A stretch of 33,791 nt of DNA, from the NCBI GenBank assembly GCA_016927185.1, contig JAFGND010000091.1:1-33791 (forward strand), written 5' to 3'. The notes beneath the pieces were generated by a model. That model made no database searches. It was not told the origin of the DNA and saw only the letters and a program-made list of their open reading frames with translations. This document shows positions 1 to 33,791 of the stretch, piece after piece (within the stretch, counting starts at the first letter, position 1; the number at the start of each line of letters is the position of its first letter). This stretch comes from Candidatus Coatesbacteria bacterium. Its GTDB lineage: Bacteria; JAFGND01. A program made the position numbers and the translations under genes.

Positions 1-124
1 ATAATTCCCTGTTTTCATATTGAAAAGAGATGCTTATTATAACTGTCTTTGCTCAAGATTTGCTTATAATTTTTTTGAAGGGAGAGTTATATAAATATAT
101 CCTTTATTAGTTTTTTGAAAATCC

Positions 125-153
125 TTGACAAAGAATCATAAGCTTGATATGCA
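125..153 (+). promoter_or_regulatory. Candidate sigma70 promoter upstream of the leader ORF
   Basis: TTGACA at 125-130, a 17-nt spacer, and TGnTATGCA (extended -10-like, imperfect) ending at 153. Confidence 0.35.
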
Positions 154-200
154 ATTTCAATAACAATAAATAAGATAATAAGATAGAATCGGGGGAAATC

Positions 201-260
201 ATGAAGGTCTTGATTTCTATACTTTTTTCAAAATCAAAAAAGGAAAGATCACCTCCTTGA
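201..260 (+). CDS. Putative 19-aa leader peptide MKVLISILFSKSKKERSPP with a C-terminal RxPP arrest-like motif
   Basis: GGGGG purine run at 191-195, ATG at 201, ends AGA TCA CCT CCT TGA; below the ORF-track length cutoff. Confidence 0.4.
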   Translation: MKVLISILFSKSKKERSPP

Positions 261-306
261 TTTGCCTTGACAAAATTGTTTTTGATTTTTAACACAGGAG
301 GAAATA

Positions 307-783
307 ATGAAAGCAACAATAGTAATAGTGATAGCACTAGCTATTATATCAATTGGATGTCAGAATGATATGTCAACAAATCCAGAACAAACCACTTCAG
401 TCAGTAAAACAAAGAATTCAAACATTCCAAATGCAGACAGACTAGGTAATCCTGGCTGATGCGTCTATGGATACGTTACTCCGTCGGAGTACAGTCCTTA
501 TGTTAGAGTTTGGGTGGATGGATATTACTATTCCTTCTACAATTATACAGGTACTACTATGGGAATGCCAAGTAATTATTATTCAATAATGATTGCTGGT
601 GTAGGTGGTCTTCCAGAAGGTGATCACTATAAAAATATTGCATTTAAGTCGTGGAAACAAGGTGATGTCTGGGTTTATGTTTATGGAGAAAGTTCTGAAT
701 ATGAATGGGATCCAGAAAATCCAAATGATGTTCATCGAGATATAGTATTAACTGATCCATCTCCAGAAAAACAAGATGACTAA
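307..783 (+). CDS. Lipoprotein (158 codons) with in-frame TGA at codon 51; candidate selenoprotein (Sec-Cys) or nonsense-interrupted gene
   Basis: AGGAGG RBS at 296-301 and ATG at 307. Signal peptide MKATIVIVIALAIISIG-C18 has a lipobox. The frame continues past TGA 457-459 (…NPG*CVYGYVTPSEYSPYVRVWVDGYY…) into the track ORF 514-783. Confidence 0.75.
466..500 (+). promoter_or_regulatory. Bacterial SECIS-like stem-loop downstream of the in-frame UGA
   Basis: Upper stem TACTCC(477-482)/GGAGTA(486-491), apical loop GUC(483-485), bulged U476, G475-C492 pair, lower stem GGAT(469-472)/GTCC(494-497); the loop G is 24 nt after the UGA. Confidence 0.5.
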
Positions 784-794
784 TATTTAAAATG

Positions 795-826
795 AATGGT
801 ACAAAGATTATTCTTTGTACCATTTT
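795..826 (+). terminator. Perfect 13-bp hairpin, terminator/attenuator-like, between the lipoprotein gene and the next RBS
   Basis: AATGGTACAAAGA-TTAT-TCTTTGTACCATT followed by TT and then GGAGG. Confidence 0.6.
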
Positions 827-836
827 GGAGGTAATA

Positions 837-3026
837 ATGTTTATCCTTATTTTATTCTCAATATTGAATACCATTTATCCTGACTATTTAGGTACTGATA
901 ACAATCATGTTAGCATAGACAGGTATTTTAAATATTGGTGTAATGCAGAAAATATTGGAATTATTTATAGTACAAATGCAGGCTCATCATGGGAATTCAT
1001 TCCCTTGAATATTAATCCATACGAAAATACTAATCTGTATGGAATTATCAATTTGGAAACTGGCTATTTGACAGGTGCTTCTATTAATTCATCTTTTATT
1101 TTAAGAACTAATAATCTGAATAGTCAATGGGAAAAAGCATATACTTTTGAAAGAGGGAAAACATGGAGATCTCCAGCAATAAATCCTCGCTTTTTTTTCA
1201 TAGACAATCAGCTAGGTTTTTCATATACTCAATATGATGTGGCAAAAACAACAGATTCAGGAAGATCATGGAAACAAGTCTATCATTTACAGCAAAATGT
1301 CACTTTTCTTGATCTCCAGTTTATAAATGCAGAAAAAGGATGGTTTATAGATACAAACTTTGGATATGCTTCACAAGATACTTTAGTATCAACTACAGAT
1401 GGAGGAGAAACATGGATGAGATTACCTCTTCCTGAAACAGGTTGGGATTTTCAATTCATAGATGAGAATAATGGATTGTTTATTAGCATAGCTTCAAGAA
1501 AAATCTATGAAACCAGTGATGGTGGATATCAATGGAATTATCTTACATCTATACCTGATATTAATTCTCCTAATAATTTAGTTATGAGGAATAAGAAAGA
1601 AGCCTGGTTTACTGCTTTGAATGAGAATGAAGAAATCTTTGTATATCATACTATAGATGGTGGGCATAACTGGGAAGGAACCCAATTGGAAAGAGGTTTT
1701 GGAAGTACACTTTTTGTCTTTGAAGATAGTGTTATTCAAATAAGTCCTTCTTGTGCTTATATAACCAAAGATGGAATTCATTGGCAAAGGAAAAGAAAAG
1801 GGATTTCATTCAATAATTCATCTTATAGTCCAACAGTAAAAGTTTTCAGAAATAATAAATTATCAACCTATAAAATGGATATTGGTTCATATAGTTACTA
1901 TATAAGCACAGATAAGGGATACAACTGGGAAACAGTAAAATGTACATCAAATTATTCTTTAATAGATTCTTTTGAAGGAAATAATGATAATATTTGGATT
2001 GGAGCAATGAATTTCCCATCTGCTTCTTCAGCTATTATCCGTTCAACTGATTCTGGAAATAGCTGGGAAGAATATCAGACACAATGGAAGGATCGCTGCC
2101 ATCTCTGGGGTCTGGAATTCATAGATGATAACAGGGGAATACTCTCATGTGGATATGAAAACAGACCTTCTGCATCTCATCTCTCCTATACTTCTGATTC
2201 AGGAAGAACATGGACAGAAGTAGAAAGACCTGCAAAGCTTAGCTATCCAAAGGACATATTCTTTTTTGAAAATGGAACTGCTTATGTTTTGGATGAGCTG
2301 GGGGTAAGCATTGGAAAAAGCACGGATTATGGACATTCATGGAGTGATTTTCCATTCCCTGAACAGATAAGCAGTTTCAATGCTTTCTTTGCATTGACAC
2401 CAGACACTCTATTCATAGCTTATGATAATCTATTAAAAAGCTTTGATGGAGGCAAGAGCTGGACAATGCTTCCATTGAAAGGGCTTCCATTTGATTCCAT
2501 ATTATTCAAGGACTCACTTCATGGAGCAGCAATATGCAGACATGACAGCAAGTTATGGTTCTATCATACACAGGATGGAGGAGGAACCTGGTCAAAGGAA
2601 GCATTATTCCATGATAACTATCCAAAGATGAGATTGAATAATGGAGTTGGAAGTCAGATAATAATATCAGGAGCAGGTGGTCTTCTCATGTCCTGGGACT
2701 GGGAGACAGGATTTTCTGATAACAGGACAGCAGTTTCCATAATTCCCCCAAAGAAAAGCAGGATACTTAGCATTTATCCAAATCCTGTACTAGACAGAAC
2801 CAGCTCATATATAAAGTATGAACTGTCAAATGATTCTCAGGTAGAGCTGAACTGTTATGATATTACAGGAAGATATATTGGAAAGATCTTTGAAGGTAAC
2901 AGGAAGCAAGGCAGATACATAACAGGAATAAATAACAGACTGAACCTCTCTCATGGAGTATATATAATAGAACTTATTGCAAATCATGAGAGAAGTGATG
3001 TTAAGAAGATTGTGGTGATGAAGTAG
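837..3026 (+). CDS. Secreted BNR/Asp-box (YCF48-like) beta-propeller protein with T9SS-type C-terminal sorting domain
   Basis: Many S/T-x-D-G/S-G-x-T/S-W Asp-box repeats; C-terminal IYPNP…YDITGR…GVYII…KKIVVMK. Start moved from 792 to ATG 837 because GGAGG lies at 827-831 and a hairpin occupies 795-824. Confidence 0.85.
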   Translation: MFILILFSILNTIYPDYLGTDNNHVSIDRYFKYWCNAENIGIIYSTNAGSSWEFIPLNINPYENTNLYGIINLETGYLTGASINSSFILRTNNLNSQWEKAYTFERGKTWRSPAINPRFFFIDNQLGFSYTQYDVAKTTDSGRSWKQVYHLQQNVTFLDLQFINAEKGWFIDTNFGYASQDTLVSTTDGGETWMRLPLPETGWDFQFIDENNGLFISIASRKIYETSDGGYQWNYLTSIPDINSPNNLVMRNKKEAWFTALNENEEIFVYHTIDGGHNWEGTQLERGFGSTLFVFEDSVIQISPSCAYITKDGIHWQRKRKGISFNNSSYSPTVKVFRNNKLSTYKMDIGSYSYYISTDKGYNWETVKCTSNYSLIDSFEGNNDNIWIGAMNFPSASSAIIRSTDSGNSWEEYQTQWKDRCHLWGLEFIDDNRGILSCGYENRPSASHLSYTSDSGRTWTEVERPAKLSYPKDIFFFENGTAYVLDELGVSIGKSTDYGHSWSDFPFPEQISSFNAFFALTPDTLFIAYDNLLKSFDGGKSWTMLPLKGLPFDSILFKDSLHGAAICRHDSKLWFYHTQDGGGTWSKEALFHDNYPKMRLNNGVGSQIIISGAGGLLMSWDWETGFSDNRTAVSIIPPKKSRILSIYPNPVLDRTSSYIKYELSNDSQVELNCYDITGRYIGKIFEGNRKQGRYITGINNRLNLSHGVYIIELIANHERSDVKKIVVMK

Positions 3027-3049
3027 AGTGAACAGAAAGGGATGTTGAA

Positions 3050-4603
3050 ATGAAAACATTTGTAGTATTTATGGTTTTATTGTCTTTTTCTAACCTGATT
3101 TTTTCAGCCCCAGGGGATTTGATATGGAGATACAGGACTGATGCGCGTATCAACTATTCTTCCCCATGCGTTTCAAATGGAGTTGTTTATACTGGAAGTG
3201 ATGATTTTTATCTTTATGCAATAAATTGTTCAGATGGAACTCTCAAATGGAGATATCAAGTTGCTTATTATGTTTATTCCTCCCCTTGTGTCTCAGATGG
3301 GGTTGTCTATATAGGAAGTGAAGACAGCTATCTTTATGCAATAAACTGCCCTGATGGAACTCTCAAATGGAGATATCAGACAGGTTCTTTTGTCAACTCT
3401 TCTCCCTGCACATCTGAAGGAGTTGTCTATGTCGGAAGTGATGATAGTTATCTTTATGCAGTGAATTGCAGTGACGGGACTCTTAAATGGAGGTTCAAGA
3501 CTGATGGTGAAGTCATCTCATCTCCCTGCATTTCAGATGGCGTTGTTTATGTCGGGAGCCGGGATAATTATCTTTATGCAATAAACATCTCAGATTGCAC
3601 TCTCAAATGGAGATATCAAACAGCTGGGATAGTATATTCCTCCCCCCATGTTTATAATGGAGCTGTATATGCAGGGAGTTATGATAACAATATTTATGCA
3701 ATAGAAACTTCAGACGGATCTCTTAAATGGAAGTATGCGACAGGTAATTATGTTCATTCATCTCCCTGTGCTTCTAGCGGGACTATTTATGCTGGAAGCG
3801 GCGATTATTACCTGTATTCAACAGGAGCTTCAGATGGATCCCTTAAATGGAGGTTTTTGACTGAAAATAATGTTGAATCATCTCCTTGTGTCTCGGGAGG
3901 AATTGTCTATGTCGGTAGTAATGACAGTCATCTGTATGCAATAAATTGCTCATCAGGGACTCTTGACTGGAAATATCAAACAGAGAATATTATTAATTCC
4001 TCTCCTTGCATCTCAAATGGAGTTGCTTATGTTGGAAGTAATGACAGTTATCTTTATGCAATTGAAGTGAAAGATACTGTTTTCATAGAAGTGACTTCTC
4101 CCAATGGGGGGGAAGAATGGGATGTCGGTTCTGTTCATGATATAACATGGACATCAGAAAATGTTGATACAGTTTCAGTAAAATATACATCAGATGGAGG
4201 ATCTTTATGGACTGAGATTGTGAAAATGCCAGCTGAAACTGGAAAATACTCATGGAATATACCGGATACTCCTTCAGACAACTGTCTTGTAAGAATAGAT
4301 GACACAAAGGGCAATATAACTGATACAAGTGACAGCACATTTACAATAAAGAGAGTAGGTTTCAAGGATAATAAATTTGCTTCTAGACTGCCAGCCAAAT
4401 CCTTCTCAGTTTCTCCCAACCCCTTCTCCTCCCGCTTATTAATTTCTCTGCCATCATCAGGAGCAATTTATTCCCTTACTGGTCAGCTGATATTGAAAAT
4501 AGATAAAGGCAAGCACTCTCTTGATACAAGCAACTGGAGAGAGGGAGTTTATATAGTGAAGTCAGTGAATGAATGCAAGAGGGTAGTGAAGGTAAATCAC
4601 TAA
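3050..4603 (+). CDS. Secreted PQQ-like (BamB-type) 8-blade beta-propeller + Ig-like (SPNGGE…W) domain + short T9SS-type CTD
   Basis: Signal peptide; 40-aa repeats G-x-LKWRY-x-T…SSPC…GVVYVGS-x-D-x-x-LYAI; IEVTSPNGGEEW motif; SPNPF…IYSLTGQ…WREGVYIVK tail. Confidence 0.88.
   Translation: MKTFVVFMVLLSFSNLIFSAPGDLIWRYRTDARINYSSPCVSNGVVYTGSDDFYLYAINCSDGTLKWRYQVAYYVYSSPCVSDGVVYIGSEDSYLYAINCPDGTLKWRYQTGSFVNSSPCTSEGVVYVGSDDSYLYAVNCSDGTLKWRFKTDGEVISSPCISDGVVYVGSRDNYLYAINISDCTLKWRYQTAGIVYSSPHVYNGAVYAGSYDNNIYAIETSDGSLKWKYATGNYVHSSPCASSGTIYAGSGDYYLYSTGASDGSLKWRFLTENNVESSPCVSGGIVYVGSNDSHLYAINCSSGTLDWKYQTENIINSSPCISNGVAYVGSNDSYLYAIEVKDTVFIEVTSPNGGEEWDVGSVHDITWTSENVDTVSVKYTSDGGSLWTEIVKMPAETGKYSWNIPDTPSDNCLVRIDDTKGNITDTSDSTFTIKRVGFKDNKFASRLPAKSFSVSPNPFSSRLLISLPSSGAIYSLTGQLILKIDKGKHSLDTSNWREGVYIVKSVNECKRVVKVNH
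3113..4066 (+). repeat. Intragenic tandem repeat, 8 units with an exact 120-nt period
   Basis: TCTCAAATGGAG-like word recurs at 3241, 3361, 3481, 3601, 3721, 3841 and 3961. Confidence 0.9.
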
Positions 4604-4688
4604 AATCATGTATTCATTTGAAAAGATAATAAATTGATTTGATATTATTCAATTGACAAAAGATAAATAAAATCAAAATCGCAAATCA

Positions 4689-5435
4689 ATGATTGAATGC
4701 GATAATAAATACTTCGAAAGCCTTGATTTCGAGAAATACAAGCAAAGCAGGCAAAAAAAAGCAAGGTTCATTGAACAGATATTAAGATCATTCCAGCAAG
4801 ACAGTGAAGTGATAGTGGATATTGGTGGGGGAACCGGCTTGATTGCCAGGGAATTATCTGAAAAATGGAACAAGGAAGTTATTGTACTTGACAGGGACAT
4901 AGGACTTCTCAGAGAAACTTGCAATCAAGTTACATCAATAGCGGGTGATATATTGAACTTGCCATTGAAAAGCAATTCAGTGGACATGTTCATAATCAAT
5001 CATGTATGGGAGCATATTGGTGACCAGAAAACAGCCATGAATGAAATTGCAGGATCATTAAGCAAGAACGGAATAATCTATTTGACACTGGGTAACAGGG
5101 CATGGATAATAGAACCGCATTTCAAACTCCCGTTTCTGTCAATCCTGCCCAAGAAGATTGCCAATTTTTACCTTTCACTGTTTATTAAGGGGCAGAATTA
5201 CGATAACATAAATTTCCCTTTTCCATGGCAGCTTTATAATACTGTGTTTCAAGAAGGATTAGAATGGGAGGATATTACTTACAAAGTATTAATGGAAAAC
5301 CATGGCATTCTTGAAAAAAAGTGGTGGAAACTTACAGGAAGACTGCTTTCTTTAATTCCTGAAAGGCTAGCAAAACCTCTCTTGTCTCTGATTACCCCCC
5401 AGTGGTTCTTGATAGGAAGGAAAAAAGGTGCCTGA
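4689..5435 (+). CDS. Class I SAM-dependent methyltransferase
   Basis: Motif I VDIGGGTG, GDILNLPLKSNSVD, NHVWEH. Confidence 0.88.
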   Translation: MIECDNKYFESLDFEKYKQSRQKKARFIEQILRSFQQDSEVIVDIGGGTGLIARELSEKWNKEVIVLDRDIGLLRETCNQVTSIAGDILNLPLKSNSVDMFIINHVWEHIGDQKTAMNEIAGSLSKNGIIYLTLGNRAWIIEPHFKLPFLSILPKKIANFYLSLFIKGQNYDNINFPFPWQLYNTVFQEGLEWEDITYKVLMENHGILEKKWWKLTGRLLSLIPERLAKPLLSLITPQWFLIGRKKGA

Positions 5436-6423
5436 AACAAGAAAAATACTGGTTGTGAGAACTGACAGCCTTGGAGATTGCTTGCTTACCCTGCCGATGT
5501 TTTATTCGATAAAAAAACAGAAACCTGATTATGAGCTAGGCATACTTTGCAGCAGAACAGGACTTCCTGTATTCGAAAGACAGCCTTTTGTATCTCATAT
5601 ACATTTATATCCAGCTTGCTCCAAGACAGACAATGAAATAAGAGAGATTGGCTATGATGAAGCAATAATAGTGCATCCTGAAATCAAGCTTGCAAGATAT
5701 ATATGGCAGATTGGAATAAAGAGGAGGATTGGTACTGCAAGAAGGTTATACAGCATGTTGTTTACCGACAGGATAAACGTATCAAGAAGAAACAGTGATA
5801 TCCCTGAATGGCAGCATAATCTGAATATGCTTGAAGCAATTGATCTAAAACCTTTGAAAGAGCCAATAAAGCTTTATCCTGATGATTCTGAATATAAGCA
5901 GGCAGAATATTTAATTAATGGCAGGCAAGACGGGAAAAAGACAATAGGAATACACGCAGGAAGCAAGGGTTCTGCTCTCAACTGGTCGGAAGATAATTAT
6001 TTCTCTCTTGCAGAAACTCTTGCTGGTGAGGGAATGAATGTAATACTGACTGGCACATCAGAAGAGGAGAAGCTTTTCAAGGGAAAAATAAGGAATAGTA
6101 AAATAATCTCTTTGTTTGGAAAGACAACATTTTTCCAGTTTGCTGCCTTGTGCACTTTTCTGGACCTTTTCATAAGTGGAAGTACAGGAGTGATGCATGT
6201 TGCAAGTACGATGGGAACAAGAACATTGACCTTTTTCCCTCCATTTCTTTCATGCAGCAGCAAGCGATGGGGACCTTTTGATGCAAGCAGGAGTCACTTT
6301 CTTGTGCCAGATATTGTCTGCCCTTCTGGAAAATGCAGCAGCAAGTGCAAATATCATAACTGTCTGGATGCTTTCAATCCATCTGAAGTTATGAAAACCA
6401 TCTTGAATATCTTGAAGGATTAA
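5428..6423 (+). CDS. Glycosyltransferase family 9 (ADP-heptose:LPS heptosyltransferase-like)
   Basis: ILVVRTDSLGD N-terminal motif, IHAGS…NW, STGVMHVAS, RWGP, C-terminal Cys cluster; GTG start overlaps the upstream stop. Confidence 0.9.
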   Translation: MPETRKILVVRTDSLGDCLLTLPMFYSIKKQKPDYELGILCSRTGLPVFERQPFVSHIHLYPACSKTDNEIREIGYDEAIIVHPEIKLARYIWQIGIKRRIGTARRLYSMLFTDRINVSRRNSDIPEWQHNLNMLEAIDLKPLKEPIKLYPDDSEYKQAEYLINGRQDGKKTIGIHAGSKGSALNWSEDNYFSLAETLAGEGMNVILTGTSEEEKLFKGKIRNSKIISLFGKTTFFQFAALCTFLDLFISGSTGVMHVASTMGTRTLTFFPPFLSCSSKRWGPFDASRSHFLVPDIVCPSGKCSSKCKYHNCLDAFNPSEVMKTILNILKD

Positions 6424-7157
6424 GCTGAAGTATCACGGTAAGTTCTTGCCACAGTAAGAATTGTTATTTCTTCAACCTCCTCTTTGTAAAGCTCTTCTGA
6501 GCATGCTCTAGCGGTTGAACCGGTAGTATAAACATCATCAACAAGAATGACTTTTTTCAAGTCAGTTCTCTTCTTCTTTATTTTGAAAGCATTCTTTAGA
6601 TTGTGCTTTCTTTCTTCAGCATTAAGAAGAGATTGCTGCCTGGTGTTTTTGATCCTCAAAAGCCAGTTTTCTGCAACAGGTATACCACTTCTCTCAGACA
6701 GATATTTACTCAAGAGTGCTGATTGATTGAATCCGCGAGACAGGTATCTGAACAGATGAAGTGGAACAGGGATTATTGCATCATGCTCCATGCCTTCAAG
6801 ATCCCGTTTAAAGGATTTGTAAATGCATTCTCCCAGTACATTCAAGAGGAAAGTCCTGGAGTTGAATTTAAAGAGTCTTATCAGTTCACCAAGTGATGAA
6901 TTATAAGGTCCGTAACTGGATATTCTTGAAAATATTTCTGTTTGCTTTTCACAATGCAAGCAAAATTCATTTCCTTCAAGAGGCAAGCCGCATATGCTGC
7001 AAAGGGGAGGCTCAAAAGATGGTATATTATTTATGCAGTCACTGCAAACAAGAGAGGGAAATTTTATGGTGTTTTCATCGCATAACAAGCAAAATGGTGG
7101 GTAGATTGGTTTCAGTATGATATCTAACCCACCATGCAGTATTTTTACAAGGGACAA
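6420..7157 (-). CDS. comF: ComF family protein (double zinc ribbon + phosphoribosyltransferase domain)
   Basis: Four CxxC motifs, PVPLH…RGFNQS, ILVDDVYTTGST. Confidence 0.92.
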   Translation of the reverse strand: MSLVKILHGGLDIILKPIYPPFCLLCDENTIKFPSLVCSDCINNIPSFEPPLCSICGLPLEGNEFCLHCEKQTEIFSRISSYGPYNSSLGELIRLFKFNSRTFLLNVLGECIYKSFKRDLEGMEHDAIIPVPLHLFRYLSRGFNQSALLSKYLSERSGIPVAENWLLRIKNTRQQSLLNAEERKHNLKNAFKIKKKRTDLKKVILVDDVYTTGSTARACSEELYKEEVEEITILTVARTYRDTSA

Positions 7158-7166
7158 GAAGACCTC

Positions 7167-10100
7167 TTACTTAATTAATAGTGCAATTCCCTTTCTCATT
7201 TTTTGTGCTTCTATTTGCTCCAGCAGTACCTTTCTTTGCTTCTTCAGGATTTCCTGTTCCTGCGATTTTGTCCTTAAAATCATGTGATTTATAAGGGCAA
7301 CAGCAGCAGAAAGATTACCCATTCCAATATATGCTTGCATCAATGTCTTCAGAAGAGGTTTGTCAGATTCCAGCACAGGATCCAGATTCTGTTCTTTAGG
7401 ATAGAAGCTTCTGAGAAGAGATACTGCCTCAAGATGATCTCCCATCCTGATATAAGCTTGAGCTGAATAGAGAAGCCTTTCCTTCTGTTTATCGAAATGC
7501 CAGCCAGAAGTCTGAAGATAATTCAAGGCTTCCTTTGGTCTGTTAAGTACAAGAAGTGTCTTTGCCAGTTCAATCCTTATATCATATGATTGCTGTCCTG
7601 TTTCTTTTGCAAGTTTTTCCTTCATTTCAAGCACTTTGGCTTTCATTCCATCAGTAACACTCTGATAAATACTCTTGTATACCTGAGGATCGCTTTCCTC
7701 AAGATCGGGTAGAAGTTCAAGAGCTTCCTTGTTCCTGTTTGTCGATCTATAGAGAGAAACAAGTTCAATCTTGACTTTCTTTTCGTTTTCCTCGTCTCCC
7801 TTTATGTTCTTCAAGGCATCCAGAAGTATTTCCTCTGCTTGCTTGAACTGCTCTCTTCTAATATCCAGTTTTGCGATAGAAATAACGAGATTCAAATTGA
7901 ATTTGGTATCTGTTTTATAAAGCTCTATCAATTTTTCATATACTATATCCTTGAATTCGTTTTCTTCGTAAAGAGGAACGCTGAGTGCTGCTATTTCACT
8001 GTAATTTCTTTCCTTGAAAGCGAGTATGAATTTACAGAAAGCAAGATTCGGTACATATGAAGTCATGAAACTCTGCAAATCGAAAATTTCCTTCCTGAAA
8101 TTAAGGACTTCATTGCTGTCCATAATAAGCAAGTTCTTGATCTTCTCTATGGCATCATCCCATCTTGAAAGCGCCAGCAATAGTTTGATGAAAGCTCTCA
8201 GGATTATTTTATTATCCTTGAATCTTTTCTCCAGTTCAACGAAGCTCTTGAAAATGGTCTTTCCTTCTTCACTCAGGTCCTTTTTAGAGATCTTCTCGAG
8301 AGCCTGGACAGCTGTGTCAGGTTGATCCATTGCAAGAGACAGATCATATAAAAGATAATTGGCAGGAATATTATCAGGAACATTATCAATTATCTCCATG
8401 AGTTTCTGCATCACCTGATTTACAATCTGTGGAGATATCCTGAATGCCTCGCGTAATGCTGTAACTGCCTTGTCATAATCCTTGTCCCTGATATGAAGCA
8501 TTGCCATGTTAAGCTGGATTTGATGATCCCCTTTTATGTTCTGTGACATGTTAATGAGAAGCGGCAGAACCCTTGGACTTAATGATGTTTCAAGATCTAT
8601 AGCTTTCTGCAGATATTCTATTGCTTCCTTGGTTTTGTTTTCAAGCATGAAGAACTTACCCTTCAGGAAATTCAGTCTTCCATTATGAGGGTTATTTGCA
8701 AACAGTGAATCAGCGAATTCCTTCAGCATTGGAGCACTAACTGGCTGCAAATCTATGAATGCTAGAAGCTTTTCCACGCTGTTATCAAGCTGATTTGCAG
8801 AAGCCATGGATTTGGCAAGTTCTATTACCACATCTATCTGGTTCGGATTTTTCTTTTCAATTTCCTCAAGGATCTTGATTTTATCTCCAGTGAAAGATTC
8901 AGGAAGCAACTTGATGGAAGCCAGTGATTTATCCCATTTACCTTCTTTCGCTTCACATAATGCAACAAAAGATCTGACTTCAGGTATCTCTTTCCTTGAA
9001 AGTATATTAAGACCTGTGTCTATGCAGACTTCGTAAATCTCATTCTGGAAATATAGCTTGAGAAGAGATATCTGGGCTTCTTCATTTGCTGGATCTTTGT
9101 GAAGCACAAGATTCAGTATTTCCTTTGCCAATTCGAAATATCCTGGAGTCTCTTTTTCAAGTTTTTTGTACAGGTTCAATACTTTTTCTATCTGACTTCT
9201 GTCAATTGCAAGCCTTACCCACATAAGCCTTAATGGTGTGTTATCAATACCCTTTTGAAGTATGAGATCATCAAGGAATATGAAGATACTTTCTGGAACA
9301 CCTGTGCTTTGAAGTGAAAGTGCTTCTATGAAATTTACAATTTTTTCATAATCTCTTTGCTCAGAATAATCCTGTAATAAAAGCGACTGTACAACTTCAT
9401 TACCTGTGTTCTTCTCGTAGTATTTTTCCAAAAATGGTCTGAATGAAGACATAATTTGTGGTTTTTGAGGAATTATCTGCACTACTTGTCTCAAGAAAGT
9501 CGGTATTTCATCAGGGAATTTCCTGTCCATTGCAAGCAAAACAGGAGGCAATTCCTGGTATTGCTCATTATTCAGTAATAACTGGGCAAGATTTACCATG
9601 ATGCTTCTGCTTGAAGTCCCTGTTTTGACTATATTCTGATATATGATAATAAGCTCCTGAAGAAATGCCTGTGGTACCTTGGAAGGAATTTCACTTAACA
9701 AGTGCTGGGCAAGCTCTGTTTGCTCTAAACTTACATATAGCTGAGATAAAGCAAGCCTTATGGGGAAATTCTCCGGTTGAACCTCAAGCAAATAAGTGAG
9801 TTTGGAGACTATTGCTTCTTCCTGTGATGGGTCTCTCTGAATTGACTGAATAAATAACTTGACACTTTCCTGGGTTTTCCCTGAATTCAAATATGCATCT
9901 GCAAGCATGAACATTGCAGAGCTGTTTTCAGGATCCAGTTTCAGCAATTCATTAAGAACAGGTATTAACTTGTCATTCTGATCAGGAGCCTGATTATGGG
10001 CAATTTCTATCTCCTGAATGGCATTTGTCGCCTGACCCATATGAATGTAGATCTCTGCAAGTGCAAGTCTATAGGTAGGATTTTGTGGATCACTTCTCAG

Positions 10101-11006
10101 TCTAAGTCTGAATTTCTCTACAACCTGAGGACCTATATGAGGTTGAGTTTGAACAAGATTTTTGAGAGTAGGCATGGCTATATCAGGTCTTCCAGCCATC
10201 ATAGCTATTTGTCCGTAACCAAGAAGAAGATTTGGGTCATCCCTGGTCTCCTCAAGAGATGCTTCCAGTAGTTCAAGCAATGTCTTGCCAAACTGTGGTT
10301 TTATTTGAAGTATAACCATCATTTCTTCTATAGCGTCTTTAGGCATTTTCAGCGAGAGATGTATCTTTGCAAGAGCAAGTCTATAATTTATATTCTGTTT
10401 ATCAGCATAAAGGCTTCTTTTCAGCTCACTAATGATATGATCCACTTCCTCGTTGGAAATCTTGCCTATTCTTGTCAGCAGTTCCATATACTCATCATCA
10501 TGTCCTGCCTTCTTGTTAAGAAGAGCCAGGTAATAGAGCAATGAAATGAATTTATATGAATATGGCATGTGAGAGTCCTTGAAACTACCTTCCATCTGCT
10601 CCATTTTCTTTGTCTGTTCAGAAATCTCTTCATCCAGCGATCTTTCAGGAAATCTCTTCAATACGTTATTTGTGGCAGCGAGATCACGAGTTGCAAGATA
10701 TAATTGTGCAAGAAGTGATGCCATTTCCTTGTTAAATGGTAACTCAAAGAAATTATCTTCAAGAAACTTCAGAACTACATCTTTCTTTTCTGGAAAGACT
10801 TGTAAAACTTTTTTAAGCTGCTTGTTTATTTCTTCAATGTTCTCCACTTTCCTGTAAAGCAATACAAGCTCCCATAGAATTTCAAAGCTTTTTGGAAATT
10901 CCAGGGTTGCTTTGTCAAGTCTCTCTATAGCCTTGTCTATTCTTCCCTTATCTGAGAACTCCCTTGCCTTCTTTAATGCCTTGTCTGGAGTATTTGAGAA
11001 AAGCAT
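7167..11006 (-). CDS. Large cytoplasmic tetratricopeptide-repeat protein (1279 aa)
   Basis: All-helical TPR-like repeats (e.g. DPENSSAMFMLADAYLNSGKTQES); AGGAGG RBS; no signal peptide. Confidence 0.85.
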   Translation of the reverse strand: MLFSNTPDKALKKAREFSDKGRIDKAIERLDKATLEFPKSFEILWELVLLYRKVENIEEINKQLKKVLQVFPEKKDVVLKFLEDNFFELPFNKEMASLLAQLYLATRDLAATNNVLKRFPERSLDEEISEQTKKMEQMEGSFKDSHMPYSYKFISLLYYLALLNKKAGHDDEYMELLTRIGKISNEEVDHIISELKRSLYADKQNINYRLALAKIHLSLKMPKDAIEEMMVILQIKPQFGKTLLELLEASLEETRDDPNLLLGYGQIAMMAGRPDIAMPTLKNLVQTQPHIGPQVVEKFRLRLRSDPQNPTYRLALAEIYIHMGQATNAIQEIEIAHNQAPDQNDKLIPVLNELLKLDPENSSAMFMLADAYLNSGKTQESVKLFIQSIQRDPSQEEAIVSKLTYLLEVQPENFPIRLALSQLYVSLEQTELAQHLLSEIPSKVPQAFLQELIIIYQNIVKTGTSSRSIMVNLAQLLLNNEQYQELPPVLLAMDRKFPDEIPTFLRQVVQIIPQKPQIMSSFRPFLEKYYEKNTGNEVVQSLLLQDYSEQRDYEKIVNFIEALSLQSTGVPESIFIFLDDLILQKGIDNTPLRLMWVRLAIDRSQIEKVLNLYKKLEKETPGYFELAKEILNLVLHKDPANEEAQISLLKLYFQNEIYEVCIDTGLNILSRKEIPEVRSFVALCEAKEGKWDKSLASIKLLPESFTGDKIKILEEIEKKNPNQIDVVIELAKSMASANQLDNSVEKLLAFIDLQPVSAPMLKEFADSLFANNPHNGRLNFLKGKFFMLENKTKEAIEYLQKAIDLETSLSPRVLPLLINMSQNIKGDHQIQLNMAMLHIRDKDYDKAVTALREAFRISPQIVNQVMQKLMEIIDNVPDNIPANYLLYDLSLAMDQPDTAVQALEKISKKDLSEEGKTIFKSFVELEKRFKDNKIILRAFIKLLLALSRWDDAIEKIKNLLIMDSNEVLNFRKEIFDLQSFMTSYVPNLAFCKFILAFKERNYSEIAALSVPLYEENEFKDIVYEKLIELYKTDTKFNLNLVISIAKLDIRREQFKQAEEILLDALKNIKGDEENEKKVKIELVSLYRSTNRNKEALELLPDLEESDPQVYKSIYQSVTDGMKAKVLEMKEKLAKETGQQSYDIRIELAKTLLVLNRPKEALNYLQTSGWHFDKQKERLLYSAQAYIRMGDHLEAVSLLRSFYPKEQNLDPVLESDKPLLKTLMQAYIGMGNLSAAVALINHMILRTKSQEQEILKKQRKVLLEQIEAQKMRKGIALLIK

Positions 11007-11105
11007 ATCCCCCTCCTAAAATTCAGCTGCCCTTGTAAAATACATTCGGATTGAAAATATAAGTTTTAAACTAATGTCAAGTCTTTTTGATTTTTTTGCC
11101 TATAA

Positions 11106-12845
11106 TTATTTCTTTATATAGTAAATAGCTAATCCATGCCTGTAGGTAGAATAAGCAAAACTGCCATTTTCAAGGAATACGACACTGCTTATCTGATTTG
11201 AAACAAGATCATTCTTGAATTGAACCCATTTATCATTCTTGTAGCAGAAAATTCCTTCATTGAAAGTTCCAAACCACATTGATCCATCACGTGATTGTGC
11301 AATGCTGGTAACAGAAATATTACCCTTTATAGGAACATCACTTTCTAAAGAATACAAACCATTCTTCCATGAAGAGATCCAGAGTTTCCTCAAGTTATCC
11401 ACAAAGAGGGATTTTATATATAATGCCTTTCGTATTTTATTCGCTGGATGAATGGAATATGAAAGATTGCCATCTGAAAGAAGTTCACACAAGCCATATC
11501 CGTAAGTTCCCACTAATATCCTTTTGTTGACAACAGCCATATCAGTAAGAGGAACATCGCTTTTCAGAATGCATTTCATAGAGCCATTTTCATATTCATA
11601 GATATTCTCCCTGTCCACAAGATAATATTTGTTGTCGAATTTCCTTATGGATTGTGCAGAAGGGGGGAATTCATCAAGCCTGCATTCGCTTATGAATCCA
11701 AGATTGTTCTTTTTTCCGTAAGCCCAGCCGTTTCTCAGAAATCCTATGAAACTTGTTCCGTCTTCATCCTGTGAGCATACTGTACAGTATTCAATTTTAT
11801 GCTTGTCCTTGTCTTCAATATTAAACACTATGGAATTATCTATATAGCTAATGCCCTTCAAATGACTCACAATCAGCTTATTATGTAGGCAAGATATGGA
11901 AGAAATAGATCTGTCCATGATTGCATTTTCATTTTCCAAAAAAGCCCATGATGATGATTTCTGCCTGAGAAAACCCTTGTCTGAAGCAGCATAAAGCTTT
12001 CCCTTCCAGTAACAGATTTCATTTATATAGCCGAAATCATTCCTGTCATTGAGGAATCCCCTGTCTGTACCTATGAAAGGGTAGTAATAGCATGTTATAA
12101 CCTCATTTTTTGCCTTGTAAATCCATTTATAAAGCTTCCCATCATTATCAAGTGAATATATTCCATTCTCATCGCAAACCGTAAGATATTGCCCATTTGC
12201 ATACAATGCATTTATCCTGGAGTAAGGAAATATACCAAATCTTGAAAAATTTTTGTTTTCCCATTTCCATAAGCCCTGATATCTTGTTCCAGCAATGATT
12301 TTACCCCAATAATCCTTTATACATGTAATGCTCGCATCACAGATTCTGTCTTTTATGGAAAAATTCTGTATCTTTCCATCATTTTTTACATAAATACCAA
12401 GACCATCATATCCAACAAACAGGTTTCCGTTTGAAGATGCTAGTATTGCACTTACATGACCTGAAGGAAAATCTGCATTGCGTTTTAAAATTCTTTCATC
12501 AATAAGTTCAAACAAGCCTGAGTTTTCAGTTCCGATAAGAACCTTCCCCTTGCTGCAAAATAAACAGGTAACTGCATCTGGAGGCGATTTAATTCTCTTA
12601 ATCGATTTTGAATCATATTTGTAAACTCCTCCAGTTGAACCGATCAAGATATATTTGTCGAGAGGCAGAATGGTATTTACAGGTGCAAAGGGATAAAAGA
12701 ACACAGCTTCCCTGCCAAGAAATTCCCCTAATTCATCTTTTTTCGAGGTTGCAGGGATTACCTTTTTCTGCTCAATTTCTTTTTTGGAGCAGCCTGAAAG
12801 TATATATATGGAAAATATGAATAAAAGAATCAGTAATTTTGTCAC
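11106..12845 (-). CDS. Lipoprotein with ligand-binding-sensor (Reg_prop-like) beta-propeller repeats
   Basis: Lipobox ILSG-C; repeats such as DGSMWFGTFNEG, LVSNQISSV, LWISSWKNGL. Confidence 0.75.
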   Translation of the reverse strand: MTKLLILLFIFSIYILSGCSKKEIEQKKVIPATSKKDELGEFLGREAVFFYPFAPVNTILPLDKYILIGSTGGVYKYDSKSIKRIKSPPDAVTCLFCSKGKVLIGTENSGLFELIDERILKRNADFPSGHVSAILASSNGNLFVGYDGLGIYVKNDGKIQNFSIKDRICDASITCIKDYWGKIIAGTRYQGLWKWENKNFSRFGIFPYSRINALYANGQYLTVCDENGIYSLDNDGKLYKWIYKAKNEVITCYYYPFIGTDRGFLNDRNDFGYINEICYWKGKLYAASDKGFLRQKSSSWAFLENENAIMDRSISSISCLHNKLIVSHLKGISYIDNSIVFNIEDKDKHKIEYCTVCSQDEDGTSFIGFLRNGWAYGKKNNLGFISECRLDEFPPSAQSIRKFDNKYYLVDRENIYEYENGSMKCILKSDVPLTDMAVVNKRILVGTYGYGLCELLSDGNLSYSIHPANKIRKALYIKSLFVDNLRKLWISSWKNGLYSLESDVPIKGNISVTSIAQSRDGSMWFGTFNEGIFCYKNDKWVQFKNDLVSNQISSVVFLENGSFAYSTYRHGLAIYYIKK

Positions 12846-13609
12846 ATATCTTCATCTATCAAACTTTTTATCGCATTAACTGCAACTTCTATTGTCCTTT
12901 TTACTGTTTCTGCCTTCAAATCCATCGCAACATGCTCGCTTTTGGCTCTTGCTGCGATTATACCACAAACGCATCCTGCTGAAAGTCCCATTGTGCTGCA
13001 TAGTACAAACATTGTCGCTGCTTCCATTTCATAATTCAAGACATTAAGTTTCTGCCATTCCTCTAAGCTTCCTCTTAAATGCCTGGGTACATAAGCAGAG
13101 AAACTGTCATATCTTTCCTGACCCTGATAAAAAGTTGCAGAAGAGGCAGTGATACCTACCCTGTAAGGATATCCAAGTTTTTTTGCACTTTTTATCAAGT
13201 GAAAAAGAATAGAAGGATCAGAAACTGCAGGATAAGTCATCGGGGCAAAGTGATCAGAAGCACCATCCAGCCTGACTGCTCCATTGGTAATAACTATTGT
13301 ACCCACACTGATATCTTCCTGTATGGAGCCGGAAGTTCCTATCCTAATGAATTTTTTTATACCTAGTTCAGCAAGTTCCTCGATTGCAATTGATGTAGAA
13401 GGTCCACCTATCCCTGTAGAGCAAGTTATTACTGGAGTGTTTTCTATGAATGACAGATAGGAATGATATTCTCTGTTATATGCCAGTTCCCTGGAATTCT
13501 GGTCAATTTCCTCTGCTATTGGTTTTACTCTTCCTGGATCTCCAGGCAATAATGCTATAGTTGAACCTTCCAGCTGATCCTGTGAGAGATCAAGGTGATA
13601 TACGGGCAT
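12842..13609 (-). CDS. udp: Uridine phosphorylase
   Basis: LPGDPGRV, STGIGGPSTSIAIEEL, RIGTSG, FYQGQERYD, NYEMEAAT. Confidence 0.95.
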   Translation of the reverse strand: MPVYHLDLSQDQLEGSTIALLPGDPGRVKPIAEEIDQNSRELAYNREYHSYLSFIENTPVITCSTGIGGPSTSIAIEELAELGIKKFIRIGTSGSIQEDISVGTIVITNGAVRLDGASDHFAPMTYPAVSDPSILFHLIKSAKKLGYPYRVGITASSATFYQGQERYDSFSAYVPRHLRGSLEEWQKLNVLNYEMEAATMFVLCSTMGLSAGCVCGIIAARAKSEHVAMDLKAETVKRTIEVAVNAIKSLIDEDM

Positions 13610-13618
13610 TATTTCTCC

Positions 13619-15319
13619 TTATTTTTTCTCCGAAATGACTATCAGGTCATGTCTGTCCATCTCCAGAGTAATGGAAACCAGAGAGGATTTCTCAGTTGAG
13701 CTTGTTTTTCCTTCCCTGTCTCTCTTGAATACAACACAATTACCAAGTTTCCTGGGGAGGGTAAGTTCCACCTTCTGGTAATCTATCGGATTGAAAACTG
13801 CTATCCTGTCATTATAAGATATGAACAAGGTTGCTGGTTTGTCTATTACTTTCTTCTGAAGTGATATGAAAAGGTAATACTGTAAACTCAAATGTGGAAC
13901 CGGGTGGTTTATTATTATGAAGTTATCTTTTACGGCAATAACTGGACAGTCATTTTCATCTATGATTTTCTTCCAGTCATCTAAATTAATCCTGAGAGGT
14001 CCTTGTTTCCATGTCCATGCCTTGTTCAGTGATTTGTGTGACCATCTGGATGATGACAATGATTCTGCACTTGAATTATTCTTTCCTGTTATTTCATAAA
14101 TTGCATCCCAGGATTTATCTTTCCCCGGATTTCCAGTGAAATGCAGGATAATTTTTTTACCTGATTTCAGACTGCTTTCAAGCCAGTCCGGCAGTTTGCT
14201 CTTGTTTCCCTGTGCACTGTCATTAGGAAGTATCAAATACAGGATTTCAGATTTCTGTACCGGTTCATTGCTGAGAATTGGTTTATATCCTGCTGCATCC
14301 AGAGCACTTGAAGCAAACTGCAAGGCATAAGTTCCTTCTATCCTGTTCTTGCGGGATGTCAGATCCACTATGTTGGCAATAGCTCTTTCATCTTTAGAAT
14401 ATGGAAACTTGTCCATTATTGCTTTTGCAGATGAAGGTTTGAATTTGACAAGTTCCTTCCATTCCTTATCTGTAGAGACCCAGCCAGGTTTGACGAAAAA
14501 TCCTCTTGCGTTATTGGCAATTTTTCTGTAAATCCACGTATTAATCATGGCTACTGATGAAAAGCCGTAGCCAGTTCTTCCATAAGGCGAGGTATTTACC
14601 CAGACAGGCTTTTCATTACCTTTTGCCCATGCTGAAATGACATTCCCCTCTGCCATATCTGAGAATGGATAAGCTCTTATGAAATCTTCAGCACTTTCAG
14701 GATATGATGCGAAATCCTCAGTTATGAATCTGTCAGCAGAAGAATATACTACAGAGGAAACAAGCATTCCTTTCTGCGTAAGAATCATCTTTCTTATATC
14801 AGTGTAATATTCTTCAGATAAATTGGATATTGCAAAATTGTATATATCACTTTTCAGGGATGATTCGTTTAAAATCATTGTTAGATTGCTTTTGTTTAAA
14901 GGTAATCCTGCTATCGGATCATTACCAATTTCGGATTCTGTCTTGTATTGAAGCAGTCCCAGATTACCAATTACGGTAAATCCTTTCTCTTTGGCTACTC
15001 CTGCACCACATATGTAATAATCCCAGGATGACAGGTAGTTGAGTTTGGATAGAATTGACGAATGAAACAAAGGTCTTCCATCATCAGACATCATATCAAG
15101 TATTATGCAATTATATCCTTTCTTCTTGCATAAATCAAGGAATTCCCGTGCATTATCTTTTCTCATGCCTGCCGTTGTTGCTTCATATCCTGTAGCATAA
15201 TTCCTGCTTATGAAATCAAGAGGAGAAAGCATGAGACCATAACTTACATCAAGATTATCCTGAAGTGCAAATATTGAACCGAAAGCAAGAAGCATTATAT
15301 AAAAATATTTACCTGACAT
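13619..15319 (-). CDS. Secreted hypothetical protein, possibly with a glycoside-hydrolase-like TIM barrel
   Basis: Signal peptide; the N-terminal segment FLDLCKKKGYNCIILDMMSDDGRPLFHS resembles the first strands of GH-like barrels (weak). Confidence 0.6.
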   Translation of the reverse strand: MSGKYFYIMLLAFGSIFALQDNLDVSYGLMLSPLDFISRNYATGYEATTAGMRKDNAREFLDLCKKKGYNCIILDMMSDDGRPLFHSSILSKLNYLSSWDYYICGAGVAKEKGFTVIGNLGLLQYKTESEIGNDPIAGLPLNKSNLTMILNESSLKSDIYNFAISNLSEEYYTDIRKMILTQKGMLVSSVVYSSADRFITEDFASYPESAEDFIRAYPFSDMAEGNVISAWAKGNEKPVWVNTSPYGRTGYGFSSVAMINTWIYRKIANNARGFFVKPGWVSTDKEWKELVKFKPSSAKAIMDKFPYSKDERAIANIVDLTSRKNRIEGTYALQFASSALDAAGYKPILSNEPVQKSEILYLILPNDSAQGNKSKLPDWLESSLKSGKKIILHFTGNPGKDKSWDAIYEITGKNNSSAESLSSSRWSHKSLNKAWTWKQGPLRINLDDWKKIIDENDCPVIAVKDNFIIINHPVPHLSLQYYLFISLQKKVIDKPATLFISYNDRIAVFNPIDYQKVELTLPRKLGNCVVFKRDREGKTSSTEKSSLVSITLEMDRHDLIVISEKK

Positions 15320-15364
15320 TTCATTTCCTTTCCCTGATGTAAGATAGTCTTGTCAAGAAAGTAA

Positions 15365-16198
15365 TCATTCATCAGTATCGTCAGAGTCTTTTTCTTCTTC
15401 TTCCTTCTCTTCCTTTTCCTCGTCTTCTCCATCATTCGGTTCTTCCTTGCTGTAAACAAGTTTGAATTCACCGCTAACTTTTTTTGCCTTGTTGAGGAAT
15501 TTTCCGCTTATTTCTTTCCCCTTTTTTGTTCCCTTGAAATTATATGTATTCCTGAATTTCATTGAACCTGATATATCATCCTTCTTTATCTTGAGTTCTT
15601 CAAACTTGTTCTCGGTTTCCTCTTGTCTTGGCAAGGTAAACTTGTATGTTCCTCCATAAGAATTTTTCTTGAATTCTATACTTATTTCAAGAGGAAATGA
15701 ATATTCCTTGCCCTGTTCTCCAAAAGTTGCCTTTCCTTTGAAAAGCCCAATCCATGATACTTTCTCATCTGGTTTTTCATCAGGTTCATCACTTCCTGTT
15801 ATAACCCTCTTTTTTGTAAGAACTTGTGGTGAAACTATTACCTTATCATAATCATAAAAGCTGAAAAATTTGTAATCCGATGTATCCAGGTTGGCAAGCA
15901 GGATTATCTCATTATCCTTGTTAGTCGCAAACAGATAAGTTACATCCTTCTTGGTGATGTAAGGGAATACCCTTTCCCCTTTCTTGTAAACCTGTATGAT
16001 TTTGGTTTCTCCTTCCTTGATTGTTCCCCTTATTACCTTTCCTATTATTATGCTTGCTGCACCTTTTTTGTATTCAATAATTTTTCCCTCGAATAGCAGG
16101 GGAGCATTCTGGATAGTTTCAATGGATGAAATAGTTAATGCTTTCGCAAACATCAAATTGAAGCTTGTTATTAATATCAATATAACAGTCCTGTACAT
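15365..16198 (-). CDS. Secreted hypothetical protein with an acidic C-terminal tail
   Basis: GAGG RBS, signal peptide, 277-aa ORF, E/D-rich tail. Confidence 0.75.
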   Translation of the reverse strand: MYRTVILILITSFNLMFAKALTISSIETIQNAPLLFEGKIIEYKKGAASIIIGKVIRGTIKEGETKIIQVYKKGERVFPYITKKDVTYLFATNKDNEIILLANLDTSDYKFFSFYDYDKVIVSPQVLTKKRVITGSDEPDEKPDEKVSWIGLFKGKATFGEQGKEYSFPLEISIEFKKNSYGGTYKFTLPRQEETENKFEELKIKKDDISGSMKFRNTYNFKGTKKGKEISGKFLNKAKKVSGEFKLVYSKEEPNDGEDEEKEEKEEEEKDSDDTDE

Positions 16199-16326
16199 TT
16201 TTACCTCACTATTTTTTGTTTACAATGCCCTAAAACATAAAGGCTGTGTCAAGTAGTTTAAGAAGCCTTAATAAACATTTATTGCAAAATAAGGACTAAA
16301 AAAAAAGTGATGAAAACAGACTTCAG

Positions 16327-16361
16327 GAAAAGCAAAAGCAGCTTTCATATCAGGAAAGCTG
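16327..16361 (-). terminator. Rho-independent terminator after the radical SAM gene
   Basis: Minus strand reads CAGCTTTC-CTGATAT-GAAAGCTG then CTTTTGCTTTT, immediately after the TGA. Confidence 0.65.
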
Positions 16362-17441
16362 TCACTTTTTTTTCTGCATCTTATTCCATAAAAGTTTCAG
16401 GAATTCGATTTCAAGTGAAAACCAGGTTCTGGGAGTAAAGAGTATATTACTTGAAAGATTGCATTCATGTGTGCAGAAACATCTATTTTCATTTATCAGC
16501 TTAACAAATTCCATTCTTTGAGTCTGAGAGTAAAGTTTCTTGAAATTCATATCAAAATCTCTCAGATTTCCCAGGGAATTCTCCAGAAGCTCACAATAAT
16601 TAACTGTCCCGTCTGGATATATTACCATATTAAGAATGCCTGCGTAACATGGAAGTTGATATCTGTTTTCAAGCAAGGTTTTCAGGATTATTTTCCTTTT
16701 GTAAATACCAAGGGAGGCAATCACAAAACTCATGAAATTACGAGGTTTAAAACTCCTTTCAATCTTCTCTGATAATTTCTCATATTTATTTATATCAACT
16801 CCCTGAAGGCAAGGATCTTTTATATTACCCCTTACCATATTCAAATAGATTATATCTGGTTTCCATTCAATGAATTTCAGTAGTGAATCCTCAAGCAAAT
16901 CCTGGTTGTTTTTCTCGAATACCATTCCTATACTTGTTTTCAGATTAACGTACTTCTTCTTGAGTTCTTTCAATGCATAAAAACTTTCCCTTGCTTTTTC
17001 AAAGAGACCAGGGAAATTCTTGATGTCATCATGGGCTTTCCCATAAGCATCAAGGCTTATAGCTATTTCCAGATTTATTCCGCGATTTGCTGACAGTATT
17101 TCACTGCAAGCATTGATAATATTCTCGACAAGACTTCCATTTGTTGGAATTATAACTATTTCAGGTTCAGCGTATCTGTAAAACAAGCTGACGATTTTTG
17201 CTATATCGCTTCTTATGAATGGTTCTCCACCGGTTATATTAAGATATGATATATGCGGCATTGAAATTGCAAGTTTTTCTATTTCATCGATAGTGAGTTC
17301 ATTTACTGGCTTGTTTATGTTATCATGATAGAAACAATGAGGACACCTTGCGTTACATCTGTTTGTTATGAAAAACGTCAGATATTCCGGATATGCAGTT
17401 TTCTTGAAAAAGGCTTTCTTCAATAATCTTAGTGCTCTCAT
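16362..17441 (-). CDS. Radical SAM protein with SPASM/twitch domain
   Basis: CNARCPHC (CxxxCxxC), ITGGEPF, CYAG…IYPDGTVNYCE…CFCTHEC. Confidence 0.92.
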   Translation of the reverse strand: MRALRLLKKAFFKKTAYPEYLTFFITNRCNARCPHCFYHDNINKPVNELTIDEIEKLAISMPHISYLNITGGEPFIRSDIAKIVSLFYRYAEPEIVIIPTNGSLVENIINACSEILSANRGINLEIAISLDAYGKAHDDIKNFPGLFEKARESFYALKELKKKYVNLKTSIGMVFEKNNQDLLEDSLLKFIEWKPDIIYLNMVRGNIKDPCLQGVDINKYEKLSEKIERSFKPRNFMSFVIASLGIYKRKIILKTLLENRYQLPCYAGILNMVIYPDGTVNYCELLENSLGNLRDFDMNFKKLYSQTQRMEFVKLINENRCFCTHECNLSSNILFTPRTWFSLEIEFLKLLWNKMQKKK

Positions 17442-17523
17442 TACATCCTGTCAGTTTTAGGTTGCCAAAATAATATGATATTTAATTCATGCTCATATTT
17501 AATGTTAAATTTTGCATGCTGAA

Positions 17524-20500
17524 ATGGAATTTTTATTCAATCTAGTCAAGGGAAGATATCAAGTTCAGAGAATCTGGAGAAAAGGTTACGCTTTTAATTC
17601 ATATATTGCACTGGATCATAATTCAACTCCACAAAAATCTGTATTGCTGAATGTATCAGTATCAAGCAAATCTAAAAGAGATTCAAGAGAAAGGGATTTC
17701 CTATACAAGAGCTTCAGGCTGACAAATGATAAATTGCTTAAGGTACTTGATTTTGGTTATATACCGAATGAGGCAAGAGATTTTTTCATACAAGATTTTG
17801 AGACAATAAGCTCGGCAACTTTCCTTACTTTCCCCTTGCAATATGATATGATATCAAAAATAGCAGAGGATTTTTTTGAAATCCTTGATTTTCTTCATGC
17901 CAATGGATTATCACTAGGCCCTTTTGATCCAAGCCAATTTGTTTTGCATGAATCAAACAAATTCCTTCTCAGAACATGGATTATTGATGATTCGCTTGCT
18001 GCAAAGCATTCTGATTACAGGTGCATCGCACTCTGGATACTATTGTTTCTGGGGATTCCTTTTCCCTCGAATTTCTGGCAGTTATTGAAGGACAGGTTTC
18101 CGATAGGCAGTGAAATAAGCCTCTGGTTCAGAAGCAGTTTTTACAGGGATATTGATAATGATATGATAAATCCAGTGATGACAATGCTGCATGATGGAAA
18201 AAAGCATGAGAGAATAATTTCAACTGGTAAATTCCACAAGGAAAATAGCAGGGATAAATCCTTGATAAGCAGATTGAGATTTAATCCTGATGATATACCA
18301 TTAATATCACCTTTCTTTTTCATGAGGGAGCTCAAAAGAGATTTTTATCCTCAGATCAGCTGGTTGCAACTGGAACTGGCAGAAAGCGACAAGAACTTTC
18401 TTTTCTTTGACTTCAATGGTTCGATAGCTGACTGGAAACAGCTTGGAATAAACCATTCCTGTGAAACAAATCCTCTTGCCAGTCTTGATTTCAGCTATGT
18501 CCATACAAGAGAAAAAGCTGAAAATGAAAGGATCAATTTCATAAGGAATAGCCAGAAGGAATTTATTGAAAAGATATCATCAGATGGCGGATTGATAATA
18601 ATCAGGAATTTCCTTTCTTCATCTGAAATAGTTTATGACATTTTATGCAGTTTTTTTTGCTCCAAAGAAGCTGCCCTGTATAAAATCCTGTTCGTAGAGA
18701 AACTTGATTCAGATTTCAAAATTAGAAGACTGGAACAATTCATAGAAATAACTATGTGTATGCTTGACCAGCGAAATATATCTCTTTTCAATTTTGCAGA
18801 CAGAAGCTGGAACGATATAAAAGGGGAATTCCTATATCTGTCCATGAAATTGAAAGATAATCTCTCGGCAGCGGACAGGAAAAGGATAAGCAAGGCATCA
18901 CTGAAAGAATTACCTGAAGTTGTATCCAGAATGTTCATTCTTATCAATCTGGGTATGAATGTTGTCAAACAGGAACTTCTTGAAAGGATACTGGATACTA
19001 AAATTGAACAATTAATCAAACAAACTGGAAAATATATAGATATTGTGTTGATACCTGATGAAAAGTATGTAATCTTGTTTTTAACAGGGGGAACAGGCGT
19101 AAAATCAATAAATGACAGAGGATTCATACGACATCTCAAGAGAATAATGGAAAGCGAGAAATCAATTGATTCTCTTGCTCAAATAAGCGCGAGATTATTT
19201 ACAAGAAACTATCAGGGAAATGAATCAGTCGTTCTGGATAATCTAATGAAGATTTACCAGATTGAAGAAGCGATAGAAGTATTGAGTATTAGCCTAAGTA
19301 GAAAAGCAAGAGGCGAAAAATTATATCCAGCAATTCTTCTTTATATTATCAAGCTGAAGTATCTTAATAACCTGAAATGGGACAAAGACATCAATAGAAT
19401 AGCTGAAGCAAGCCTGGCAGATCTTGAAGGAGTTGAAAGAGCAGAAATGTGCTTGTTTTATGCACTTTCATATGAAAAACAGAAGAATTTCAGGAAGGCA
19501 AGAAAGCTGCTCTTGAGTCATTACAAAAAGGATAAAGGAAACAGCAGTTTCTATATTGTTCATATAGTAAATTCCTATTTGAAGGAAGGCAAGAAAAAGG
19601 TCTGTGAAAGAATAATCAAACTTCTATTGAAAGACAAGATTGTTGCTGATACTTATATAATGGAATTATATGGATATTTGAAACTCCTGAATGGTCAATC
19701 CAGGGATGCTGAAAAACTGCTTCATGAAGCATTACAGCTGACAAAGTTCGAAAACAATATCTTTCATGAAGGGCTAATAAAAAGACATATAACAACAGTA
19801 TATTTTTATTCCAATCCAGCTTTGTCTCTAAGCAGGATGGAAGAGCATCTGCCTTTTTTCGAGGAAAACAGGTTATTCCAGTTTCAGTATGCCACTTTAG
19901 TTAATCAGGCGATAATCTATAATAATATAGGTAAATACAGCTTGTCACTGGATTATTACAACAAGGCAAATTCACTTCTCAAGTACATAAAAGAAGGTCT
20001 GGAAAAGGCAATTTATTACATTAATGCATCAAACACGTTTCATAATCTGGGAGAAATGCAACTAGCTCTTGGTTGCCTTCACAGAGCTGAAGAATACTTG
20101 AGATTCAAGAAAAAATGGCAGGTCTTGCAGATAATTTATAATAATCTTGGTTTCACTTATCTAAGCCTTGGTGAAGTGAATTTAAGTATAGAATATTTTT
20201 CAAGAGGTCTCAGGGAGGAAAAGAAGGTTCATAATCCAAGATATCGAATAATAATTCTTGAGAATCTTGCAGATATCTATTCCAGAAGGGGTGAATTCAG
20301 AAGAGCTATTAAAGTGCTAAAGGCAATACAGGACTATATTTCATCAAGGCATATAACTCTTAAGGAAAAAGGCATTCTGTATAATATAAAGGGAATTCTG
20401 CAGGAAAGCATAGGAGCTACTGATAATGCATTGAATCTTTTCAAGAAATCCTTTGAATTGCTGAAAGGCATTCAGATGGAAAGTGAAGCGTTCGAGGCAT

Positions 20501-22728
20501 ATTCATCATATCAGAATATAATGATTGAGAAAGGTGATTTCAAAGAAATAGATGAGTGGTTCAGTAAAAATGAAACTCCAGTATCCCCCTTGTTATTCAT
20601 GCAATATAAATTGTTAGAAGCAAATTATCTGCTGGCAAAAGGTAAGACAGCCGTAGCTAATGAGATAATAAGAGAATTGAAAGCTTTATTTGAAAAACTG
20701 CCACATTCCTTCATGTATTCAGAATATCTGGAAATTCTTGTAAGGACAAAGATTGTTCTGGAGAAAGATTACCAGGGTCTGCTTGGAATAATAAATAGCG
20801 CATTGACTCATTCTGCAAAAACAGGCAATAAATTAATGGAGCTTCACTGGCTTCTTAGAAAAGTGAATATTCAAAGGACATTTGGTTTTTATACGCTGGC
20901 ATGGAAGACTATTAATGAAGCAAAGGCATGTAACGAGAATTTATACAATTCGCTTCCAGACGATTTCAAGGAAATATGGGGTAAAAGGAGAGATTCCCTT
21001 TTCCTTCACAAAGAGCTTATTGAAATGAGTTTCAAAGACTTTAATGCATTATCTCATCTGCCTGATGATTTCATAATTCCAAAACGAGCTCTTCCAGATG
21101 ATTTTGCTGAGGAAATTGTAAAACGAGAGATTTCAAGCAATGTCTTATATATAAATGAAATAGTGGAAGTGTTGAAAAAGCCCCTGGAAGAATATGTTAT
21201 AAGTTTCAACAAATTCCTGACCGATAGTTTTTCTATTGAAGGTAATTCCATCTTGATATATGATAATGCGGGAAATATCCTGTATAAAAGCGAAATTAGT
21301 AACGTACCGGCATATAGCATTATTAAAAAAATACCAGAGGGTGTTTTTTACATGATTGAGATTGCATCAAGAATTTTCCTTTCTTACAAGGAGAAATTGG
21401 CTTCTGATGAAACTTTCCTGTGGATTTCCTCTGATATAGAGAGAGTTGAAGAATACAAGAAGGACATAGAGATATTTCTGAAGATATTCATGGAATTCTA
21501 TTTTGCAAAAAGAGAGAAGCAAATCCTTAAAAACAAGGAGAGGCATCTTGATTATTTCCAGAATACTTTAGACAAGATTGATTATATATCAAGAGAATCC
21601 TTGTTGAACTTCATTCTACCAAATATTTACGATTCATTCAAGGCAGAAGGCGTTATATTTTATGTAAAAACAGCACATTTATTCAAGGAAGAAGCATCAG
21701 TTGGTTCTAAAGTATCATTACCCGAAAAATATTTGCAGAACATAAAGACTGAAACATCTATCATGAATGATGATAAGAAATGGTATATATTGATTCCTAT
21801 TCTTTACAAGGAGGAAATTTCCGGAATTCTTGCTGTTATATGCTCTGAAAAAGTATCTGAAAATGAGTATGGATCTTATATAAGATATATACGTTACTGG
21901 CTGAATTCCATTATTAACATAAGGAATAGTGAAGAAGATTATAAATATGTGAAAAGCATACTTGCTGAAGAAGTAAGACTCAAAAATGAATTTGTTGCAG
22001 TAGCTTCTCATGAGCTGAGAACTCCGCTTGTTTTGATTCAGGGTTATATTGAGCTTCTTGAACAGAATCTGCTTGGAGAATTGAACAACGAACAAAAAGA
22101 TGCTCTCAAGATTATGCATGATAATACAAAGCGTTTGCTTCATCTGGCTGATGAGATAATAACGTTATCGAAAGTCGGAAAAGTTGAATTTTCATTATCT
22201 CCAAGACAGATTCAGATAGACGACTTTTTCAATGATATACAAAATCTTGTATTACCAACTTTACAAAACAGGAATATAAGTTTTTCTTATGAAAGAGAAG
22301 GAAGCATAGAAATGATTCTTGCAGATGAAGCAAGATTGCACCAGGCAGCAGTAAATATATTGAATAATGCAATTAAATATACACCTGATGGGGGACAGAT
22401 TTTAATAAGAGTTTCTTCCCCAAATCCAGCATATGTAATTATTTCTATATCAGACAGTGGCATTGGTATTCCCAGGGAAGAGCAGGAAAGGGTTTTTTCT
22501 CCATTCTACAAAATAGAGAAGAACAAATATTATGGAATTTCTGAAGTTGACAACAGCGGTGGAGGATTGGGACTTGCCATTACCAAGAATATAATTGAAG
22601 CTCATGGAGGAAGAATCTGGCTGGAATCAGAAGTAGGAAAGGGAACTACTTTTTATTTTTTGCTACCCAAAAAACTGACAGCTGATTTTCGTGGAGTCTG
22701 GGAAATGGAGAAAAGAAAAATTGAATAA
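17524..22728 (+). CDS. Giant cytoplasmic sensor histidine kinase: degenerate Ser/Thr-kinase-like N-terminus, TPR array, GAF-like region(s), HisKA-HATPase_c
   Basis: H-box ASHELRTPL, N-box NILNNAIKYT, DSGIGI, GGGLGLAI, GKGTTF; TPRs (YNNLGFTYLSLGE); GRYQVQRIWRKG…YIALD and LDFLHANG at the N-terminus. Start is ATG 17524 or TTG 17512. Confidence 0.88.
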   Translation: MEFLFNLVKGRYQVQRIWRKGYAFNSYIALDHNSTPQKSVLLNVSVSSKSKRDSRERDFLYKSFRLTNDKLLKVLDFGYIPNEARDFFIQDFETISSATFLTFPLQYDMISKIAEDFFEILDFLHANGLSLGPFDPSQFVLHESNKFLLRTWIIDDSLAAKHSDYRCIALWILLFLGIPFPSNFWQLLKDRFPIGSEISLWFRSSFYRDIDNDMINPVMTMLHDGKKHERIISTGKFHKENSRDKSLISRLRFNPDDIPLISPFFFMRELKRDFYPQISWLQLELAESDKNFLFFDFNGSIADWKQLGINHSCETNPLASLDFSYVHTREKAENERINFIRNSQKEFIEKISSDGGLIIIRNFLSSSEIVYDILCSFFCSKEAALYKILFVEKLDSDFKIRRLEQFIEITMCMLDQRNISLFNFADRSWNDIKGEFLYLSMKLKDNLSAADRKRISKASLKELPEVVSRMFILINLGMNVVKQELLERILDTKIEQLIKQTGKYIDIVLIPDEKYVILFLTGGTGVKSINDRGFIRHLKRIMESEKSIDSLAQISARLFTRNYQGNESVVLDNLMKIYQIEEAIEVLSISLSRKARGEKLYPAILLYIIKLKYLNNLKWDKDINRIAEASLADLEGVERAEMCLFYALSYEKQKNFRKARKLLLSHYKKDKGNSSFYIVHIVNSYLKEGKKKVCERIIKLLLKDKIVADTYIMELYGYLKLLNGQSRDAEKLLHEALQLTKFENNIFHEGLIKRHITTVYFYSNPALSLSRMEEHLPFFEENRLFQFQYATLVNQAIIYNNIGKYSLSLDYYNKANSLLKYIKEGLEKAIYYINASNTFHNLGEMQLALGCLHRAEEYLRFKKKWQVLQIIYNNLGFTYLSLGEVNLSIEYFSRGLREEKKVHNPRYRIIILENLADIYSRRGEFRRAIKVLKAIQDYISSRHITLKEKGILYNIKGILQESIGATDNALNLFKKSFELLKGIQMESEAFEAYSSYQNIMIEKGDFKEIDEWFSKNETPVSPLLFMQYKLLEANYLLAKGKTAVANEIIRELKALFEKLPHSFMYSEYLEILVRTKIVLEKDYQGLLGIINSALTHSAKTGNKLMELHWLLRKVNIQRTFGFYTLAWKTINEAKACNENLYNSLPDDFKEIWGKRRDSLFLHKELIEMSFKDFNALSHLPDDFIIPKRALPDDFAEEIVKREISSNVLYINEIVEVLKKPLEEYVISFNKFLTDSFSIEGNSILIYDNAGNILYKSEISNVPAYSIIKKIPEGVFYMIEIASRIFLSYKEKLASDETFLWISSDIERVEEYKKDIEIFLKIFMEFYFAKREKQILKNKERHLDYFQNTLDKIDYISRESLLNFILPNIYDSFKAEGVIFYVKTAHLFKEEASVGSKVSLPEKYLQNIKTETSIMNDDKKWYILIPILYKEEISGILAVICSEKVSENEYGSYIRYIRYWLNSIINIRNSEEDYKYVKSILAEEVRLKNEFVAVASHELRTPLVLIQGYIELLEQNLLGELNNEQKDALKIMHDNTKRLLHLADEIITLSKVGKVEFSLSPRQIQIDDFFNDIQNLVLPTLQNRNISFSYEREGSIEMILADEARLHQAAVNILNNAIKYTPDGGQILIRVSSPNPAYVIISISDSGIGIPREEQERVFSPFYKIEKNKYYGISEVDNSGGGLGLAITKNIIEAHGGRIWLESEVGKGTTFYFLLPKKLTADFRGVWEMEKRKIE

Positions 22729-24430
22729 ATGGCAACTTGCAAGAAAAAATCCGGCATATCTTAAATTGACTGATGACTTGAAGATAACAAGACTGGCTGC
22801 GAGAATTCTCTCAAACAGAGGCTTGAATGACATAGATATGGTGAAGAAGTTTCTGAATCCTGATCTTGATGAAACAAATGATCCATTTATATTGCCAGAT
22901 ATGGAAAAAGCGGTAGCAAGAATTATTCAGGAAAAAGGAACAGGAAAACCGGTCGGGATATTTGGGGATTATGACGTTGATGGACTTGTTTCTATAACAA
23001 TACTGAAGATGTTCCTGAGTAATATTGGAATTGAATCCTTGTTTTATATCCCGAACAGATTCAATGAAGGTTATGGATTATCAAGAGAGGGAATTGATTA
23101 CTTTGTTAAAAATAATGTATCATTGCTTATTACAGTTGACTGCGGTGCTACAGCTCATCGGGAGGTAGATTATGCAAAGTCCCGGAATATGGATGTAATA
23201 GTAACTGATCATCATGAACTTGACGACTGTCTTCCTCCTGCCCTTGCCGTAATAGATCCCAAAAGAAAAGACAGCAAATATTCTTTCAGGGAACTTGCAG
23301 GAGTTGGTGTTGTATACAAACTTATACAAGGGATAGCAAGGAATATGGAGCTTGGACTGAATGACGATGAATTCCTTGAATTTGTTGCTGTTGGGACAAT
23401 TGCAGATATAGTACCTATAATAGATGAGAACAGGATATTTGTCAAATATGGCTTGAACAGGCTTAACAAACTTGAAAATGTTGGTTTGAAGACCTTGATT
23501 AGCTCAACCGGACTTCTGCATAAAAAACTTGATACCATGCAGATTAGCTTTATACTGGCACCAAGGATAAATGCTTGCGGAAGACTTGGTCATGCCTATC
23601 CCGTGCTGGATCTTTTCTTTACAAGAAATGAAGAGGAAGCAATGCTTGTCGCAGAGAAATTGAATCTGGACAATCAAAAAAGGAAAGAAATAGAGAATTA
23701 TATTCTGGCAGAAGCAATAGAGCAGATAAAGAAGATGAAAACTCCCTCCAAAGGGCTTATTGTATCTCAAGAAAACTGGCATAGAGGAGTTATAGGTCTT
23801 GTGGCATCAAAGCTTGTTGAGATGTACAGAAAACCGGCAATTGTTATAAGCATAGAGAATGATATTGCATATGGAAGCGGCAGAAGCTATGGTAATTTCA
23901 ATATTTATTCTGCATTGAAGGAATGCTTTCCTCATTTGATATCTTATGGAGGACATAAATATGCAGTTGGATTATCCTTGAAAACCAATACAATAGAGAA
24001 TTTTAAGAAATCCTTTCTTTCAATTTTGAACAAGGAACTTGTGGTAGATCAGGAAGAAGAGAACATTATAATAGATGAAGAGATATCATTCAATCAGATT
24101 TCACAGAATTTGCTGTTATTTCTTTCGCAGCTTTCACCTTTTGGGGTAGGGAATCCCAAACCGATTTTTTTAACAAGGGGAGTGGAGGTCGTTGCTCCAG
24201 TCAGTATAAATTCCAGGCATCATATGCAGATAAGGATGAGAGAATCAAATACTCTGGTAAATGCAACATGCTATAAATTGAAGAACAAGATAGATATAAT
24301 TCCAAACAAGTATTATGATATATTGTATAATATTGATTTTCAGGAGAAGAAAGGCAAATTCAATTATCAGCTCAATCTGATAGAGGTGCATCAGAACCTT
24401 GAACTGAGACCTGATGATATATGGGAATAA
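22721..24430 (+). CDS. recJ: Single-stranded-DNA-specific exonuclease RecJ
   Basis: GDYDVDG, YIPNRFNEGYG, TVDCG, TDHH, APRINACGRL, GSGRS, GGH, PFGVGNPKP; probable TTG start at 22721 after GGAG. Confidence 0.96.
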   Translation: MNKWQLARKNPAYLKLTDDLKITRLAARILSNRGLNDIDMVKKFLNPDLDETNDPFILPDMEKAVARIIQEKGTGKPVGIFGDYDVDGLVSITILKMFLSNIGIESLFYIPNRFNEGYGLSREGIDYFVKNNVSLLITVDCGATAHREVDYAKSRNMDVIVTDHHELDDCLPPALAVIDPKRKDSKYSFRELAGVGVVYKLIQGIARNMELGLNDDEFLEFVAVGTIADIVPIIDENRIFVKYGLNRLNKLENVGLKTLISSTGLLHKKLDTMQISFILAPRINACGRLGHAYPVLDLFFTRNEEEAMLVAEKLNLDNQKRKEIENYILAEAIEQIKKMKTPSKGLIVSQENWHRGVIGLVASKLVEMYRKPAIVISIENDIAYGSGRSYGNFNIYSALKECFPHLISYGGHKYAVGLSLKTNTIENFKKSFLSILNKELVVDQEEENIIIDEEISFNQISQNLLLFLSQLSPFGVGNPKPIFLTRGVEVVAPVSINSRHHMQIRMRESNTLVNATCYKLKNKIDIIPNKYYDILYNIDFQEKKGKFNYQLNLIEVHQNLELRPDDIWE

Positions 24431-26310
24431 TAATTGGCACTGCAGGTCACATAGATCACGGGAAAACAGCTCTTGTAAAGGCATTGACAGGATACGAAAC
24501 TGACAGACTTGCCGAGGAAAAGGAAAGAGGAATTACAATTGATATTGGATTCGCTTTCTGGAATACAAAAATAGGTGAAATTGCAATTATTGATGTTCCC
24601 GGTCATGAGAAATTCATAAGAAACATGGTTGCAGGAATTACAGGGGTGGACTGGGTTCTCATGACAATAGCAGCAGATGAAGGGATAATGCCACAGACAC
24701 TGGAACATCTTGATATAATAGAATTACTGGGGATTAAAGGCGGGATTATAGCTCTTACCAAATCTGATCTGGTTGAACCTGAATGGATAGAGCTTATAAA
24801 GGATGATATAAAAAATCGATTCAGAGGTACATGTCTGGAGAACCAGCCTGTAATTCCTGTATCCAGCTTGACTGGTGAGGGACTGGAAGAGCTTAGAGAG
24901 GCAATTGAAAACCAGCTCTCCTTCCTCAAGAAGAGGATTTTCAGTAAACAGGTAAGACTTCATATAGACAGGGAATTCATAATGGAAGGTTATGGGCAGG
25001 TTATAACCGGAACACTGATTAGCGGCACAGTCAGAAAAGGTAACATATTGTCATTGATCCCCGGGGATCAGAAGGTGAGGGTGAGAGGCATTCAGCACAG
25101 GAATAAAAGCGTGGATGAGATTTCTGCTGTTGAAAGGACATCCTTGAATCTCACTTCAGAAAGAAAACTCAAAATCCAGAGAGGATCAATTATTTCAAGT
25201 GAGAACTGGCTGACAGAAACAAGAAAGATGGCAGTAGAGATAAAAGTCCTGAAAACTGAAAAAGCTTCAATAAGACATCTACAGCGCGTCAGGATACATA
25301 TCGGGACAGCTGAGATAATAGCAAGGTTGAGGCTTGTTGAAAGCAAGGAGATAGCACCTGGCGGAAAGGGTCTTGCTTATCTGATGCTTGAGGAACTGAC
25401 TGCAGCTATTGGTGGAGACAGGTTTATAGTAAGATTATTCTCACCACTGAGAACCATAGGTGGTGGAACTGTTCTTGATCCCAATCCAAAAGCATTAAGG
25501 AAGAAAATCAGGCTGGATTATTTCAGTTCTCTTTCTGAACGAAATCCGGAAAAATTCATAAATCTTTACTTGTCTGATATTGGAGTAATAAAACAGAAGG
25601 ACATTAGAAGGTCCTTACTTATAATAACTGAAGAAGAATTGCAGAAAGCCTTGGATAAAATGATAGAGGATAGCAGGATTATCACAATAATGCTTGAAGA
25701 TTCTTCAAAAGCTTACATTTCTGCAGCATTTATCAAGGAAACCGTTTCCTTGATAAATGAAGCTCTAGCTAAAAGGAGCGAAATAAATCCACTTAATCCT
25801 GAAATTTCGAGGAAAGAGCTTTCTGATTTAATAAAGATTGATTTGGAAATCCTCTCTGCAATATTAAATCTTCGCAAGGAGAATTATATTGTTTCTGATG
25901 GCTTTATCAAGCTTCTATCAAGCACAACAGCAATTGATGAAAACCAGGAAGGTATAATAAATGAAGTTTTGAAGATTTTTCAGGAAAGAGGATTATCAAC
26001 CCCACTTGTTTCCGAACTTGAGGAAAAATATCCAGATATAAACAATATCTTAAAATATCTCGTTAAAAAGAATCTTCTGATCAAGATATCATCCAGCTAC
26101 TTCATTACTGATGAAGTATTCGAAAAGACACAGAAAGATATAATCAGACTTCTTAATGAAAAACCGAGAACGTTAAGTGAACTGAAAGAATTCTTCAATA
26201 TTACGCGAAAATACTTGCTTCCATTGATTGAGTTTTTTGATATGAAGGGAATAACAAAGCGAGACGGTGATTTAAGGATAAAAGGTAGATCTTTTGATAA
26301 GTATTCATGA
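24421..26310 (+). CDS. selB: Selenocysteine-specific translation elongation factor
   Basis: [53 protein letters not shown]-terminal winged-helix [13 protein letters not shown]…KRDGDLR. Confidence 0.96.
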
Positions 26311-26332
26311 TTTTTTTCAAATCAAGTAAGAT

Positions 26333-26968
26333 TTGTCATATTGGGCTTTCCTGGCAGAAGGATTCACTCTTGGTATTTCCCTTGGAATGACTTGTCTCGC
26401 TACATGCGGTCCAGTTTATCTCCCTTACATAATGAGTTCAAGGAATGAGGCTGCAAAATCCTTGTTAATTGTCCTGTATATAACACTTGGCAGATTTGTC
26501 TCATATCTTTTCTTCGGGCTTATAGCAGGCATAATCGGTAAGCATATATCTGAGATTTCAAGAACATCATTCACTTCAATTGCATATATAGGGCTTTCAT
26601 TACTCCTTATATATCAGGCAATAATCAAGGGTAGAATCAGGCATGAAAAATGTGAAATAAACAGGTGGCAAAAGGGATTGATGAATCCTTTTCTATTAGG
26701 TGTTCTTACAGGGATAAATTTCTGTCCGGCTTTTCTTATAGCTCTCACGAGATTATTTTACATCTCTGGAATAATTGGCAGTGTCTTGCTGTTTTTATGA
26801 TTTTTTCTGGGAACATCTCTTTTCATAATCCCTCTTTCACTTGGTGGATTGTTTACAAAGTGGGATAAAATGAGAGAAATTGCAAGAATTGTTGCAATTT
26901 TTATTGGAATTTGGTATATTGGTCAGGGATTATGGTTAGTATTAGAGATGATTAAAAAAGTGAAATAA
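26333..26968 (+). CDS. DsbD_2 / TauE-SafE-like membrane protein (211 codons) interrupted by in-frame TGA at codon 156; readthrough or pseudogene
   Basis: TCLATCGP, GRFVSY, LGVLTGINFCP motifs. After TGA 26798-26800 the frame continues FFLGTSLFIIPL…IARIVAIFIGIWYIGQG (two more TM helices) to TAA 26966-26968. Confidence 0.78.
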
Positions 26969-26980
26969 GAGAAATAACTT

Positions 26981-27301
26981 ATGTTAGCAGCTTTATCATT
27001 ATTAGGAGGTTTTATGTTAACAGGCATTGTAATTGTAATTTTTGTCGTGATTATTATGGTTATCATCATTTTCTCATCGAAACCTTCAACCAGAAGCAGC
27101 AATGAGGAAGTGGCAAGTGATGATTCATTTTTTTCAGATAGTTCATCATCATGGGAGGACAGCAGCTCGAATGATTCTTCATCGCTCTTTGGAGATTCTG
27201 GTTCATCTGAATCTTCCATAGAATCAGATGCCGGTTCTTCAGAATCAGGCCTTGGAGGAGATTCAGGAAGCGATAGTTCTACTGCTGAAAAAGAATTTTA
27301 A
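26981..27301 (+). CDS. Small single-pass membrane protein with Ser/Asp-rich low-complexity tail
   Basis: Hydrophobic N-terminus, S/D/G-rich tail, fills the gap up to the terminator. Confidence 0.6.
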   Translation: MLAALSLLGGFMLTGIVIVIFVVIIMVIIIFSSKPSTRSSNEEVASDDSFFSDSSSSWEDSSSNDSSSLFGDSGSSESSIESDAGSSESGLGGDSGSDSSTAEKEF

Positions 27302-27331
27302 AAAAGAATCCTCATTGAATAATGAGGATTC
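27300..27331. terminator. Probable bidirectional terminator between convergent genes
   Basis: GAATCCTCATT-GAAT-AATGAGGATTC perfect 11-bp stem; the A6 run on the left gives a U-tract on the minus strand. Confidence 0.8.
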
Positions 27332-27342
27332 CTGTAAATTGA

Positions 27343-28632
27343 CTATTTGATTTTTATTATCTTTTGTGAGAAGTTTCCGCATTTGACAATATAAACTGCT
27401 GGTAACCAGGTTTTCGTATTTATCTCATTTTTTCCCTTCCTGACTTCTCCGAGTCTCCTTCCCTCTATACTATATATATAACCATCTGAAGGTGAGGTGA
27501 TTGTGAGTCTGTCTTTGAAGGGATTTGGCTTGACAGAAAATTCTTCTTTTGGTATAAATCTTGATGTGATCTTTTTTGAATTGAAGCCTACTCTTCCTGC
27601 CTTAACGCAGTAAATGTATCCATCAAGTGCGCAGAAATAAACATTACCTTTGGCAACGGATGGAGAAGAGAATATCTGGCTTCCTGCATTGAAGGTCCAG
27701 ATTGGTGATCCAGTTACTGTATCAATTGCATATAAATACCCATCATAACCACCTATATAAAGGATATCTTCACTTACGCAACCTGATGAATTGACTTCAG
27801 AGCCTGTCTGGTATTTCCAGTTAAGAGTTGCTGTTTTTGCCCCTACAGAATAAATTCCTCCATTTGCAGATCCAAAGAAAATATTGCCTCCTCCCTGAAC
27901 TGGTGTCGAATATATCCTGCTTCCTGCGTTATATTTCATCTTGATTGAGCCGATTGCTTCATCAAGGAAATATAGATTTCCGTCATCGCAACCAACATAA
28001 ATCATGCCATCATAGATTAAAGGAGAGGAGAATATCAGATAACCTAATTTTGTTTTCCATCTGAGATATCCGCTGTCTCTTTCCAGTGCATAAATATATT
28101 CATCATAGCTTCCGAAAATTACGCATGATGAATTGATAGCTGGTGATGTGAATACTTCCCAGCCTGTCTGATATGACCAGAGCTTGGTTCCATTGACTGT
28201 ACTGAGAGCGTAAAAACTATGATCACTGCTTCCAAAATAAACAGCATTGCTTTTTGCTACTGGAGAAGACCATATCTGACCATTTGTCTTGAAACTCCAC
28301 TGGAGTCTTCCTCTTCCCTTTGTCAGGATATAGAAATATGTGTCATTTGAACCAAAATATACGAAAGTGTCTGAGGTATCTGAAACATATGGTGATGAAT
28401 AAACTGAATCACCAGTTTTATATCTCCAGATGAAGCTTCCTGTCCTGGCATTCAGGGCATATACATATGTGCTGTTTGATCCAAAATATACTCTTGTATC
28501 TGATTGATCAGAGACAGATGGAGAGGAATAGCTTCCTGCCCCTGTTGAATATTTCCATACAAGTTCACCAGCATCAGCGAATATGCATGAAAAAGAAAAA
28601 ATAAGAATGCCTATAATCAGAATTTTACTCAT
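27343..28632 (-). CDS. Secreted PQQ-like beta-propeller protein with short T9SS-type CTD
   Basis: AGGAGG RBS, signal peptide, 8 W-x-Y/F-x-TG…SSP…VYFGS repeats, VKPNPF…IYSIEGR…VYIVK…KIIKIK. Confidence 0.88.
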   Translation of the reverse strand: MSKILIIGILIFSFSCIFADAGELVWKYSTGAGSYSSPSVSDQSDTRVYFGSNSTYVYALNARTGSFIWRYKTGDSVYSSPYVSDTSDTFVYFGSNDTYFYILTKGRGRLQWSFKTNGQIWSSPVAKSNAVYFGSSDHSFYALSTVNGTKLWSYQTGWEVFTSPAINSSCVIFGSYDEYIYALERDSGYLRWKTKLGYLIFSSPLIYDGMIYVGCDDGNLYFLDEAIGSIKMKYNAGSRIYSTPVQGGGNIFFGSANGGIYSVGAKTATLNWKYQTGSEVNSSGCVSEDILYIGGYDGYLYAIDTVTGSPIWTFNAGSQIFSSPSVAKGNVYFCALDGYIYCVKAGRVGFNSKKITSRFIPKEEFSVKPNPFKDRLTITSPSDGYIYSIEGRRLGEVRKGKNEINTKTWLPAVYIVKCGNFSQKIIKIK

Positions 28633-28847
28633 ATTCTTCCTCCTATTTCATTTTATGTATTAAAATGCAATCCAGTAAAAAAAGTCAAGGAAAATATGCT
28701 GTGTGTCAATTTTTAAATGATTTATTATTTTTGAAATGGCTATAGTAATCGTTTTATAATAATATATTATAGTGAGATTAAAAATTTTTTTGCTGCAATC
28801 AAGAACTTGCGGGTAGGTATTGTTTTAAAAAATGGTTACTTTTGCTT

Positions 28848-28867
28848 AATTCCTGTTGACAGGAATT
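28848..28867. promoter_or_regulatory. Perfect palindrome overlapping a TTGACA -35 box (candidate operator)
   Basis: AATTCCTGT-TG-ACAGGAATT; TTGACA at 28856-28861, about 50 nt upstream of the GNAT start. Confidence 0.5.
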
Positions 28868-28911
28868 GCGTTATCTATAAATAAAACAATAAGCAAGAAT
28901 TGGAGGAATGT

Positions 28912-29880
28912 ATGAATAAGTCATTGCTTTTGAAAGAGATTATCAAGCTTCAGAAACTGCGTGCAGAGAAGGCAAAGAATATAATAGGAATGGCTATTCA
29001 AAATCCAGTAAAGGCAAGGAGTTTTTACCAGGAAATTCTGGAATCAACCAATAATTATATCAGGTATCAGACAACTAACTATGAACTTGATTTATATTTC
29101 ATTGCTTATAAAACCAAATCCCAGTTTTCATTAGAGGAATTCTATTCACTGATTCCTTTTTTCTCAGTTCACACTTTGCCTCCTGAATACTATTTGTTCC
29201 AGATTCTTGATATATTCGATTTTTTCAATGCGAAGAAAGGTGAGGAAATCAGGGTAAAGCTTTTCCTTCATGAAAAAGACAAGATTTCTGTATTCAATGA
29301 GATAGGTTTTCATCCTTTTTCATATAGCATGATAGGATCAACTGAAGATGGCATGAATTGCATAAAAGAGGAACTGAAAGATTTGAATGAAGAAGTTGAG
29401 ATTTATAATATGTCTTTCAACAGGGATTACAAGACTTCTGTTGAGCAGCTATTTAATTTATCTTTCGAGAATGAACCAGAGAACTGGGAGTTCCCGCTTA
29501 ATCCTTCTTACAAGGATTTCCTGAGGAAAAGAGAGACAAAGATTGCATCAATGAAGGAAGAAGGATTGCAGATACTTACCAAAGTGGATAAAAAGCCTGT
29601 TGGATATATAAGTGCATATATTGACAGAGCAGAGTTATTCCCCCAGGACACGGGAATTATTTTCGAAATGGTTATACATCCTGATTATCATAATTCAAAA
29701 GTCAGATACATGCTTTACAATGAGGCGTTGCAGTTCTTCAAGAAGCATAACATGAATTACTTCTTTGGTACATCCGGATCAAAGAATGTTCTTGCTCTTG
29801 CTCATAAGCTTCACAGAAAGGTTTTTTCACTCTCCATGAGACTTGTTTATAGTCCAGATTTAAGAGACAGAAAATTATAG
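28912..29880 (+). CDS. GNAT-fold acetyltransferase-like protein
   Basis: C-terminal KPVGYISAY…GIIFEMVIHPDYH…MLYNEALQFFKKH; GGAGG at 28902-28906 supports ATG 28912. Confidence 0.7.
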   Translation: MNKSLLLKEIIKLQKLRAEKAKNIIGMAIQNPVKARSFYQEILESTNNYIRYQTTNYELDLYFIAYKTKSQFSLEEFYSLIPFFSVHTLPPEYYLFQILDIFDFFNAKKGEEIRVKLFLHEKDKISVFNEIGFHPFSYSMIGSTEDGMNCIKEELKDLNEEVEIYNMSFNRDYKTSVEQLFNLSFENEPENWEFPLNPSYKDFLRKRETKIASMKEEGLQILTKVDKKPVGYISAYIDRAELFPQDTGIIFEMVIHPDYHNSKVRYMLYNEALQFFKKHNMNYFFGTSGSKNVLALAHKLHRKVFSLSMRLVYSPDLRDRKL

Positions 29881-29930
29881 GGAATTTTTCAATATATCAA
29901 AGATACTTATAATAAATGGAAAGGAGAGAG

Positions 29931-30956
29931 ATGAAAAACGCTCTTTATTTACTTATATTTTCGCTTGTCCTGATGTTTTCATGCGGGAGCATGGCAAAAA
30001 AATCAGAGAAGCAATCAACATCTTCTTATAAAAACAAGGTAATGTCAGATGAATTTGAAAGAAATGAAGATGCAGCTCCAGCACCATCAGTAGCCAATAA
30101 ACCTCAGGAAGAAAGGCTTGCCAGAGAGGGAAAAAATGTTGACAAGTCAGTCATGCAGAGAAAAGGGAATATAGAGCCCGGAGCCACAGATAAAGCTCCA
30201 GTAGAGAGAAAACTGATTTATACAGCTGATCTGACTATTGAAGTCCAGAAATTCGATCCTGTTCAGGATAAGATTTCTGAAACAGTCAAGAATCTTGGGG
30301 GATATATTGCCAACAGTACAATAAGGCTTGGTTCAAGAGAAGAGAAAAGCGGGACAATTATTGTAAAGATTCCTGCTCTTCAATTTGACAGAGCTATTTC
30401 GATTTTTTCAGGTCTTGGTACTGTAAAACAAAAGAATGTTAAAGGTCAGGATGTTACTGAAGAATATTTTGATACTGAGGCAAGACTCAAGTCTGCTGAG
30501 ATGCTCAAGGAACGCTATGAAAAGCTGCTTGATAAGGCAAAGGATATAAAAGACATGCTGACTATTGAGCATGAGATAAACAGGATACAGACTGAGATTG
30601 AAAGACAGCAAGGTCATTTAAAACTTCTCAACAACCTGGTTTCTTTCAGCACAATAACCTTGAATGTAGGGGAACCATCGGTTGTAGTTCAGCATGAAAA
30701 AGGATTCTTTGGAATCTTGAAGGATTCAATAAGAGACTTGCTTGAGAATCTCGTGAAATCAATTGCTGGATTTATTGCTTCACTGGGAGTCTTGATTCCA
30801 TTTGCAGTACTTATAGTTGTTGCTTTCTATGTAATAAGATTTCTGTACAGAAGGATAAAGAAGTCTGCAATGAAACAGAAAGCAAAGGAAGAGGTATACA
30901 AGGATAAACTCAAGGAAGATTTGAAAGCAAAAGAAGCTTCTGGAAACAAGGAATAA
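29931..30956 (+). CDS. DUF4349-domain lipoprotein
   Basis: Lipobox MFS-C, RKLIYTADLTIEV, GGYI, QDVTEEYFDTEARL, STITL, C-terminal TM helix; AGGAG RBS before ATG 29931. Confidence 0.9.
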   Translation: MKNALYLLIFSLVLMFSCGSMAKKSEKQSTSSYKNKVMSDEFERNEDAAPAPSVANKPQEERLAREGKNVDKSVMQRKGNIEPGATDKAPVERKLIYTADLTIEVQKFDPVQDKISETVKNLGGYIANSTIRLGSREEKSGTIIVKIPALQFDRAISIFSGLGTVKQKNVKGQDVTEEYFDTEARLKSAEMLKERYEKLLDKAKDIKDMLTIEHEINRIQTEIERQQGHLKLLNNLVSFSTITLNVGEPSVVVQHEKGFFGILKDSIRDLLENLVKSIAGFIASLGVLIPFAVLIVVAFYVIRFLYRRIKKSAMKQKAKEEVYKDKLKEDLKAKEASGNKE

Positions 30957-30962
30957 AAATAG

Positions 30963-31002
30963 ATAAATCGGGCTAGCTTCTTCTAGTCCGATTTGTTTTT
31001 TC
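30963..31002 (+). terminator. Rho-independent terminator after the DUF4349 gene, overlapping the 3' end of the convergent gene
   Basis: AAATCGGGCTAG-CTTCTT-CTAGTCCGATTT (12 bp, one G-U) followed by GTTTTTT. Confidence 0.75.
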
Positions 31003-32305
31003 TGAGATAAGCTGAAATTCTTTTTGCAAGCCTTAATGTTCTTATCGGTAATTTTCTTTCGAAACTTGTTATCCTGTTTTCAAGTTTTCTTATCTTGGTA
31101 TCAATTTCCTTTTCACGTTTGCTTAGTTTTTTCATCCAATCAAGTTTTGATATTATCAGTGATTTTCTTGTCTCTAGATCATCATCCAGTATGTCAATAT
31201 TCGCTTGCCAGTAAGAGATGTATTTTCTTTTTTTCAGCTTATATGGAGATATGAAAAAATCACATAAAGGTTTTATTACTTTTTTTCTCAAGAATTTCTC
31301 TGCTATCAATCTTGATGCTGATGCACCCTTGTTTTTTATTATTTCAGGATTCTGTTTTATCTCATTCAATATTCTAAGTAGTGTCTTCATATCACCGTAT
31401 TTCATGAGCCATCCAGTATCGAATTTTCTTATATATTCTGCTATCTGAAGGCTTTCAAGGGCAATTACAGGGAGTCCTGACCACATCATTTCAAGAGCAA
31501 CAGTAGTTATTCCTCTTCTTGTTTCATTATCCTGGTGCATGAGATTTACGCCAACATCAGAGCATGCATATTTCTTCAGAACTTCATTTCTTGATGAAAG
31601 CGGAAATACGGAAAGCCCTCCATACTCCTTGTATTCATTCGAGAAAATGCTTACCATGCCTATTTTCTGTTTATCACAGAATTCCGCTATGGTCCTTACA
31701 TAATCTTCTGATTTTTTCCAGTGCCATAAGAAGCCTGCATATATGAAGTTTATCTCTTTCTGGCTGCACTGCTTTATGAATGGAAAAGGCTGTGGAAAGC
31801 CCATTGGAATATAATTGATATTAGCGAATTTGGGATCTATGTCAGCAGAGAAAAGATACGGGAAAAAGTACATATCCACTCCTCTAGGAGCAGAGCTTGT
31901 GAAAAAATCAGCTTTGGAGAGAGCTTTGGTTTTAAGAGTGAAATCACGTCTGTAATCCACTGTTCCCTTGTAGTTGTTTTCAATAACAACTGCACCATGA
32001 AAATCGACAGCAACTGGAAGATCAATCTCTGAATGAAAGAACAATAGTGGATACCAGCTGATTGAAAGAATTCCATCAGGATTTATTTCTTCCAGTACCT
32101 TGTAACTTGTATAAGGTGTCAGGAATCTCAGATTCTCATGTTCATAATCAACTTTTTCATTTTCATCATGGCAGAATCCATAAATGATTTCAAATCCGTT
32201 TTCCTTAAGTCCTTCCCCGAACATCTCTGCCCTTATGCCTCCTCCTCTTACAGGAGTTTCGAAAAAAGGCAGGTTTTCAGTAGTCAGAATAAGGATTTTC
32301 TTCAT
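30983..32305 (-). CDS. GT-B glycosyltransferase (family 4-like) with C-terminal coiled coil
   Basis: KKILILT…GGGIRA, FIYAG, SDVGV…LEMMWSGLPVI…GWL. Confidence 0.8.
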   Translation of the reverse strand: MKKILILTTENLPFFETPVRGGGIRAEMFGEGLKENGFEIIYGFCHDENEKVDYEHENLRFLTPYTSYKVLEEINPDGILSISWYPLLFFHSEIDLPVAVDFHGAVVIENNYKGTVDYRRDFTLKTKALSKADFFTSSAPRGVDMYFFPYLFSADIDPKFANINYIPMGFPQPFPFIKQCSQKEINFIYAGFLWHWKKSEDYVRTIAEFCDKQKIGMVSIFSNEYKEYGGLSVFPLSSRNEVLKKYACSDVGVNLMHQDNETRRGITTVALEMMWSGLPVIALESLQIAEYIRKFDTGWLMKYGDMKTLLRILNEIKQNPEIIKNKGASASRLIAEKFLRKKVIKPLCDFFISPYKLKKRKYISYWQANIDILDDDLETRKSLIISKLDWMKKLSKREKEIDTKIRKLENRITSFERKLPIRTLRLAKRISAYLRKNKSD

Positions 32306-32886
32306 TTTATTTCGCTTTCAAGCAACTCGATTGTTTCATCCCATTTTCCATCACTTTCATTATCAACTCTTTTCAAGAGAAGCCCAACTTCTGGTGCATA
32401 AATCTCTTCTATTGTTTTTGTAAGCGTTTCTGTCTGGCAAGTAGAATGCAACATCTTGCAATGAAAGAATTTGCCAGCCTTGCATTCATAGTTATAATCG
32501 TCTTGCCAGACTGTAGTAATCCAGTAATTTTTGCCAATATAATAATCCCATTTTTGCTTGAAATATAGAGGATAATGCAGTAATTCCCTGTCTCTCTTCC
32601 AGTTATTCTCCCCGTCTTTGACAAGAAGCAGCACACTTTCGTTCTTGTTTGCATATGCACTGTCTTCATTGAAAACGTATATATTGAATGTATTCTCATA
32701 TCCTTTTTCTATCAAGTCTTTTATCTCCATAGTGAAATTGGTATCAGCTTTTTCATAAGTCCATTTATTTCCCAAACTCAAGGGCAGATAGCTATCATTA
32801 GACGAATTATCTGAACTATCTGTTTCACATGATATTGAGACAGCAACAAGCATGGTTACTAAAACTGCTGATAGATGTTTGAACAC
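32302..32886 (-). CDS. Hypothetical lipoprotein
   Basis: Lipobox SIS-C; YLPLSLGNKWTY … AGKF..C … YAPEVGLL motifs typical of FCB-group beta-sheet lipoproteins. Confidence 0.75.
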   Translation of the reverse strand: MFKHLSAVLVTMLVAVSISCETDSSDNSSNDSYLPLSLGNKWTYEKADTNFTMEIKDLIEKGYENTFNIYVFNEDSAYANKNESVLLLVKDGENNWKRDRELLHYPLYFKQKWDYYIGKNYWITTVWQDDYNYECKAGKFFHCKMLHSTCQTETLTKTIEEIYAPEVGLLLKRVDNESDGKWDETIELLESEIK

Positions 32887-32916
32887 TGCATTAAGCTATT
32901 TTTCAGGCAGCTTTTT

Positions 32917-33030
32917 GTAAAGAATTTTCACGTGATTGCAGTTCGTCCTGGTTATACCTATATACCTCAAGGTAGCAGGGAAGCTGCTATAAGAGCTGGT
33001 TATAGACCATGCAAGATTTGTAGACCATGA
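32917..33030 (+). pseudogene. Remnant of an Ada metal-binding (Zn) domain
   Basis: Frame reads …SREAAIRAGYRPCKICRP* (stop 33028-33030); the upstream Cys ligand is not in frame. Confidence 0.6.
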
Positions 33031-33034
33031 GAAT

Positions 33035-33065
33035 ATAAGAGCCCATGGGTTTCATGAGCCCTTAT
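33035..33065 (-). terminator. Hairpin downstream of the last gene
   Basis: Minus strand ATAAGGGCTCATG-AAACC-CATGGGCTCTTAT, 13 bp with two G-U pairs that form only on the minus-strand RNA; weak U-tract. Confidence 0.55.
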
Positions 33066-33088
33066 CCCAAACTAAAAGAAAATAGTTG

Positions 33089-33791
33089 TTACTTTAATTT
33101 TATTATTCTTCTGGTTTCAGAAGATGATTTAATAATATATACTCCTTCTCTCCAGCTGCTTGTATCAAGAGAATGTTTGCCTTTGTCTAGTTTCATAATA
33201 AGTTGACCAGTAAGGGAATAGATAGAAACAGAGGAAGAAGAGGAAATTGATAAATGGGAAGCAAAAGGATTTGGGGAAACTGAGAAATGCTTGTCTGGCA
33301 AGCATGAAGAAGAGTTTGAAGAAGAGAAACCAGTATTAGTAGAATAACAATGAATTCTGCTAAAATTTCCTAAAATAATATCACCATTAACATTCAGGCA
33401 CATTTCAGAATAAGGCATGTGATCAGTAAATGATTTTGTCCATAATGTATCTCCCTGTGAATTGTAGCATGCAAAATCATGTACATTGTAACCTCCATGA
33501 AAATAAGCAAATATATTGTTGTTCTTGTCTGTGATAACTGAATAGAAATTTGCCATTGTTATCCTGAATTTAACAGATCCTTCTGTAGTAAGCCCCCAAA
33601 GCCATTGACTGCCTGGAACTATTATGTCTCCATTTGCCTGTATTGCACAGATAGCTTGATTATAATTATTTCCAACTCCATCATATCTCCATTTCTCATT
33701 GCCGCTAAAGTCCCTGCAAATGAAATTCCCATTATCTATGTAATAAATGGAATTATTGCCTAAGGTTACTCCATTTTTTGTCTCCCCACTC
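33089..33791 (-). CDS. Partial (5' end outside the window) PQQ-like beta-propeller protein with short T9SS-type CTD
   Basis: Frame is open from the window edge (…DFSGNEKWRY…TTEGSVKF…NSQGDTLWT) through SPNPF…IYSLTGQ…WREGVYIIK; the track's ATG 33556 is internal. Confidence 0.85.
   Translation of the reverse strand, partial: SGETKNGVTLGNNSIYYIDNGNFICRDFSGNEKWRYDGVGNNYNQAICAIQANGDIIVPGSQWLWGLTTEGSVKFRITMANFYSVITDKNNNIFAYFHGGYNVHDFACYNSQGDTLWTKSFTDHMPYSEMCLNVNGDIILGNFSRIHCYSTNTGFSSSNSSSCLPDKHFSVSPNPFASHLSISSSSSVSIYSLTGQLIMKLDKGKHSLDTSSWREGVYIIKSSSETRRIIKLK

Follow-up and report, generated by a model that had tools for sequence, protein, structure and literature searches.

The window analysed here, the whole stretch of 33,791 nucleotides from an uncultured bacterium of sediment, contains at positions 307–783 of the plus strand a single frame of 158 codons, which ends with TAA at 781–783 and has one internal TGA. 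A Shine-Dalgarno site, AGGAGG (296–301, plus strand), is located 5 nt upstream of the ATG at 307, and ATG 837 of the next gene is preceded by a site of the same type. Codons 1–18 (307–360) were predicted by sequence inspection to encode a lipoprotein signal peptide with a lipobox. Lipoprotein signal peptides terminate in a lipobox whose Cys is invariant, and the leader, which consists of Lys2, a hydrophobic stretch, and Ile-Ser-Ile-Gly-Cys18 (Cys18 at 358–360), conforms to this rule. It is followed by a polar, low-complexity tether (residues 19–50; 361–456) and then by the TGA (457–459; codon 51), the site of the proposed selenocysteine (Sec51), which adjoins a TGC codon (460–462; Cys52). Cys52 is the sole Cys of the mature protein apart from the lipidatable Cys18, giving 2 Cys in 157 residues; the Cys fraction of the whole genome is 1.19%. 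The rest of the frame (463–780) encodes a beta-rich domain that is also rich in Tyr, Trp, and Gly. All of these features are on the plus strand. In both AlphaFold models of the candidate, the domain contained strands and the tether had no secondary structure; the pLDDT values of 34.2 and 32.5 were too low for the models to be used. The ribosome-binding site, leader, lipobox, single frame, and neighboring TGA and TGC codons, all named in the preliminary description, can be read directly from the DNA.

Directly 3′ of the stop codon lies a terminator-like hairpin of 13 pairs (795–824; one was found, where shuffles lead one to expect 0.3). Its score was assigned to the minus strand; along the plus strand, a TTTT comes next, and after that the ribosome-binding site of the next gene. 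The gene neighbors in the window encode T9SS-type BNR and PQQ propeller proteins.

Under translation table 11, the frame is split into a 50-aa ORF (307–459) and an 89-aa ORF (GTG 514 to 783), and the public gene calls are also divided at the TGA, as products of 50 and 74 aa. These calls describe two products, a lipopeptide of 50 residues, for which the TGA would be a true stop, and a separately translated downstream protein, in which case the hairpin described below would serve another role, such as coupling or mRNA stability. However, a Shine-Dalgarno site was looked for upstream of GTG 514, ATG 559, and ATG 565, and none was found. The downstream protein would also be without a signal peptide. 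Moreover, the homologue P0005 is one protein across the junction and aligns with residues 3–124 of the read-through ORF, including residues 52–69, which lie upstream of any restart codon. Two separate products therefore seem scarcely credible. Because the alignment spans the TGA and no usable start exists downstream of it, the 50-aa and 74-aa database fragments are, judging from their sequences, one gene divided by the gene callers at the TGA, which is how the preliminary description had explained its lack of annotation. The homologue, the absent restart, and the flanking ORFs, which are the longest locally, also agree with the expectation that a bSECIS gene has its in-frame UGA within one continuous coding region.

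SECIS-like hairpin and selenocysteine machinery

Folding placed a SECIS-like hairpin at 469–497 on the plus strand (−8.4 kcal/mol). Its upper stem has five pairs (478–482 with 486–490) and closes the loop G483-U484-C485, at a distance of 23–24 nt from the UGA. The lower part has two options, in which either U477 pairs with A491 or U477 is bulged and the pairs U476-A491 and G475-C492 are formed. The outer stem pairs 469–472 with 494–497. A hairpin with a GUC apical loop and a bulged U, as previously pointed out from the sequence, was thus recovered at 475–492 (−6.1 kcal/mol for this part).

According to the available text of PMC13188914, bSECIS elements have a loop of 3–9 nt, an upper stem of 4–16 bp, a G within the first two loop positions, a distance of 16–37 nt from the UGA, and an MFE of at most −7.5 kcal/mol. 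With its GUC loop, 5–6 pairs, spacing of 23–24 nt, and −8.4 kcal/mol at 469–497, the candidate hairpin falls within the constraints given there, although its contiguous stem taken alone (−6.1 kcal/mol) fails the energy rule. When the published rules were simplified to require a contiguous stem, 40 of 6000 random TGAs passed and the candidate did not, so this test is not counted as support. The 81-nt region did not fold better than its shuffles (z = +0.79; 155 of 200 folded as well or better). The Rfam search with E values up to 10 gave no SECIS match and returned just uup and MAT2A_B, at chance level.

The selB gene, encoding the Sec-specific elongation factor with its C-terminal winged helix, is located in the same window (24421–26310, plus strand), as had been stated. 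Its product matched three Pfam domains, PF00009 (GTP_EFTU; 2.1e-35), PF25461 (2.4e-14), and PF09107 (1.7e-12), covering the SelB beta-barrel and SelB winged-helix domains; a protein search for close relatives of this SelB found none, the best identity being 38%. The preliminary description had called for selA, selC, and selD to be checked, and all three were found in the genome. The tRNA-Sec, with the anticodon TCA, scored 68.3 bits (cut-off, 47), and selD itself carries an in-frame TGA. SelA scored 337.8 bits (cut-off, 267.9); it is short at the N terminus, matching profile positions 73–451 only, without the N-terminal domain, and a search for this domain (PF12390) in the 93%-complete genome did not find it. 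A genome-wide reassignment of TGA was also considered and rejected, since TGA terminates 559 of the 2065 long ORFs.

The genome's own selenoprotein genes were compared with the candidate, a check that had also been proposed beforehand. The hairpins of selD, fdhA, and hdrA have a stem of 6–8 pairs and a GUC-containing loop, with the loop G located 18, 20, and 29 nt past the UGA, respectively. The candidate hairpin, with 6 pairs and the loop G 23–24 nt past the UGA, passed the same strict test. In sequence and pairing, the candidate hairpin thus resembles those of the host and may be of the same kind.

Occurrence of the hairpin and other in-frame TGA codons in the genome

If the TGA were instead a nonsense codon, a continuous lipoprotein gene would have gained it, for example from TGG, TGT/TGC, or CGA/AGA, leaving a pseudogene or a strain-level nonsense allele. 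The hairpin and the neighboring Cys would then be coincidental, and the product would be a 50-residue lipopeptide or nothing. The coincidence was quantified with a strict hairpin class (stem plus GUC loop at SECIS distance), which was defined after the candidate had been seen and which occurs downstream of 124 of the 142,046 TGA triplets in the genome (0.087%). After the stops of long ORFs, it was found in 2 of 461 cases for TGA, 1 of 825 for TAA, and 0 of 453 for TAG; we assume that the two TGA cases are the 5′ portions of fdhA and of a WD40 protein gene on contig C29. Seven of the 124 hairpin-bearing TGAs sit in a joined ORF that is longer than every competing ORF, namely those of fdhA, selD, hdrA, a DUF1858 CxxU protein, the C29 WD40 protein, the candidate, and one 5′-UTR-like case. 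Four of these seven are members of known selenoprotein families; the DUF1858 CxxU protein belongs to a family listed as a selenoprotein in the available published text. An organism-specific SECIS signature taken from selD, fdhA, and hdrA can therefore single out orphan selenoprotein genes.

The genome contains 43 TGAs, the candidate included, at which the ORFs on either side, in the same frame and of 30 aa or more each, are both the longest locally. The hairpin follows two of them, those of fdhA and the candidate, compared with approximately 0.037 expected by chance. The stem requires the codons ACU-CCG-UCG-GAG, and CCG accounts for 8.4% of Pro codons and TCG for 3.7% of Ser codons, with Pro-Ser pairs encoded as CCG-TCG in 3 of 1993 cases. 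When the candidate peptide was recoded synonymously, the hairpin arose in 24 of 200,000 sequences (0.012%). This use of rare codons is counted in favor of selection at the RNA level, as far as codon choice can indicate it. ORF pairs were also scored by codon usage, but TGA junctions could not be told apart from TAA or TAG junctions in this way, and the score was dropped as evidence. These frequencies, together with the adjoining sole Cys of the mature protein, argue against a chance nonsense codon, whereas the insignificant fold of the 81-nt region is what a pseudogene would lead one to expect.

Other in-frame TGAs of the assembly also bear on this alternative. The DsbD_2 gene at 26798 in the same window has an in-frame TGA without a SECIS-like hairpin, and a PQQ-repeat gene on contig C38, likewise without one, has a TGA at a position where the sister repeats have Gly. 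Both look like plain nonsense codons and are consistent with pseudogene formation in this assembly. Further exported proteins of the genome have a TGA with a GU-loop hairpin. In the WD40 protein encoded on C29, the TGA corresponds to a TGT (Cys) codon in the preceding repeat, and the hairpin there has a 9-nt core in common with that of the candidate. The protein encoded at C70:8938 matched the Omp28-related selenoprotein model NF045500 (E 3.7e-17, below the family cut-off), and C70:8938, C70:9837, and C47:5078 are probable members of the Omp28-related / secreted thioredoxin-fold/redoxin selenoproteins.

We tentatively raise the possibility, which we regard as somewhat short of even, that the genome has an enlarged exported selenoproteome with Sec in folds that are not known as selenoproteins. 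Its candidates would be the tethered Sec-Cys lipoprotein, T9SS-sorted WD40 propellers (C29 and C38), and a CGGU beta-helix protein (C68), each with a GU-loop hairpin at SECIS distance. Such a selenoproteome would equip the cell surface with selenol groups for redox, sulfur, or metal(loid) chemistry outside the cell, in anoxic sediment.

A unique C-terminal tail is common to three of the exported selenoprotein candidates. If they are selenoproteins, these three would form a dedicated sorting class.

Homologue P0005 and related sequences from other runs

P0005, a 141-aa lipoprotein (E 3.1e-07), was the sole homologue found among 1.84 billion representatives. Its leader has the identical layout, likewise with Cys18. 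At the positions of Sec51 and Cys52, it has Ser-Gln, and it contains no Cys outside its lipobox, so that the UGA aligns with Ser and no Sec/Cys pair was found. Word-indexed protein searches returned no homologue in the near-length range and nothing beyond the two fragments of the candidate itself in the shorter range, and a two-sequence profile search returned P0005 alone. No related loci were found in the genome_contigs and metagenome_contigs collections, and a DNA pattern around codon 51, with N at the TGA, had no matches in metagenome_contigs. Against 61 genomes (its own and 60 others), the read-through protein matched its own genome, which was the sole member of its phylum in this set, and gave one weak match elsewhere (E 3.8e-4, with stops inside). 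A Ser at this position, no known Cys homologue, and a family this small all favor the pseudogene.

Pfam searches with the read-through protein and P0005 (E up to 10) returned no family, hence no match to PF13620 or PF13715, and an NCBIfam search with the candidate (E up to 0.1) returned no match. At the level of sequence models, the candidate is thus a match to no selenoprotein family of Pfam or NCBIfam, in line with the initial impression that it resembled no recognized selenoprotein family. No literature on selenoproteins in Cloacimonadota was found, and titles and abstract openings showed nothing relevant on selenoproteins with signal peptides in metagenome-assembled genomes. The terms lipoprotein, WD40, and propeller are absent from the text of a 2026 review, whose supplementary tables may list further families. 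The downstream part had also been guessed to be a small beta-sandwich. The Atlas model of P0005 supports this guess, as it aligned with CarboxypepD_reg-like models from approximately residue 42 to the end with TM scores of 0.50–0.59, whereas Pfam does not. As a lead from structural models, the domain at 463–780 may be a CarboxypepD_reg-like sandwich with Sec51-Cys52 at the start of its first strand.

Three further metagenome runs (X2, X3, and X7) have contigs that cover 302–527 at 80–97% likeness. The hairpin stem was kept in the contigs of all three runs, and in five contigs of these runs, the loop was GGA instead of GUC (484 T>G, 485 C>A). The GGA loop is consistent with the G[G/U]N pattern in the available published text, with the U lost; the loss of GUC is also a point for the pseudogene. 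One contig has a codon-aligned deletion of 3 nt at 493, and the loose ends of the relatives' contigs run on as homologous sequence in the same frame, indicating that the stretch from the TGA to the first possible restart evolves as a coding sequence. The preliminary description had held that a non-Cys residue in homologues, combined with loss of the hairpin, would speak against Sec; the first half applies to P0005, and the second does not apply to the near relatives as far as the stem is concerned, which they retain, albeit with a GGA loop.

For X2, X3, and X7, 40 of the 146 differences were listed, and none of these 40 lies in codon 457–459. In the per-run tallies of X3 and X7, every T>G, G>C, and G>T was accounted for, which excludes GGA, TCA, and TTA at codon 51 there. 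The codons compatible with the data of the other runs are TGG, TGT, CGA, AGA, and the unchanged TGA. An origin of the TGA from GGA, one of the mutations suggested initially, therefore receives no support from the X3 and X7 contigs, which show no T>G at this codon.

The exact sequence was found in one run only, X1 (word depth 9), which is probably its source; no RNA run carrying the sequence was found among the runs listed. As the only identical sequence comes from X1 and the comparison was made at the contig level, the TGA might be a consensus artefact, at approximately 9× metagenome depth, that replaced a true sense codon. However, the independent Logan assembly of X1 has the same 1201 bases with no differences, codon 457–459 is not within a homopolymer run, and an error would leave the rare-codon hairpin at SECIS distance unexplained. 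We regard such an error as very unlikely. A nonsense codon in a formerly continuous gene has more in its favor, as set out above, and the frame and stem kept by the relatives downstream of the TGA count against it; we consider it unlikely but worth serious attention, and the two explanations taken together are still rather improbable. The candidate is probably an orphan selenoprotein gene rather than a broken gene.

Proposed decoding and comparison with known systems

Taken together, the results make it fairly probable that 307–783 encodes a single lipoprotein precursor of 158 residues, with UGA-51 translated as selenocysteine. The steps that follow, from Sec insertion through export and lipidation to the Sec-Cys chemistry, are inferred from these data. 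A ribosome would reach the UGA at 457–459 while the mRNA just downstream (469–497) forms the hairpin. SelB, whose gene is in this window, would use its C-terminal winged helix to bind the GUC loop and the bulged U and would then bring Sec-tRNA(Sec), as happens at bacterial SECIS elements of the fdhF type. After export and lipidation at Cys18, the protein would be held on a polar tether of approximately 30 residues, followed by a small beta-sandwich domain that begins with the vicinal Sec51-Cys52 pair. This pair would most likely be a surface-exposed selenenylsulfide or selenolate-thiolate site, with a possible role in redox exchange or in binding a soft metal, metalloid, or sulfur species.

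If the UGA is decoded, this gene would represent a selenoprotein family without known relatives or an oxidoreductase fold, lipid-anchored outside the cytoplasm. The Sec-Cys pair would then have arisen from Ser-Gln and not from a Cys ancestor, that is, by de novo Sec acquisition, which searches based on Cys/Sec pairs miss by design.

SECIS elements of the fdhF type (E. coli fdhF and Moorella fdhA) have a loop with G followed by U and a bulged U. Similarly, the candidate hairpin is part of the coding sequence immediately 3′ of the UGA and has a small G-U apical loop, a bulged U a few pairs further down the 5′ strand of the stem, and a spacing of 23–24 nt. It differs from this type in its short upper stem (5–6 pairs), its loop of perhaps only 3 nt, the GGA loop of near relatives, and SelB binding that is predicted here. 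In mammalian thioredoxin reductase, a C-terminal Gly-Cys-Sec-Gly on a flexible segment can form a selenenylsulfide. The candidate would likewise have Cys and Sec side by side in a flexible segment; however, the order would be Sec-Cys, and it is an unrelated, bacterial extracytoplasmic protein with no evident flavoprotein partner.

The resemblance to the CarboxypepD_reg-like (transthyretin-like) domains PF13620 and PF13715 lies in the TM scores of the P0005 model and in the predicted strand-rich nature of the candidate; the missing Pfam matches of both proteins and the pLDDT of 32–34 of the candidate models stand against it. The candidate is predicted to be exported by a signal peptide, as are the Omp28-related (NF045500) and secreted thioredoxin-fold/redoxin selenoproteins, but these have UxxC, a thioredoxin fold, and AGUUA-type loops, whereas the candidate has a proposed UC dyad, a GUC loop, and no thioredoxin fold.

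According to the available part of a preprint (Haft and Gwadz 2022), SaoX, SaoC, and other CU/UC-dipeptide selenoproteins are predicted exported lipoproteins with Sec adjoining Cys; they are cut at the UGA in databases, and binding of metals or organometals has been proposed as their role. As described there, SaoC has a C-terminal CC/CU and SaoX has a substrate-binding-protein fold, whereas the candidate motif is at residues 51–52, at the start of the domain, and the candidate has no NCBIfam match (E up to 0.1). The nine-gene neighborhood of the SAO system is absent, with T9SS-type beta-propeller genes in its place. As far as that part of the preprint describes SaoX and SaoC, the candidate shares with them a predicted export as a lipoprotein, a putative pair of neighboring Sec and Cys residues, and a database entry that stops at the UGA.

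A single reading frame across the TGA

The candidate lipoprotein gene lies on contig C22 of an assembly of 2.99 Mb (109 contigs, 36% G+C, 93% complete). On the forward strand, the Shine-Dalgarno sequence AGGAGG (296-301) precedes ATG 307, and the frame opened there encodes a lipoprotein-type signal peptide (codons 1-18, ending at Cys18, 358-360), a polar tether, TGA as codon 51 (457-459) and TGC as codon 52, and runs on to a TAA at 781-783 (158 codons, TGA-interrupted), with a terminator-like hairpin of 13 pairs 3' of the stop codon. The ribosome-binding site, signal peptide, TGA and Cys codon named in the preliminary description were all confirmed. Translation table 11 splits the frame into ORFs of 50 aa and 89 aa, and the public protein sets hold fragments of 50 and 74 aa, each 100% identical to the window, in agreement with the claim that gene callers divide the gene.

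A HMMER search of 1.84 billion representative proteins returned the window's own fragments, one repeat protein, one borderline match and a single genuine homologue, the 141-aa lipoprotein P0005 (E 3.1e-07), aligned over residues 3-124 with the TGA inside the alignment. Residues 53-73, downstream of the TGA but ahead of any possible restart codon, fall in the block best conserved with P0005. No Shine-Dalgarno site was found upstream of GTG 514, ATG 559 or ATG 565; ATG 307 and ATG 837 each have one. Judged from its sequence, 307-783 is one gene rather than two, and we regard two separate products, as the table 11 ORFs would have it, as scarcely credible. The product contains only two cysteines, Cys18 and Cys52 (genome Cys fraction, 1.19%), and Cys18 is the predicted lipidation site, so the only further cysteine of the mature protein adjoins the UGA. 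Vicinal CU and UC pairs are described as a selenoprotein motif in the available part of the Haft and Gwadz preprint.

Searches of Pfam and NCBIfam gave no family match for the candidate or P0005, consistent with the claim that it resembles no known selenoprotein family. Two AlphaFold models of the candidate were strand-rich but unreliable (pLDDT 34.2 and 32.5). The ESM Atlas model of P0005 (pTM 0.64) had CarboxypepD_reg-like domains as nearest structural neighbours (TM 0.50-0.59) from about residue 42 on. Transferred via the alignment, this model offers a lead that Sec51-Cys52 may open the first strand of a small beta-sandwich that follows a tether of approximately 30 residues; the proposed beta-sandwich therefore stands as a lead from P0005, with the candidate's own models too unreliable to add to it.

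Selenocysteine machinery and the hairpin

The organism uses selenocysteine. The selB gene, reported earlier in the window, was located at 24421-26310 (+) with its C-terminal winged helix, and selA (337.8 bits; cut-off 267.9), tRNA-Sec (68.3 bits; cut-off 47; anticodon TCA) and selD, which carries its own in-frame TGA, were all found in the genome. In other respects TGA acts as a normal stop and terminates 559 of 2065 long ORFs. A caveat on this machinery attaches to selA, which is short: its 383-aa product (C83:7332-8483, minus strand; locus L011 1459-2610, minus strand) aligns only to positions 73-451 of the 455-position profile, the ORF immediately upstream is YraN-like, and no SelA N-terminal domain (PF12390) turned up in the assembly, which is 93% complete. 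Host SelB shares at most 38% identity with any SelB found, and the comparison genome collection contained no member of the host's phylum besides the host.

Folding confirmed the hairpin described downstream of the TGA (469-497, +; -8.4 kcal/mol), with pairs 478-482/486-490, loop G483-U484-C485, bulged U477, two pairs beneath and an outer stem 469-472/494-497. The stem needs the codons ACU-CCG-UCG-GAG; in genome usage, 8.4% of Pro codons are CCG and 3.7% of Ser codons are TCG, and among 1993 Pro-Ser pairs of long ORFs, 3 are written as CCG-TCG. Synonymous recoding of residues 52-73 by genome usage gave the hairpin in only 24 of 200,000 sequences, indicating that the peptide sequence does not account for it. 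Of the genome's 12 copies of the 7-nt core CCGTCGG, two, in the candidate and in a WD40 gene on contig C29, combine a strong hairpin with a TGA lying in frame 18-24 nt upstream. Against Sec, the hairpin is small and its 81-nt region folds no better than shuffles; an Rfam search gave no SECIS match for the region, and the candidate failed a simplified, contiguous-stem version of the published bacterial SECIS (bSECIS) rules.

Scanning for TGA-joined ORFs brought up selD (SCAGU), the formate dehydrogenase gene fdhA (HCARLU), an HdrA-like flavoprotein (CSIU), a DUF1858 protein (CYGU; a family counted among the selenoproteins in the available part of a 2026 review, PMC13188914) and three exported thioredoxin-fold proteins. 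The elements of selD, fdhA and hdrA have stems of 6-8 pairs and a GUC-containing loop, with the G 18, 20 and 29 nt past the UGA; by the same measure the candidate has 6 pairs and the G at 24 nt, and is thus alike in stem, GUC loop and spacing. The common form of these three elements was the basis of a stringent filter (loop [N]GUC[N]; 6 or more pairs, 5 or more of them Watson-Crick; G 16-31 nt after the TGA), which 124 of 142,046 TGA triplets on both strands passed (0.087%). At the stops of long ORFs it was passed by 2 of 461 TGA, 1 of 825 TAA and 0 of 453 TAG codons, the two TGA cases being, we take it, fdhA and the C29 gene. For only seven of the 124 does the joined ORF exceed every competing ORF in length: fdhA, selD, hdrA, the DUF1858 protein, the C29 WD40 protein, the candidate and one 5'-UTR-like case. 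Across the genome, 43 TGAs are flanked on either side by a dominant ORF of at least 30 aa, and the hairpin follows two of them (fdhA and the candidate) against 0.037 expected, although all such hairpin figures are somewhat optimistic because the class was defined with the candidate already known.

We consider it probable that SelB, bound to the 469-497 hairpin, decodes UGA-51 as Sec, and that the product is a protein anchored by lipid at the cell surface and carrying a Sec-Cys dyad. The dyad would form a selenenylsulfide or soft-ligand site, a chemistry that we only infer.

Nonsense codons and relatives in other samples

The alternative that the TGA marks a nonsense allele or pseudogene beside a fortuitous hairpin appears unlikely; several observations count against Sec decoding. 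P0005 has Ser-Gln at the positions of Sec51-Cys52 and, apart from its lipobox, contains no cysteine, so the Sec/Cys pairing shared by nearly all known selenoproteins, according to the available part of PMC13188914, fails in the single available comparison; the check for Cys or TGA at position 51 gave Ser in P0005. If Sec decoding is true, the Sec-Cys pair would have been gained from non-Cys residues. The gene of a DsbD_2-family membrane protein directly 3' of selB (26333-26968, +) has an in-frame TGA at 26798-26800, and read-through extends its Pfam match from 3-156 (56 bits) to 3-199 of 199 (72.3 bits). Since no hairpin was found at SECIS distance, this TGA is probably a nonsense codon or error rather than Sec. 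In a PQQ-repeat beta-propeller gene (C38:15912, minus strand), a TGA stands where all sister repeats have Gly and looks like a GGA-to-TGA nonsense change, indicating that non-Sec TGAs exist in this assembly.

Metagenome runs were compared at contig level. A contig of run X1, probably the source run of the assembly, is identical over 1201 bases; an assembly error is considered very improbable. Contigs of X2 and X7 (biogas fermenters) and X3 are 80-97% alike across 302-513/527 and differ beyond, where their divergent ends still encode homologous protein sequence in the window's frame. At least three gene variants in other metagenomes share the leader, tether and first ~20 codons past the TGA, followed by different homologous domains, which suggests a small mosaic lipoprotein family with a conserved leader/5' module and a variable domain. 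The best-supported nearby changes, 484 T>G and 485 C>A (five contigs, three runs), replace Ser60 by Glu and turn the GUC loop into GGA, leaving the stem unbroken and the fold the same (-8.4 kcal/mol); the published bSECIS pattern, in which either G or U comes after the G, still holds, but the U is gone. GUC is retained in one X2 contig, where a 3-nt deletion at 493 respects the codon boundaries.

Among the 40 of 146 differences listed, none falls at 457-459, which does not prove identity there. The X3 and X7 tallies account for every T>G, G>C and G>T difference, excluding GGA, TCA and TTA at codon 51 in these runs; TGA, TGT, TGG, CGA and AGA are compatible, as is TGC in X7. Of the nonsense changes proposed in the preliminary description, GGA to TGA gains no support from X3 and X7, whereas TGG to TGA is compatible with the tallies.

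Further exported candidates and known systems

Other exported proteins of the host have in-frame TGAs. The C29 WD40-repeat protein with a T9SS sorting domain (C29:3170-3172, minus strand; locus L104 298-1584, minus strand) has one, aligned with TGT (Cys) of the preceding repeat, and an 8-pair GUC hairpin 18 nt past it that shares a 9-nt core with the candidate's hairpin. An exported WD40 protein (C38:16702, minus strand; L102) has Cys-Ser-Sec (CSU) with a 9-pair GUUU hairpin, and an exported beta-helix protein (C68:81658, minus strand; L101) has Cys-Gly-Gly-Sec (CGGU) with a 7-pair GUU hairpin; all three carry a GU-loop hairpin at SECIS distance. From their sequences, the latter two look like selenoprotein genes, and their folds are not listed as selenoproteins in the available part of PMC13188914. 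Further probable cases, all of already known selenoprotein kinds, are an Omp28-related selenoprotein (C70:8938, +; L098; UPYC; E 3.7e-17, under the family cut-off), two redoxin/thioredoxin-fold proteins with AGUUA-type loops (C70:9837, +, and C47:5078, minus strand; L099; UPSC, UNSC) and a DUF1858 CxxU protein (C40:6084, minus strand; L100). The tail Thr/Ser-Trp-Gly-Gly/Ala-Ile-Lys-Lys/Arg-Leu plus a few residues ends exactly three genome ORFs (C47:4754, C68:81472 and C70:9568), all exported TGA-containing selenoprotein candidates, and may be a sorting signal. Should these further candidates prove real, the exported selenoproteome of this organism would be unusual. The window's neighbouring genes (837-3026, 3050-4603 and 27343-28632, the last on the minus strand) encode BNR/sortilin-like and PQQ-type beta-propellers with T9SS C-terminal sorting domains.

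For the candidate itself, the decoding mechanism proposed is the known bacterial one, and the protein family is new.
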